From the NCBI GenBank assembly GCA_963667175.2, contig CAXXXF010000002.1:1-64000 (forward strand): 64,000 nucleotides of DNA, given 5' to 3'. Position 1 is the first letter of the stretch; the number at the start of each line of letters is the position of its first letter. Source of the stretch: Candidatus Latescibacterota bacterium. Lineage in GTDB: Bacteria > Latescibacterota > UBA2968 > GCA-2709665. Below are positions 1-64,000 of this stretch, piece after piece. Both the position numbers and the translations under genes were made by a program. The notes under the pieces were generated by a model, which was not told where the DNA came from, did not search any database, and worked only from the letters and a program-made list of their open reading frames with translations.

Positions 1-206
1 GTCACATCGACGCGCCCGGCTTTTTAGATAAAGCTTGCAATCCGTGTGTCAATACTGTAGACTTTGATTCACGAACCGCGCGCGCCAGCGGGACGCCTGG
101 CGCGCCCAGGCGGGCGTCTGCGCTACCCCTGTCCATTTCACGTCCCGTCGTGAGTCACCCGTACCGGGTAGACGCCGGGGCGTCTCGCGGAAAGGAGCAC
201 GGATTG

Positions 207-1119
207 ATGAACTTCACCTGCAGGTCGAACGAACGCACGAGGTCAGCCAACCGCAAACTCGCGGCGTCTGCGATCGTCTTTCTGATTGCGGCGGCCGCCG
301 TTCTTACGCCACGGGCCGCCCATGCCGGCGCGTGGACGCTGGAAAAGGGCCAGGTCTGGAGCAAGATCACCGGATTGTACCAGGCCACCAGCGAACACTA
401 CGGCAAGGACGGCGATCCGAGCAAAATCCCCGCCGATTACACGGCCCGGGAGGTGTACATCGACGTGTTCTACGGCGTGACCAAGCGCATTGACGTGGGT
501 CTGCAGTTTGCCGCCATTAACAGAAAGTTCGAGAATTTCACCTCGCCCACGCACAGAGAAATGTTCGGATATCGCGCCAGGGAGTCGGGTCTGGGCGATA
601 TCCGCGCCTTCGCCAAGGTCAACCTCGTTCACGAACCCGTGGTGGGCACCCTGAAGCTCGGCGTCAAGACGCCGTCCGGTGAATTCCGCGCCGCGCCCGA
701 GGCCATGTCCGCCAGCGACGGGCAGTGGGACGTCGAAGTCATCGCGCAGATCGGCAAGTCCTTTTACCCCGTCCCGGCGTACGCCAACGTCGAGTTCGGG
801 TATCGCCTCCGGGAGACCAATGAGACCATCCACCACAACCCGGACGACGAGCTGGTTTACAACGCCGAGGCCGGTTTCAGTCCCGTCGAGATGCTGAACC
901 TCGCCCTGAAACTGGAAGGGATCACGGGCGCCGGCAGAAGGATTACCTACGCGATCCCCACCGTCCTGGTGAGTCTCCCTCAAGGTCTGGGCATCGAGGC
1001 CGCGCTGCGCGTCAGCGTACTCGGGCGCGCCCGACCCGGCGCTGGGGGCGCCATATACGTACTTCGCCGGCAACACGTGGAACGTTGGAATCTCTTATAC
1101 CGGAAATCTGATGCAGTGA
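207..1119 (+). pseudogene. Secreted outer-membrane beta-barrel/transporter-like protein (MetA-pathway-like), frameshifted near 1025-1060
   Basis: RBS AAGGAG before ATG 207; signal peptide ending AHA; GLGDI...LGVKTPSG motif. A plausible barrel C-terminus YFAGNTWNVGISYTGNLMQ* lies in another frame and ends at TGA 1119, followed by a terminator. Confidence 0.6.
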
Positions 1120-1166
1120 TCGCGCGATTGGGGAACGAGCCCCCCAATGGCGAAAATCGGTACCTG

Positions 1167-1202
1167 AACAGGGGAAGGGGCGATCGCCCCTTCCCCTGTT
1201 TT
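1167..1202. terminator. Intrinsic terminator hairpin, possibly bidirectional
   Basis: Perfect palindrome AACAGGGGAAGGGGCGATCGCCCCTTCCCCTGTT followed by TT, between convergent genes. Confidence 0.75.
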
Positions 1203-1255
1203 CATGTCTTCGTCCGCTGCGATTCAAGCCACGTCGCCGTTCGGCAAGATCATCG

Positions 1256-1375
1256 TCAGGTAAATGGATCGACGGCCAGGTCTCGTTCGTTACGCGCCAG
1301 CCACTCCATCACCCTCGGATCCGGCCTCGGCTGGGTCGCCTCGCACAGCACATTGGCATCCACGAGGCACATCAT
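1256..1375 (-). pseudogene. vapC: Truncated VapC/PIN toxin (first ~40 aa only)
   Basis: MMCLVDANVLCEATQPRPDPRVMEWL is a typical PIN N-terminus, coupled to the antitoxin stop; it terminates prematurely. Confidence 0.75.
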
Positions 1376-1614
1376 CGCGGCGATCCGAGGGCGTCGGTCG
1401 ACTCCGATTCGATCGGCACGAACCAGCCTTTTTCGGGACACGAGAGGAGCGTGTCCACCAGCCCGTTGTTCTTCGGCGGGTCGGCAACGACAAGGCGGTA
1501 TTCGCCTTCGTCTACCCGTTCTATTGCAAACGACTGGCCGGGTTCCAGTCTGTCCCGACGGCGAAACTCGGCCGGTATCACAATCTGACCCCGGGTTGAG
1601 AGGACTGTTTTCAT
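1372..1614 (-). CDS. AbrB/MazE/SpoVT-family antitoxin
   Basis: STRGQIVIPAEFRRR..LEPG motif, 80 aa, directly upstream of the PIN fragment. Confidence 0.85.
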   Translation of the reverse strand: MKTVLSTRGQIVIPAEFRRRDRLEPGQSFAIERVDEGEYRLVVADPPKNNGLVDTLLSCPEKGWFVPIESESTDALGSPR

Positions 1615-1620
1615 AGAAAA

Positions 1621-1650
1621 TAAGATAACGTCTTACACCAGGATTGTCAA
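1621..1650 (-). promoter_or_regulatory. Sigma70 promoter of the TA operon with TAAGA-N5-TCTTA operator; probably leaderless
   Basis: TTGACA-17bp-TATCTT, ending 7 nt before ATG 1614. Confidence 0.6.
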
Positions 1651-1771
1651 TGCCCGGCAGGTCTTCAACGGAAAGGTTTGCCCTTTACTCTATCAGGTAC
1701 CCGCGGTATTTTCTCTTGGGGTAAAGCGGATGGCAGGGCCGTGATCCGGATGGAGTATAGTACCGATTTGC

Positions 1772-2920
1772 ATGAGAGGGGACGCAGGGTTGACGCGGAT
1801 TCGGCGGATGATTGGTTTTGGTTGGCTGGTTCTTGCGAGCACAGCGGTACACGTTCACGCCCAGACGCCGGCTTTAAAGGCGCCGCGTATTACGGAAAAG
1901 CACCGCGGCGTCTGTTTCGTGGCCGGACCGGGCCGCCCGGCGGATGCGGCTTTCGACCGCCTGGCCGCGCTGAACGTGAATTGGATCTCCCAGACGCCGT
2001 TCGGGTGGCAGCAAAGCGCCGGCGCCCCGGAGGTGGTCCTCGCGACGTCCGGGCGCGTCTGGTGGGGCGAATCGGATGAGGGCCTGGCGGATGCGGCCCG
2101 GCGGGCGCGGCAGCGAGGCATCCGGACGATCCTGAAACCCCACGTCTGGATCCGCGACCGCAGCGACGGGAGATGGCGCGGAAATATTGACTTTTCTACG
2201 ACGGAAGAATGGGACCGCTGGTGGACGAGCTACCGGAGATTCATCCTTCATTACGCCGAACTGGCGGAAACCACGCGGATGGAGGCACTGTGTATCGGGA
2301 CGGAGCTGCGCAGCGCCGTGTTGAACCGCCCCGACGCGTGGCGCAGGCTGATTGCGGACGTACGGGCGGTGTACGGGGGCGAACTCACCTATTCCGCGAA
2401 CTGGTACCGCGAGTTCGAAGAGGCGCCATTCTGGGACGCGCTGGACTACGTCGGAATTCAGGTCTATTTCCCGCTGGCGGACAGCACCGGCGCCACTTTG
2501 ACGCTCAATGACTTCAAAGCGGCGTGGGCGCCCCATGTGAAGCGGATCGAAGCGGTACATCAGCAGGTGGGTAAGCCGGTGCTTTTCACGGAGGTCGGCT
2601 ACCGGAGCACCGCGGATTCCGCCGTAGAGCCGTGGGTCTGGCGGTCGGCCGCGCCGGTGGACCATGAACTGCAGGCGACCCTTTACGAAGCGATGTTCCG
2701 GACCTTCTGGCGAAAGCCCTGGTTTGCGGGCACGCACGTCTGGAAGTGGTTCCCCGAGGGCAGCGCGGGATTCGGCGGGCGGCGCGCCCTGCGGCGGGAA
2801 CGCGGGTTCACGCCACAGGGAAAACCGGCGGAGGAAGTGCTCGCCCGCTGGTATCGGGTTGCTGAGCCAAAACCACGTACTGAAACCGGCGGATTACCGG
2901 GAATGACTCCCGGCCGGTAG
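1772..2920 (+). CDS. Secreted glycoside hydrolase family 113 (beta-mannanase-like TIM barrel); start uncertain
   Basis: LKPH, IGTEL, TYSANW, FWDALDYVGI.YFPL and KPVLFTEVGYRS motifs; signal peptide. Confidence 0.85.
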   Translation: MRGDAGLTRIRRMIGFGWLVLASTAVHVHAQTPALKAPRITEKHRGVCFVAGPGRPADAAFDRLAALNVNWISQTPFGWQQSAGAPEVVLATSGRVWWGESDEGLADAARRARQRGIRTILKPHVWIRDRSDGRWRGNIDFSTTEEWDRWWTSYRRFILHYAELAETTRMEALCIGTELRSAVLNRPDAWRRLIADVRAVYGGELTYSANWYREFEEAPFWDALDYVGIQVYFPLADSTGATLTLNDFKAAWAPHVKRIEAVHQQVGKPVLFTEVGYRSTADSAVEPWVWRSAAPVDHELQATLYEAMFRTFWRKPWFAGTHVWKWFPEGSAGFGGRRALRRERGFTPQGKPAEEVLARWYRVAEPKPRTETGGLPGMTPGR

Positions 2921-3169
2921 TTTCAGGTGGGCAGTTATCGAATGTAGCTCTTTACAACACGACGATTGTTTCCCATATTAGAATTTGCCTTCAATGAGTG
3001 CGCTGACCTGCGTCATCGCCGACGGAGGCTGAAACCGGCTGCGCGGGGTCGGCACGATTGACGAACCGCTGACGCGCCAAAACGAAATCTTCTTCGGTCC
3101 GAATCCGTATCTTCGGGCAACGACGCGGCGCCGAAAGTAACACTACACCACGTGACAGGAGGTAGAACC

Positions 3170-3490
3170 ATGGCCAATTACATGTTTCGCACCAGGTACA
3201 CGCGGTCGGGCCTCGAGGGCCTGCTCAGAGAGGGAGGCACGGGACGGCGGGAAGCCTTGAGGCAAACCATCGAAGGGATGGGCGGCAAGCTGGAGGGCTT
3301 CTACTACGCGATGGGCGATGACGATCTCATCCTGATCGCCGAGATTCCCGATGAAGCCACCGCGGCATCCATCGCGCTGAATATCGCCGCCGCAGGGGCG
3401 CTGGAAGTCTCCACGACGGTCCTCGTATCGCCGGAGACCATCGACGAAGCGGTGAACAAGAGCGTGTCGTACCGCCGGCCTGGCGAGTGA
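3170..3490 (+). CDS. GYD domain protein
   Basis: GGKLEGFYYAMGDDDL motif; RBS AGGAGG. Confidence 0.85.
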   Translation: MANYMFRTRYTRSGLEGLLREGGTGRREALRQTIEGMGGKLEGFYYAMGDDDLILIAEIPDEATAASIALNIAAAGALEVSTTVLVSPETIDEAVNKSVSYRRPGE

Positions 3491-3533
3491 CTCTGGTGTC
3501 CTGACCTGATAACGCCTCACCTTTTTGACGATG

Positions 3534-3568
3534 AAGGCCCCTTTTCGCCTCTGAGAAGGGGCCTTTTC
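3534..3568 (+). terminator. Intrinsic terminator
   Basis: AAGGCCCCTTTTC-loop-GAGAAGGGGCCTT-TTC downstream of the GYD gene. Confidence 0.6.
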
Positions 3569-3669
3569 GCGTACGACGTCCTGTAGAACCGTCGCGGGAC
3601 CATCGCCAGCGGTTCCGCGAAACCTGCAAAGACGCGAACGACGAACCTCTTGCCGAGGTCATAGATCGC

Positions 3670-3990
3670 GGGCCGCGCTATTGGACGATGGGCCTCACGG
3701 TGACTTCAACCGGTTCCTGGTAGTCAGCGTACGAACCCGACAGCGAACTTCGCGACACCGAGCAGGCGCCTCTCCTCGAAAACGGCGGCATCGAGGGCTT
3801 CCTGCGCCGCGAGGCGCTGCCTTATGCAACAGACGCCTGGCACGACCCGGCCTGCGTCAAGTTCGGGTACGAAATCAGCTTCACGCGCTGCTTCTACAAG
3901 CCCCAGCCCATGCGAACCCTGGAGAAAAACCGAGCAGATATTCTGGCTCTGGAGAAGGAAACTGAGGGACTCTTAGGGAAATCCTCGGTG
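3670..3990 (+). pseudogene. hsdM: Type I R-M HsdM C-terminal remnant
   Basis: Manual translation from 3730 gives YEPDSELRDTEQAPLLENGGIEGFLRREALPY..DAW..KFGYEISFTRCFYKPQPMRTLE..RADILALEKETEGLLG, a characteristic HsdM C-terminus; no start codon. Confidence 0.8.
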
Positions 3991-4104
3991 AGCAACGTTA
4001 AGGGGCGCGGTTATTGAACGCATGGCTTTACAAGGACAGGATTATCTTACATATTATACGTAGCCTTTAACAAGGCTGACGTCACGCGCCATCGGACCGG
4101 TCTC

Positions 4105-4272
4105 GATATAAACTCGTTTACCCGGGCGACATTGCGTACAACAAAATGCGGGCTTGGCAAGGTGCAGTCGGTATGTCTCAATACAAGGGAATCGTCAGCC
4201 CGGCGTATGTCGTGCAGCGCCCGAGAAACGGGATCAACTCGCGTTACCTTCACTATCTTTTGAGAACTCCTC
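4105..4272 (+). pseudogene. hsdS: Type I R-M HsdS target-recognition-domain remnant
   Basis: AYNKMRAWQGAVGMSQYKGIVSPAYVVQRP..INSRYLHYLLRTP, next to the hsdM remnant. Confidence 0.75.
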
Positions 4273-4605
4273 GCCGCTTCCACGGCAGGCAAAATCCTAA
4301 CGCCAACCCCGAATACGGGAGATATGTATCATGTTGGCCGACACGTTCCCGTCCGACGAAGCCGCAGACTTTCTACTTGATTCGAGCCACCGACATGACC
4401 CAAATTTCATCGTTAAGTGATTAATTAATAGTGATATAAATTACTTGACGGGCACTTGGCTGAGACAGCGCCAAAGGAATCAGATGTATACAACCCCTCA
4501 AGTAAGTGATCGGTTTCTTGGACGTGATCAATTGTCCGCTGGGTAGCGACGTTTCTGATTCACTTTCAATCAATGCCCGATTGCTTGTACCTGAGAAAAC
4601 GGCTA

Positions 4606-4716
4606 ATCGGGAATTGTGCCATTAAACAAAAAATGGTGCAATTGGCATAATATCAGCATAATCTGCATATAAATATCTGTTAATTTTGGGTTTGTATTGT
4701 TCTAACAAAGCGTTAA
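4606..4716 (+). repeat. Diverged AT-rich repeat A, copy 1 (copy 2 at ~4931-5060)
   Basis: Shared blocks GGAATTGTGCC, AAACAAA, CAAT.GGCATAA, GCATAAT and ATAAATATCTG in the same order. Confidence 0.65.
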
Positions 4717-4805
4717 TTTACAAGTGAAAATGCCTCAATTCATAATATTCAACGGGGCCAAGGTATATGATGGCTGGAGATTGCTCGCATTCGCTTAGTT
4801 GGTGA

Positions 4806-4997
4806 TTGCCGGTGTTACCAGCCCTTTCTTACGTCCAGGTTCAGAAATTACTCCAAGCCTTGAGAATTGCGGGGCAGATCCATAGAGTCGGGAACACTCG
4901 AGCCGCTCGCTGGTATCCAGGCAGAACCCCATCAGGAATTGTGCCGGAAAACAAATTAACGAACAATAGGCATAAATTCGGCACAATTGCGGCATAA
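4806..4997 (+). pseudogene. C-terminal winged-helix remnant of an AlbA/ATP-binding-type protein
   Basis: VLPALSYVQVQKLLQALRIAGQIHRVGNTRAARWYP is wHTH-like; the N-terminal part is absent. Confidence 0.5.
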
Positions 4998-5255
4998 TGT
5001 ATTTCATAAATATCTGATTATTTGGATCTTATTACATTATTCTTCTTGACAAGGCATTATGCCTTACGCAAGAAAGTCGTAATTCATTTGTTCGGTGAGC
5101 GGATCCTCCCGGAACGATTAGGACCGTGCTCGTTTTAGCCCGACTACGATTGCCGCGCCACCTGGAATGCTGATCGATTTCGGAGGTTGCCTGACACTGG
5201 AACCTGAATTTCCATTGGCCGGTAATTGACTGAAAAACGTAGAAACAACAGGTGA

Positions 5256-5314
5256 ATTCTATAACCCGTTAATTTTATTGAAGTTGTTTAATTGACGAGT
5301 AATTGACTGGAAAC
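5256..5314 (+). repeat. 59-bp direct repeat B, copy 1
   Basis: 53/59 identical to 7163-7221 by manual alignment; contains tandem TAATTGAC. Confidence 0.9.
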
Positions 5315-5503
5315 GCCACATGCCGACCGGCGTCCGCGCGCTATTCACCGCGGATGTGCATACCGAAAAGATATCCGTGCGCGAGGCGGTGGCCAATCTG
5401 TCAGAGAAGACCGATCAGCCGGACTCCTGCGCCTTGCGGAAGCCGTGACCGACGGCAGGGCAGAGATCGCCAATGGGTTTGAAACGACGCGACAGGCCGC
5501 AAA

Positions 5504-6970
5504 ATGACAACCAATAGAAACCGTGACTACCTTGTCGGCCTGGTAGGGGAGTTGCGCAACCTGCCACATGAGACCGAATGGGTCGAATTCAAGGTCAATC
5601 ACCGCAAGCCCCAGACCATCGGACAGTACATCTCGGCGCTTTCCAATGCGGCTGCCCTGCACGATAAAGTCCACGCATACATCGTGTGGGGCATCGAGAA
5701 CATAACGCACACCATTGTCGGCACAGACTTTTCGCCATCCATCGCGAAAAAGGGAAGCGAACCTCTCGAGACCTGGCTGCTTGGGCTTCTGAGGCCGCGC
5801 GTCGACTTCCGCTTTCACGAAGTCATGGTTGACGGAAAGCGGGTCGTGATTATGGAGATTGATCGTGCCTACCGGCATCCAGTCGCCTTCGCGGGCGTCG
5901 AGTTTATCCGGGTGGGCAGCACCAGGAGAAGACTCAAAGAATATCCGGAAAAGGAACGAGCACTCTGGCGCGTTTTCGACCGGATGAGCTTCGAAGACGG
6001 TATCGCCGCTGAACGCGTGTGTGGCGAAGATGTGCTAAAAAAAATCGACTGCCCGGCGTACTTCGACTTGCTTGAAATACCGCTCCCTGACGGACGTGAC
6101 GCCATCCTTCACGCATTGCAGGGTGACCGACTCATCGCCCCCGGCGAAGCGGGCGGCTTCGACGTCACCAACGTGGGCGCGGTTCTGTTCGCCAGGAACC
6201 TCATCGACTTCCCAAACCTGAAGCGCAAGGCCGTGCGGGTTATCCAGTACAGGGGCGGGGGTAGGACCGACACGATCAGGGAACAGGAGAACACCAAAGG
6301 ATACGCCTGCGGCTTTAAAGGTCTGGTCGGCTACCTTGGTGGGATACTCCCAGCTATCGAAATGATCGAGAAAGACTTGCGAAGGACGGTGCCGATGTTC
6401 CCCGATCTGGCCATCCGAGAACACGTCGCCAACGCGCTCATCCACCAGGACTTTCTCGTCACGGGTGCGGGACCGATGGTAGAGATCTTCGATAACCGAA
6501 TTGAGATTACGAATCCGGGCGAGCCCCTCGTGGATACGCAACGTTTCTTGGACGCATCGCCCAGGTCCCGCAACGAGGCCCTGGCCTCACTGATGCGCCG
6601 GGTTCGCATCTGCGAGGAACGGGGCAGCGGGATCGACAAGGTTGTCCTTGAAATTGAGTCATATCATCTGCCGGCGCCGCTTTTCGAGGTTCCGCCGGGT
6701 TCTACTCGCGCAGTTCTCTTCGCCCACAAGACCCTGGCTGACATGGACGGAGAGGAGCGGATAAGAGCCTGTTACCTCCATGCATGCCTCAAGTATGTGA
6801 TGCGAGATTACCTGACCAATGCATCGCTTCGAGAGAGATTTGGCATCGAAGAGAATAACAAGGCTATCGCCTCTCGCCGCATTCGCGAGGCCATGGACGC
6901 TGGCATGATCAAGCCGTTTGACGAAAATGCCTCCCGAAGAATGATGAAATACGTCCCATTCTGGGCCTGA
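5504..6970 (+). CDS. AlbA_2 (Schlafen-like) DNA-binding domain + HATPase_c_4 + wHTH protein
   Basis: ETEWVEFK, ISALSN, YIVWGI, AIRE.VANALIHQD, RIEITNPG and CEERGSGIDK motifs. Confidence 0.9.
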   Translation: MTTNRNRDYLVGLVGELRNLPHETEWVEFKVNHRKPQTIGQYISALSNAAALHDKVHAYIVWGIENITHTIVGTDFSPSIAKKGSEPLETWLLGLLRPRVDFRFHEVMVDGKRVVIMEIDRAYRHPVAFAGVEFIRVGSTRRRLKEYPEKERALWRVFDRMSFEDGIAAERVCGEDVLKKIDCPAYFDLLEIPLPDGRDAILHALQGDRLIAPGEAGGFDVTNVGAVLFARNLIDFPNLKRKAVRVIQYRGGGRTDTIREQENTKGYACGFKGLVGYLGGILPAIEMIEKDLRRTVPMFPDLAIREHVANALIHQDFLVTGAGPMVEIFDNRIEITNPGEPLVDTQRFLDASPRSRNEALASLMRRVRICEERGSGIDKVVLEIESYHLPAPLFEVPPGSTRAVLFAHKTLADMDGEERIRACYLHACLKYVMRDYLTNASLRERFGIEENNKAIASRRIREAMDAGMIKPFDENASRRMMKYVPFWA

Positions 6971-7162
6971 TCTCAATTGGCGTGGATTGATCGACGGCCC
7001 GACGTCTCGCAAACCGCCAGGAATTGTATCAATTGATGAATAGATGATCGAACGAACCCCAAAATGGTTGAATGGGCCGACATATCTTTCTTTTTTAATA
7101 AGTTACGTCACAAAGGAGCGATGGACGGCCAATTGATCAGGAAACACCCGATGGCCGTTGAT

Positions 7163-7221
7163 ATTCTATAAACCATTAACTTTATTGCACTTGTTTAATT
7201 GACGGGTAATTGACTGGAAAC
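7163..7221 (+). repeat. 59-bp direct repeat B, copy 2
   Basis: Matches 5256-5314. Confidence 0.9.
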
Positions 7222-7335
7222 TTCCAATGACCGCCGACGCCCGTACCCGACTCGTCTCCTTTGTGTGTGCAAGCGAGATCAATGCAGGTGAGGCGGCCGG
7301 TCTGTCTACCGGTATTCACAAACTCAGTGTGAGCC

Positions 7336-8513
7336 ATGTCTAGCCGACGGACAAAAATAAACTTACAGCCTGGTGTCCTGCAGTGGGCGCGAGAGCGTGC
7401 CCGCGTCAGCCGCGACGAACTGGCTCGCAAGATGCAGGTCAACGTCGACCGCGTTGTAGAGTGGGAGGAAACCGGCAGCATCAGTGTCGCCCAGGCAGAC
7501 AGGCTCGCGGAACGCACCCACACCCCCGTGGGTTTGCTGTATCTTTCCGAGCCCCCCGAGTACCCATACCGGACTTCAGGACGCGCCGCGTCGATACCTT
7601 TGCTTCAGGTCCAAGCCTCGACCTGTTGGAAACGGTCTATGCGATGCAAAGGCGACAGGACTGGATGCGTGACGATCTGATTGATAGCGGTGCGGAACCA
7701 CTGGAGTTCGTCGGTGGATTCAGCCGTACATACAGTCACGTGGATGTTGCAAGTGCAATGCGAGATGTGCTGCGAATTCCAGATGGTTGGGCGAAGGACA
7801 TTTCTACCTGGATCGCTGCCCTCAGGTTCCTTCGGAGCAAATTCGACGCCGCTGGCGTGCTCGTCGTTTTCAATGGCGTCGTAGGCAACAATACTCGTCG
7901 AAGCCTTGAACCTGACGAGTTTCAAGGCTTTGCACTGGCGGATGAATACGCCCCCTTGATATTCGTCAACAACGCAGATTTTATCGCTGCCAAGATGTTC
8001 ACGCTTGCGCACGAACTCGCCCATATATGCGTCGGAGAGTCGGGCGTATCACACTTCGAGAGGTTGCAACCGTCGCAGAATGCTACGGAGCGATTCTGCG
8101 ATCAGGCAGCAGCGGAGTTTCTTGTCCCCGAGTCCAGTTTTCGCGATCTGTGGAACCTTGTTGGCCGTAACACCTTGGCGCCTAAGGGCGTTCCTTTTGA
8201 GTCGATTGCACACCGATTCAAGGTAAGCGCAATCGTTGCCGCCCGACGTGCCCTGGACCTGGGCCTGATTGACTTTGACACATTTTACGCCTTTTATGAA
8301 GACCACAAGCAACAAGGAGGTACCGTTCAGCCGACAACCGACAGTGGCAATTTCTGGAATACTCAGAGATGGCGCATTGGTCCTCGGTTCGCGGCAGCAG
8401 TCGCCCGTGCGGTAAAGGAAGGCCGGCTGCTATATCGCGAGGCATACAATCTCACAGGTCTTAAGGGAAGGACCTTCGAAGACATGCCCGAGAGAATGGG
8501 GATAGACCTTTGA
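7336..8513 (+). pseudogene. XRE-HTH + ImmA/IrrE metallopeptidase, frameshifted at ~7560
   Basis: N-terminal HTH (VLQWARERA...WEETG) in ORF 7336; PIPDFRT...FTLAHELAH...ERFCD.AAAEFLVP in the second frame. Confidence 0.85.
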
Positions 8514-8556
8514 CAAACCGGAAACGGCGCGTGTTTGTATTTAGGGGGTTTGAACA

Positions 8557-10749
8557 ATGACAATAAAGATCGAAGGCCGGGTCCGCGACGCTTCCTCAAA
8601 ACGCGGACTCGAGAATGTCTCCGTTTCCAACGGGGAGCACGTGGTACGAACGGATGCGGACGGGCGCTACGCTCTGCAGGTCTCGCCGGACGCGCACCGG
8701 TTCGTTTTCGTCACTGTGCCTGACGGCTATCGGCCCGGTGAGGACTTCTACCGGCCGACGTTCGGATGGACCGGCGACCAACGCGGGGTCGATTTCCATC
8801 TCGCGAGGCTGCCGGAAGGAGACAGCGAGTTCTTCTCGATGGCCCATATCAGCGACACCCACGTCGTGCTGGACGAAGACCGGACGCCTGGCAGGATGTT
8901 GTCGCAGGATCTGCGACAACTGGTTCGCGAAGCCGACCCGGACCTGATCGTCGCGAGCGGAGACCTGACGGATTGGGGGACGCTGGAGGAACTCGAACAG
9001 TTTCGCGCCGCCATCGAGAGCGTCTCGACGCCCGTATTGCCGATGTTCGGCGGGCACGACGGGAATCAAGAGCGCTTCGGCGACCTGACTGTCGACGAGC
9101 TTGTCGCATTGAAACACAGGAGGGAGTACGCGAAGATAGAGGAGATCCTGAAGCAGCGCGAAGGTGAACCCTTCACGCGCAACTATGAGCAAGTACTCGG
9201 TCCCCCGTATACCAGTTTCGATCGCGGGCGATGGCATTTTGTCTTCTATCCGAACGAGGATAATTTCTATCCATCGACGGACCGGAAGCGTAAGGAAGAT
9301 TGGCTGTGGGCGGACCTGTCGCAACAACCGCGTGATCGTAGAATCGTCGTCTTCCTTCACAAGCCGCCGTCCATACCTTTTCTGAACGCTTTGAGCCGGT
9401 ACCGGGTAGAGTTGGTCATGCATGGGCATTGGCACTCCAGCAAGGTGTTCACCCGGGACGGGATCGTCGTTGCGGCGGTACCCCCGCTGTGTTTCGGCGG
9501 CCTGGATACGCGGCCGCGGGGCTACCGAATCGTTGAATTTAAGGTTGCGGATTTCAGGTTTCGGCTTGAGCCGCTCTCTGTCGGGGCAAGCCCGTCGGGA
9601 CCTTCGTCGAATACATCGATATCGCTCGATGACACCGGCCGGACCATGCGGCTTGTCTGGACGCATCAGCTTCCGGTGGGCGTGCACCGTGCGGCGCCGG
9701 TCTGCTCCGGCGATCGGATCCTGATGAGCCTCGCCGACGAGGGATGTCCCGCACAAAACGGCGTCGCGTGTCTCAATGCCGGAAGCGGCGCGCTGTCGTG
9801 GCGAGTCTCTACGGATACAGCTGTCAAGAACAGCGTGGCGATCCCCCCGCCTTCAGCTGCTGCTGACACCGGGACCGATCTGTGCGCCGCGGTGTCGGTC
9901 GCCGGGCGTTTGTATTCGATGGAAACGGAATCGGGACGCGTTCGCTGGAAGGCCGATCTGCCCGGCTTTCCGGAGCGGTGGATCTATGCGTCTCCGGTCA
10001 TTGCGGGTCAGACGGTGTACGCGGGCGGCAAGTCCGGGTATGGTGCGTACGATCTGACAACCGGCGAGCAACGGTGGCACACGTCGCTTGAAGGCGGCGA
10101 CGGGTGGCCTTGCTACGCGAGTCCTCAGGTCTGCGGCGACCTGCTCATTCTGCTTGTCCAGCGCCGTGGGCTGTTGGCGCTGGACAGGCATAACGGCAAG
10201 GTGGTCTGGGAACGGACCATGGGCGTCGAGAATCCCTACGCGCAACCTCTGGTGGACGGCGGCATCCTGGTCACGGGCAGCGGCGCCCCGGTTCTTCACT
10301 GGTACGGGGGCGAACCGGCGCACATGGCGGCCCTGAGTATCAGTACTGGCGAACTGATGTGGGACCGGCCGGTGCTTCCTTCGAGATATCCCACCGGGCT
10401 GGCGATTCGGGGCGACCGGTTCTACGCGACCACGCCGGACGGCGAGGCGCTGTGTTTCAATCTCCACACGGGCGCGTTGCAGTGGCGATTCGGGACGGGC
10501 AATGACCTTATGGACATGGTCCCGGCGCGCCGCGGCGTCCGATCCATCCTGGCCGCGCCCGTCTTCTACAAGGACCGTCTGCTCATCGGCGGCGGAGACG
10601 GTTGCCTCTACGTACTGAATGCCGAAACCGGCGCACGCATCGGCCGCGCGGCGCTCGGATCCCCGATCGCGGCCGCTCCGTGTCTCACGGAACATGGCTT
10701 CTGCGTGGGCACGTACGACGGACGGGTGTATTGTTTCGCTGACGGATAA
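8557..10749 (+). CDS. Calcineurin-like metallophosphoesterase fused to PQQ-like beta-propeller repeats
   Basis: ISDTH, SGDLTD, GGHD and HGHWH motifs; C-terminal G..RW repeats. Confidence 0.85.
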   Translation: MTIKIEGRVRDASSKRGLENVSVSNGEHVVRTDADGRYALQVSPDAHRFVFVTVPDGYRPGEDFYRPTFGWTGDQRGVDFHLARLPEGDSEFFSMAHISDTHVVLDEDRTPGRMLSQDLRQLVREADPDLIVASGDLTDWGTLEELEQFRAAIESVSTPVLPMFGGHDGNQERFGDLTVDELVALKHRREYAKIEEILKQREGEPFTRNYEQVLGPPYTSFDRGRWHFVFYPNEDNFYPSTDRKRKEDWLWADLSQQPRDRRIVVFLHKPPSIPFLNALSRYRVELVMHGHWHSSKVFTRDGIVVAAVPPLCFGGLDTRPRGYRIVEFKVADFRFRLEPLSVGASPSGPSSNTSISLDDTGRTMRLVWTHQLPVGVHRAAPVCSGDRILMSLADEGCPAQNGVACLNAGSGALSWRVSTDTAVKNSVAIPPPSAAADTGTDLCAAVSVAGRLYSMETESGRVRWKADLPGFPERWIYASPVIAGQTVYAGGKSGYGAYDLTTGEQRWHTSLEGGDGWPCYASPQVCGDLLILLVQRRGLLALDRHNGKVVWERTMGVENPYAQPLVDGGILVTGSGAPVLHWYGGEPAHMAALSISTGELMWDRPVLPSRYPTGLAIRGDRFYATTPDGEALCFNLHTGALQWRFGTGNDLMDMVPARRGVRSILAAPVFYKDRLLIGGGDGCLYVLNAETGARIGRAALGSPIAAAPCLTEHGFCVGTYDGRVYCFADG

Positions 10750-10875
10750 GAAATCGTCAAAGGCCTTAAGCCGCCGGGTCCGGGCTGGCCGGCAGCAAGT
10801 CGAAGACAGTTTTCTGTTGCACTATGCCGTATTTCGGTATAGTTTACGGTACGGTACTTGGTGGAGGGGATTTGC

Positions 10876-11169
10876 GTGCGGCGTTTCACTGATGAGCGTG
10901 GTAGCGAGGTTCGGCTTACGGACGAGCGGCTTCGTCACCTCCTGCGAAGGCACCCTGAAATGGCCTTTCAGATGCATCGGATCGAAGAAACCCTCGCCAG
11001 ACCCGATGCCGTCAGGCCCTCGAGTTCCAGTCTGACGGTACAGCTCTACTACCGGCTCTACCAGGATCTTCGGGGCAGGAACCGCTATCTGTGCCTGGTG
11101 GTGAAGAGGGAGACGTCCCACGCTTTCATCGTCACCGCATATCTCGCCCGGAAAATCAAAGGAGAGTGA
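10876..11169 (+). CDS. Putative BECR-fold (PBECR2/DUF4258-like) toxin
   Basis: VRLTDERLRHLLRRHPEM...FIVTAY; RBS GGAGG before the GTG start; followed by a DUF2283 gene. Confidence 0.7.
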   Translation: MRRFTDERGSEVRLTDERLRHLLRRHPEMAFQMHRIEETLARPDAVRPSSSSLTVQLYYRLYQDLRGRNRYLCLVVKRETSHAFIVTAYLARKIKGE

Positions 11170-11171
11170 CT

Positions 11172-11597
11172 ATGGCCAGCAAGAGGGTGTCTGTCTGGTA
11201 CGACGACGACGGGGACATGCTCGAGGTCTTGTGGGCGTTCAGAGAGGGGTACTTCAGCCCGACCGGTGACGAACGCATCCTCAAGCGGATGAACGACGAC
11301 GGTGAGGTGATCGGATTCCTGATTCACGACGTCAGTACGCTAAAGCAGCCGAGCCCGCTTGAGTTCGAGTTGACGTCCGAGTCCCCCGCCGATGACGTCG
11401 CCAACGTCACGGTCCGGCAGGCCGCGATTCGGTTGGGCGTCTCGGAACGCCGGGTGCGGAAGCTTGCCGGCGACGGCCGTGTGAAGGGGGCGACGAAGGC
11501 CGGAGGAGAGTGGTTGATTCCCACTCCTGTAGAGGTGATTCCGGGCAGGCGCGGCCCCGCCGGTGTCGCCGGACGTGTTGGTGTAATGGAGGACTGA
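11172..11597 (+). CDS. DUF2283 antitoxin-like domain fused to a MerR/excisionase-type HTH
   Basis: VWYDDDGDMLEV...GEVIGF followed by TVRQAAIRLGVSERRVRKL..GRVKGATKAGGEWLIP. Confidence 0.75.
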   Translation: MASKRVSVWYDDDGDMLEVLWAFREGYFSPTGDERILKRMNDDGEVIGFLIHDVSTLKQPSPLEFELTSESPADDVANVTVRQAAIRLGVSERRVRKLAGDGRVKGATKAGGEWLIPTPVEVIPGRRGPAGVAGRVGVMED

Positions 11598-11799
11598 CTG
11601 ATCTAGGTTCGTTTCATCAATATTGCAGCAGATACACTCCATCCTATTCTCTCAACTTGCATCCAATGCGTCGGGGATGCCCAAAGGTTGTCTTGACACT
11701 GGGAATCAGGCGAGAACTCGAAGTGAAGGATAGGTATGGATGGTGAGTTCTGCTTAAGTAATGAGTCGGAGCCTATTAAGGTCGGCCAAAGGTAGCCAA

Positions 11800-12744
11800 A
11801 TGGATCTCAAATTGAAAAATGGCATCTATGTTCCCATGAAGAATCCTCAAGATATCTATGTGTTTATCGATGAGACGTACTTACTGAACAACTCTGCATT
11901 CTTACAGTCAGCAACACCAATACCGGCTGATTTGTACCAACAGGTACTAATAGATGATAGTCGCAATCTTCTCAACTCTTTGGGACCACATGCAAAAGAA
12001 TTCAAAGGTTCAAAAATACGACCTGGCAACGTGAGCACATATCGAGATTTTCTCAGGCTGTGGATTGATGCTTGTGCTTCAGTTGGAGACCAAGTACCTC
12101 TTTACCCGATCGTCTCTTTTGGTAGTCAATCGAGTTATGCAGGAACTGATGTTGAACAAATAAAATCGGAGATCGAATCGGCCTTATTATCAGTTCAGTC
12201 TGGTGTACATCCAGAATTACTAGCTGAGGTCTGTAGGCAAATTAAGTGGTTGGTTCATCACTTCCATAGAGCAGCTCCATCAAGCTTTACGAACGAGATG
12301 ATCTTATACTTTGATAATAAGCACAGATATGCTCAACTAATGAGAGATACGAGAGCGGTTGTTGGCGATTATTCTAATGTAGTCTTATGGAGTACCGAGA
12401 AGATAATTAGGACCTGTCTTAATGCCAAATTGCCTAATTTAACTCCTGGGTATCGATTCCCGAACCTACGGAAATTCACTTTTGCTTGGTCAACAACCCA
12501 ATTTGGCTTACAAGCAGCTGATGTACTATCCCATCTAATTTATAGCGGTTTTCGATATGAAATGGGAATCCAAGATCCAATAACTGAGACCAAAAGAGAA
12601 TTACTTGAGGAATTTATCCTGGAATTTGCGATAGATGATGCCTTGCGAGCAATACTAACAGTTGGCACCAGTAATAATGGTAAATCTGATGTTGAGTGCT
12701 TAGGTGCCCATATTTCAACCTATCAATTCCTCCCAGACTCCTAA
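11800..12744 (+). CDS. DUF3800-family protein, AT-rich; start uncertain
   Basis: YVFIDET, EFKGS and GLQAADVLS motifs; much lower GC than its neighbours. Confidence 0.7.
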   Translation: MDLKLKNGIYVPMKNPQDIYVFIDETYLLNNSAFLQSATPIPADLYQQVLIDDSRNLLNSLGPHAKEFKGSKIRPGNVSTYRDFLRLWIDACASVGDQVPLYPIVSFGSQSSYAGTDVEQIKSEIESALLSVQSGVHPELLAEVCRQIKWLVHHFHRAAPSSFTNEMILYFDNKHRYAQLMRDTRAVVGDYSNVVLWSTEKIIRTCLNAKLPNLTPGYRFPNLRKFTFAWSTTQFGLQAADVLSHLIYSGFRYEMGIQDPITETKRELLEEFILEFAIDDALRAILTVGTSNNGKSDVECLGAHISTYQFLPDS

Positions 12745-13397
12745 GACAGACAATACGTATGCCCGCGCCTTATATCCCGCCCATGGCTGCGGCGGATACG
12801 CGCCTCTGCCTAACTCGCTACTCGAGTTGGTGGGCGATTGAAGACTCACGTGCAACGTTAATAGTACGAGCTTCGCAACGTGTGAAATAGCTTGAAGTTT
12901 CGCCAATCCATCTGAAAGAGAGAGTCATGACACTCGAATACGACAGGATAACAAGTCATCCATTTCCACTGACAAGGCGCGATGTCACAATACTCGAGAG
13001 TGCTGAGAAGATAGACGAGAAATCGATTGCCCATAGGCAGCGGTGGTTCGCTATCCCGCTGCCTATGATCGGCCTTTGAGTCCCACACATTGGAGTTAAC
13101 AGCTGATGAAATTGAGATAGTATCCACGGGAATGCAACTCCAATTGAGACAAAGGTCGGGTCGATTGCCAGATGGAATTCAACCCTTACGCACTGCTGGA
13201 CGAACAGCAGGCTAGGTGCCAGGTGGCTCCATTATGCCGATCATGGGTGGCCTGATTAGGGCGATCCGTGACAGATTGCGTACTTCGGGTCATGATCATA
13301 AGGCACGACCACCCACTCCTGCAACAAGTGTTCATTAATCCGGACGTGTTTGTTTCGGCGGTGTAGTTGCGTGAACGGACGAAACCGGGGAGGTACT

Positions 13398-14399
13398 GTG
13401 ACAGCACACTTACAATCACAACCTTGGGAACGGCCCGACACGCCGATCTTCAGCAATTCTCCGCCGCCGCAGGCGTGGATGAAGTGCAACATCTATTGCC
13501 CGCGTGTCATTTACGCCGAAGGCAAGTACCGGATGTGGTTCAGCGGGTCGGCGGTGCGCCCCACGCTGTATCGAACGTGTATCGGATACGCCGAATCGGA
13601 CGACGGCCTCGCATGGACGCTCCACCCCGACAATCCGATTCTGACGGCCGACAGTCTTACATGGGGTCAGAACCTGAATACCCCCAGAGTGCTGTACGAC
13701 GAGGACGAGCAACATTACAAGATGTGGTTCCTGAGCACGACCCACGTGGAATACCGGGACGACGGCATTCTGGCGAAGAATATCAATTCGGCCATGGGGT
13801 ATGCCACCAGTCGCGATGGCATCCACTGGGACTTCTGGCCCGAACCCCTCATTGAGGAATGCCGGGCGCCGTGCGTGCACAAGGACGGCGCCGGATATCG
13901 TATGTGGCTCAACGCCAGGCCCAGTCCGGAGGACTCGTGGGAAGCGGCCTACGGCTATGTGTATGAGTTCAGGTCGGAGGATGGGATTGCATGGATGCGG
14001 CGTGAACACCCGGCGGTTCAGGCAACGGGCAACACGAAGTCGTGCGTCTATCCGGAAGTTCATAAGATCAATGGGACGTATTACATGTGGCATATCGGAC
14101 ATCTGAAGAAGAAGGACGGTCCGATGAATATGGTCTACCACGAGATCTTCTGCGATACGTCGACAGATGGAATTAACTGGACGCTGAATCATCAGATCCC
14201 GGCGTTCGCCGCCTCACGCGACCTCGCACGGTTCGACTGGAAGACGGTGTCCACGCCGTGCGTGGTGGATTTCGGCGACACGTTGCGGCTGTATTACGCG
14301 GGGTGCAATCTGAAGACGAATTTCAATCTGTTCGAGGGCGGTGACAACGGCGAGGGGATGCACATCGCCGTGGCCACAATGGAAAAAGACCGGTTATGA
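13398..14399 (+). CDS. Five-bladed beta-propeller glycoside hydrolase-like protein (GH32/43/130 superfamily)
   Basis: Repeated P.V....G.Y.MW and YA.S.DG..W blades; NPIL. Confidence 0.75.
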   Translation: MTAHLQSQPWERPDTPIFSNSPPPQAWMKCNIYCPRVIYAEGKYRMWFSGSAVRPTLYRTCIGYAESDDGLAWTLHPDNPILTADSLTWGQNLNTPRVLYDEDEQHYKMWFLSTTHVEYRDDGILAKNINSAMGYATSRDGIHWDFWPEPLIEECRAPCVHKDGAGYRMWLNARPSPEDSWEAAYGYVYEFRSEDGIAWMRREHPAVQATGNTKSCVYPEVHKINGTYYMWHIGHLKKKDGPMNMVYHEIFCDTSTDGINWTLNHQIPAFAASRDLARFDWKTVSTPCVVDFGDTLRLYYAGCNLKTNFNLFEGGDNGEGMHIAVATMEKDRL

Positions 14400-15337
14400 C
14401 GCTTCCGGAAGAATCGATATGCCAACGTAAAAGACAAGCGACAGAGATTGACACCGGAATATCGGGTACAATCCGCACGTCCATAGATTTCCTCGACTCT
14501 GACGAAATCTTCCACGTTCCGGATCGGAACAGCCGGACGAAATGGAATGGGCCGTGGTGGCACATGGCGGCGCTGTACGAGATGGGTGAGTCCGGACGTA
14601 TCCCGGGATCGGCCGCCGTCAAGGCGCTGAAACTCCTGAAGCGTGGCGCGTGGCCGAGCTTCGTCATCGAACCGGCTGATGCACCTCAAACGGATTCCGA
14701 CCGGGCGAAAATGGACTGTTGCCACTGTGAACTGGGCGTATTTTACATCGTACTCGCGTCGTGTGGCTGCGACGTGGACGTCGAACTGCCATGGATTCGG
14801 GAGTGGTTTCTGAATCATCAGTTGCCGGACGGCGGCCTGAATTGCTCGCCGGATGCCTATCGCGAGTCCGGAAAGGGCTCCATCGTATCCACGCTGCCTC
14901 CGCTGGAAGCTATCCTGTTCTTCACGAACCGGAAATATTCGGATGTCGAACAGAAATATCTCGACGAGGGCGCGCGCTACCTGACCGAACATCGCCTCGT
15001 CTGCTCGAAGACGGATGGGAACGTCATCGACGACGCATGGCTGAAACCGCTCTTTCCCCGCTTCTTCGAATACGACGTCCTTCGGGGCATGTACTTTCTC
15101 GTGGAATGGGCACGAAGAACGGGAGGACAGCTTCCGGTTGACGTGATCAAATGGGGCCTTGACCGGCTCCGTCGACACATGGACGCTGGCGGTGTCGTCA
15201 TCGGAAGACATATCAACGATGGCAGCGGCGGATGGAACGGGAGCACGTTCCCGTTGATGGCGGCGGCAGGCGCCGTCGGGACCGTTTCGCCGTATCTTAC
15301 GAGGCAATTGGACGTCGTGTTAAAGGCGGTGAGATAG
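14396..15337 (+). CDS. Hypothetical protein with a prenyltransferase/squalene-cyclase-like repeat
   Basis: WFLNHQLPDGGLNC and FPRFFEYDVLRG motifs; ATGA overlap with the upstream gene. Confidence 0.6.
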   Translation: MTLPEESICQRKRQATEIDTGISGTIRTSIDFLDSDEIFHVPDRNSRTKWNGPWWHMAALYEMGESGRIPGSAAVKALKLLKRGAWPSFVIEPADAPQTDSDRAKMDCCHCELGVFYIVLASCGCDVDVELPWIREWFLNHQLPDGGLNCSPDAYRESGKGSIVSTLPPLEAILFFTNRKYSDVEQKYLDEGARYLTEHRLVCSKTDGNVIDDAWLKPLFPRFFEYDVLRGMYFLVEWARRTGGQLPVDVIKWGLDRLRRHMDAGGVVIGRHINDGSGGWNGSTFPLMAAAGAVGTVSPYLTRQLDVVLKAVR

Positions 15338-15466
15338 AGCAGCATTCAGCTGTCAGCAGTCAGCCAGAATCAGAGTCGAAGGTCAAATTCAACGTCCACA
15401 TCTGCCCAGATTCCCTGCCGTCGAGAAGCAGCACAGGCAAAGACGCAAAGGGAATCAGACGAAGAG

Positions 15467-15493
15467 CGGGCAACCACAAGGGTTGCCCCTACA
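15467..15493 (-). repeat. GTAG-type REP palindrome
   Basis: Minus strand reads TGTAGGGGCAACCCTTGTGGTTGCCCG: GTAG followed by a hairpin. Confidence 0.65.
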
Positions 15494-15506
15494 TTCTCAA
15501 CCATGT

Positions 15507-15675
15507 CGCAGACCTCTCCCCCCGGCCTGCCTGCGCCTGCCTGTCCCGTTGGAGCGGCAGACAGGCCGAGTTCTGCTCGGCAGGCAGGCCCCCTCTCCCA
15601 GAGGGAAAGGGGGAGAAAACCAGGACAACGCGAGGGGATCACAGTTCCCCCAGGAATGGGGAAAGGGGGTAGGTC
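15507..15675 (+). repeat. CCCTCTCCC/GGGAGAGGG-type composite repeat with nested CCTGCC..GGCAGG palindromes; homologous to 36556-36700
   Basis: Near-identical to the 36.6-kb copy over its first part, except for a 30-bp extra insert at 15536-15565. Confidence 0.85.
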
Positions 15676-15790
15676 TCGATGGCGGTTAGACGTGAGAGAT
15701 TGTCTGCCCCGTGGGTTTTCATTTCTTGCCGGAGGCATAACGGTGGAACCAATCGGGCAAGGATTTCATCTATCGAGAACAGGAGAATCC

Positions 15791-16207
15791 ATGGAAGTCG
15801 ACAGGGTCGTCCCCTTATTCGCCGTAAAGAAAATGCAGAAGTCGCTGGCGTTCTATCTCGACGGGCTCGGCTTCGAGATGGAGGGCAAGTGGGTCGATGA
15901 AGGCGTCATCAGGTGGTGCAACTTGCAGATGGGCAACGCCGAGTTGATGCTCCAGGAATTCAGGACCGAAGGCCACGACTCGAGGCAATTCAGCGAGAAT
16001 AAAGGCGAAGGCGTCTCACTGTTCTTCTTCTGCGATAACGCGGTTGCATACTATCGGGACGTCCGGTCCCGGGGAGTCGACGCCTCCGAACCGCAGGTGG
16101 GAAACGGGATGTGGGTCACGTCCATGGCCGATCCCGACGGATATAACCTGTACTTTCAAAGCCCCACGGATGTGCCCGAGGAGACGAGACTATCGGAAGT
16201 GGAATGA
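15791..16207 (+). CDS. VOC/glyoxalase family protein
   Basis: SLAFYLDGLGF...DPDGYNL; RBS AGGAG. Confidence 0.9.
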   Translation: MEVDRVVPLFAVKKMQKSLAFYLDGLGFEMEGKWVDEGVIRWCNLQMGNAELMLQEFRTEGHDSRQFSENKGEGVSLFFFCDNAVAYYRDVRSRGVDASEPQVGNGMWVTSMADPDGYNLYFQSPTDVPEETRLSEVE

Positions 16208-16403
16208 ACCTTCAGGTCCCTGGACGTGAACGGCAAGAATGTACTTCCGGATGACCTTTTCGGCCCGTTTCGGAAGGCTTCATCGCGACGACCCGTTACT
16301 GTTTTTGTCGAACTAAGGTGAATGTCGAGGAGTTACACACCGAAGTGAGCGGCCGTAGCCTTACCGAACGAAACGAGAGCCGCGCGACCAGGGACGGTGC
16401 CGC

Positions 16404-17642
16404 ATGACCGACGGGGAACTCAAGGCGAAGGCGATCCGGATCCAGGCCGTTGTTGAGGACAAGGTCGTACAGGCCCACGGCATGGTGCCCATGCTCGTGC
16501 GCGCCGGCGATTACCAGTTGCCGTCTGAGGATGACTATCGCGGCGCGTACCGCCACCGGCACCTCCTGGGAAAGACCGAGGCCGAGGTCGGAATCGCCCC
16601 AATGCACGTCTGGCGCGCGTGGGAGAATACACCCACGGACACCGCGTGGTATCTTGGCGCCATGAGTTACCGGTACCGGTGCGATGGCGACCCGAACGTC
16701 CTGGCAATCTGCAGGCGCACCTTCGGGGGTCTGAAGTATATCCATGGGCTCGGCGTCGAGAAGGGCGAACGGGGGTTCATGTGCAAACCGTACGGCGGCG
16801 TCTACAGCAATCAGGCATCAGGCGACCAGGTGCAATGTATTCTGGTCGGGCTGGCCGCGTACCGGCCCATTGCGCCGCCCGAAGACCTCGCCGCTATCGA
16901 CGAGATCCTCGTGGACATGGCCGAGTTCGACATCAAATGGAATTACGTCTCCCCCCATGGCTATTTCGGTTATACCTATGAGTCTCTGGTAGAGTCTATT
17001 CTGGGTGAGAACTGGAACCATGCCGCGTGGTCCTACGCCATCATCCACACTCCCCTGCTGTACCTGGCCTGGCAGGCCGCGGGAGACCCGAAGTACCTCC
17101 GCGAGATCCACCGCTGGTACGAGGCCTGCAATACGAGCATCAGGTTCGAACGCCCCACGGGCAGGATCACCGGCAGCCAGGGATGGCGAACGCTTTACCT
17201 GCCGGCGCTGTTGATGGCGTTCGATCCGGCGAACCACGAATTGTGGCGAAGCCTGATGCTGCAGACTTACGATACGGTTCGATCGGGCGTGCTGGAGGAC
17301 GGGACGCAGGCTTACCAATGGACCTTCGACGTCGAAAGCGGCGAACGCGAACTCCTTCCCGCCAGTCTGTGGGGGGCAGGTCCCGCCGCGACCGGCAGGT
17401 CGGGCATCTTCGCCAGGGCCTGCGTCGCGGCGCAGCCGTGGTTTCCGGACGAGGACATCGCGTGCACCGCCCGGCATATTCTTGAGAATCTCGATTTGGA
17501 TACATTCCGGTTTATCATGCCGCTGAATGAAAACCAGCCGGCGCCGCCGGAATGGAGGGTGGAGACCGGGCTGCTTGACATGGACAGCCTGACCGGATGG
17601 CTTTGGGGCTACTGGGAGGGCCGGTGGCGCGGGTACTGGTAA
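16404..17642 (+). CDS. Hypothetical protein, possibly an (alpha/alpha)6-barrel glycosidase-like fold
   Basis: 412-aa ORF with host-like codon usage; helical and aromatic-rich; the fold is a guess. Confidence 0.55.
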   Translation: MTDGELKAKAIRIQAVVEDKVVQAHGMVPMLVRAGDYQLPSEDDYRGAYRHRHLLGKTEAEVGIAPMHVWRAWENTPTDTAWYLGAMSYRYRCDGDPNVLAICRRTFGGLKYIHGLGVEKGERGFMCKPYGGVYSNQASGDQVQCILVGLAAYRPIAPPEDLAAIDEILVDMAEFDIKWNYVSPHGYFGYTYESLVESILGENWNHAAWSYAIIHTPLLYLAWQAAGDPKYLREIHRWYEACNTSIRFERPTGRITGSQGWRTLYLPALLMAFDPANHELWRSLMLQTYDTVRSGVLEDGTQAYQWTFDVESGERELLPASLWGAGPAATGRSGIFARACVAAQPWFPDEDIACTARHILENLDLDTFRFIMPLNENQPAPPEWRVETGLLDMDSLTGWLWGYWEGRWRGYW

Positions 17643-17771
17643 GTTGATCGAGATATAGAGCCGACTTTTCGCTATCAAGATACCGACCGATCTGCGCGAA
17701 GCCGCTGATCACTCGCCTGGAGTCCGGACATTGGCGCCGGTTGCATACGGATCCCGGCACGGGAGGTTTAA

Positions 17772-19868
17772 ATGAAACCACGAAAGATTCAGCGAATCGC
17801 CTTCCTGCAGGACTACAGGAACCGGCCGGAGTCGCTTGTGGACGAGATTCCGGAGGTGGCCGGCCTGGGTTACCACGAGGTTACCGTGGCGGCAGTGATC
17901 GGCCACGAAGAGGCGGTAGCGGAGGTGGCCGGAAAAGCGGAGGAATACGGCCTCGAGGTCTCCACGTTCACCGGATTCATGAAATACGCCTACCAGCATC
18001 TGGACGAGCATCCCGAGCAGAAGGCCGTGTTCAGCAAGGATGCGGACCACGAGGAACTGGGAAACCTGCCGGCCGTGTGGGGGTGTCCGTATAACAGGGT
18101 GTTCCAGAAACGGTACCTCGACTTCCTGGAAAGGCTGGCCGACATACCGAATCTCACGGAAGTGTGGGTGAACGACGAAGCCTATTTCGGGAGGGATATC
18201 GATCTTCTGGCGTGCTACTGCAAAACCTGCCAGGCGGATTGGGACCGAGAAATCGGCGGGAGGATTCCCATGCCGCCGTTCAGCGACATGGACGAGAAGG
18301 CGCGGCTGGTGACCTGGCGGTTCCGGCGCTGGAACGAAGTACACGGAAAAATGAAAAGGGCCCTGAACCGGAATCGCCGGATCCGGGCGGTGTTTCAGAG
18401 CGGCCCGCAGCCTTTCTGGGACATCAACCCCTGGATATGCGGCATGGACATCGACGGAATGGTCGAAGCCATCGACGGCCTCGCAGTCGACGCCTATTAC
18501 ACCTGCGTGCTGCCGGCGGTGGGCAGCGGCCTGTTCACACCGCCCGAAATTTTCCTGAGCGAGTGCTGTCGTTTCATCAGGGGGATGACGCTGGGAGAGG
18601 ACAAGGTGAGCGTGATGCTGGGGCAGGGGATGTCGCACCCCGAGTTCCACAGGCCGCTGGACGAAAAGGACGGATGGTGGCAGGCCGTGGTTCCGCCGGC
18701 CCTGGGCGTGGATCGCGTGACGGCTTATACGTACCGGCTTCAGCGGGCGTCGCCCATGCACCGGACCTTCCAGGAGGCGTTTCGTCTGGATCCCCATTTC
18801 GAACGCACCGAGCCCGTGGTCTCCGTCGCCGTCGTGGACAGTCTGGAAACGCAGTGTTACGACGAGTCCTTACCCGCCAGGGGCCGCGAGAACTGGCGCA
18901 TGAGCCGGATGTTCTCCATCGGGCAGATGGCCTCGCACTACGGTCTGCCCCATGGCTATCTGCCCTCGTCGAAGCTGACTTCCGAACATCTCGACCGGTA
19001 TCCGGCGGTGGTGCTGCCCAATGTCTCCTGCCTGTCCGGTGGTCAGCGGGACGCGCTCCTGGAGTATGTACGGGACGGCGGCACGCTGGTGGCGGCGGGG
19101 GAAACGGCCACCCGGGACGAAATGGGACGCCCTTCGGACCTGTCGTTTCTCAAGGAGGGTTTCGGGATCTCTTCTTGCACGCCGGCAGGGGGTCCCCGCA
19201 TCTTTGCCGCGGCGAGCGACCACGCGGCGTTCGATGACCTTCCATGGCCGGATGAGAAAACCGCGTGGGACCCGTGGAAGGGCGCCAACCGCCCTGTGCT
19301 CGGGCTGGACCTGGCGGTGGACGTGACGTCGGAAGACGAAGCGGACGTGCTGGCGGTGTTCGAGAAAGCGGGATCCCCGACCTCGGGTCCCGCCGTCACA
19401 TTGAAACGCTTCGGCAGGGGGAACGCCGTCTTCGTGGCGGGCATCCCGTCTCGATGGATGGATCTCAGGCCGGCGGGCACCACCGTTCTCAGCTTTTCCC
19501 GCCAGGTGCTGGCTCAGTTGATCCTGTCGCTGGTGGGAGAGAGGTTGCCTGTGGTCGTGAAGGGCTTTCCACCCCGGGCACCGCTGCAGGAGGTCAGGCC
19601 GCTGGATATTCGCTGGAAGCCGACCGTGGAAATCATGCCCTCGGTGGGCGAGGACCTGATTCTGGTGACCGTTCCGTCCTACTTCAGGGAGCCCGGCGCA
19701 TTCCGGATCGAAGCGAGGCTGCCGGACGGCAAACAATGCGCCGACGTACGGGAACTGGTGTCGGATCAGCCCATCGCAGAAGCGAGACAGGACAAACGGG
19801 CGGTGGAGATTGACGTCAACCTGACCACCGAGGACTTCCTGAAGGTGTATGCATTCTATTTGATTTAA
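17772..19868 (+). CDS. GH42-like TIM barrel with beta-galactosidase trimerisation (GATase-like) domain
   Basis: GCP, VNDE, CYCKTC zinc motif; LDRYPAVVLPNVSCLS...YVRDGGTLV. Confidence 0.75.
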   Translation: MKPRKIQRIAFLQDYRNRPESLVDEIPEVAGLGYHEVTVAAVIGHEEAVAEVAGKAEEYGLEVSTFTGFMKYAYQHLDEHPEQKAVFSKDADHEELGNLPAVWGCPYNRVFQKRYLDFLERLADIPNLTEVWVNDEAYFGRDIDLLACYCKTCQADWDREIGGRIPMPPFSDMDEKARLVTWRFRRWNEVHGKMKRALNRNRRIRAVFQSGPQPFWDINPWICGMDIDGMVEAIDGLAVDAYYTCVLPAVGSGLFTPPEIFLSECCRFIRGMTLGEDKVSVMLGQGMSHPEFHRPLDEKDGWWQAVVPPALGVDRVTAYTYRLQRASPMHRTFQEAFRLDPHFERTEPVVSVAVVDSLETQCYDESLPARGRENWRMSRMFSIGQMASHYGLPHGYLPSSKLTSEHLDRYPAVVLPNVSCLSGGQRDALLEYVRDGGTLVAAGETATRDEMGRPSDLSFLKEGFGISSCTPAGGPRIFAAASDHAAFDDLPWPDEKTAWDPWKGANRPVLGLDLAVDVTSEDEADVLAVFEKAGSPTSGPAVTLKRFGRGNAVFVAGIPSRWMDLRPAGTTVLSFSRQVLAQLILSLVGERLPVVVKGFPPRAPLQEVRPLDIRWKPTVEIMPSVGEDLILVTVPSYFREPGAFRIEARLPDGKQCADVRELVSDQPIAEARQDKRAVEIDVNLTTEDFLKVYAFYLI

Positions 19869-20453
19869 ATGTGCCGATTGGTATAAATCATGCGTCTTTC
19901 ATCCGAAATCCACAAGAAAAACTTACTGATGAAATTCATTTGAAAAATGTGGAGCAAATCAACCATGATCCTTCAGTTACAAGAACGCCATTAGTAGAAG
20001 CGGCCTTACCATTTACGATCGTATTCCCGGGGATAGACCCGATCTGTTTATAGCAAGCCAGGAACTCGAGGAAATACTGAAAGAGGGTCTCATTGGAATT
20101 TCGCTTAGCGGATTTGCGTTGCGGACCAGATCAAAAGTCGTCAAGGCTGAAGTATGCAAGGCGATTGGTTCTCCGGTACCAGGATCCTTTAAAAAGACGC
20201 AGCCAAGGTTTCCCGGCCAGAACTTTGACGTATACATCCAAAAGTCCAATAACCTGCAGGTCTGGAACGAGGATCTCGACGCATCTCGCAGGTACGTAAT
20301 TGTGCGGGTTGATGAGGACAATCGGATATGCAACGTCAGGGTAGTTTCCGGTGCAGAACTTGCTAAACTGGATAGAACGGGCGCACTGACCCAAAAATAT
20401 CAAGCCGCTCTAGCCTGCTTGGTCGGCGGAATTTGTAGTGTTTGAGTCAAGTT

Positions 20454-22077
20454 TCATGCGGCGAGTTTGGCTTGATGGCAATGGTTGTGGATGAGCGATT
20501 CGAGTTTGTAAAAGGCGTTGCGGATGGGGTTTGGGTTGGTTCTGTCCAGGGTAAGGGTGAGCCCGGATCGCAGGACGCGTGCATACGTTCGACTGTAAAA
20601 CAGGGCAATACGAAGGCCGTCGTCGGTGACGTGGTAACGATGGGTGCCGGGGATACGCTGTATGAGGCGTCGCAGCCGCAGTCTGCGCAGTTGATAGGTC
20701 ATCATGCCGGGTGTGAGTTGGCTGGGGTCAAGGCCCAGGAGTGGAGCGAGGCGCTCCCTGAGATCACGGTTGCTAAACCCTGTGATGTTCAGCCGGAAGA
20801 GGACCAGTGCCTGCAAGAGCAGCTGCGTGCGATGATCGCCGAAGCGTAGGGCGGACGTGCGTTGACCGTCTACGACGTCAGGCTGTTGAAGCTTGTGGAA
20901 AGCGTCTTCGCCGACGGTGCAGTCATGGCTGATGCTTTGGACGTTCAGGAGACGTCGGTTGGCTTGAAAGCCGACCTGTCGCAGGGCGCTCAGGTTGTGC
21001 AGCCTCTTGCCGATGGCGAAGTCGTAGGTGTTGTTGATGGTGGTTTCGGTGCGCAGGGCGCGTCCTTCTTTATGATACTGATGGATCTTGGAGCTTTTGT
21101 AGTCCACGTACAGGGAAGGGCTCACGCCGTGTGTGATGACGCGGGTACGGAAACGCCCGGGCGTGCGTCGCGTCACCCGACGATCAAAGATCAACTGGAT
21201 CTGGTCAGGACGCCCCAGGTCGAGATTCTCCCGCAGAACCTGCTCGAAGAACACCCGCCCGGTGTGGGGACGGTCGAAGACCTGGGTAAGCGCAAATTCG
21301 GCCTGCAGCATGGACACGTCATACGTATAACCGGCTTGGCGGTCTTCTTCCGTATACGGATGCGGTAAGCGCGCAAACCACTTATTGACAAGCCTTCGGA
21401 TGTGAAAAGCGGAAAGGTTGTTGCAAATGTGCTGGAGAAGGATCGGATCCTGGCAGGACAGAAAGCCGTTGTCCAGACTCTCATAAGCAACGCCCCGTTG
21501 GTCGAGTTGACACTTGGCATACTCATGACCATTGATGCACAACTTGGCCGTGTAAGGGAAGTAGGTGCAGAACTTGAGAAAGAACAGCCCGAAATCCTTG
21601 TCCACGCAGTAAAAGTAGAAGTGGTTGACCATTGCGGTGGAACGAACGATCCACGGATAGGGCGCTCCCGTATCTTCCCGCCGCCGCCGTTGCGTTCGAA
21701 ACACGACGGCCTTTTCCTGAGCGCTGCCCACGAAGACCACGCCCTCGTCGCCCTTGAAGCGCTTGAGGTGTTCCCGTGCGATATCTTCTTTCCGCTGACC
21801 CTTCTTGAAGCGCACCAGAGGAATCTCCTCGTCCTCAACGAACCGGCGTATAGCCTTCACAAAGGCCCTGGACCGATCCGCCACGACCACCGTCGATGGC
21901 ACCGGGTAACCCAGATGATACTTGACAAACGAGACCATCCCCAACGCACGCTGCCTGCCTGCTGCAGGCAGGTAAACCAGGCACATACACATTCAAATAC
22001 ATCCGATCAATGCTCTCCACTTCCAACGTCACGCGGTCCTTTAATAGTTGCGATACCGACAATTCCGTCTTATTCAT
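20454..22077 (-). pseudogene. Putative transposase/Rep-like protein with C-terminal wHTH (534 aa once repaired); frameshifted by a 19-bp insert
   Basis: ORFs 21835-22077 and 20454-21992 join as YVPGL-QRALGMV when 21954-21972 is removed (1605 nt); motifs SSKIHQYHKEGRALRTETTIN and TYQLRRLR...LIQRIPGTHRYHVT. Confidence 0.85.
21954..21972. repeat. 19-bp palindromic insert CCTGCCTGCTGCAGGCAGG
   Basis: Same 9-bp termini as the palindromes at 15526-15588 and 36575-36607. Confidence 0.9.
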
Positions 22078-22081
22078 GATC

Positions 22082-22205
22082 AGGCTCCAGTTAGCACGGT
22101 CTCAAAGACCAACTACCGCCATTGCGGTCCAATAATCGGGGTCCCTAAAAGGACAACCGACGCTCAACTGGGGCCTATTTTATTTACACAAACGCTCTTA
22201 CGCAA
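22082..22205 (-). promoter_or_regulatory. Element promoter and structured leader (candidate cis-RNA/ncRNA)
   Basis: TTGCGT-17bp-TAAAAT (22205-22177), then a closing stem 22162-22176/22082-22095 that encloses three hairpins. Confidence 0.65.
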
Positions 22206-22799
22206 CAACACGTCTCGGCGGTCTGAGGCGAAGCCTCGCTAGATGTTGGAACTGCCGCATGTGAGTTGGTATCGACGGACGATGCAATACCAGCACAACT
22301 TATCGGGGAAAAACCGTCGGAGCGTTTAATCGATCCAACAGAAAATCCTTCGTTGAGTTCGCTAATCCCTATTCGAATCTTGTTCGAAATGCTAAAGTGT
22401 ACGATCGGGATGAAAGTCGACTATTTGGGAATGGATCAAGAGAGAAATCGTGGCTCAGCACTTCACAAGGCGGTCACAAGTCTATTGGGCTACTCTGTCT
22501 TCGCAGACAAGGGCACATTCCCGGACATTCCAAACCAACTCTTGGAAACCAAACTTCAGACCTCCCGGACCATAGACTTGGGTCTTGTGACGCCCGACAG
22601 CAAACAGGCCCTTGACTATCCGGCAATGGACGGAAGTATTGTCCTACGACACTGTGATGTCAGATACGCGATGTTTTACGGCGATTTGACTGGCAATTCA
22701 GTAAGAATCACCAATTTTTACCTGACGACTGGGAGGGATTTCTTTTCGAGATTTAGGCGCTTTGAGGGAAAAGTGTTAAACAAAAAACTACAAATACCC

Positions 22800-24488
22800 C
22801 TACCTTCGGATTTCTTCATCTGAAAATCCAAATGCCTTCCAGACCAAATCGTCAACAGTACGCATCAACTCGGTCTTTTCGTCGGACGTACAATTGAAAA
22901 CCTGTCTTGCCATCTTGGCGAGTTGAATCGCTGAATCCGAATCTGGATTTGGAAGAGGGAATTGCTCGACATATTGGGTGTTGAATCGTCTTCTTCCGGC
23001 ATATAGTTTATTGTTGAAGTTGCGGTCGTAGAAATATTCTACGAATGAAGAGTTGGCTACAGCAAGAGCGAGCCAGGTAAGCTCATTTTCTTCAGAGCAC
23101 GAAATCCAATAGCAATCACCGTTTACGACTGTACCGTCCAAGTCCAGCCAGAATGTAGGATGTTCAGCAATATCACGAAAGACAATTTTGGATTTTTTCC
23201 AAGCTCCAGGATCCTGGGGTACCCAAATCTCGTACCACTTTCTTCCCGCGTCAATTACATACTTCCTACCCTCAAGTTGGCTTCTATGTTTCTCAAGATA
23301 CGCTTTCGATCTTGGATAATCCGCTAGATCGAAGGGACAGCGCTTACCTTCAATTGTAGTGTGAGGATAAAGAATCTTGCTTTTGGGTGTCTTCGACCTG
23401 TAAGGACTTCCAATGTGATGGGTTGTCAATTCCTCTAGCAACTCCGGTCGCTCATCCTCAGGCATGTTATCCCAATCTGATCTTATGAATATGCGATCAG
23501 CGGTCGTCTTTACACCCACCCTTACTTTGCCAAGATCCTTGAAAGTGGCAGCGGTGTACCTACTGACTTTATCTAACCAATCTCTACTTTCCTTTGTAGC
23601 TATTCGCCAAACGTCCTCTGGCTTTCTGCCCGAATCCAACTCTCCCTTTTGGATCTTGAAGTACCCGTTAAATCTCGTCTTGACATGCCCGCGATGCCCT
23701 AGAGCATCGATCGGACTATCACAAGACTGAGCTTTTTTGACGGGGGAAGTAGCATAGATCGAAGTGAATTTGGCAGCAATCGGCGCCATTCTATGGGCCT
23801 TCGGTCTCAACATTAATACTGCGGGAAGTACAGCTGCCTCGAAAAGTTTCGTGTCGCCAAGATCCCAATTATGTGCAATTTCGTACAACTCCTTTATCCG
23901 TGCCCTTACACTTGCCCCGGATCTTGTCGTCATAAATCGATTTGAAACGATTATTCCAAGTATGCCGCTCGGGTGTATATACTGGGCAATCGCAACAATA
24001 AACGCATAGTAGAGGTCGACCCTTCCCTTTAGTCCGAATTGGCGAGCTATGGCTTTGGACCTCTTGGAACCTAATACTTGAGTTCTCACGTACGGTGGAT
24101 TTGAGATCACAAGATCGAATTGTTGTCCTTGTTTGCGCTGAAATAGGTTAGTCTGCGACAAACGGTATTCTGACTGAGCGAGAAAGTCCTGATTATTGAA
24201 CTCAACGGAAACTTCGGGATACCTATCCCTTATTCTAGCCTCCGCAGAAAGCAATTCGTGATAATTGGTTTCGTACCCGCTCACCGAAATACTAATATCC
24301 ATCTGCAGAAGATTATTCAAAACAGCAAGCAACAGTTCACCATCACCGAGAGCGGGATCGAAAACACCTACATGGCGTCTGTTAGCTGGTGGCTTCCACA
24401 ATTTCAACATCTCTTCCGCAACAAATTCTGCCAGAACAGATGGAGTGTAATGCGATCCTGTAGATTTCTGTTCTGATTTAGTTATCAT
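22800..24488 (-). CDS. Type II N6-adenine DNA methyltransferase, M.BseCI/M.BanIII-like (probable ATCGAT specificity)
   Basis: QKSTGSHYTP, FDPALGDGELL, NPPYVRTQVLG, LKGRVDLY and DLGDTKLFEAAVLPA closely resemble M.BseCI as I recall it; convergent with the REase gene. Confidence 0.85.
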   Translation of the reverse strand: MITKSEQKSTGSHYTPSVLAEFVAEEMLKLWKPPANRRHVGVFDPALGDGELLLAVLNNLLQMDISISVSGYETNYHELLSAEARIRDRYPEVSVEFNNQDFLAQSEYRLSQTNLFQRKQGQQFDLVISNPPYVRTQVLGSKRSKAIARQFGLKGRVDLYYAFIVAIAQYIHPSGILGIIVSNRFMTTRSGASVRARIKELYEIAHNWDLGDTKLFEAAVLPAVLMLRPKAHRMAPIAAKFTSIYATSPVKKAQSCDSPIDALGHRGHVKTRFNGYFKIQKGELDSGRKPEDVWRIATKESRDWLDKVSRYTAATFKDLGKVRVGVKTTADRIFIRSDWDNMPEDERPELLEELTTHHIGSPYRSKTPKSKILYPHTTIEGKRCPFDLADYPRSKAYLEKHRSQLEGRKYVIDAGRKWYEIWVPQDPGAWKKSKIVFRDIAEHPTFWLDLDGTVVNGDCYWISCSEENELTWLALAVANSSFVEYFYDRNFNNKLYAGRRRFNTQYVEQFPLPNPDSDSAIQLAKMARQVFNCTSDEKTELMRTVDDLVWKAFGFSDEEIRR

Positions 24489-24532
24489 CGTTGTTTCCTT
24501 AACCCACGACCGCGTTTCTATATTCAATCTCC

Positions 24533-24575
24533 ATATTACTAAACATTTGAGCATCTGTCAATGTCGGAATTGACA
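24533..24575 (-). promoter_or_regulatory. MTase promoter with an inverted repeat over the -35
   Basis: TTGACA-17bp-TAATAT; TGTCAAT-N6-ATTGACA at 24556-24575. Confidence 0.55.
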
Positions 24576-24689
24576 TAAAGACACTGTCTTCACGCGATTT
24601 TTCGCGATTGGATTAATTTCGACTGAAATGTAGATGTCAACAACTTGAACCGCCAAGAGCCGTCTAATCTGCCCGCACTCCTGGCATAA

Positions 24690-25124
24690 TCAGGAACGAT
24701 TGAGTCGCGATCGGATACAGGCGTCCACACCGTATTTTCCGGAACCCACCAGCAGGAACATCACCGCGATCGACAGATACAGAATCGCCATTTCCTTTAC
24801 GCCGAATGGATCGGCAGCATGCACGCCGAATGCGGCCACCAGCATCGTGAATCCCATCAGCGCCGTGCCCGGCCGGGTCAGCAGTCCCAGCGCCAGCATC
24901 AGCCCGCCTCCGAACTCCCCGAACGCGGCCGCCCAGGCGAAAAACTCGGGAATTGGAAATCCAAGCTTTGCCGTGCCTGCCACCAATCCGGGGGACGGCG
25001 GGATCTTCCCGATGCCGTGCCCGAACGCCATACTCAGACCGGCAATGACCCTCAGAATCGCCAGTCCCAGATTCGCCTTGTCGGACTCAATCTCGGCGCC
25101 GCCAAACAACAGTTCCCTGTACAT
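24690..25124 (-). CDS. DoxX family membrane protein
   Basis: LAILRV..G..MAFGHGIGK, EFGGGL.LALGLLTR and GSGKYGVD motifs. Confidence 0.9.
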   Translation of the reverse strand: MYRELLFGGAEIESDKANLGLAILRVIAGLSMAFGHGIGKIPPSPGLVAGTAKLGFPIPEFFAWAAAFGEFGGGLMLALGLLTRPGTALMGFTMLVAAFGVHAADPFGVKEMAILYLSIAVMFLLVGSGKYGVDACIRSRLNRS

Positions 25125-25252
25125 ACGATTTCTCCCTCTTGTGGAATGGATCAATACGTGAATGTACCAGTTCCTTACATCGCTTTATGAGTCCGAGCCA
25201 CAGCGATAATCACATCTCAAATGCCGGTCCGTACGCACTTTAGAGTCGCTTC

Positions 25253-26002
25253 CTACTCTACAAGTGGAACGAAGTCCTTGCTGGTCATCGGTTTGTGATT
25301 TTTCCAATGAGCCTTCATCTCAATCAGAACCCGTTGCTTCGACGGCGCAGGTAGCGGATTCACGCGGACTACCTCGGCACGATAATCTCCTGGCGACTCA
25401 GCCATCGCCTTTACCAGATCGTCCACCAGATATCGGGGCGCCCATCCGATCATGTGGTAATCTTCAGTCTGGATTTGCACAGCCAGACCGGTCTTCGGAT
25501 TGGTCAACTCAAGCGTCACGTAAAGCTGGTCGCCGGCTTCAAGGTTCTCTATCCGCTTCTGTGCGGATTCATTGACGTGCCGCCATCCGTGCAGGAAGAA
25601 CCGGCAGACGAAACTACCGTCTTTGTCTTTTTCAAGCTTAGGAAAAACCTCGTAGGAATCCGTCACGCGGGAGCCGCCGCTCGTCGACAGAATCTCAATG
25701 GGATCGGCGCCCTCACGCAGGTCGAGATAACTGAGATAATCGGCACGATCCGGTCGCGCCCGATTAATAACCCGGTTTTGAAAGAGCGGAAAGAGTCTCG
25801 GTGAATCATACATCTCTTTCATGTTTGGGAACTCGATAAGAGGTGAAAATCCTACCTCTGCTTGTGCACGCTGCGCGCCTCCAATGTAGCGAAAGCGATA
25901 CAACGGACGATCCACGTCAGCGTCCAGTCGGCCCACGGGAAACCACTGCCTGCTCGATTCCTTTTTATGCTGCCAGGCTAGATATAGAGTTCTAACACTC
26001 AC
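25253..26002 (-). CDS. HipS-like N-terminal domain + HIRAN domain protein
   Basis: LYLAWQ..WFPVGRL, LFPLFQNRV...RPD; C-terminal FFLHGWRH...IGWAPRYL. Confidence 0.8.
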   Translation of the reverse strand: MSVRTLYLAWQHKKESSRQWFPVGRLDADVDRPLYRFRYIGGAQRAQAEVGFSPLIEFPNMKEMYDSPRLFPLFQNRVINRARPDRADYLSYLDLREGADPIEILSTSGGSRVTDSYEVFPKLEKDKDGSFVCRFFLHGWRHVNESAQKRIENLEAGDQLYVTLELTNPKTGLAVQIQTEDYHMIGWAPRYLVDDLVKAMAESPGDYRAEVVRVNPLPAPSKQRVLIEMKAHWKNHKPMTSKDFVPLVE

Positions 26003-26901
26003 TGAACAAGCCCTCCTAACTGCTCACTGCTATAGCGCATCTGCGCAATAGCGAACTTTCTGGCCGAAGGAGACACCCAATTACTCGGCACCCGATCCAC
26101 GAGTTCAATTAAGGATTTCTCGTCCAGTTTTTCGAGGTTTTGGAGCGCAGGGCGGAAAATATCCGGAAAGCTGCGAGTTGCAAGTCGCACAAGTTCAAGT
26201 GGGCTGGGGCCACGCTGGTCCGCCTCTGACCAGTAAATCGCCCCGTGCCCTCTTTCGACGTAGTTACCTACCCTATTCTCATCCAAAAGCCTGTCACGGC
26301 GCTCGTCTCGAAGCTCTCGGCCTAACGAAGAGGCATGATCGAATGACGGCGCCAACAAACACTCCAAGTACTCACCGGCAAGATTAAACAGAATCCCCCA
26401 GTTCTCGTGATGACGATCGGTATTGCCAATCACCGCGTCCAGAACAAGGTACTCTGCGATGCAGAGTTTCCCTTGCATCTTTGCTTCTGATTCTAAAAAA
26501 ACCTCGTCCATTACTTGCCAGATATTCTTCAGTGTATGATTCGACTGACCGTATTTCCTTCCGGCTACGTAACCGCGAACAAACCATTCCAACATCTGGT
26601 TGCCATGGACCAGTTCCTGTTCGTCGTGCACGAACGACTCCGTTGCTGATCCTCGCACTCCCTCAAAAATCGCCAAATCTACTGTCGCGTGCCGAATTTC
26701 CAGCAACTCGGCGATCCCAGCAGCAATCTTCTCGGCCCAGTGCTCCCCCGTATCCTCTCGCGGGTATTTGAAGAGCCACTCGCATTCGCCTTCTCCTGGA
26801 CGACGATACCAGAACTTCCTCTTGCTTCCCATTTCCTCAGGATCGAGGATCCATTCTTGTCTTACTTCCTTTACATCAAAAAAGCAAGGGCTCTTACTCA
26901 T
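25999..26901 (-). CDS. HipA-like serine/threonine kinase
   Basis: MGSKRKFW, WLFK, EKIA, DAVIGNTDRHHENWG and LAPSFDHASSLG motifs. Confidence 0.9.
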   Translation of the reverse strand: MSKSPCFFDVKEVRQEWILDPEEMGSKRKFWYRRPGEGECEWLFKYPREDTGEHWAEKIAAGIAELLEIRHATVDLAIFEGVRGSATESFVHDEQELVHGNQMLEWFVRGYVAGRKYGQSNHTLKNIWQVMDEVFLESEAKMQGKLCIAEYLVLDAVIGNTDRHHENWGILFNLAGEYLECLLAPSFDHASSLGRELRDERRDRLLDENRVGNYVERGHGAIYWSEADQRGPSPLELVRLATRSFPDIFRPALQNLEKLDEKSLIELVDRVPSNWVSPSARKFAIAQMRYSSEQLGGLVQ

Positions 26902-27418
26902 TTTTTCAAGTCAGGCGAACGGATCGAACAACATATGTGTATCGGTCTCTTCCGATTTTTAAAATTCGCGTCGTTGGACATCCACTTAACGCCCAAAAAC
27001 CGACCCAGGTTGCGACGAATAGTCAGACGCTGTGCGATTCACCGAAGCGACGCTCTCTATCTCTTCAAGGGAAACTGGTGGTTTTGTCGCCAGCCTTTCG
27101 CGATCAGATGTCGGTAAGAGAATTCGCGCGGTTGAACGGAATCCGTACTCCGTCACGGTGTCAATCGTATTGCTCTTTGCGTCCCATAGGCTTACCTTAC
27201 ACCTGCCACAATTTCCCCCAATTCAGCTCGTTGTCAGACGCTCCGGACGCAATGCCGCACTGCTTTGCCTCCTGGAATCCCGCCCATCATTCAACATTGC
27301 CGGCGATCCAAGTATATCACATCACGTCCTGAAAAGCAAGAATGGTCAACTTCCACTCCCCCGTCGGATGCGGTGCGTGACGACCCAGTACTTGGCGGCG
27401 ATGAAAGGAGCATAGTTC

Positions 27419-28579
27419 ATGAAGATTACCGACGTGAAAGTCCTGCCGATCGATCGATATCTCTTTGTCCAGGTGCATACCGATGAGGGGATCGTGGGAC
27501 TGGGTGAGTCCGGCGCGTGGGGATACCTGGAAGCCTCCGGGGAGGTCGTCAAGAGCTTCAAGGAATACCTGATTGGGAAGGACCCGCTACGCATCGAACA
27601 CCACTGGCAGGTCCTGTACAGGTGTACGCACTTCCGGGGCGCGGCGATCATGGGCGCCCTGAGCGCGGTGGATATCGCCCTCTGGGATATTGCGGGCAAG
27701 TATTTCGGGGCGCCGTGCTATCAGCTTCTTGGCGGAAAGTGCCGGGACAGGGCCCGGGTTTACGGCCACGTGATCGGGAGCACCAAGGAGGAGCTCTTGA
27801 GGGGCTGTGTGCAGGCAAAAGCCGCGGGATATACGGCCGTGGGCCACCTGACGCCCTTTCTGGATGAGTCACGGAATGTCCCCTATTACAAAACCCATAC
27901 GGACAAAATTCAGGACGCGGTTCAGACGGTGGCGGCCTACCGCGAGGCGGTTGGCGACGAGGTGGACCTCTGTATCGAGGTCCACCGGCGGTTGGACCCG
28001 GCCGAAGCCATCGTGCTGGGCCGGGCTATCGAACCCTATCGCCCGTTTTTCTACGAGGATCCAATCCGGCCGGACAATATCGACGCCATGGCCGAAGTCG
28101 CGCAGAAGATCGCGGTCCCCATCGCTACAGGCGAACGAATCCACACGATCTACGAATTCGAAATGCTCCTCACGCGCAACGCGGTCCAGTACGTGAGGCC
28201 GGACGTCTGCATGGCCGGCGGCATCACCCATTGCAAGAAGATCGCGGCCCTCGCCGAGGCGCACTACGTGGACGTGGCGCCGCACAATCCGCTCAGCCCG
28301 GTGAGCACGGCCGCCTGCGTTCAGCTTGCCGCGTGCATTCCCAATTTTGCACTGCAGGAGTACCCGAGGGGTGAAGGCGAACCTCCGAAGAGCGAAATCG
28401 TGTCGGGCGCGCTCACGCTCGAAGACGGATTCCTGATCATTCCCGATGCGCCGGGTATCGGCGTGGAACTCGCGGAAGGCGCCATGGAAAAATACCCGTT
28501 CGTCTCGCACCGGCCACTGCTGGACGAGGGCATGATGGTCACCAGGCTGCACGTCGATGGTTCCGTGGTCGACCAGTAG
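27419..28579 (+). CDS. dgoD: Galactonate dehydratase-like enolase-superfamily enzyme
   Basis: MKITDVK, TDEGIVGLGE, ALSAVDIALWDIAGK, IEVH, YEDP, TGER and APHNP motifs. Confidence 0.8.
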   Translation: MKITDVKVLPIDRYLFVQVHTDEGIVGLGESGAWGYLEASGEVVKSFKEYLIGKDPLRIEHHWQVLYRCTHFRGAAIMGALSAVDIALWDIAGKYFGAPCYQLLGGKCRDRARVYGHVIGSTKEELLRGCVQAKAAGYTAVGHLTPFLDESRNVPYYKTHTDKIQDAVQTVAAYREAVGDEVDLCIEVHRRLDPAEAIVLGRAIEPYRPFFYEDPIRPDNIDAMAEVAQKIAVPIATGERIHTIYEFEMLLTRNAVQYVRPDVCMAGGITHCKKIAALAEAHYVDVAPHNPLSPVSTAACVQLAACIPNFALQEYPRGEGEPPKSEIVSGALTLEDGFLIIPDAPGIGVELAEGAMEKYPFVSHRPLLDEGMMVTRLHVDGSVVDQ

Positions 28580-28659
28580 TTCGCATCTGAACGAACGATC
28601 GGAGAACCGCTAATATCTCATCCCAAACGCGTGAAATCTGAATCACAGGAGGACTCACC

Positions 28660-29454
28660 ATGCTCGCGGGGATCTCAGACGAACAGTGGACGCAATTCGA
28701 GAAGGAAGGGTACGTTCGCCTTGGAAAGGTGATGGATGACCGCGAACTGGCGGGCCTGCAGCAGCGCATCGACGACATCATGCTCGGCAACGTGAAGGTC
28801 CACGATCAGATGTTCATGCAACTGGACAGCGACACGGGCGACTACTCGGAGAAGCGGATCACAACCAGAGGGCACCAGGTATCGACGTTGAACTATCGAA
28901 AGATCCAGGACCTCGAGTTCGACTCGTTGTTCCTTTCCTACATGCAGAAACCCGTTTTCCGCGAGATCTGCGCGAGAGCCTACGGTCCGGAGACGCCGAT
29001 ATCCTGCTATCGGGCCATGTTCATGAACAAACCGGCGGGGAAGGGCACAAACCTTCCCTGGCACCAGGACCGGTTCAGCATTCTCGACACGGATCCGATC
29101 GTTACCGTGTGGACGGCGCTGGATCGGGTGTCGATCGAAAACGGCTGCGTCGGGGTCGTGCCCGGGTCCCACCGAAGCACGTTCGAGCAGGACGATTCAG
29201 CCAGCTTCGCCTTTCTGACCGACGATCAGGCCATTGCCGTTCTGGAAAGGGAAACGCATGAATACCTGGAAATGGAGGCGGGGGAAGCGGCCCTGTTACA
29301 TAACTGGCTGCTCCACGGATCGGGTGTGAACCGGACCGACGCCTCCCGCCGCGGGTTCAGCGTCTGTTACATGGACGCGGCCACGAGATCCGACCATGGA
29401 ACCTCCTTCTCAATCATCTTCGGCGAGGGCGCCCTCAATCCCGCGACGCTGTAA
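28660..29454 (+). CDS. Phytanoyl-CoA dioxygenase (PhyH) family
   Basis: PWHQD, ENGC.GVVPGSH and LLHGSG.N motifs. Confidence 0.9.
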   Translation: MLAGISDEQWTQFEKEGYVRLGKVMDDRELAGLQQRIDDIMLGNVKVHDQMFMQLDSDTGDYSEKRITTRGHQVSTLNYRKIQDLEFDSLFLSYMQKPVFREICARAYGPETPISCYRAMFMNKPAGKGTNLPWHQDRFSILDTDPIVTVWTALDRVSIENGCVGVVPGSHRSTFEQDDSASFAFLTDDQAIAVLERETHEYLEMEAGEAALLHNWLLHGSGVNRTDASRRGFSVCYMDAATRSDHGTSFSIIFGEGALNPATL

Positions 29455-29493
29455 GCTTCCCGCAAGACACCCGCCTGTCCGAGGACTCCAGAC

Positions 29494-31509
29494 GTGACAA
29501 CCGAAGCGGAGGCAGAGCCGATCGTCAGGATTTCGGAACCGGGCGCTGCGGCGGTCAACAGAGATGGTCTGACGCCGCGCGCGTTCGGAATCGGCCTCGT
29601 CCTGTGCGCGCTCATGTGCGTGGGTCTCACCTACAACCGCATGATCACCCAGGGCGCCTTCATTGGCGGCGGGTACTACATGGACAGGGGCGCCCTGTTT
29701 GTTTTGTTCCTCCTTGTCGTGGCCGTGAATCCACTGCTGGGCGCGATCAGGAACCGGTTCGCCCTGACGCGCGGCGAATTGCTCGCCATCTATAGCATGT
29801 TTCTCATTCTCCTGCCCGCGTGGGTGATGACCAAGCCGGTGATCCTCTATACGACCGGTGTCACGTACCACGCGACGCCGGAGTTGCGTCATATCGAGGC
29901 CGTTCCCCCCCACCTGCTGCCATGGCTGGTACCGCAGGGCGCTGAGACGGTCAAGGATCTCTACGAAGGCCTTCCCAGGGGTGGTTCGATCCCGTGGCTG
30001 GGATGGGTACTGCCCCTGTGGAGCTGGGGGTCGTTCCTTATCGTGCTCTTCGTTGTGCTCATCTGCCTGGGCGTGCTGATGCGCAGGCAATGGGAGGAAC
30101 ACGAACGGTTTGCGTTCCCCCTGATGCAGGTGCCGCTTGCGATGCTGGAGCCAGGAAAGGGCCGGATCGCCCCCGTGTTCCGCAGCCGGCTGCTGGCCGC
30201 CGGATTCGCGATCCCGTCCGTGGTGGGCACCCTCCGGGGGCTTCGGTATTACTTTCCAAATATTCCCATTATCAATCTGGGGACGCACGTTCGGATCTTT
30301 CGGCGGACGATGGTCCTGCCTTTCAAAGTCCATTTCCTTGTGCTCGCATATTCCTTTTTCATCAATCTGGACGTGAGTCTCAGCCTGTGGGTGATCAACC
30401 TGGTGACAAAGGTGATTCGCGGCGCACTGGCGATGGTTGGCGCGGGCCAGACCTGGGGGGTGTCCGGTGTCGTGGGACGTTACAGCTCCCAGGGATCCGA
30501 ATTTCTGGCGTTGATGGGGATGGGGTATATTCTCGCGCTGGCCGCGTACAGCCTTTACGTTTCCAGGGGTCACCTCCGGCAGGTATGGGAACGGATCCGT
30601 GGCCGCGCGTCGCGCCTGCAGGACTCGGACGAAATCGTCTCCTACCGGTCGGCCGCGCTCGGCGTTGTTCTGGGTCTGAGTTACCTCGGGCTGTGGCTCT
30701 ACCAGGCGGGAATCTCCCCGCCGCTGGTTCTGTTTCTTCTTGTTTCCAGTCTCATCGTCTTCTTTGTGATGGCGCGGATTGTGAGCGAAACGGGATTCGT
30801 CGCGACCTATTCCCCCCTCAATCCGTCCGAGTTCGTGGTGTGCGCGGTGGGCTCCTCGGCGTTCGGTCCTGCGGGTCTCGCCACGCTGGGGATCAGCTAC
30901 GTGTGGACGATGACGCGCAGAAATACATTGATGCCGCACGCCATGGGGGCCCTTCGGCTGGCGCGCGAAATCGGAAGGAAGCGGGGGCTGGTCTGGGCAA
31001 TGGGAGCGGCGCTGGTCCTGGGGCTCGTCGCCACGGGCTACGTGACGTTGCTCTTGGGGTATACCCATGGCGGCGTGAACATCGACTATCCCTGGTTCAG
31101 CAACGTGAACGACGCGGCTTCGCCGTTCGACGAGTTCATCGGACGCCGGCTGCTGGAGCCCAGCCCGGTCTTCACGATGGGTTTCCTCTATACGGCACTG
31201 GGTACAGCCGTTGCCGCCCTGCTGATCCTGCTCAGGATGCGTCTGCCCTGGTGGCCGTTCCATCCGGCCGCGCTGCCATTGAGTACGGTGTGGTACATGG
31301 ACTGGTTCGGGTTCAGCGTGTTCCTGGCGTGGGGCATCAAGGCGATCATTCTGCGGGTGGGCGGGGCGGACCTCTACCGAAAGACGCGTCCGTTCTTCAT
31401 CGGGATGATCCTGGGCGAGGTCATCTGCTCGGGAGGTTGGTCGGTGGTCAGCGCCTTTACGGGTCGCCTCAAGACCTGGCCCTTCATGGGCTACTGGAGT
31501 TCATCGTGA
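29494..31509 (+). CDS. DUF6785/DUF6784-type polytopic membrane protein (putative transporter), paralog 1, intact
   Basis: LTRGELL.IY, RRQWEEHERFAFPL, RIVSETG, WWPFHP and PFFIGMILGE motifs. Confidence 0.8.
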   Translation: MTTEAEAEPIVRISEPGAAAVNRDGLTPRAFGIGLVLCALMCVGLTYNRMITQGAFIGGGYYMDRGALFVLFLLVVAVNPLLGAIRNRFALTRGELLAIYSMFLILLPAWVMTKPVILYTTGVTYHATPELRHIEAVPPHLLPWLVPQGAETVKDLYEGLPRGGSIPWLGWVLPLWSWGSFLIVLFVVLICLGVLMRRQWEEHERFAFPLMQVPLAMLEPGKGRIAPVFRSRLLAAGFAIPSVVGTLRGLRYYFPNIPIINLGTHVRIFRRTMVLPFKVHFLVLAYSFFINLDVSLSLWVINLVTKVIRGALAMVGAGQTWGVSGVVGRYSSQGSEFLALMGMGYILALAAYSLYVSRGHLRQVWERIRGRASRLQDSDEIVSYRSAALGVVLGLSYLGLWLYQAGISPPLVLFLLVSSLIVFFVMARIVSETGFVATYSPLNPSEFVVCAVGSSAFGPAGLATLGISYVWTMTRRNTLMPHAMGALRLAREIGRKRGLVWAMGAALVLGLVATGYVTLLLGYTHGGVNIDYPWFSNVNDAASPFDEFIGRRLLEPSPVFTMGFLYTALGTAVAALLILLRMRLPWWPFHPAALPLSTVWYMDWFGFSVFLAWGIKAIILRVGGADLYRKTRPFFIGMILGEVICSGGWSVVSAFTGRLKTWPFMGYWSSS

Positions 31510-31590
31510 GCCGCGCATCCCGGGTCGGAAAGAAGGTAGCGACGCGGATTGCTGAATCGTCATCACGGTACTGATTAGAAGGAGAACGCG

Positions 31591-33548
31591 ATGCCTGACC
31601 GGAACCGGAAACTCCGCCGTGCCGCGCTGCTGCTTTTTCCGGATGCCGTGCTGAACGAGGAGACGATCGACCGGATCGTCCGGGAAGGGTTCACCGACGT
31701 GGGCGCAGGCGTCACGGTCACGCCGGCGGTAAAACAACAGGGCTTCTCACTGGAACAGTCGGAGCGGCTCGCCCGGATGTGCGAGGATCGGGACCTCGGA
31801 TTCATCGCCTTCACCGGATACATAAAGTATCAGGAACGTCTGTTGGCGAAAGAACCCCACCGGCTGATGTATATGGTCGGCGATGACGGCGTCCTGGACC
31901 TTGACGGGCTGCCGGTCCGGTATCTGTGTCCGTTTCGGCCCGAGAACAAGAGCCACTACCTCACCCTGCTGATGGAAATCTGCAACTGGCCCGCGGTGCG
32001 GGAAATCCACCTCAACGACGAGGCGTGTCTCGGGTTCGGAGACGGCACAATCGGCTGTTACTGCGCGTTCTGCGAGGCTGAATTCAGCAGACGGACCGGC
32101 GTCAATCCACCCCGGGTTGCGGATTGGGATGACCCGTTGTGGTATACATGGCTGGAGAGCCGCTTCGAAAACTGGGACGCGGTGCACTCGGAGTTTCGAA
32201 GCGCCATCAAAGACGTCCGTCCCGAAGTGGTTGTGGGCATCCAGCACAGTCCCGCCGTCCCCGAGCGGAACTACAATGCCTGGCAGACGGCCATCCGCCT
32301 CGCCCGCGACGCGCGTTCACAGGACGTGATCGCCACGGATCCCTATCATTTCAATCACGACGATCTCATTCTGCACCGGCCGCACCGCAGGATCCTCTCG
32401 GAGACCACGAGAAGTCTGATGGGCGCCTGCATGGATCGGCAGGTGGATATCTATCCGCAGGGCTTCATGCCGCCGGCGCAGGCGGCGCCGATGGGCAGGC
32501 AGGACGGCCTGCTGGCCGGCGTGGCGCCGTTTGCGCTCGGCGCGGACCTGGTCATGCCGTTTACCTACGAGCAGATGAAGATCATTCCGGGATTCTTCGA
32601 AGCGTTCGACGAGACCCGGCGCCTCATGCCGGTGTTCGCGTCCCACCGGCCGTACAGCTTCGCCACAATGATCATGCCGCAGCAGTCGGAGATCACCGGC
32701 CACTACGACTCGAACTGGGGACACACCGGATTGATCGGGATGGTCGATATGGTCTACCGGACCGGATTGCCGTGGCGATGGTTCTGGGACGGGCGCCTGG
32801 ACGACGCGGGCGACCAGCTCACGGGACCGGTGATCCTGCCCGAGGCGCATTGCCTCACGCAGTCCCAGATCGATTGCGTCAACGCGGTTGCAGAACGCGG
32901 AGAGGGTCTCCTATCGAGTCGGGCGTCTTTGAAGTCGACCTCTTGCGCAACCATCCGCTCACAGAGGGCCTGGAAGATCCCGTGATCCTGACGACCCGGG
33001 TGGAAGGCGGGTATCCGGACGGGCAGGTGCTTGGGACCGTGGATGGCCGTCCGGCCCTGGTCCTGGTGGAGGAAGGGTCCCGTCGGGAGGCCTGGCTGGC
33101 GGGCATGCCTGCCGTGAAATATACCGGTAACGTTCCCGGAATGTCTTTTCTCGAGGAGACGTCCAACGTGGCGTTGCTGAGGAGACTGATCCTCTGGGCG
33201 GCCGGCCGAAGGCCCCTGGCGCGGTTGACTCCCTTTCCGCCGGCGGACGATTACCGAACGCTGCGGCCGACCGACCGGAGGGCCGTGCCCACCATCGAGT
33301 TGCTTCCAATGTTCGATGGCAGCGATTCGCTGCTGGCCATCGTGTTTCCATATACGCCGGTAAGGAGCCAGACAGCGCTGGAGATCGTCCTTCCCGAAGG
33401 AAGAAGCGCGCAAGACGTCAACGAGATCTGGTCCGGCGAGAACTGGAACGACCGCGTGATATCGGCGAAAGACGGAACGATGCGCATACCGCTCGATATT
33501 CCCGGCGACTGCGACCTCTTGGCAATACACATACAGTTCGCAGGTTGA
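31591..33548 (+). pseudogene. GH42-like TIM-barrel protein, frameshifted or deleted at ~32910; related to 17772-19868
   Basis: LCP, LNDE and CYCAFC motifs; the C-terminus continues in the frame of ORF 32139-33548 (PTIELLP). Confidence 0.7.
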
Positions 33549-33583
33549 ATGCTTTCAAGCCGCAGTCCGGAGGTGCCCAACGA

Positions 33584-35565
33584 ATGGCTCAGGCAGCCCG
33601 AATGGTCACGTCGGATGTCCGAAAAACGGCCGGGTCGACCGAAGACGGTCTGTCGTGCCGGGCGTTCCTGATCGGGCTCGGGTTGTGCGCCCTCCTGGGG
33701 GTCTGGTTGACGTACAACCGGATGGTGGTCCAGGGGCCGTTCATGGGCTGGTACTTCCTGGACCGGGGCGTGCTGTTCCTCTTTTTCTGCCTGGCGGTAA
33801 CTGATCAACCCCTTGCTCGGCCTGCTGAAACGCCGCTTCGCCCTGGGCCGGGGCGAGCTGCTGGCCATCTATGCCATGCTGCTGCTCCTGATGCCCGCAT
33901 GGGCGATGTGCAAGGCATTGCTCGGGTTCATGACCGGCGTCACCTACTACGCCTCCCCGGAGATGCGGCACCTGGAGGCCGTCCTGCCCTATTCCCTGCC
34001 GTGGCTGGCGGTCCTGGAGGCCGAGCCGGTCAGGTGGCTGTACGAAGGCCTGCCGAAGGGAGGTTCCGTCCCCTGGTGGGCCTGGGTGGTCCCGCTATGG
34101 AGTTGGGGGGTCGTTCCTGGTCGCGCTGTTTGTGGTACTGGGCTGTGTGGCCGTCATCCTGAGAAAGCAGTGGGAGGAACACGAGCGGTTCGCCTTCCCG
34201 ATCATGCAGGTCCCCCTCGCGATGGGCGAGCGTGGAGAAGGTCGGATAGGACCGCTTTTCCGCGGCCGGATGATGTGGTCGGGTTTTGCAGTTCCGTTCG
34301 GCATCGGCTCCATCAACGCATTGCACAGCTATTTCCACACGCTGCCCCGAATGAGCCTGCGGGCGGTGATCTGGATCTTCAGGCGCGCGATACCGCTGTC
34401 GATAAGACTCAACTTCGCGCTTCTCGGCTATGCCTATTTCGTGAACCTGGACGTGAGCCTCAGCATCTGGCTCCTCAATGTCATCGCCAAATGCATAAAT
34501 GGCGCGTTCGTCATGCTTGGCGCGGAACGATACGGCGTGTCCGGGATGGTGGGACGGCACAGCTCGCAGGGATCGGAACTCCTGGCGTTTATGGGCATGG
34601 GCTACATGCTGGCCCTGGCCGGGTACAGCCTGTGGATTGCCCGGGGACATTTGAAGGCTGTGTGGGCAAAGGCTCTGCGTCGCGAGTCGAGCCTGGACGA
34701 TTCGGAAGAGGTGCTTCCCTATCGCACGGCGGTGGCCTGTGTGTTCGTGGGCACGCTGTATCTGGGATGCTGGCTCTACCAGGCGGGGCTGCCGCCGCAC
34801 GTGATCGCCCTGCTGTTTGCGGCCTGCTTCGTCGTCTTCCTCGTGCTTGCGCGGATCGTGAGCGAAACCGGCTATGCCGCAACCTATTCTCCGCTGAATC
34901 CGTCGGAGTTCGTGGTCTGTGCGGTCGGCTCCTCGGCGTTCGGTCCCACGGGTCTGGTTACGAACGGGCTGAATTACGTATGGACGATGACCCGGCTGAA
35001 TACGATGATGCCGCGTGCTTCCGCGGCGCTCAGGCTGGCCAGGGAAATGGGAAAGACTCGAGGCCTGATCTGGGCGATGGGCGCGGCCCTCGCGGTGGGC
35101 CTGGTCGTCGCGAGCCACACGACGCTGGATCTCGGGTACGCCCACGGGGGCCGAAACCTCGACTACTGGTTCCGAGACGTGAACGACGCGGCCCTGCCGT
35201 TCGACGAATACGTGGGACGCCGCCTGCTGGATCCGAGCCCGGTCTTCCACAGGGGATTCGTATATACAGGATTGGGCCTGGGCATTGCCGTGCTGCTCAT
35301 GGTCCTGCGAATGCGCCTGCCGTGGTGGCCCCTGCACCCGGTGGCGTTGCCGGTGAGTACGATCTGGATTACGGAGCACTACTATTTCAGTGTATTTCTG
35401 GCCTGGGGGATCAAAGCGCTGGTGATGAAGTTTGGCGGGGCGTCCCTGTACCGAAAAACCAGGCCGTTCTTTATCGGGATGATCGTGGGCGAGGCGGTTT
35501 GTTTGGGAATGTGGAGCGTTATTGACTATTTTACAGGGAAAGTCGGCAATATGTCTCTGCTTTAA
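33584..35565 (+). pseudogene. DUF6785-type membrane protein, paralog 2, with two +1 frameshifts (~33800 and ~34105)
   Basis: Three consecutive ORF pieces align to paralog 1; one extra A and one extra G in short runs. Confidence 0.8.
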
Positions 35566-35622
35566 CGAATAAAACGTCCGACGATGGTGGTACGATCACT
35601 TTTTCCGTAAGGAGTCAAGACC

Positions 35623-36501
35623 ATGCTTTCCAGGGAACAGATTGATTTCTACCATACCAGCGGCTATCTGGGCGTGGAGGGCGTTCTCTCCCGCGACGAG
35701 GTCGAAGAGCTCCGCCGGGTCACTGACGCATTTGTCGAAGCGTCGAGGCAGGTCACCGAAACCGACGGCGTATTCGACCTGGAACCGGGCCATACGCCCG
35801 AATTCCCGCAGCTGCGCCGTCTCATAGACCCGTCAAGGCAGCACGACGCGTACGACCGCGGTCTGCGCCACGAGAAGATACTCGACATCACCTCGCAGCT
35901 CATCGGTTCCGGCATCCGGACGAACGGAGACAAGCTGAATATGAAATCCGCGGAGGTGGGCAGCCCCGTGGAATGGCACCAGGACTGGGCGTTCTACCCT
36001 CACACCAATGACGATCTGCTGGCCGTCGGCGTCGCCATCGACGATATGACCCTCGAGAACGGCTGCCTGCTGGTCGTTCCAGGGTCTCACAAGGGGCGCA
36101 TCCACGACCACCACCTGAACGGTCGCTTTGCCGGGGCCGTTACCGAACCCGATTTCACCGGCGAATGCGCGGTCCCGATCGAAATCAAGGCCGGCGGCAT
36201 CTCCATCCACCACGTCCGGACGCTGCACGCATCCGCCCCGAATACCTCCGGAAAGCCCCGGCGTCTTCTGCTATATATGTATTGTGCGATAGATGCATTT
36301 CCGCTGGTTCAACCGATCAATACCTGGGAGGAGTTCAACGGCAGGATTCTCCGCGGGGAACCCACCCGGGAGCCGCGCATGGTCAGCGTGCCGGTCCGGG
36401 TCCCGCTTCCTCCGGCGGAGCGCACGGGGTCCATATATGAAATTCAGACCATCCTCGAGGAAAGTAAGATGACCCCCGTCGAAGCCAACGCCGGAAACTG
36501 A
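35623..36501 (+). CDS. PhyH family dioxygenase
   Basis: VEWHQDWAFYPHTN, ENGCL.VVPGSH and LHASAPN motifs. Confidence 0.9.
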   Translation: MLSREQIDFYHTSGYLGVEGVLSRDEVEELRRVTDAFVEASRQVTETDGVFDLEPGHTPEFPQLRRLIDPSRQHDAYDRGLRHEKILDITSQLIGSGIRTNGDKLNMKSAEVGSPVEWHQDWAFYPHTNDDLLAVGVAIDDMTLENGCLLVVPGSHKGRIHDHHLNGRFAGAVTEPDFTGECAVPIEIKAGGISIHHVRTLHASAPNTSGKPRRLLLYMYCAIDAFPLVQPINTWEEFNGRILRGEPTREPRMVSVPVRVPLPPAERTGSIYEIQTILEESKMTPVEANAGN

Positions 36502-36555
36502 ATCGAAAACCAATCCATTGACGTCAGCGCCGTGGGGGCAGCAGTACCATGCGGG

Positions 36556-36700
36556 CGCAGACCTCTCCCCCCGGCCTGCCTGCGCCGAGTTCTGCTCGGC
36601 AGGCAGGCCCCCTCTCCCGAGGGGAGAGGGGGAGCAGAACCGGGGTTCATCAAGCGATGACAGTTTCCCCCTTCCCCCGGGGAAGGGGGATAGGGGGTAA
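36556..36700 (+). repeat. Composite palindromic repeat, homologous to 15507-15675
   Basis: CGCAGACCTCTCCCCCCGG-[CCTGCCTGCGCCGAGTTCTGCTCGGCAGGCAGG]-CCCCCTCTCCC..GGGAGAGGGG. Confidence 0.85.
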
Positions 36701-36704
36701 GTCG

Positions 36705-38577
36705 GTGGCGGAGGACACACGGGACGGACTGACGGGCAGGGCGTTCCTGATCGGCCTCGTCCTCTGCCTCGGCCTGGCACTGGCGATCCCGTACAACCGC
36801 ATGGTGATCCAGGGCACGTCTCTCCACTTCTATTTTGTGGACCGTGGCATCCTGTTCGTTTTTCTGTTTCTGATCCTTGTCTGTAACGTCAGCCTCAAGC
36901 CGGCCCGCTCGCTGAAGCGGGGAGAGCTCCTGTGCGTCTTTTCGATGTTGCTGGTGGCGATGCCCGCCCTGTGGATGGTCAAGTGGCTCATCGCCTTCCT
37001 CACCGGCGTGACCTACTACGCTTCTCCGGAGCGCCCTGACCTCGAGGCGGTGCTGCCCCATATTGTGTCGTGGACGGCCCCCGGGAACGCGGAAGCCGTA
37101 CGGGGGTTCTACGAGGGGCTGCCGCAAAATGTCCCCCTGCCCTGGCTGGCCTGGCTGGCCCCCCTTGCGAGTTGGGGTTCTTTTTTTCTTGTGTTGTTCG
37201 GAGTGCTGGTATGCATTGCCGCGATCTTTCGCAGGCAGTGGGCGGAGCACGAGCGGTTCGCGTTCCCGATTCTGCAGGTGCCGCTGGAGATGGCAGAGAC
37301 CGGAGACGGCAGGCTGGGGCCCCTGTTCAGGAACCGGTTGACGTGGGCGGGGTTCGCGATTCCACTTCTGATCGGTACCATCAACGGGCTGAATCACTAT
37401 TTCTACGCACTGGTTGCCCCTGAGACTGCACTTCGCAATTCTCGGGTATTCCTACTTCGTGAACCTGGACGTGAGCCTCAGTATCTGGTTGTTCAACGTC
37501 GTCTCCAAGGTCATCCGGGGGACGCTGGCCGTTGTGGGCGCAGAGGTTACGGACGTGTCCGGGATGGTGGGCCGGTTCAGTTCGAGGGGCTCGTCGTTTC
37601 TCGCGCTGACCGGAATGGGGTATATGCTGGTGCTGGCCGCGTACAGCGCGTGGACGGCGCGGGGCCACCTGCGCGAGGTCTTCGCAAAGGCGATGGGGAC
37701 GTCGCCGGCGGCCGACGATTCCGATGAAGTCATCTCCTACCGGGCGGCCGTATTCGGCGCCCTGGGAGGTCTGGTTTTTCTCGGGTGCTGGCTGCATCAG
37801 GCGGGAATCTCGTTCGCGTTGATTCTGTTTCTGTTTTTTTCCTGCATCGTGGTCTTTTTCGTCCTGGGACGGATTGTGAGCGAAACGGGGTTCGTGGCCA
37901 CGTATTCTCCGATCAACCCCGCTGAATTCGTGGTCTGCGCAACGGGTTCGTCGGTTTTCGGTCCGGCGGGTCTCGTAACGCTCGGCTTCAGTTACGCGTG
38001 GACGATGACGCGCGTCAGCAACGTGATGCCCCGGGCAATGGGGGCGCTGTGGCTGTCGAGGACAATAAGACGCAGACGCGGCCTGATCTGGGCGATGGGC
38101 GCGGCGATGGCGGTAGGCGTGATCTGCGCGAGCGCGGCGACCCTGGACCTTGGGTACGCGCGCGGCGGCCTGAACCTGGACCGCCACTTCCGCGATTATT
38201 CGCGCATTCCTTTCGACGCCTTTGTGGGTTCGCGCATGCTGGAGCCCAGTCCCATATTTACGAAGGGAATGGTATATACCGGACTCGGGATGGGGGTTGC
38301 GGGTCTGCTGACCCTGCTTAGAATGCGGCTTAGATGGTGGCCGTTACACCCCGTGGCGCTGCCGTTGAGTACGATCTGGTACACGGATACGTATTTCTTC
38401 AGCGTGTTCCTGGCCTGGGCGATGAAAGCAATCGTCTTGAAATTCGGAGGGGCGACGCTCTACCGCAGAACCCGGCCCGTGTTCATGGGGATTATTCTGG
38501 GCGAGGCCACTGGCGCGGTTGTGTGGGTCATCGTGGACTATTTCACCGGGACGATCGCCAACAGGATCTTCATATAG
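36705..38577 (+). pseudogene. DUF6785-type membrane protein, paralog 3, internal deletion and frameshift at ~37410
   Basis: About 15 codons present in paralogs 1 and 2 are missing between HYFYAL and LPLRLHF. Confidence 0.8.
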
Positions 38578-38592
38578 GCGGACGTTGGCGAA

Positions 38593-40152
38593 ATGGGAGG
38601 CAAGATGCATATTTTCGACATGAACTGCATGCTGGGACCCACGCGTACCGACCGCGAACCATGCTTTCGGACGTCCGGCGCGCTGCTGGCCGAGATGGAC
38701 AGACTGGGCATCTCGGAAGCTCTGGTCCACGCGAGCCACGCGGAAATGGGGCACCCCGCGGACGCGAACGCCCGGGTGGTGGAGGCCACGCGTTCCCACC
38801 CGCGCCTGCACCCCTGCTGGGCCGTGCTGCCGCCGGGAACGGGGGAACTGCCCGAGCCGCGGGAACTCGTGGCGCAGATGCGCGCGCAGGGGGTGCGGGC
38901 GGCCAGGATATTTCCCGGAGTACACGTTTTTCCGTTGCTGGAACGAATTCTGCGGCCGCTGCTGAAGGCCCTCGCCGAAGCGGGAATTCCGTTGATTCTG
39001 GACCAGGGACGCACGAGCTGGAGCCAGCTCACGGACTGGCGTGCGGTGTTCGAAATCGCAGAGGCGCACCCCACGCTGCCGCTTGTGCTGATTCGCGAAG
39101 GGGGCGCTACCGCACGTGCGCTGTTCGGAGTATGGGACGCGTTTCCGAATATTTACATCGAGGCATCCTACGTCCAGGAGTCCCGGATCGTGGAGGAGAT
39201 CACAGGACGGTTCGGACACCGCCGGCTGTTGTTCGGGACCGGGATGCCCGCCTGGGATCCGGGAGGCCCGCTGGGCCTCCTCGAGGGGGCTCGGATTTCG
39301 GAGCATCAGCGGGCCGATATTGCCGGGAACACGCTCAGGCGGCTGCTGGGTCTCCCGGCGCGGGGCGCCGGAGCGGCGCGGTCCTGGCCCTGCGGCGCGG
39401 GCGGCTTCCGCGTGTTCGACGCGCACGGTCACCTGGGCAGATTTCATTCGAAATACCACCGGGACTGGTCGGCCGAACAGATGGTGTCGCGCATGGATGA
39501 ACTGGGCGTGGAGCGGTTTGCCGTCAGCCACTTTCTGGCGATCGGCGCCGACTACCGCGAAGGAAACACCCGGATCGGCAGAGGCGTTGCGGCCTTTCCG
39601 GACAGGCTCGTGGGATACGCGGTCTACAATCCCAATTACGAATCTGAGATGGCCGACGAGATGGCGCGCGGGTTCGACCAACTGGGTTGTTCGGGTATCA
39701 AACTGCACTGCACGCTTCACGACACCTCGACCGAGGACCCACGCTACCGTCTCGCGTTTCAGACGGCGCACGATCGGAACTGTCCCATGCTGTGCCATGT
39801 CAACCGCGGACCGTCTCCCGCCTTCCTGATGGATACGCTCGCGGCGTTCCCGAACGCGAAGTTCATCTATGCGCACATCGGCGGAGGCACACGCGAGGAA
39901 CTGAAGCCCTTTCTCGACGTCGCCCACGAGCGTCCGAATCTGTTTTTCGATCTGGGGTACTCGAAAATGGCGCGCGGCGCCCTCGCCTGGCTCGTCGAAC
40001 ACGCGCCGCCCGCACAGATCCTGTACGGATCGGACCATCCCGTCAACGGGTTTCCGTATCAGCTCGGGCGGGTGCTCTACGCCGACGTTCCCGACGTGTT
40101 GAAGCGCATGATCCTGTGGGACAACGCGGCCAGGATATTCGGCGTGCAGTGA
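38593..40152 (+). CDS. Tandem amidohydrolase (Amidohydro_2) protein
   Basis: Two barrels; the second has DAHGH, IKLH, AHIGG and LYGSD; the first has degenerate metal ligands (DMNC, FGTG). Confidence 0.85.
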   Translation: MGGKMHIFDMNCMLGPTRTDREPCFRTSGALLAEMDRLGISEALVHASHAEMGHPADANARVVEATRSHPRLHPCWAVLPPGTGELPEPRELVAQMRAQGVRAARIFPGVHVFPLLERILRPLLKALAEAGIPLILDQGRTSWSQLTDWRAVFEIAEAHPTLPLVLIREGGATARALFGVWDAFPNIYIEASYVQESRIVEEITGRFGHRRLLFGTGMPAWDPGGPLGLLEGARISEHQRADIAGNTLRRLLGLPARGAGAARSWPCGAGGFRVFDAHGHLGRFHSKYHRDWSAEQMVSRMDELGVERFAVSHFLAIGADYREGNTRIGRGVAAFPDRLVGYAVYNPNYESEMADEMARGFDQLGCSGIKLHCTLHDTSTEDPRYRLAFQTAHDRNCPMLCHVNRGPSPAFLMDTLAAFPNAKFIYAHIGGGTREELKPFLDVAHERPNLFFDLGYSKMARGALAWLVEHAPPAQILYGSDHPVNGFPYQLGRVLYADVPDVLKRMILWDNAARIFGVQ

Positions 40153-40185
40153 CGGATTCTTGAGGAAATTCGGAGGTCTTCAACC

Positions 40186-41898
40186 ATGAAAATCGGTATT
40201 CTGACCCATCCGCCCGATCTTTCGGACTACGTCGCCGAGATCTTCAAGACCTGGGGGCTTGCCGCGTTCGACCGGATCGCTCAGGAACAGCTGGACGACC
40301 TGGCTCCCGCGTCGACTCCCGTATTGGTCTGCCCGGCAGCCGAAAGGGATGACCGGACGCACGAGGATCTGATCGGTTACGCGCGGCGCGGCGGCGCCGT
40401 CGTGACGTTCCTTCCCCGAGACGTACTGGCCGACACCGCGGGGCTGGTCTACGAGGGCGCCAAGGCCGCGCCGCTGCGCCTGCGCCTCGTGCGATATCCG
40501 GCGGCGGGGGTCTCAGGGGAGGACTTCCCGGTCGTGGGGGACGCGGCGCATTACGCGGTACGATCCAAAGCCGCGTCGGGTATCGCTTATCTGTACCATC
40601 CCGACGCGTTCGACGGGGAATCGGCAGGTGTCGTCGAAACTCCCGTTGGCGAGGGTCGCATCCTGGCCTTTGCCTTTGACCTGCCCGCGTGCGTGTTCAC
40701 CCTGCGGCAGGGCGATCCGGATCAGGTCGAGCGGGCCGTGGGCGGCAACGTGCGGGCCGACGCCATCGGCATCGACCTGGGTCCGGCCGACAGCGGCCTG
40801 ATGCCGTTTGCCGATCTGCTGGCGCGGTGGCTGGTCGAACTGGTCTGCCGGTTCGTTCCCGCGCCCGTCCCCCTGCTCTGGCACCTGCCTGGCGAGGCCG
40901 CCGCCCTCGTGCTTTATTCCGGAGACGAGGACGGGGCGGAGATTTCCGCGACGGAGCAGGAATTCCGGGAAGTGTCGGCGGCCGGCGCGCGCATGAGTCT
41001 CTACATCATTCCGATCGGGACGGATTCGACGGCCGAGGACGTGGAGCGGTACCGTCAGAACCACGACGTCGGTCCGCATCCGAATCTCCGGGCGATGGAC
41101 GGCCGGTCGATTGAGGATCGCGTCGCGGAATTCGAGCGTCAGATTCGACTGTTCGAAGAGATGTACGGGTTCAGGCCCACGAGCGTCCGCAACCACTGTC
41201 TTTCCTGGGCGGGATACCTCGAACTGGTGGAGGCGGAAGCGCGGCTGGGCATCCGGATGGACGCGAACTACCTTTGTTCGGCCTATATGCGGGACCGGTG
41301 CGGCGGACCGTACCATCTGAGAGGTGCGGCCATTCCCATGCGGTTCTGTCACCCGGACGGACGCCTGGTCGACGTACTCCAGCAGCACACCCACCTGTCG
41401 GATGACGTCTGGTTCCAGGAAAGCGCCCCCAAATCCTTTCACTATTCGCCGGAGATGTACGGCGTACTGGCGGACCGCATCCTCAGCGACAGCGCCACCC
41501 GCTTCCACGTGCCGTACGGCGTGATCCTGCATCCAGGGAACTGGGTGCGTTATTCGAGACCGCATGGTCTGGTTCTGCTCGAAAAGGCCGCGGAGCGAGG
41601 CGTCCCCGTGTGGTCTTACGACCAGTGGTGCGATTTCTGGCTCCTTCGGGACCGGTGGCGTCTGGAGAGCTTCTCCTGGCAGGACCATACGCTGAAATTC
41701 GCGGCCGCCGGGCCGCCGGACGATGGGAATCTTCGCTGGATGATTCCCTTCGCGTACAACGGCAGAATGCTTGAAGAAGTGTCGGTGAACGGTGTACTGA
41801 TACCCGTTAACGCCGTCATCCGGTACGGGCAGCGCGTCATTCTGGCGTCGCCCGGCGCGGGCATGGCGCGTTGCGAGATAGAAGCGGCATACCACTGA
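40186..41898 (+). CDS. Polysaccharide-deacetylase-like protein with an N-terminal GATase-like domain
   Basis: SGDED, VGPHP, SVRNH and ILHP motifs. Confidence 0.65.
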   Translation: MKIGILTHPPDLSDYVAEIFKTWGLAAFDRIAQEQLDDLAPASTPVLVCPAAERDDRTHEDLIGYARRGGAVVTFLPRDVLADTAGLVYEGAKAAPLRLRLVRYPAAGVSGEDFPVVGDAAHYAVRSKAASGIAYLYHPDAFDGESAGVVETPVGEGRILAFAFDLPACVFTLRQGDPDQVERAVGGNVRADAIGIDLGPADSGLMPFADLLARWLVELVCRFVPAPVPLLWHLPGEAAALVLYSGDEDGAEISATEQEFREVSAAGARMSLYIIPIGTDSTAEDVERYRQNHDVGPHPNLRAMDGRSIEDRVAEFERQIRLFEEMYGFRPTSVRNHCLSWAGYLELVEAEARLGIRMDANYLCSAYMRDRCGGPYHLRGAAIPMRFCHPDGRLVDVLQQHTHLSDDVWFQESAPKSFHYSPEMYGVLADRILSDSATRFHVPYGVILHPGNWVRYSRPHGLVLLEKAAERGVPVWSYDQWCDFWLLRDRWRLESFSWQDHTLKFAAAGPPDDGNLRWMIPFAYNGRMLEEVSVNGVLIPVNAVIRYGQRVILASPGAGMARCEIEAAYH

Positions 41899-41978
41899 CG
41901 AGCGGCGACGCGGATTCAAGCCCACCGCGAGGAGGGTTTGCGCCGAAGCAGAATACCGCCGTGTGAAGGAGGCGCAGG

Positions 41979-42620
41979 ATGCAAAAGCTGGTCTTCCTGG
42001 GCATTGGATCCAACAATTCGGACATTCTGGACGCCGTACTGGAAATCAATGCCCTGAAGCCGACCTATGACGTGCTGGGATACGTGACGCGGAACGGCAA
42101 ACCCCTGAACAAGGGCGGACTCAAACACCTGGGCGACTTCGACGTGGTCCGTACCCTGCCGGAGGACGTGCAGATCACCGGGTTTACGTTCGGCCCGGGG
42201 AGTTACCATCACTGGCCGGGTACGGTGGCGGGGTTGGGCCTCCCGCGGGAACGGTTCGCCACCATCGTCCATCCCCACGCGTTTGTTTCGCCGCAAAGTA
42301 CGGTGGGCAGGGGGTCGGTCGTCCTGGCGGGAACGACGGTTGGCGCATTCGTAACCATCGGCGACCACGTGATCATCCTGCAGAACGTGGGACTCTCCCA
42401 CGACGACGTGATCGAGGACTACTCCTGCCTGGCGGTGGGGGTGAGCTTTTCGGGAAGCGTTCGGGTGGGGCGGAACTGTTTCCTGGGAACGAACTCGACG
42501 ATCATCGGCGCGACGATCGGCGAGGGAAGCATGGTGGGCGCCGGCGCCCTGATCCGGCACGACGTGCCGCCGGGCGAGGTCTGGGTGGGCAATCCGGGGA
42601 GGTTTCTCAGGAAGGTTTGA
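41979..42620 (+). CDS. NeuD/PglD-family sugar acetyltransferase
   Basis: ATIVHP, hexapeptide repeats, SHD and VGNPGR. Confidence 0.9.
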   Translation: MQKLVFLGIGSNNSDILDAVLEINALKPTYDVLGYVTRNGKPLNKGGLKHLGDFDVVRTLPEDVQITGFTFGPGSYHHWPGTVAGLGLPRERFATIVHPHAFVSPQSTVGRGSVVLAGTTVGAFVTIGDHVIILQNVGLSHDDVIEDYSCLAVGVSFSGSVRVGRNCFLGTNSTIIGATIGEGSMVGAGALIRHDVPPGEVWVGNPGRFLRKV

Positions 42621-42655
42621 GCGCGGGTCGTAACGACATACAAATGCCTGCTCCG

Positions 42656-43414
42656 TTATAGTTCTTTCAGCTCAGGCCACTTGATTGTTTTTCCGCTTGA
42701 CCTGCCCTCAAGTATCAATCCACCTTGCGCTGCAATCTGTTCGAGAGTTAAACCGGTCAAGATTGGTGCGATGTGCTGTATAAGGTCGCCATGAATGCCC
42801 ACGAAATCTCGTTCTGTATTTTGATCTATTGAAACCCCTGTGGACACCCAGGTCTCTCCATATATCTGGCGGAGTTTCTCGGCGGTTTCCAGCGTGAGAC
42901 GGAATCTCTCCTGGTTATCACAAATCTCGCGCTCAATGACAATCCAGGGGGTTTCAGTTCGCCATCGAGGTGGCTCAGGCGACTCGAATAAGCGAATCGC
43001 TCGTCCTGCGAGAGCCTTATACTCTCTTACCTCCTGTCCCCGTAGGCCGTAAGAAATCCCGAATTTGACAGCGATATCCTGTATGGCATCGGTAAATGGT
43101 TGCTGCTTTTTTTGGAAGTGACATTCAATATTGCCCTCCGTTCGACAAAGAAAGTCGCAAACGGGCTGTTTTTCGAGACCTTCCCTGCCAACGACATCGA
43201 CATAGCTGAGGACAGCATTGCCTCCCGGCGCCAGGTCCACAGATTCCGCGATGAGTTTTCCTGGATTCTCATTGGTGATCCGGTCAACAATACTGTCATC
43301 TCTTGTCAAATCATCGAGAAGGTCAGATTCTTCGTGCCGATGGAGGAAAGTATTAATACCGACCCTCGCTCCATCCCCAGTTAATCGCCGAACCCGGTGA
43401 GCGGAGAGATACAT
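42656..43414 (-). CDS. Hypothetical protein (252 aa), third gene of a low-GC operon
   Basis: TGATG overlap with the upstream gene; no family recognised. Confidence 0.7.
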   Translation of the reverse strand: MYLSAHRVRRLTGDGARVGINTFLHRHEESDLLDDLTRDDSIVDRITNENPGKLIAESVDLAPGGNAVLSYVDVVGREGLEKQPVCDFLCRTEGNIECHFQKKQQPFTDAIQDIAVKFGISYGLRGQEVREYKALAGRAIRLFESPEPPRWRTETPWIVIEREICDNQERFRLTLETAEKLRQIYGETWVSTGVSIDQNTERDFVGIHGDLIQHIAPILTGLTLEQIAAQGGLILEGRSSGKTIKWPELKEL

Positions 43415-43701
43415 CAGGCCACCTCCCTTAGCGCAATAACTGACTCGCCGGAATCAGGGATTTTGTGGATTTTTCCGTCAACCCAACCGCTACTCGAAAT
43501 CTTTCCACTGCTGTCGCGAATCAGTGACTGCGTACCTTCGCTGTACAGTAATTGCTGTTCCTTTTCGCTCAGTTCGTACCAGACCTTCTCCATAGCATCC
43601 AGAATGGTTTCTTCTTCTTCAGACTCAAAACCTGCATGCTGCCACCGGATGTAAATGAGGTCCTGTTCTAAGGAACGATATCGCACTAAAGCTTCACTCA
43701 T
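43414..43701 (-). CDS. Small acidic helical hypothetical protein
   Basis: Overlaps both neighbours; ESEEEETILDAMEKVWYELSEKEQ. Confidence 0.7.
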   Translation of the reverse strand: MSEALVRYRSLEQDLIYIRWQHAGFESEEEETILDAMEKVWYELSEKEQQLLYSEGTQSLIRDSSGKISSSGWVDGKIHKIPDSGESVIALREVA

Positions 43702-44092
43702 GGCGTTTCACCCAATCTTCTCTCGTACCATGCAGATCTCGCTCATATTCAGAGAAAAAACAGCACGTCGACGGTTCAACTAACGCGTGAGTTTGTCGGT
43801 CTTTACGAAGAACCAAAGAATAAGGCAAATCTTCCACGCAAAAGGAAAAAACAGGATCCCGGCCCTCACCACCAAGGGATTTGGGCAGCCTTGACTTCGG
43901 TAGTTGCCCAACTGTATCCGGCGTTACGGACATTCCTCCAGTCATTGGGCGTACTTTGCAATTGTCAATCTTGATGTCGGCGAACTGTCCGCTGGTGCGA
44001 ACCCCCAATGTTCTTCCTGAACGTCCTGCGAGAGGCCTGCCATCTGCATCCTCTTTCATTGCTCGGAAGACAACCCGAGGGTTTTTCTTCAT
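43694..44092 (-). CDS. Hypothetical protein resembling Tse2/ADP-ribosyltransferase-fold toxins
   Basis: VFR...GGMSV...HALVEP...EYE.DL..TREDW pattern; TTGACG-17-TATTTT promoter at 44181-44153. Confidence 0.55.
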   Translation of the reverse strand: MKKNPRVVFRAMKEDADGRPLAGRSGRTLGVRTSGQFADIKIDNCKVRPMTGGMSVTPDTVGQLPKSRLPKSLGGEGRDPVFSFCVEDLPYSLVLRKDRQTHALVEPSTCCFFSEYERDLHGTREDWVKRHE

Positions 44093-44213
44093 CCAGCAAG
44101 TCCTTTACGCCAGCGCTATTGATCATCTTCATAGGCAAGTGACATATATGAAAAAATAGCCATATATTCCAACTTCGTCAAGCGGTGCCCAACATTTCAT
44201 CCAAAATGCCAGT

Positions 44214-44906
44214 TTAACCCAATTCAACTCCAACGGCGCCAACCCTGTATTGATTCCCGTCCTGCGGCGTCTCCCCGATCACAATATTGAAGTTCGCCGT
44301 TAATTCTCCAATTTCCGATCCGGGCAGCGGCTTGAATGGAACTGCCAGCAGATCGTGTGACGCGCGGCCGGATCTCCGGAATATGGAGTCTCTCTCGTTG
44401 TCCGGGTTCCCCTTTACGTACATCTGCGTCGTCAGAACACGGCGGCCGCTCCGGTTAATCGCAAAATGGATGTGCGCGGCCCGTGCCCCCGAATACCTGA
44501 CAGGCTTGATCGTCCGAAAGCGGTATTCCCCCGTGGACCCGGTTTCGAATCGGCCGAAACCCTGAAAGTTCCGGTCCCGCCTGTTTCTCCCCCGGGCTTC
44601 GGTATGCAAATAGACGCCGTTACTGTCCACCTGCCAGATCTCTACAACGGCATTCTTAACGGGCTTCCCGCTTACATCGACGACGCGCCCGGTCAGATGC
44701 GTGATTTCTCCCACGGCCGGCGTTATCGCGTCGTTGATGATCAATAGATCGTTATCGACGTCCAGCGGCAGCCGGTCCGGATAGAAGGGCCCCTCGGTCT
44801 GCCACGGAGTTCGCACGAGTTGCTCGGCAAAAGCCCCGGGCGTTACAAACGCCGATACACCCAGCGCGCCTGCCTGACACAGAAAGCGCCTGCGATCAAT
44901 CGACAT
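44214..44906 (-). CDS. Tat-exported intradiol ring-cleavage dioxygenase (protocatechuate 3,4-dioxygenase-like)
   Basis: DRRRFL, TEGPFYP, VEIWQ.D..G.Y, FRTIKP..Y and R.AHIHF motifs. Confidence 0.9.
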   Translation of the reverse strand: MSIDRRRFLCQAGALGVSAFVTPGAFAEQLVRTPWQTEGPFYPDRLPLDVDNDLLIINDAITPAVGEITHLTGRVVDVSGKPVKNAVVEIWQVDSNGVYLHTEARGRNRRDRNFQGFGRFETGSTGEYRFRTIKPVRYSGARAAHIHFAINRSGRRVLTTQMYVKGNPDNERDSIFRRSGRASHDLLAVPFKPLPGSEIGELTANFNIVIGETPQDGNQYRVGAVGVELG

Positions 44907-44963
44907 CGCGGTCTCCGTACGAGATGAATTTCCTTTCGAATGCCGCCCCCTGGACCCCACGTC

Positions 44964-46214
44964 CTAATGATTATAGATCAGGTTCAGTTCGACGAAACTG
45001 TCTCTCCGGCTGGCGTAGGAAAGATCCGCAGGGTCGACGTCGAGAAGGGCGATTGCCTCGAGGCGCACGGAGAACCTGCCGGAAATCCTCCGGTTCAATT
45101 CGAACGTCAACACGCGTGTGGTCGTGTCGAAATCGTCCATCATGCTTCCGAGCGCCTCGGTGCTCCGGACGTCGTTGAACGCGAGGCGGGCTGCAAGGAA
45201 GAGGTCGTTCTGAAAGATATTCGTCGCATTCCGGCCGCGCCCGTCGTAGTTCCATTCTCCAATCAGGCTCAGATCTGCCGCCGAGCCGATTACGGAATAG
45301 AACGTATACTCGCCGCCCATCGTGGACGCAACGTACTCCACCTCCACGCCACGCCGGTCCCGGGCGCCCGCGCGGCCGAGCGCCTCGATCTTGAACAGCC
45401 AGGATCCGGACGTCAATTGGGCGTCCAGTCCGACCTGCCGGATCCGCTCGTATTGGGGCAACAGGACCGGCAAACCCTTTCGGTCGACGTCCGGCAATAG
45501 CAGAGGATCCCGGCTGTTGCCATCGAAACCGCTGATCCCCACGTCCATATTTCCGGCGCTTCGACTGTAGCGCACGGCAACGTCCGGATGCCACCGCCCG
45601 GCGTCACTCTCATACGAAACCCGTTCATTGTCCACGATAAGCGGGAAACGCAGGCGGCCGGAACGCCCAGGAAAGGTGCGGGGACGGTGTCCGGTCATTC
45701 CGAACATTTCCACCGCCCCCCAGTCGCCTGACAACGTGAGATGGACCATGGGCTGGCCCAGCGTGGGCTCTTTGTACGGGTGTTCCACAAGGTCGATCTG
45801 GTTGACAATATTCACCAGGCGGCGGGACTCGGTCACGCCCCAGAAGACCCGGTCGACGCCCAGGCGCACTTCCCATTCCTGATTCCTGACCTCGCCGAAG
45901 AAAAGGAAACAGGCTTCGCGCAGGTCCACGTGGGTGCGCCGTTTGTCCCCGGCGTCGAAGCGGAAGAACGGCGCCAGGGTAAAACTTCTGCCCCGGACGT
46001 CCTCGACGTAGAGCTTGGGCTCGGCGACGATGCCGCTGCCGTGCGCGCGCTGCCCGGAATGGGCGCCCGTCTTTGGAAACCAGCGGCCTTCCACGCTCAG
46101 GCGCCCGGAGATCTCCCCTGTTTCGATCTGGGCAACGACGTTTCCGGAAAATACCGGGGCAAGAATCCAGGCGGCAGCGAGCGGCACGCAGCGGAGAATC
46201 ATACGGATTGGCAT
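44964..46214 (-). CDS. Outer-membrane beta-barrel protein accompanying an MMPL system
   Basis: Signal peptide; DLREA, RVFWGVTES and alternating beta-strands. Confidence 0.7.
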   Translation of the reverse strand: MPIRMILRCVPLAAAWILAPVFSGNVVAQIETGEISGRLSVEGRWFPKTGAHSGQRAHGSGIVAEPKLYVEDVRGRSFTLAPFFRFDAGDKRRTHVDLREACFLFFGEVRNQEWEVRLGVDRVFWGVTESRRLVNIVNQIDLVEHPYKEPTLGQPMVHLTLSGDWGAVEMFGMTGHRPRTFPGRSGRLRFPLIVDNERVSYESDAGRWHPDVAVRYSRSAGNMDVGISGFDGNSRDPLLLPDVDRKGLPVLLPQYERIRQVGLDAQLTSGSWLFKIEALGRAGARDRRGVEVEYVASTMGGEYTFYSVIGSAADLSLIGEWNYDGRGRNATNIFQNDLFLAARLAFNDVRSTEALGSMMDDFDTTTRVLTFELNRRISGRFSVRLEAIALLDVDPADLSYASRRDSFVELNLIYNH

Positions 46215-47041
46215 CAGCGAACCCGCTTCAGCCCGGTTTTTGTGAAGTCCCTGGCCTGGAGATCGGTACCGAACCGATAGTCCGTCCAGGTCAGGACCGT
46301 ACTCTTTCCGGTCAGATGATTGACCATGGTCATCACGCCCGCGCGCCAGTAACGATCCAGGTGTTGCTCGTAGTTCTCCAGGGTAAGCGTCTTAAGATGC
46401 GCGTCCTTCCGGTCATAGTACTCTACTTTCCAGGCTCGAAGTTCGTCCCTGTCGCGCCATACCACCTGGCGGCTGTAGCCCGATTTTTTATCGGTCGGCA
46501 GGCGTTCCGTAACCGAACACGTCAAGTCGCCGCAGGGCTCGTCCCGGAGGTAGCGGTAGCTGAATTTTTCCACGGCCTGCGCGGTCATATCTTCATAGGC
46601 GAATTCGCTGCCCATAAAGGAACCTGAGCGGTTCGAAGAACTGATGCGCTTGACGCGTTTCAGAGCCGGCAGGTAAAGCCACTGATCGTCGGCGCTTTCC
46701 CTGTGGGCATGCACGAGCAATGCCGTACCCCGCACGTCGCGCGGTTCGTCGAAGACAAACAGGCTCTTGTCGCCGTCTTCCTGCGCCTCAAGGACCTTTA
46801 CCCTGAGCTGGCGACGGCTCTCCTGCCCGTGTCTGTTCCGCAGGACCATGGCCTGCTGCGCTGTAAAGTTCCCGAATCCTTCCTCCCGGGCGCGGGCGTC
46901 CCTGGCGATGTTCAGGCCGATATCCTCGGGCGTCGCCGTTTCGGAATGCGCCGGTGTTACCAGAAAGATGCAAATGAAGACACACAGAGCGTGCGCAGGA
47001 AACGAAACCCTGGAGCGTGCGGTAAGACGTGTGAAACCCAT
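46214..47041 (-). CDS. Outer-membrane lipoprotein-sorting (LolA-like) protein
   Basis: PRDVRGTALL, DDQWLYLPALKRVKRI and SFMGSEFAYED motifs. Confidence 0.9.
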   Translation of the reverse strand: MGFTRLTARSRVSFPAHALCVFICIFLVTPAHSETATPEDIGLNIARDARAREEGFGNFTAQQAMVLRNRHGQESRRQLRVKVLEAQEDGDKSLFVFDEPRDVRGTALLVHAHRESADDQWLYLPALKRVKRISSSNRSGSFMGSEFAYEDMTAQAVEKFSYRYLRDEPCGDLTCSVTERLPTDKKSGYSRQVVWRDRDELRAWKVEYYDRKDAHLKTLTLENYEQHLDRYWRAGVMTMVNHLTGKSTVLTWTDYRFGTDLQARDFTKTGLKRVR

Positions 47042-47161
47042 GAGTTTCTCCGGTCAGTGGGGTGAATCAGACACGTTCTGCCCGTTCGAACTTCAATCTG
47101 TCAACGATTCGAGACTGTCGGGAATTTCGTTCTTCCATGGAATATCACAAGGTCTGAAGAT

Positions 47162-49459
47162 TCAGGAATTGTGGTCTTTCCTGTCAATCGCCATCAGCAA
47201 TGGGGGAAGCAGCAGAAAGTCAGCGACCAGCGCGAAGATGATCGTGATTGTTACCAGAAGGCCGAGCGCCCAACTCACCTGGAACCCCGACGTGGCGAAC
47301 ACCAGAAAACCCGCCGACAGAACCGCGGTGGTCGTCCACAAGGCATGTCCCACGGTTCGGAACGAGTACCGAACGGCATCGGGCGCGGAGTGACCCTCGC
47401 GTCGGGCTTTCAGATACTTGCTCAGAAAGTGGATCGTATCGTCCACGACAATCCCGAAGACCACGGCGATGACCACCGACGAGGCGATGCCGACGTTGCC
47501 TGCGAGATAGCCCCACAGCCCGAAACTCATGATCGCCGGGATGAAGTTCGGCAGCAGACTCAGGAGCCCGATGCGTACGCTCTTGAATATCCAGATCAGA
47601 ATAAACGATATGAGCGCCATGGCCAGGATCGTTCCCCGCAGCATGCTCTTGATGTTCCGGAGCGACAGGTGGGCAAACACAATGCTCAGGCCCGACGCCT
47701 CCTGCGAGAACGCCGGTGCATTGGTGCGAAGCCAGGCCTGCGCGCGCTGGTCGAGTTCACGCAAATCGCGTGACCACGCGTTCCTCGTGGTCACGACCAT
47801 TCGGGTAGCGGACTTTGCGACGTCGATGCGATCATTGAGATCGCTTCCGAACGGCAACGAGAGTTCGTAGAGCAGCAGGTATTGCGCCGCGAGGTCGGGA
47901 TCTTCCGGCAGGCGATGAAAAGCCGGATCGTCTCCGTGCATGTTCATGTTGAGCCGTTTCATGACGTCCGAAAACACCTGGACGTGCGTCACCTCGGGTT
48001 GCTCCCTGTACCATCTGGCGAAAGCGTCGATCCGGCGCAGATACTCGGGGTCGGTGATACCGCCTTCCCGCCCCGCGTTCAGAGAATATTCCAGCTTGTC
48101 CAGCCCGGTCAGATTCTCGATGATATAGTCCGTATCGCGCCGGAACTCGTAGCGGTCGTCGAAATACTGCGCCATATTGTCGCTCAGTTCGATCCGGAAA
48201 ATGCCCAAAGACAGGCAGGCGACCACCAATATCAGAACCGCCAGCAGGAATTTGCGGCAGGCGATGACGACGTCGGCGAAACGGTCGAGCAGGTCGGTAC
48301 CCTGAGACCTGCGGGCAGATACGCGCAGGGGCAAGACGGACAATAGCGCCGGGAGAAGCGTGATCGAGTAGACAAGCGCACAGAGGACGCCGAACGCAAC
48401 ATAGTTGCCCAGAATATGGAAAGGCGGCGAATCCGAGGCATTCAGGCTGAGGAATCCGATCGCGGTCGTAACCGAGGTAATGAATACCGGATAGATATTG
48501 ATGCGAAATGACTCGGCAATCGCCGCGTTCCTGGCCAGGCCGCGCCTCATTCCCAACAGAACACTCGTGACAATATGGATGGCGTCGGCCATGGCGATCA
48601 CCATGACGATTATCGGTATCCCCGCGTTTGTAGGGCTGAATACCACACGGCCCCAGCCGGCGAATCCCATGGTGGTATTGATGACAAACACAATCACGGC
48701 GACGATCGCCACGGTGCTGAGGACAGAGCGCAGAAGGACAATCGTTGCGCCTATTATAATCACGAACACGATCGGCGTGAGGGTCCGCATGTCGTCCTGT
48801 GTGGCATCGGAGAAAGTCCTGTTCATGACGACGTCGCCGGTGAGGTGGTAGGCGAACTGCGGATGCTGCACCCGGGCCTGATTCAGAAGCGCAACCAGAT
48901 AGTCGGTTATTTCGATGACGGCCTGGTCCGGATTTTCCGGCAGAACGAAGTTTACGGCAACACCGGCTGTGCGTCCGTCGTGGGAAACCAGGCGTCCGGC
49001 GATTTCGACGGCGTCCAGCGCGGTCTTTTCGATTCGCGCCAGATCGGCGTCGCTCAGCCCCTGCGTATCCTCCACAAGCGGCGCCACGACAAGCTCATCC
49101 TCGAACGCCTCGCTGTGGGTATAGTTGCTGAGGGAGTTGACGCGGCTGGAGTACGGGGCGCGCCACGCGGCATCGGTCAACTCCACAACCGCGCCGAGAC
49201 CTTCGCGCGTGAACACGGCGCCCTCTTTGGGGGTAATGGCAATCAACGCCGCGTTGGAGGTGGAGTAGGTGTTCTCCAACGCATCGAAAGCGAGGAGCTG
49301 CGGATTGTCTTCGCTGAAAAGTACGCGGTAGTCGTTTGTCACCGTGATGAAACGAGCGCCGGCCGTCATGGCGGCCATGAGCAGCGTCGCCAGCACGAGC
49401 ACAATCCACCGGTAGCGCAGAATGCTATCTATGTATCGATCCAGGAGCGCAAGAGTCAT
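47162..49459 (-). CDS. MMPL/RND-superfamily transporter
   Basis: Two membrane halves; ADAIH, TSVTTAIGF, GIVVDDTIHF and LLPPLL motifs. Confidence 0.9.
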   Translation of the reverse strand: MTLALLDRYIDSILRYRWIVLVLATLLMAAMTAGARFITVTNDYRVLFSEDNPQLLAFDALENTYSTSNAALIAITPKEGAVFTREGLGAVVELTDAAWRAPYSSRVNSLSNYTHSEAFEDELVVAPLVEDTQGLSDADLARIEKTALDAVEIAGRLVSHDGRTAGVAVNFVLPENPDQAVIEITDYLVALLNQARVQHPQFAYHLTGDVVMNRTFSDATQDDMRTLTPIVFVIIIGATIVLLRSVLSTVAIVAVIVFVINTTMGFAGWGRVVFSPTNAGIPIIVMVIAMADAIHIVTSVLLGMRRGLARNAAIAESFRINIYPVFITSVTTAIGFLSLNASDSPPFHILGNYVAFGVLCALVYSITLLPALLSVLPLRVSARRSQGTDLLDRFADVVIACRKFLLAVLILVVACLSLGIFRIELSDNMAQYFDDRYEFRRDTDYIIENLTGLDKLEYSLNAGREGGITDPEYLRRIDAFARWYREQPEVTHVQVFSDVMKRLNMNMHGDDPAFHRLPEDPDLAAQYLLLYELSLPFGSDLNDRIDVAKSATRMVVTTRNAWSRDLRELDQRAQAWLRTNAPAFSQEASGLSIVFAHLSLRNIKSMLRGTILAMALISFILIWIFKSVRIGLLSLLPNFIPAIMSFGLWGYLAGNVGIASSVVIAVVFGIVVDDTIHFLSKYLKARREGHSAPDAVRYSFRTVGHALWTTTAVLSAGFLVFATSGFQVSWALGLLVTITIIFALVADFLLLPPLLMAIDRKDHNS

Positions 49460-49619
49460 CGCCGCTCCCAATCCCGTCCGGAAGCGGCGATGACCTCAAC
49501 GCCGGTTACAGACGACCGTGTCAACACCGGTATATTCAGAGAAGTTCGTCCCATTCAGACTATCGTTCTCCGGCTAACGACTCGCCGGCGGAGGTCGCAA
49601 TCCCCGGCGCCGGCATCGA

Positions 49620-50792
49620 TCAATACGGGGCCGACTTCGATGACTGGACGTGATCGGGCATCCGGTAGCTCATTCCGCCCAGACCGGCCTCATCGTACAC
49701 CGAAATCTCGAGCATCTGCGTGAAATTTTCCGATCGGATCGACTGCTTGCTCTTCAGCAGATGCTGAAAGCGCTGTTTCAGCCGATACGCCAACAGTACC
49801 CCGAATGTATTGGTTCTTGGAAATTGCAGTTGGTCCGCCAGTTTGTTTCCGATCAGTGATCTGGACAGGCGGTAAGCCAGGGCTTTCACGTCTCGCTGCT
49901 CATCGGGGTCTTCGATACCCGCGGTCAGAGGAATGGCTTCGACCAGAGCGTTCGCCATCGTGGCCGAATCGTGATCCGGTTCCGGTTCGCACATCAGGGC
50001 GATCTTGAATATCTCCCTGGCTTGCGCTTCATCGGTAAACAGGATGGAGTGAGGCACACCCATCACGTGACCGGCGTACCGCCAGATCCGGATGATGCTG
50101 TCTCTCTCCTCCAGGTTAAAGGTAGCCCCCACGGAAGTCGAGTGTTGCAGCAAGCGCATGGAGAAGACAGTCATGGCAAAACCGAGGTGCGCCGCACTCA
50201 ACGGAATCCCCCACGCTTCGGTATTCCACTCGTCGGAATGCGCCAGCAGATGCCTCACCCGTGCGTGGACGAACCGAAGGCGCATGGACAGCTTCCAGCC
50301 GTCCCCGTCTCTCCGCAAGCCCCCCGGGAAGAACAGTTCCAGGAGATGGCGGTTGTTCTGCATCAGGCGCCTTCTTGCGGTCGAACGGTTCAACACGCGC
50401 CCGGTCGTCGCGAATGATTTCGCGATCATGGTCGCAAACCCTTCGATCAGTACGCCCGTGACGAATCCGACAAGAATATTTGTCGTATTCAAATGAAAGG
50501 CGCGCATCCCGGATCGGAAGGATTCGTAATCGAACCACGGGGGATCTTCGAGATTGTCGAAGAAATCGCGCATCGACTGAGGGGCATCGCGAAAGGCGTC
50601 GTCGTCCTGGTCGATGCCCGCCTTGATGAATCGGTGCAGTTCCTGAGGAGGCAGGGAGGCGACGTCATCCATAACCGGATCGAGCGCCGGGTCGCCGACG
50701 GTCGTGTGCCGGATATAGTTGTCGGCAAGCGCCTGATCGTATTGGCGGGCTTTCGGGTAGCCGTCAATATATGCGGAAGGGACCGTTAAGAT
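49620..50792 (-). CDS. MpaB/rubber-oxygenase (DUF2236/Lcp-like) heme oxygenase; apparent ATC start
   Basis: GDP.LD, PPWFD, TGRV...RRL and RLRFVHARVR...WGIPLS motifs. The frame is open 40 codons upstream of ATG 50672, to an ATC behind AAGGAG. Confidence 0.85.
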   Translation of the reverse strand: MLTVPSAYIDGYPKARQYDQALADNYIRHTTVGDPALDPVMDDVASLPPQELHRFIKAGIDQDDDAFRDAPQSMRDFFDNLEDPPWFDYESFRSGMRAFHLNTTNILVGFVTGVLIEGFATMIAKSFATTGRVLNRSTARRRLMQNNRHLLELFFPGGLRRDGDGWKLSMRLRFVHARVRHLLAHSDEWNTEAWGIPLSAAHLGFAMTVFSMRLLQHSTSVGATFNLEERDSIIRIWRYAGHVMGVPHSILFTDEAQAREIFKIALMCEPEPDHDSATMANALVEAIPLTAGIEDPDEQRDVKALAYRLSRSLIGNKLADQLQFPRTNTFGVLLAYRLKQRFQHLLKSKQSIRSENFTQMLEISVYDEAGLGGMSYRMPDHVQSSKSAPY

Positions 50793-51122
50793 GCCGATTT
50801 CTCCTTACGATGTCTTCAACGCGCTCCCGAACCCGCCGGCAGAATTGCCCTTGTTGGCCTAAATCCGCCGGCTCGAAAAGTTCAACCGGACAATCACTTA
50901 ATCTAATACAAAAACACTGAAATATAGCGGCCAATTGCTGCAAAGTCAACAGCATTCATTCGATCAATCCGCCTGGTTTCGGCCATGTACCGAACCCTGG
51001 TCCGATGGCGTCATCCGCAGACCAAACAGACTCCGTTTCCTTTATCAATGCCTGCCATGGCATGCAAGAAACCGGGTCGAAATCGAAAGAGAACCCCATG
51101 TTGCAACGGGAAAGATTCCCAA

Positions 51123-51176
51123 TATCAGGCTGATTCAAAATTAATTCTTGACATAGCCTGATACACGCGTTAGTTT
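51123..51176 (+). promoter_or_regulatory. Promoter with a flanking inverted repeat for the AAA gene
   Basis: TATCAGGCT...AGCCTGATA around TTGACA (51148); -10 TAGTTT at 17 bp spacing. Confidence 0.55.
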
Positions 51177-51181
51177 TTGGT

Positions 51182-52390
51182 ATGATCACACGCGATCTGA
51201 CGCCAAGACTCGAAAAGTCTGCGCGCACGTTCCCCTCCATTACACTTACCGGCCCGCGGCAAAGTGGAAAAACGACACTTTGCAGGGCCATATTTCCCGA
51301 TCATCGATACACAACCCTGGAGTCTCCTGACGTTCGCGCATTCGCTGCGGAAGATCCACGGGCCTTTCTGGCTCAGTTTCCGGACGGCGCCATCATCGAC
51401 GAGGTGCAACGGGCGCCCGCACTGCTTTCCTACCTGCAGGGAATTATCGACGATGACCCGGCGCCCGGACGCTGGGTCCTGACGGGATCGCAGAACCTCG
51501 CCCTGCTGGCGTCGGTAAGCCAGTCGTTAGCCGGAAGGACCGCGGTGTACTATCTGTTGCCGCTCACCCGCGGCGAAGTCGAGCGATTTCCCCGGTTCCC
51601 TGAGAATCTGGAAGAAACCCTCTTTACGGGTTCATATCCACGCATATTCGACGATGGCCCGGATCCATCCGACTGGATCCGTTCGTACGTTGCCACCTAT
51701 ATCGAACGCGACGTGCGGACGATCACCAACGTGGGAGACCTGGGTACATTCCAACGATTTCTCGAATTATGCGCCGGCCGGACGGCGCAGTTGCTGAACC
51801 TCTCCTCCGTCGCCGACGACTGCGGGATTTCCCAGCCAACCGCAAAGGCCTGGTTAAGCATACTTGAAACCGGCTTTATCACCTTCAGGCTGCCGGCATT
51901 TCACGCCAATCTTCGCAAGCGCCTCGTAAAAATGCCCAAACTGCACTTCTACGACGCGGGGCTCGTCTGCTGGCTGCTCGGTATCCGCACCCCTGAACAG
52001 TTAAGGAATCATCCTCTGCGCGGCCCTATTTTCGAGACATGGGTCGTCTCGGAAATCGCAAAGCACCGAAACAACCAGGGTGAAACGGGTGGTCTGTCGT
52101 TTTACCGGGACCGAAACGGGGCGGAGGCCGACCTGATTATCGAGCATCCGTCCCGCATCGTGCTCGTGGAGTCCAAGTCCGCCAATACGCCGTCGTCGAG
52201 TCTGTTTGACAGCACCGGTCGCGTCCAAAAACATCTCACCCGGTTACCCTTGCCAAGTTCCGTCTTCGTCGCGTACGGTGGTAACGAACACCAGCGTCGA
52301 GCGCGGGGCACCCTTGTTCCATGGCGCGACCTCCACGAAGCGGCGTTTCAGATCAACCGATCAGCAGGCGAAACTGCGAAGGTTCGGTGA
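51182..52390 (+). CDS. AAA_14 ATPase + DUF4143 protein
   Basis: GPRQSGKTT, IIDEVQ, LTGS, SLAGR, KMPKLHFYD and EADL...VESK motifs. Confidence 0.92.
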   Translation: MITRDLTPRLEKSARTFPSITLTGPRQSGKTTLCRAIFPDHRYTTLESPDVRAFAAEDPRAFLAQFPDGAIIDEVQRAPALLSYLQGIIDDDPAPGRWVLTGSQNLALLASVSQSLAGRTAVYYLLPLTRGEVERFPRFPENLEETLFTGSYPRIFDDGPDPSDWIRSYVATYIERDVRTITNVGDLGTFQRFLELCAGRTAQLLNLSSVADDCGISQPTAKAWLSILETGFITFRLPAFHANLRKRLVKMPKLHFYDAGLVCWLLGIRTPEQLRNHPLRGPIFETWVVSEIAKHRNNQGETGGLSFYRDRNGAEADLIIEHPSRIVLVESKSANTPSSSLFDSTGRVQKHLTRLPLPSSVFVAYGGNEHQRRARGTLVPWRDLHEAAFQINRSAGETAKVR

Positions 52391-52665
52391 CTTGCTCCGA
52401 CTCACGGTCTGATCGCCAAATGGCCTCGGTTGATCTCCGCGGGTCGTTGCAGTGGACTGTTCTACAGTTTCAATCTGATCAAGGTACCATGAAGTACAGT
52501 CCAATAGGCTATGGCTGCAACCAAATGCAGTTCCCCGCTCTACACCTTTCAAAGAGGCTATATTAGTATATTTCAAATTTTAATTTTGAATTAGCCTATT
52601 CTTGTGCATTCCGACGCCGTACAGCCGCGCGTCTCGGTCCCTGGCGCAGGCGCCCCTTGATCTGA

Positions 52666-53955
52666 ATGAGTACTGGAAAGGCAGATATGGATCTGGACCG
52701 GGTTGTCACGCAACTGGGAATCGAGCAAAGCCGGAATGTCCTCGAGTCGGAATGGGAGGTCTCCCGGAATGCGATGCCGGAAGGCAAGGTCGGTTTTCTG
52801 TCGCCAGAGTTCGTGATCGATGCCTGCCGGGGGATTTTTCTGCCGAATGAACTTGTGCAGGCCGCCGCCGCCGCGGCGGCACGTGTCGCGGAAAACCCCG
52901 CGATGCGCGCTTTGGCCTGGCACTGCCACTGGTGCCTCTACCGCGTGACGGGATATCCCAGCCGGTCCGCGGACAGTTGGCCGTGTATGGCAGGGCCGCT
53001 TGGGGAATCGGCAGGCATGTTCTATCTGCTGGTGCTGCTGTCACGCTTTCGTGAAATGCGAGCGATACACCGGGGGCACGGAATTCCGGAACGGGTCGTG
53101 CGCGACAGCATGGATCAGATTTTTCTCAGGGGCGAGACCTGCAGCGAAATCTTCGGCCGGTGGGGGCTGGACGGACACGCGGCCCGCTGGCTGGCGAATT
53201 TCCTCCGCGGCGACATCTACGCCCTGGGCCGGCTCGAACACCAGTTCAACGTGATGAACGACCCGTTTCGCGTCTATCGCCACCGGGAGTCGTCGATGGT
53301 CGTCGCATTGAGCGAAGACGGCGTCTCCTATCGCCGCGACGGTCAGCGCCATAGAGCCGGAGACCCGCCGGCGGCGTGGACCTCCCGGATCCTGGTCACT
53401 GACGACATGATTGCCGGCCACCCCATTCTCCCCACCGGCCGCGCCGCCGCCAGCATCGTGACGCTTGCCGCGGCCGACTGGGTTCCTGTCCTTCAGCGCG
53501 GCGATCCCGTGCTTTACTTTCACATTCCGGGCGGAATCCCGCTGGAGCATGCCGCGTGCGGAGATTCCTTCAAAGCGGCAATGGACTTCTTTCCCCGCCA
53601 TTTTCCAGATCGCCCGTACAAAGCGTTCTTCTGCGGTTCCTGGCTGCTCGACACCCAGTTGGAAGACTGGCTGCCGGAAGGGTCGAATCTGGTGCGTTTC
53701 CTGCGGGAGTTCTACCTGGTGCCCGGCGGCATTTCCCATCGGTCCATTCTGCAGACGGTGTTCGGGGACGCGGCCGACGACCTGAGCAGGGCGCCCGGCG
53801 ACACGTCGCTTCAGCGGGCAATGCTGGAGCATGTGTCCTCGGGCCGGCCCATCGATCCGCGCGCCGGGAAATGCTTTATGTTCCCTGAAGATCTGGACTG
53901 GGGTCGCCAGGTATACCGATCATCGAAATTTCCGTGGCATCTGTTACAGGTATGA
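52666..53955 (+). CDS. GNAT-like acyltransferase-domain protein (DUF5596-like)
   Basis: LGRLEH, HIPGG.PL, C.SWLLD.QL, SNLVRF and TSLQRA motifs. Confidence 0.75.
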   Translation: MSTGKADMDLDRVVTQLGIEQSRNVLESEWEVSRNAMPEGKVGFLSPEFVIDACRGIFLPNELVQAAAAAAARVAENPAMRALAWHCHWCLYRVTGYPSRSADSWPCMAGPLGESAGMFYLLVLLSRFREMRAIHRGHGIPERVVRDSMDQIFLRGETCSEIFGRWGLDGHAARWLANFLRGDIYALGRLEHQFNVMNDPFRVYRHRESSMVVALSEDGVSYRRDGQRHRAGDPPAAWTSRILVTDDMIAGHPILPTGRAAASIVTLAAADWVPVLQRGDPVLYFHIPGGIPLEHAACGDSFKAAMDFFPRHFPDRPYKAFFCGSWLLDTQLEDWLPEGSNLVRFLREFYLVPGGISHRSILQTVFGDAADDLSRAPGDTSLQRAMLEHVSSGRPIDPRAGKCFMFPEDLDWGRQVYRSSKFPWHLLQV

Positions 53956-54019
53956 ATTGACGGCGCATCCCAAAGGACCGTTGATTGCGGATCGCGAATG
54001 GACAAACAAGGAGGTTGGC

Positions 54020-55150
54020 ATGGAGCGGTTCGGACAGCTGGAGCTGGACTACCTGGCGAAGGTTATCGCCAGCGGGACGCTGAACAGCAAGTCAGGCAAA
54101 TTCACCTCCCAATTGGAGGAGCGATTCGCAAACTGGGTGGGCGCCGAATACGCGGTGGCGATGAACAGCGCGATGAGCGTGCTGCACACCGCCGTGGCGG
54201 CCGCGGGCGTTGGTCCGGGCGTGGAGGTGATCTGCGACCCGGTGGTCCACTTCGGAGGCGCGGCGGTTATGTATCACAACGGGGTGCCGGTATTCTGCGA
54301 TATCATCGAGGACAGCTGGAATATGGATCACGAATCGCTGGAGGCGTCCATCACGGAACACACGGGCGCCGTCATCTGCACGCCGATGTGGGGAAACCCG
54401 CCGGATTACGACGGGATTCTCCGGGTGGCGGACCGGCACGGGCTGCCCGTGATCGAAGACGTGGCGCATGGGGTCGGGGGTTCGTACCACGGCAGGCCTC
54501 TGGGAACGCTTGGGTCGATCGGATCGTACAGTTTTCAGGAGGCCAAACACCTCACCAGCGGCGACGGCGGCATGGCGGTGACCGACCGTCCCGAGATGCT
54601 GCAGAAGATGCTCGAGATGAGGATCATCAAGACGTCGCTCGGCTGGAATTATCGCATGACGGAACTGCAGGCCGGTGTGATGCTGGCGCAGATGGAACGG
54701 GCGGACGACGTCATCGCGGCGCATCACAGGGCCGGGGCGCTCTATTGCGAGGCGGCGAAGGAATCCCCCTGGCTCGTTCCCCAGCGCGTCGAAGATGAAT
54801 GTGTCCATGCCTATCACGCCGTTGCCTTTCGTTTCGAAGGCGACCGCGAGGGGATTCCCGTAGAGCGTTTTCAGAAGACCATGGTCGATCACGGATGTCC
54901 GGTCTCGATCGGGTATAAGCGACGTTCTGCCGCCGAAGATCCGATCTTCACGGAGGTCCTTGCGTATGGCAAAGGGTGTCCCATCCGGTGCCCCCATTAC
55001 GGAGGCCAGGCGCGCTACGGACCAGGCGTGACGCCCGTGGCCGATCGCGCCGTGCCCCGCATGGTCGTGATGCCGATGGACGTTTATACGCCGGGAAAGA
55101 CAGAGGAATATTCGGAAAAGATCCACGCTGGGCTCAAGGCGCTCGGGTAG
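54020..55150 (+). CDS. DegT/DnrJ/EryC1/StrS aminotransferase
   Basis: VIEDVAH, YSFQEAKHLTSGDGG and GWNYRMTELQA motifs; RBS AAGGAGG. Confidence 0.92.
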   Translation: MERFGQLELDYLAKVIASGTLNSKSGKFTSQLEERFANWVGAEYAVAMNSAMSVLHTAVAAAGVGPGVEVICDPVVHFGGAAVMYHNGVPVFCDIIEDSWNMDHESLEASITEHTGAVICTPMWGNPPDYDGILRVADRHGLPVIEDVAHGVGGSYHGRPLGTLGSIGSYSFQEAKHLTSGDGGMAVTDRPEMLQKMLEMRIIKTSLGWNYRMTELQAGVMLAQMERADDVIAAHHRAGALYCEAAKESPWLVPQRVEDECVHAYHAVAFRFEGDREGIPVERFQKTMVDHGCPVSIGYKRRSAAEDPIFTEVLAYGKGCPIRCPHYGGQARYGPGVTPVADRAVPRMVVMPMDVYTPGKTEEYSEKIHAGLKALG

Positions 55151-55185
55151 GAGACCGCCGGCAGCGGAAACGCAGGGGCAGGACG

Positions 55186-56046
55186 CTAGTGCCCGTGCGT
55201 TTCTTCCATTCCGTGTACCACGCTGGACTCAACGAAGTAGAGGCCGTAGGCCAGACCGATTCCCACGAGAAGGGATACAATGAGTTTGCCGCGGTCGTGG
55301 CTGTGGAATTGGATCTCGGGCAGCAGATCGCTCAGGGCAATGCACAGGAACGCGCCGGCGGCAAATGCAAGCACATAGCCGATGACCGAGCCGTCGTCCG
55401 GGCCGAGAAGTCCCACGCCCCAGAAACTGGCAAGAGCGACAATCGGACACAATGAAGCAAACGCGACGTTTGCCGCCGCGCGCGCGCGCGCGCCGTAGCC
55501 CGCGAACTTCATCATCCCAATGATGGAATACGCATCGAGCGGTTTGTGAAGCACGATGGCGAGGAAAACACCGAGTGCGGGCAGCGCCCCGCCGCACTCA
55601 TGCGGCGAACTCACCCGCATGCTGGCGCCCAGGGCGATGCCTTCGGTTACGGTATGTACCCCGAGGCCCGTGGCGACCCCGAACATGCTCCGCGCCTGCG
55701 CGCCTGAACGTCCGTGGTCGTGATGGTCGTACAGTTCGCCCGCCTCGGGGCTGAAGTCGTGCTGATGGAAATGGAAGACGCGCAGCAGAAAGATCATCAG
55801 GATCATTCCGAAGACCACGCACGCCACGGCTTTCTCAACGTTTCCGGGTCCGCTGATCCGTTCCAGACTGTGAGGGAAGAGATGGTACATGGCGATTCCC
55901 AGGATAAAACCCGCCACGAGGCTCATCAGGACCTGTATCCGCACGTGGGTCATGGATCCCAGAACGGCCAGTCTCCCGCCAATATACGAAACGGCGAAGA
56001 TGCCGAGTGAATATCCGAGAATAATCAGTAGCCCGTCGTCATCCAC
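55186..56046 (-). CDS. ZIP-family metal transporter
   Basis: HTVTEG, LHKPLD and SDLLPE motifs; His-rich loop. Confidence 0.9.
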   Translation of the reverse strand: MDDDGLLIILGYSLGIFAVSYIGGRLAVLGSMTHVRIQVLMSLVAGFILGIAMYHLFPHSLERISGPGNVEKAVACVVFGMILMIFLLRVFHFHQHDFSPEAGELYDHHDHGRSGAQARSMFGVATGLGVHTVTEGIALGASMRVSSPHECGGALPALGVFLAIVLHKPLDAYSIIGMMKFAGYGARARAAANVAFASLCPIVALASFWGVGLLGPDDGSVIGYVLAFAAGAFLCIALSDLLPEIQFHSHDRGKLIVSLLVGIGLAYGLYFVESSVVHGMEETHGH

Positions 56047-56252
56047 GAAAACCTCACGTCAATCCGGCTTGTGAATCCGCTCTGTCCTCTGAGGCGTCTG
56101 CGCGCCTGCCGGCGCGGCGGCAATTACGGTGTATTTTCGCCGGATACCGAACCGGGAACTCCCTTGGGGGACGGCGGAGTCACGCGCTAATCGTGGCTTT
56201 CTTGAGCCTCATTGCCTTTCCTCGTCAATAAGGGCGCACCGGTCGCCGGGCG

Positions 56253-57608
56253 TCACCGGTTGCGGGTCAACCGATCCCAGGCCACGCGCCAGCGCTTCGA
56301 CAGGGGCCGGATGTTCAGCACCAGGTCCTCCCACCCGCTGCGGAGCGCGCCCGCCCGGAAACGCCAGACGATGAGCGCGACGAGAATGAGGCCCGACCCC
56401 CACTGCAGGACCTGTATGGTCGGCGATTCGGAGGGGCCGAGGTACACCGGAATCGTAAAACCGGTGGCCAGCAACAGCGCGTCGATCACGATTCCGAGAG
56501 CAACCGTCACCGCGACGACCGCCGAGACGTATATGGTCGCGAAACGTGCGCCGAACTGGCTGACGATCATCGCGATCGTACCGGTATTTGTGGCCGGCCC
56601 GGTCATCAGGAAAATCAGCGCCGCCCCGGGACTGAACCCCTTGGCAACGAGGGCCGCCGCGACCGGCGTGCTTGCGGATGCACAGATATATAATGGAACG
56701 CCGACCAGCACCATCACGGGATAGGAGATCCAGCGGGCGTATTCGTTCGTCATCAGATCGCCCGGTATCACCAGAAAGAGCACCCCGCCGAGGGCCACGC
56801 CAACCAGCAGCGCGAAGAGGATGTCGTCCGCAATCTCAACGAAACCGTAGTGAAAGACGTGCTTCACCAGCCTCTTGAAGTCCAGCGCCTGATCGTCGGG
56901 AGAGGGCGAAGCCTTTCCGACTTCGGACGCATCCAGCGCGTCGCGGTAAACGGCCGGCTTCATCCAGGAAAGGGACTTCCATCGGCCGGCCATTCTCGCG
57001 GCGTTCTTCAGCCATTGCACGAAAAGGTCCTTCAGTCGCGAGAAGCTGACGAAGCAGTCGTCTGTTTCAGGAATGAGGGATTCGTGCGAACCGTGGTCAT
57101 GGTCGTGATCGTGCCCATGATCGTGATCATGATCGTGGGCATGGTCATGGTCGTCGTGACGATGATCCGACCCGGGTTCTTCATGGCCGTTACGTATAAG
57201 GCCGATGCAGAAGATGCCGGCGACGCAGGCCGTGATGAAGCTGATGACCGGACGCACGACCGCGGCGACGAATCCGAAGAAGGCGTTTGTGACCAGGATC
57301 GAGTCCGCGCCCGTCTCCGGAGCGGTGATCAGGAAGGACATGCAGGACGAACGGGAGGCGCCCTTCCGGCGCATCTCGGCAACCACGGGTACGACGGAAC
57401 AACTGCACAACGGTAAAGGTACGCCGACGGCCGAACTCACGGCAACGGATTTCAGGCTGTCGTCCTTGAGCCACCGGAGGATGGCCTCACGGGAGATGAA
57501 TACATGGATCAGTCCCGAGAGGAATAGCCCCAGCAATAGCATGGGCGCCAGCAACAGGAAGGACATCCAGAGAAAATCGAAAAAACCGATCAGTGTCTGA
57601 AGAGCCAA
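56253..57608 (-). CDS. DUF318/ArsP-like (SO_0444-type) metal permease with a His/Asp-rich loop
   Basis: PLPLCSCSVVP, PLYICASASTP and GPATN motifs; (HD)n tract. Confidence 0.88.
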   Translation of the reverse strand: MALQTLIGFFDFLWMSFLLLAPMLLLGLFLSGLIHVFISREAILRWLKDDSLKSVAVSSAVGVPLPLCSCSVVPVVAEMRRKGASRSSCMSFLITAPETGADSILVTNAFFGFVAAVVRPVISFITACVAGIFCIGLIRNGHEEPGSDHRHDDHDHAHDHDHDHGHDHDHDHGSHESLIPETDDCFVSFSRLKDLFVQWLKNAARMAGRWKSLSWMKPAVYRDALDASEVGKASPSPDDQALDFKRLVKHVFHYGFVEIADDILFALLVGVALGGVLFLVIPGDLMTNEYARWISYPVMVLVGVPLYICASASTPVAAALVAKGFSPGAALIFLMTGPATNTGTIAMIVSQFGARFATIYVSAVVAVTVALGIVIDALLLATGFTIPVYLGPSESPTIQVLQWGSGLILVALIVWRFRAGALRSGWEDLVLNIRPLSKRWRVAWDRLTRNR

Positions 57609-57774
57609 TCGATTGCCTCCGATGCATTGGACGACGCGAAGGGACCCGTGAAAGGCGTTTCGGAAACCGGGAACGGAAGGCGCAGTTCACACCGAAACAC
57701 GCGCTGTTTCGGCGACCGGCCTGTCCCCTGTCCATGGATACAAAACCCCGCTCCTCTTCAGGGACCGGGGCGGC

Positions 57775-57804
57775 AAAAATAATGATTATCGAATTTCGAG
57801 TCAA
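57775..57804 (-). promoter_or_regulatory. Promoter with a Fur-family box
   Basis: TTGACT-17bp-TATTTT with GATAATCATTATT (57790-57778) overlapping the spacer and -10, upstream of two metal transporters. Confidence 0.6.
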
Positions 57805-57837
57805 GAACGACGTATTATATGGCACAAATACGGGCTG

Positions 57838-58605
57838 TCAAAGCGTCTCCCGAGCTGTCCCCCTGACGTAGCGCGGTCGGTTGTGAACCGGTCGGAACCC
57901 GATGCGCCGGTATACGCTTTCGGCGGCGCTGCCGGCAGCCACTTCGAGCCCGGTCCATCGATTGCCCAACGCATGGGAGTCCGCGACCGCTCGAGCCGTC
58001 AACGCGGATGCCACGCCTCGGCGGCGGTATTCCGGCAGCGTGCCGACGAAGTCCACGCAACCCATGCCGTATGCGGAGTAAAGCAACGTGGTTCCCGCCG
58101 GCTCTCCGTCCACGGTTGCAAGGTAGAGCCGTGCCTCGGGAATATCGAGAACCCTTCGGCCCAGTACGCCAACGTCGGCCGGAAAATCGAAGCTGCGGCA
58201 CATGGTGTCCGCCCAGATTCCGTACCTGCCCGGAACCGGTTCTTCGATCCGGACGGATCCGGGAACGACGGGTTGTACGACCCGGTCGCAGCGCATCGCC
58301 ACGGCCTGCATGCCAAGACTGAATCCGCGGCGCTCCAATCGATGCGCCAGATCCGGTGGACGGTCCACGGGAGACAGGGTGAACGCGCATTCGAAGTCCC
58401 TGGCCCTGAAATGGTCAAGCGCGCTGTCAATCATTGTGTCCACTCGTGTCCGGGGCACGTCGATCTGTACGACGCGGTGCAGCATAGGCACTTTGACGCG
58501 GTCGTTGCTGAGTGCCAGGGCCCCGCCCAGATCGTGGCTGACGCACCAGCGCGCGCGGAAGCCGATCCAGAGTTTTTCGAAAACTGACGAGAACCGGTCA
58601 GGCAC
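57838..58605 (-). CDS. GNAT acetyltransferase
   Basis: VGTLPEYRRRGVA and VYRRIGF motifs. Confidence 0.88.
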   Translation of the reverse strand: MPDRFSSVFEKLWIGFRARWCVSHDLGGALALSNDRVKVPMLHRVVQIDVPRTRVDTMIDSALDHFRARDFECAFTLSPVDRPPDLAHRLERRGFSLGMQAVAMRCDRVVQPVVPGSVRIEEPVPGRYGIWADTMCRSFDFPADVGVLGRRVLDIPEARLYLATVDGEPAGTTLLYSAYGMGCVDFVGTLPEYRRRGVASALTARAVADSHALGNRWTGLEVAAGSAAESVYRRIGFRPVHNRPRYVRGTARETL

Positions 58606-58882
58606 GGGACTTTACGCCCTCCGGGATTCTGTTCTGTTTCGTGGCGCGGGCGCCAACGTGACGGCCTGCTTCCCGATACCTACCCGTCGAATTCAAACCG
58701 ACAGCCTTTGCGATCGTCTGCCACGTTTGTATATTGTCTTGCATTTGAAAGCGGGTCGGCCAACCGGGAATTGCAACTTCCCGCCCTGTGTTCCGTATAA
58801 TGGTCGTATCGGACGACCGTGCCGCCGGGGTGGGAAATTTCGCCAGTTCTTTTAACGTACGCGGAAAACGAGGTCCTGCAAA

Positions 58883-59860
58883 ATGAGATTCATCGTAACC
58901 GGAAGCAACGGCTTCATCGGCCAGAATTCATGCCGCAGCCTGGCCGCGCTCGGACACGAAGTCATCGGCGTGGACGATTTGTCTTCCGGGACCCCTCCCA
59001 ACGGCGTGAGCGGCGTTCAGTACCACACCCGCAGCGTTGTGGATGCGGATTGGCTCGTAGGACTCCTGAAAGACACGGTCCCGGACGCGGTCCTTCACCT
59101 GGCGGCAAAGCCGAGGGTGCCGTATTCGGTGCGGAATCCGCTGCGCAGCGCCGAGGCGAACGCGATGGGGACGCTGTCTGTACTCAACGGGATTCTAAAG
59201 GCTCAACTGGCAGAGAAAACCCGGCTGGTTTTCGCCAGCAGCAGCGCGGTTTTCGGCGACGCGACGGCCCTCCCGACCCCGGAGACGTACCCCTCGAATC
59301 CACAGTCGCCGTACGCGCTGGCAAAGCTTCATGGCGAGCAATGGTGCGACCTGTTTCATCGCTTGTACGGCCTGGACGTGGTGAGCCTGCGGTATTTCAC
59401 TGTGTTCGGACCGGGCGCGCTCTACGGCGGCGCCTATTCCATGGTCCTGTCGGCCTGGCCCTACCATCTTTTCGTAGATCCTTCGTACCAGCCCTACCTG
59501 GAGGGCGACGGGACCCAGACACGGGATTTCTGCTTTGTCGACAACGTCGTCGAGGCGAACGTCGCCGCGGCCACCCGGGAACGAGGCTTTGCGGCGGACG
59601 TTCTGAACGTGGGACAGGGCGAGGCCCACACCCTGCTCGAGGTCAAGGACATTCTCGAGGACGTCGCCGGCAGGAAGCTCACTCTTGAACGCCGGCCGCC
59701 CCGCGTCGGCGACGTCGCCCACTCCCTGGCCGACATCGGGCGCGCCCGGGCGGAACTCGGGTTCGAGCCGTCGACCGACTTCACCACACAGATCGAACGA
59801 ACGGCGATGTGGTACCGCGATTGTTATCCGCAACGGCGTTCGGAAAGTGATGGCGAGTAG
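58883..59860 (+). CDS. NAD-dependent epimerase/dehydratase
   Basis: TGSNGFIG, ASSSAVFG, YALAK and DGTQTRDF motifs. Confidence 0.92.
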   Translation: MRFIVTGSNGFIGQNSCRSLAALGHEVIGVDDLSSGTPPNGVSGVQYHTRSVVDADWLVGLLKDTVPDAVLHLAAKPRVPYSVRNPLRSAEANAMGTLSVLNGILKAQLAEKTRLVFASSSAVFGDATALPTPETYPSNPQSPYALAKLHGEQWCDLFHRLYGLDVVSLRYFTVFGPGALYGGAYSMVLSAWPYHLFVDPSYQPYLEGDGTQTRDFCFVDNVVEANVAAATRERGFAADVLNVGQGEAHTLLEVKDILEDVAGRKLTLERRPPRVGDVAHSLADIGRARAELGFEPSTDFTTQIERTAMWYRDCYPQRRSESDGE

Positions 59861-59943
59861 AAAAGAGACACGGCGGGCACGGGGAGCGGACGAAGTCGCC
59901 GCGAAGGTCTGAAAGTGCAAACCCGACGCTCGGGCTGGAAGAG

Positions 59944-60020
59944 TGGTGGGCGATACTGGATTCGAACCAGTGACCTCCTGCTTGTAAGGCAGGCGCTCTA
60001 ACCGGCTGAGCTAACCGCCC
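59944..60020 (-). tRNA. tRNA-Val(TAC)
   Basis: GGGCGGTTAGCTCAGCCGGTTAGAGCGCCTGCCTTACAAGCAGGAGGTCACTGGTTCGAATCCAGTATCGCCCACCA: cloverleaf, anticodon TAC, encoded CCA. Confidence 0.97.
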
Positions 60021-60331
60021 ACGGACTTGTCGGACGCCTCGTCGGGCGGTTTTTTCGATTCGCCCAGCAGGAGGCCGAGTGGGATCAGCACGCAATACCC
60101 AATAACCAGCAGAATGGGCGCAAGCGTGAGGGACAGGAAACCATCGACCGGGGGTTGGGACAGGCAAAGGTAACCAATCAGTATCGTCCCTGCGCCCGCC
60201 CCCAGGAAGATCCAGTTCCTGCGGGTATAGGGCAACGGACGCCCGGCCAGCGCCCGCCGCTGTGTCTGAGCCCTGCGTCCCGTGCGGCCGCGAGGGCGTC
60301 GTCCTGGATTGCGCGTCGCCATCCGATTCAC
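60011..60331 (-). CDS. DUF3098-like small membrane protein
   Basis: LPYTRRNW...IGY...GFLSLTLAPILLVIGY; two TM segments. Confidence 0.75.
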   Translation of the reverse strand: MNRMATRNPGRRPRGRTGRRAQTQRRALAGRPLPYTRRNWIFLGAGAGTILIGYLCLSQPPVDGFLSLTLAPILLVIGYCVLIPLGLLLGESKKPPDEASDKSVGG

Positions 60332-60343
60332 CCGTGTGGTCGG

Positions 60344-60697
60344 TTACGTGGCCCGTTTCTCCGCAATCCTCGCGGCCCTGCCCTGCAGCGTGCGCAGGTA
60401 GGTAATGCGGTTCCTGCGGACCTTGCCACTCCGAATCAACTCGATTCTGGCCACCCGCGGTGAATGGAGTGGAAAAATCTTTTCAACGCCCACACCGCCC
60501 ACCACCATCTTGCGTACGGTAAAGGTCTCGTGGACCCCGTGGCCCCGACGCTGGATCACCACGCCCTCGAACAGCTGCGTGCGCTCCTTCTCGCCTTCCA
60601 CCACCCGCACGTGCACCCGCACGGTGTCCCCGGCCCCGAATGCCGGCACGTCGGACTTGATCTGCTCCTCCGACAACGATCTCAACAACGCATCCAT
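60344..60697 (-). CDS. rplS: 50S ribosomal protein L19
   Basis: [26 protein letters not shown]...[11 protein letters not shown]. Confidence 0.97.
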
Positions 60698-60821
60698 GGG
60701 AACACTCCTGAAACGATGAAATTCGTCGGTCGAAAAACTGCCGCCGCAATTGCATGCTGAATGGGCGTCGAAATCCTGCAGCCAGGGGCCACAATCTCCC
60801 GTGCCCGCCGGCATTGCGGCT

Positions 60822-61529
60822 TCATGAGCCGGATCTGCGGCCGGACTCGCACATATTGTAAAGGTCCGGTCGCCGCTTCCGGGTCCGTTCTACCGCCGCG
60901 TCGTGCCGCCAGCTTGCAATCTTCCGATGGTCGCCGCTCAACAGAACATCCGGAACCCGCAGCCCTTCGAACTCCCGGGGCCTTGTATACCACGGACAAT
61001 CCAGAAGTCCGTTTTGAAACGAATCCTCCAGGGCGGATTCCGCATCTCCCATCGACCCGGGAATCAATCGCACGACCGCATCCATCAACACCAGCGCGGG
61101 CAATTCGCCGCCACTCAAAACGTAATCGCCAACCGAAATTTCTTCAGTCACGTACAGTTCGCGAACCCGTTCGTCGATGCCCCGGTACCGCCCGCACAAT
61201 AACACCAGATTCGGCGCAAGGGAAAGTCGGTTTGCCGTTTTCTGGTCCATCCGCTTTCCATCCGGCGTCAAAAAAATCACGTGCTCCAACGGCCGCCCGG
61301 CCTCCTGAATGGCCCCCAGCGCCCGCGCGATCGGTCCCGGCATGAACACCATGCCCGCGCCGCCGCCGCACGGGGTATTGTCCACCGTACGGTGCGCGTC
61401 GTCGGTAAAGTCGCGCAGATCGTGCGCAACGACGTCAACCAGGCCCGACCGGATCGCACGACCCGAAATTCCGTACGTAACGACGTCGCGAATCAGATCC
61501 GGAAATATGGTGAGGAAGTCGATATGCAT
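60822..61529 (-). CDS. trmD: tRNA (guanine37-N1)-methyltransferase
   Basis: [29 protein letters not shown] and YTRP motifs. Confidence 0.96.
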
Positions 61530-61563
61530 CACGGCGTTTCCCGGCATGTCGCGTTCCGGACTG

Positions 61564-62094
61564 CTACTCCAGGAGTCCTTCCACGTTCTTCACGACCAGA
61601 CGCCCGCCCGCCAGATCGACCCGCACCAGATCCCTTGCGGCGGGTACCAGAACCTCCGTCCCATCCCGCCTGCGGATCACGTACAGATCGTTTCCGGGGT
61701 GGGAAATGACATCCGCCACAATTCCGATTTCCGCGCCGGTTTCCGTTTCCGCATTCAGCCCCACAATCTCAAATACATAGAACGTGTCTTCAGGAAGCCG
61801 ATACACCTGGTCGGCGGAGACCAGCAACTCGCTTCCCCGTAACGGCGCGACCGCCGTCGGCGTATCGATACCCGCGAACTTAATGGCCATCCGCCGTCCG
61901 CAGGTCCGCACGTGGTCGATCCCGAGTGTCAACCGGCTCCCGTCAGGTCGTTGGAGCAGAGTTCCGCTGAGTTCCTGAAACCGTTCCGGAAAATCCGTCA
62001 GGGGATGCAGAAACGCCTCACCCCCGAGACCCCTCGGTTTCAGAACCCTGCCGATGGCGACGAATTGTTCCCCACCCGCCGGATTTCTGGACAA
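61564..62094 (-). CDS. rimM: Ribosome maturation factor RimM
   Basis: IGRVLKPRGLGGE and FYVFEIVGL motifs; position in the operon. Confidence 0.93.
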   Translation of the reverse strand: MSRNPAGGEQFVAIGRVLKPRGLGGEAFLHPLTDFPERFQELSGTLLQRPDGSRLTLGIDHVRTCGRRMAIKFAGIDTPTAVAPLRGSELLVSADQVYRLPEDTFYVFEIVGLNAETETGAEIGIVADVISHPGNDLYVIRRRDGTEVLVPAARDLVRVDLAGGRLVVKNVEGLLE

Positions 62095-62097
62095 GGA

Positions 62098-62403
62098 CTA
62101 TTCCTCGACTTCAGGACCCGCGGCGTCCGTATCGTCCGAATCCGCCGCGGACCCGTCGCCTTCGTCCAGAATCCCCTGCTGTCGAAACAGGCTCTTCACG
62201 GTACCTGACGGCTCAGCGCCCAGATCCAGCCAGTGGCGCGCCCGCTCGGTATTCAAGCTCACGATCTGCGGATTCTCCGTCGGATCGTAATACCCCAGGC
62301 TTTCGATGAACCGACCGTCCCTGGGGGACCGGCTGTCTGCGACCACGACCCTGTAAAACGGCGCGTTCCTTGCGCCCTTGCGGGTCAATCGAATCCTTAC
62401 CAA
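62098..62403 (-). CDS. rpsP: 30S ribosomal protein S16
   Basis: VRIRLTRKG...[20 protein letters not shown]; TTG start behind AGGAGG. Confidence 0.97.
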
Positions 62404-62471
62404 GAATTCATCCTCCTGATCTGAGAACCAACTGCCCGACGTCTGCTGCTTTGTGGATAACTGTCTGCGCT

Positions 62472-63800
62472 TCATCCCAAAAACGGCATGCCCGCACCGC
62501 GGCCGGTCTTCTCCATCCGCGTCATCCGTTTCATCATCTTGCGCATCATCCCGAACTGCTTGATCAGCCTGTTGACTTCCTGGACGCTGCACCCGCTCCC
62601 CTTCGCAATGCGCCGGCGCCTGCTGCCGTTCAGAATCCGGGGGCTTGCCCGCTCCTGCTTCGTCATCGACAGGATGATCGCTTCCGTGTGCACGAACGCG
62701 TCTTCATCCACCTGCATGCCCTTCATTGCCTTTCCCGCGCCGGGAACAAGGTCCATCAACTGGTTCAACGGCCCCATCTTGCGAACCTGGTCCAGCTGCT
62801 GCAGAAAGTCATCGAATGTAAATGCGGCGTTCCGAAGCTTCTTCTCCAGCTTCGCCGCCTGCTTCACGTCCACTGCGTCCTGAGCGCGCTCCACCAGCGT
62901 CACGACGTCGCCCATGCCGAGGATCCGGGACGCCACCCGATCCGGATGGAAGGGCTCGATTCCATCCACCTTTTCGCTGACGCCCGCGAACTTGATGGGC
63001 ACGCCCGTGACTTCGCGGATGGATAGCGCCGCGCCACCCCGCGTATCGCTATCGAGACGCGTAAGTACCACGCCCGTAAAGGTGAGTTGCTCGTAAAACG
63101 CCGTCGCCGCCGAGACCGCGTCCTGCCCTGTCATCCCGTCCGCCACAAACAGAATCTCATCCGGCGAGACGGTATCGCGTATCCGCTCCAACTCCCCCAT
63201 CCGGTCGTCGTCCACGTGCAGACGGCCGGCCGTATCCAGAATCACCGGGTCCATCCCGTCCGCCCGCGCCGCGTCCACGGCATCGGCGCAGATTACCACC
63301 GGATCGGTCCCCTCCGCCGTCCAGTGGACGGGAACGTCTATCGACGAGCCGAGTACGCGTAGCTGGTCGATCGCCGCGGGCCGGTATACGTCTGCCGCCA
63401 CGAGAAGCGGCCGCCTTCCCTTTGCTTTCAGGAGCCGGGCCAGCTTGGCGCACAGCGTTGTCTTGCCCGACCCCTGGAGACCGACAACCATGACCGCGTT
63501 GGGCGCCGGTCCGGGCAGATTCAACTCCTGATGCTCGTCTCCCAGGAGGTGAATCAGTTCGTCGTGCACGACCTTGACGACCTGCTGGCCGGGCGTAATG
63601 CTCCTCAACACCGCCCGTCCCATCGCCCGCTCCCTGACGCGGGCGACAAACGTCCTCGCGACCTTATAGTTGACGTCCGCCTCCAGAAGGGCGCGACGCA
63701 CGTCTCTCAGCGCTTCGTCGATATTGGCTTCGGCCAGCCTGCCGCGTCCGCGAAGCGTCCTGAAAACCCCTTCAAGCTTTTGACTGAGATGATCGAACAT
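62472..63800 (-). CDS. ffh: Signal recognition particle protein Ffh
   Basis: [21 protein letters not shown] and the M-domain [11 protein letters not shown]. Confidence 0.98.
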
Positions 63801-64000
63801 GGCGCCGACCTGACGTTTATTCTCAAAAGGGACACAGAACATTAAAAATACGGGACGACAGGTTTTTACGCAACAAAAAACTCCAGAATCGGGCCCTGCG
63901 GAAGGCGGGCGCAATTGTGGAATCAGCGTGCGGCGTTGTGGCCCGATCCACCGTCCCGTCCCTGGGTATCCGCGGGGTTTCCGGACCGCTGGAGCCCGCT

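Follow-up and report, generated by a model that had tools for sequence, protein, structure and literature searches.

An exact 19-bp palindromic insertion in the gene of an IS-like element is probably a copy from a family of ultra-small mobile DNA units

The question that this locus raises is how a palindrome of 19 bp came to lie within a protein-coding gene whose reading frame it breaks. The palindrome, CCTGCCTGCTGCAGGCAGG, occurs once in the window (i.e., the whole 64,000-nt stretch of Candidatus Latescibacterota DNA that was analysed), where 100 shuffles gave an expectation of 0, and it consists of two 9-bp arms, CCTGCCTGC and GCAGGCAGG, on either side of a central T (plus strand). The original prediction, made from the sequence alone, held that it is a very small non-autonomous mobile DNA that entered the gene of another mobile element between the codons TTA and CAG. 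When the 19 bp are left in, the frame breaks after ...YVPGL and shifts by +1; when they are taken out, the gene is 1605 nt long (1624 - 19 nt), as had been predicted, and reads through 35 and then 499 codons to its stop, or 534 codons altogether. The palindrome is the sole lesion of this gene, and no base was duplicated or lost where it entered (Table 1).

A paralogue, homologues and metagenome contigs all lack exactly these 19 bp. The C4 paralogue is 93.3% identical to the C2 copy over 1837 aligned columns, has a single 19-column gap at the insertion spot, and contains an intact ORF of 534 aa. All 36 homologues examined, which were chosen out of 73 loci because their match starts at query residue 1-6 with upstream DNA, read ...YVPxL|Q... 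uninterrupted. Contigs from runs X1 and X2 of one metagenome study and X3 of another are without the 19 letters and have 1-2 other differences over ~300-510 nt. At the junction codon the C4 paralogue has TTG and the C2 copy TTA, which leaves a one-base ambiguity in the empty site; since the X1-X3 contigs agree with the focal contig at position 21973, the empty allele is ...CGCTG|TAAACC..., i.e., TTA|CAG as originally proposed. The filled form is present in an X17 contig that departs from the focal sequence at 1 further position in 221 nt. Each allele was thus seen in its own set of samples, and rare variants do not show up in contigs. X17 may be the source sample of the genome. Judged from these alignments, the insertion of the unit into the gene of the IS-like element was exact and recent. 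Earlier reasoning that the flanks do not template the palindrome held when tested. The idea that the 19 nt are bypassed in translation or removed like an intron was dropped, as the sequence offers no matching pair of take-off and landing codons, and Rfam models matched a tRNA and nothing else over the window.

Table 1. Positions of the palindrome, its host gene and element, and related features in the window.
Feature	Position	Strand	Remark
19-bp palindromic unit CCTGCCTGCTGCAGGCAGG	21954..21972	.	between G21953 and T21973
IS-like gene, first 35 codons from ATG, upstream of the insertion	21973..22077	-	open reading frame
IS-like gene, other 499 codons and stop	20454..21953	-	out of frame via the 19 bp
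IS-like element body	20414..22238	-	1825 bp with palindrome, 1806 bp without; two genomic copies
CTAG, left target duplication of IS-like element	20410..20413	.	intact orthologue: single CTTG
CTAG, right target duplication of IS-like element	22239..22242	.	intact orthologue: single CTTG
Split 342-codon ORF, N-terminal part, putative restriction endonuclease	19969..20413	+	89% identity to residues 4-147 of intact G007 orthologue
Split 342-codon ORF, C-terminal part	22239..22823	+	convergent overlap with methylase gene end
Type II N6-adenine DNA methyltransferase gene, intact	22800..24554	-	Eco57I, N6_Mtase, TaqI_C domains
63-bp nested unit	15526..15588	.	33-mer of 36575 with 30-bp related unit (15536-15565) at G|C step
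33-bp unit, same ends around variable inner hairpin	36575..36607	.	at G|C step of another repeat
Solitary arm CCTGCCTGC	32495..32503	-	

The interrupted element is itself mobile, in that it is multi-copy, has defined ends and a target duplication, and splits a gene that is intact elsewhere. Its two copies in this genome have different flanks, and the three MAGs richest in loci (10, 6 and 3) hold several copies. The protein of the element gave no significant match in Pfam, NCBIfam or PDB (Pfam and PDB were queried with the single sequence and also with a 19-member alignment), and in Atlas it fell in unnamed clusters and nothing else. The 342-codon ORF that the element splits is intact in four relatives. 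It matched no family, and its position beside the methylase gene makes it the putative restriction gene of that pair. The original prediction of a three-level nest stands as regards the IS with its CTAG duplication and the palindrome within it, although the outermost level as a restriction-modification gene is an assignment by position. With that wording the nest of putative restriction gene, IS and palindrome is real. The IS-like element entered the ORF paired with the type II methylase gene first, and the palindrome entered the IS afterwards.

The palindrome is one of 197 arm-to-arm units in this genome, which range in length from 19 to 88 bp and include 48 of 19 bp, 16 of 20 bp and 75 of 33 bp. 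Their hallmark is the pair of 9-bp inverted ends, CCTGCCTGC...GCAGGCAGG, and nothing else is conserved. The stems are perfect and 9-10 bp long, and the middle may be 1-2 nt (in the 19- and 20-mers), a variable hairpin (in the 30-36-mers) or another unit (in the nested forms). Units begin with CCTG and end with CAGG, and what flanks them is target DNA, as the empty sites attest. The termini of the focal 19-mer are the same as those of the 63-bp and 33-bp units in the window, a likeness pointed out in the original prediction. That the inner parts of the 33- and 36-bp units are separate nested units was ruled out, since those of six common ones were never found outside the arms.

For 137 of the 197 units, which occupy 26 of 64 host contexts, exact removal leaves a sequence that aligns without gaps to an empty paralogous site. 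In all 26, taking out the unit alone restores the site, so that the absence of a target duplication noted at the focal site extends to every context with an empty paralogue. Some of these sites are A|T, A|G or G|A junctions, where the boundary allows no shift. Since 39 of the 48 19-mers share one site within one host repeat, the independent 19-mer contexts in the genome number ~7 rather than 48. At least 10 units lie within genes, all of them dispensable multi-copy (IS) genes, and the focal insertion is therefore not a unique catch. Units are also present in the transposase genes of five or more further IS types; the ORFs concerned have rve, Transposase_mut, DDE_Tnp_1_4 (two elements) and DDE_3 domains, and multi-copy ORFs that have no family carry units as well. 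The 107 intervals bracketed by units hold mostly ordinary-looking ORFs, and this list is not discriminating.

The four junctions in the window, three G|C and one G|T, are as first described, but the purine|pyrimidine rule drawn from them is better put as a preference for a self-complementary step N|N', with G|C in this genome and A|T in a distant one. Of 128 half-sites, 91 have G at -1, and in 41 of 64 contexts the two flanking bases complement each other, mostly as G|C (expected 0.27). In the G041 sample the same holds for 32 of 46 distinct sites (expected 0.29). Targeting of hairpin loops was rejected, as predicted loops hold 18 of 64 insertion points versus 20% of control G|C sites. The orientation of asymmetric units relative to GC skew (23 forward and 12 reverse where the skew is positive, 27 and 30 where it is negative) shows no clear bias in a fragmented assembly in which many units were inherited inside host repeats, and the data favour neither a single-strand nor a double-strand route.

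The family extends well beyond this genome. Among the matches listed, the exact 19-mer occurs at more than 122 loci across many phyla. Other phyla have it in cultured isolates as well as in long-read MAGs, and this assembly has it at 47 other places. Units number 522 in G041 (a gammaproteobacterial MAG with a 3.66-Mb chromosome and mostly 19-mers), 101 in G045 and 45 in G043, and a reversed-pattern control gave 0 in every genome. The 61 units that lie in 400 kb of G041 include 59 19-mers, a large number of the units being within IS630-, IS5- and IS3/481-type genes, and nearly all of the units listed for G043 are 19-mers too. One genome has up to 8-10 unit insertions within 2 kb of its IS DNA. 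Within the phylum of the focal genome, of which 168 genomes were searched, counts of at least 10 units are confined to one family (10 of its 22 genomes). Since (CCTG)n/(CAGG)n is of low complexity, some lone matches in other phyla may be due to chance, and by a simple arithmetic estimate ~10-20 single matches would be expected in 596 Gb. Five 19/20-mer strings were absent from the CC-licensed PMC and bioRxiv paper texts, and looking there for REPs shared between phyla led to the REP/RAYT papers cited below. Taken as sequence comparisons, these data establish the same exact landing in many repeats and in the transposase genes of several IS types, both here and in a distant genome.

We consider it likely that the 19 bp are a copy from a family of ultra-small, protein-less mobile DNA units with paired 9-bp inverted ends that are probably moved in trans, and we read the family as REP/SDR-like. 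The exact shared ends and the many pairs of filled and empty sites agree with the original prediction of a very small non-autonomous mobile DNA. Mobilisation in trans, probably by a horizontally spread enzyme, is suggested by units that are non-coding, have exact ends whatever the middle, and share these ends in unrelated phyla. Such an enzyme may recognise the paired arms as a hairpin or cruciform, cut flush at their outer edge, and join the unit to the ends of a flush break, with a preference for self-complementary steps N|N'. Flush joining at such a step would explain both the absent target duplication and the two-fold symmetry shared by element and target. Surviving units would then pile up in intergenic repeats and dispensable IS genes, since a 19-bp frameshift would be lost from needed genes. 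In line with the original prediction no mobilising enzyme was found, the RAYT and DUF559 candidates failing to track the units, and it is for this reason that we infer rather than report movement in trans by an end-recognising enzyme. The DUF559 candidate, a small nuclease (G000 C15:381390-381767) located between unit-bearing composite repeats, was discarded. Close homologues of it are present in six unit-poor relatives (G018, G020, G022, G027 and G034 with 0 units, and G023 with 1), G016 with 110 units has distant homologues only, and none was found in G041 and G045. The DUF559 fragments beside units of G016 are copies of one composite repeat.

An alternative, which we regard as unlikely, is that the unit is an ordinary 'double-foot' REP moved on single-stranded DNA by one of the RAYTs (TnpA-REP, Y1 HUH transposases) of this genome. 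As a perfect palindrome with CCTG and its complement at the ends, the unit has the formal layout of double-foot REPs of subclass 2.4 in the account cited, which also describes HUH transposition as leaving no duplication (PMC6006769). The genome has RAYT-like genes, with three matches to the Y1_Tnp model (C3, and C7 twice) and more relatives on C6 and C8 when the C7 protein is the query. All five genes, however, are flanked or invaded by other palindromes, CGAGGGCAGGGATGCCCTCG, GTAGGGGCAGGTTTCAAACCTGCCCCTAC or GTAGGGGCGACCGGCCGGTCGCCCCTAC, and the units have no GT[AG]G or CGTC tag. The abundance of units had been proposed as a guide to the enzyme, and close orthologues of the C3 RAYT (77-91%) do occur in G009, G011 and G016, which rank among the four relatives with the most units. 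Among these relatives, which are not independent of one another, G015 nevertheless has 121 units and no close C3 RAYT orthologue, while G007 and G013 have the orthologue and just 17 and 11 units; the C7-type RAYT bears no relation to unit counts, and the 522-unit genome G041 gave no PF01797 match. Moreover, REPs are described as species-specific in the source cited (PMC6006769), whereas the unit ends are common to several phyla. A RAYT/Y1 HUH transposase as the mobiliser is not supported.

It is very improbable that no dedicated enzyme is involved and that the palindrome was copied from another genomic copy through replication template switching or short-patch gene conversion. Although most junctions allow one base of microhomology (G before and C after, as in a donor ...G[unit]C...) and a missing target duplication fits such copying, the junction table contradicts consistent homology of 2 nt or more to a donor context. 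At the focal G|T site and at several A|T, A|G or G|A sites, one side at least lacks microhomology, but the boundaries there are the same, and the focal flanks have nothing in common with those of other copies. Nor would occasional replication errors be expected to give identical boundaries in phyla that are unrelated or to raise copy numbers in bursts into the hundreds. It is still harder to credit that the 19-mer is a footprint, i.e., the two 9-bp tips remaining after the excision of a longer element. Longer units do have exactly these tips, and the 19-mer equals the tips plus one base, but none of 306 arm pairs tested at spacings of 120-6000 bp defines a repeated longer element. The 11 pairs with a spanning match all involve units in repeated host sequences and are read as chimeric, and the predominance of 19-mers in G041 and G043 indicates that the 19-mer itself multiplies. 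An assembly or sequencing artefact is the least probable reading, for although palindromes are prone to mis-assembly and three runs have the site without the 19 bp, the X17 contig has the filled form, and identical units occur elsewhere in the assembly and in other phyla.

Returning to a mobile family moved in trans, a more specific and more tentative version of this reading is that an undescribed kind of bacterial mobile DNA has CCTGCCTGC-N-GCAGGCAGG as its smallest form, and that a horizontally spread enzyme other than a Y1/RAYT transposase inserts it flush at self-complementary steps. This version would take in Latescibacterota-like sponge or coral symbionts, Gammaproteobacteria, Desulfobacterota, Ignavibacteriota, Acidobacteriota and Bacteroidota. 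If it is true, the two-fold symmetric 19-bp unit would be among the smallest known transposable sequences, and the units would steadily disable insertion sequences, since they cause a frameshift in whatever they have entered, which may matter for taming the IS load. An enzyme other than a Y1 transposase would amount to a new way for DNA to move, and also to a compact sequence-specific insertion activity of possible practical use. The case described here shows tiny palindromes inactivating insertion sequences.

The spread of REP-like palindromes is a long-standing open question, and to our knowledge in vitro work has been limited to GTAG-tagged REPs with RAYTs. The family provides clean material in this respect, with exact boundaries, dozens of filled/empty pairs, a self-multiplying 19-bp minimal unit and a symmetric target rule. 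Its presence is patchy, both between closely related genomes and from phylum to phylum, and the enzyme can for that reason be sought by comparing genomes.

The known systems that the units resemble differ from them in several respects. REP, BIME and REPIN sequences are described in the sources cited as short GC-rich hairpin palindromes in high copy that may nest and occur inside genes, and REPs are thought there to be non-autonomous and moved in trans by RAYTs without target duplication (PMC3116915, PMC6006769, PMC8266576, PMC3733652). The units here are likewise foldable GC-rich palindromes of many copies, the defining length for REPs being 20-40 nt. In the accounts cited, REPs have a conserved GT[AG]G/CGTC at the foot of the hairpin (PMC6006769, PMC3733652), and neither is present on these units. 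In REP systems a RAYT gene is flanked by the repeats of its own family, whereas no RAYT gene here is flanked by these units, and G041, with the highest unit count found, lacks a Y1 gene. The intragenic REPs that the published accounts describe keep the frame; the focal insertion is out of frame and inactivating.

MITEs, as presented in one review, are non-coding, have terminal inverted repeats and are moved in trans (PMC3733652), and the units are also non-coding with inverted ends. That source, however, gives MITEs as 70-300 bp long, derived from IS with the same ends and generating target duplications (PMC3733652), while the units here measure 19-36 bp, make no duplication and have no parent IS that was found. 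Yeast mitochondrial GC clusters (PMC4478555) and Rickettsia palindromic elements (PMC3733652) are, in the descriptions cited, small GC-rich palindromes that spread, merge and enter genes with an unknown mobiliser; unlike the units here, the former are organellar and have AG or ACT direct repeats at their flanks (PMC4478555), and the latter are longer and in frame (PMC3733652). The 'peel and paste' elements of the IS200/IS605 family share with the units hairpin ends, the lack of target duplication, and exact excision and insertion, but in the account cited they have two different ends, a fixed one-sided target of 4-5 nt and a Y1 transposase (PMC6006769). The units have a single symmetric hairpin and a symmetric N|N' target, and there is no Y1 gene in G041.

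The units also resemble the small dispersed repeats (SDRs) of Nostoc and relatives, for which Elhai et al. (2008, Genome Res 18:1484) reportedly demonstrated mobility by comparing IS elements and other repeats with and without an SDR. SDRs are 21-27 nt long, some form hairpins, they are often nested, and they have no known mobiliser. The units are likewise very short and nested, and host repeats, IS among them, that occur both with and without a unit show them to be mobile. In contrast to SDRs, the units described here reside in a host that is not a cyanobacterium (it gave no Photo_RC match, and its nearest RpoB belongs to a Latescibacterota MAG), are as short as 19 bp and have spread across phyla.

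Left untouched, the 19-bp palindrome costs its host gene the reading frame directly after ...NVYVPGL, while its removal shortens the gene from 1624 to the 1605 nt that the original prediction gave for the restored frame. The palindrome occurs once in the window and was matched in none of 100 dinucleotide-preserving shuffles. Its empty allele is present in a paralogue and in every homologue checked. The second copy of the IS-like host element in this genome, on contig C4, is 93.3% identical to the window copy over 1837 aligned columns, the sole long gap being the 19 columns of the palindrome, and carries an uninterrupted 534-aa ORF. A scan of species genomes placed relatives of the protein at 73 loci (L001-L073) in many phyla; the check covered the 36 whose match begins at query residue 1-6 and whose upstream DNA is present, and ...YVPxL|Q... 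is continuous in all 36. Since the window's TTA is TTG in C4, the junction is ambiguous by one base from C4 alone. Contigs from three public metagenome runs (X1 and X2 of one study, X3 of another), matching over 300-510 nt with 1-2 other letters differing, are shorter by exactly 19 letters after 21953 and identical at 21973; the empty allele is thus ...CGCTG|TAAACC..., the TTA|CAG junction that had been proposed. A 221-nt contig from run X17 contains the 19 bp and differs at one further letter; it is no independent proof, since the source sample may be X17 itself. The runs best matching the stretch carry sponge and coral metagenome labels. The 19-mer is an exact, duplication-free and recent insertion of a non-coding unit.

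The inserted unit is one of a family, recurring in many contexts and phyla, whose ends are fixed and whose middle varies freely. This genome (5.52 Mb, 18 contigs, ~60% G+C) has 197 units with the 9-bp inverted ends CCTG...CAGG (CCTGCCTGC to GCAGGCAGG), counted at an arm-to-arm spacing of at most 120 nt. Of these, 48 are 19-mers, 16 are 20-mers, 75 are 33-mers and 14 are 36-mers; nested units measure 47-88 bp. Six common inner parts of the 33- and 36-bp units have no occurrence outside the arms in this genome, which indicates that each long form is one complete unit enclosing a variable hairpin and that the 19/20-mers consist of the arms alone. When each unit was excised exactly and the joined flanks were searched against the genome, 137 of the 197 gave an ungapped match spanning the junction. 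Grouping by flank similarity yielded 64 host contexts, 26 of them with an empty paralogue, and in all 26 filled and empty sites differ by the unit alone with no base duplicated or lost, so the absence of a target duplication noted for the focal site holds in these contexts too. Sites of the A|T, A|G and G|A types leave the boundary no room to slide, and the unit is therefore exactly CCTG...CAGG. One modular-repeat site (GGGAGCG|CAACGCC) houses 39 of the 48 19-mers, leaving about 7 independent 19-mer contexts; the same repeat is present empty 27 times.

Read towards the unit, G precedes it in 91 of 128 half-sites and itself follows C or G. The two flanking bases are mutually complementary in 41 of the 64 contexts, mostly as G|C (dinucleotide expectation 27%). 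A 400-kb sample of the distant genome G041 has such pairs, mostly A|T, at 32 of its 46 distinct sites (expected 29%). The rule is therefore better worded as a self-complementary step than as the purine|pyrimidine step originally put forward; the focal site, G|T, is one exception to it. There is no enrichment in predicted hairpin loops, which contain 18 of the 64 insertion points and 20% of 1500 G|C controls, and the orientation of asymmetric units has no clear relation to GC skew.

The IS-like element in turn splits a 342-codon ORF, an intact orthologue of which has one CTTG where the window has two CTAG. The N-terminal part of the split ORF shares 89% identity with residues 4-147 of the unbroken orthologue in a relative, G007. 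Its C-terminal 192 residues have counterparts in 343-355-aa open frames of G007 and three further relatives (G028, G029, G033). In the window and in G007, the ORF is convergent with and overlaps a methylase gene (domains Eco57I, N6_Mtase and TaqI_C). The predicted three-level nest stands as a palindrome in an IS-like element in an ORF; a domain search gave the ORF no family match, and its putative label as a restriction gene is taken from its position. An intact methylase gene with a split partner is what one would expect should losing restriction be tolerated but losing methylation not. The 534-aa protein of the IS-like element has no Pfam, NCBIfam or PDB match and a weak C-terminal winged-helix hint. 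Multiple copies of the element occur in MAGs from many phyla (Isosphaeraceae, Vicinamibacterales, Terriglobia, Actinomycetota and others), and it may represent an unclassified transposase family.

Coordinates of the palindrome, its hosts and other features (no prefix, window; C, contig of this genome unless G041 is named)
Feature	Location	Strand	Remark
Focal 19-mer	21954-21972		CCTGCCTGCTGCAGGCAGG; palindrome, two 9-nt arms and one central base
IS-like element gene, 5' part	21973-22077	minus	35 open codons from ATG
IS-like element gene, 3' part	20454-21953	minus	499 codons and stop
IS-like element body	20414-22238		CTAG on both sides
CTAG, left	20410-20413		target duplication of IS-like element
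CTAG, right	22239-22242		target duplication of IS-like element
IS-like element, second copy	C4:389863-391680
Methylase region	19969-24554		methylase gene intact, putative endonuclease partner IS-split
DDE_3 (IS630-type) element, two copies	C2:117842; C16:486971		different units, 19-mer and 20-mer
RAYT-like Y1 genes	C7:59528-60124; C7:62896-63492; C6:490202-490675; C8:17635-18159
Palindrome array with Y1 gene	C3:192275-193951		locus L074; gene of 201 aa
DUF559 (Vsr-like) gene with surroundings	C15:380700-382000		locus L199; gene of 126 aa, between composite repeats with CCTG units
Repeat-dense stretch around DUF559 gene	C15:356000-406000
IS pile copies, G041	C1:360563-362422; 376224-378133; 391793-392837		loci L341, L342

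The in-gene insertion originally described is one of at least ten in this genome, surveyed as junction-spanning ORFs in contexts with an empty paralogue, and all are in IS-type or multi-copy genes. Twelve of these ORFs were scanned for domains, and units lie inside ORFs with rve and with DDE_3; Transposase_mut ORFs were struck four times, all in copies of a single element, and DDE_Tnp_1_4 marks two elements, one with two hits. Further units lie within family-less multi-copy ORFs. Because empty paralogues can be detected in multi-copy DNA only, this bias towards IS genes is uninformative on preference; loss of frameshifted essential genes would produce the same in-gene picture. Units in the two DDE_3 element copies both follow the left flank ...CACAAGCCYG|, and the right flank differs in one copy. 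The pair reflects either a hot spot struck twice or a rearrangement beside the unit.

Across 40 relatives the family is patchy, with 129 units in G009, 121 in G015, 110 in G016, 71 in G011 and 31 in G006, 6-17 in seven others and 0-2 in 28; a reversed-pattern control gave 0 in every one. Counts of at least 10 are confined, among 168 genomes of the phylum, to the genome's own family (10 of its 22 genomes). The nearest named RpoB, at 77%, is from a Candidatus Latescibacterota MAG. Matches listed for the exact 19-mer, with any centre, in the species collection cover more than 122 loci, where carriers by record title include Acidobacteriota, Bacteroidota (cultured strains among them), Desulfobacteraceae, Ignavibacteriota, Gammaproteobacteria, Planctomycetota, candidate phyla and others, and where it is frequently central within another palindrome. 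Five counted carriers have 522 (G041), 101 (G045), 45 (G043), 9 (G044) and 5 (G042) units. The first 400 kb of G041 contains 61 units, 59 of them 19-mers, which argues that the 19-mer itself is the multiplying form. G041 also has an IS630-type gene (DDE_3) with two units inside, and a 2-kb pile of IS3/481-type and IS5-type genes with 8-10 units, partly common to its three copies; five shared insertion sites indicate that the unit-riddled segment was itself duplicated.

The original prediction named no mobiliser, and none was identified among RAYT/Y1, DUF559 and longer-element candidates. RAYT-like Y1 genes exist in this genome, each associated with another palindrome and not with the CCTG unit. 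The C3 gene is surrounded by CGAGGGCAGGGATGCCCTCG repeats; at least eight CGAGGGCA-GGGA/TCCC-TGCCCTCG palindromes of alternating orientation form the array around it, which has the look of a classical REPtron; elsewhere, CCTG units are inserted in the loop of this palindrome (GAGGGCAGGA|TGCCCTCG). The C7, C6 and C8 genes have GTAG...CTAC 'double-foot' REPs within and around them, GTAGGGGC...GCCCCTAC lying in frame inside the ORFs with more copies nearby, an arrangement known for subclass 2.4 and fitting the TnpA-REP pattern set out in PMC6006769. Close orthologues of the C3 type occur in G009, G011 and G016, yet not in G015, and are present in unit-poor G007 and G013; the distribution of the C7 type is unrelated to unit counts, and G041, the unit-richest genome, has no PF01797 match. 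The small DUF559 nuclease adjoins unit-bearing repeats, but its homologues do not follow the units, with none in G041 or G045. In G016, DUF559 fragments and an adjacent 37-bp unit variant recur together as a single module. No longer element with CCTG-unit ends was found in this genome.

We consider it probable that the focal 19-mer is a trans-mobilised, ultra-small mobile palindrome. A trans-acting enzyme may recognise the paired arms, cut flush at their outer edge and join the unit into a flush break at a symmetric step, which would explain the fixed ends, free middle, absent duplication and symmetric target. Our confidence in any particular chemistry is far lower.

Many other perfect-palindrome families of 17-36 bp (for example, ACTCCCCCCTTGAGGGGGAGT with 29 copies, GGGCAACCACAAGGGTTGCCC with 24 and CCGCGATCAGATGATCGCGG with 18) are present in this genome, assembled into modular mosaic repeats. 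Five 19/20-mer strings had 0 occurrences in searchable literature. The CCTG unit resembles REPs in its manner of working, and small dispersed repeats in Nostoc reportedly work in the same way. It departs from REPs in tag, RAYT association and species specificity, and from MITEs in having neither target duplication nor parent IS. The GC clusters of yeast mitochondria are set apart by AG/ACT direct repeats, as described in PMC4478555. Published precedents exist for REPs inside genes and for nested REPs (PMC3733652), and also for 'untagged' stem-loop repeat families.
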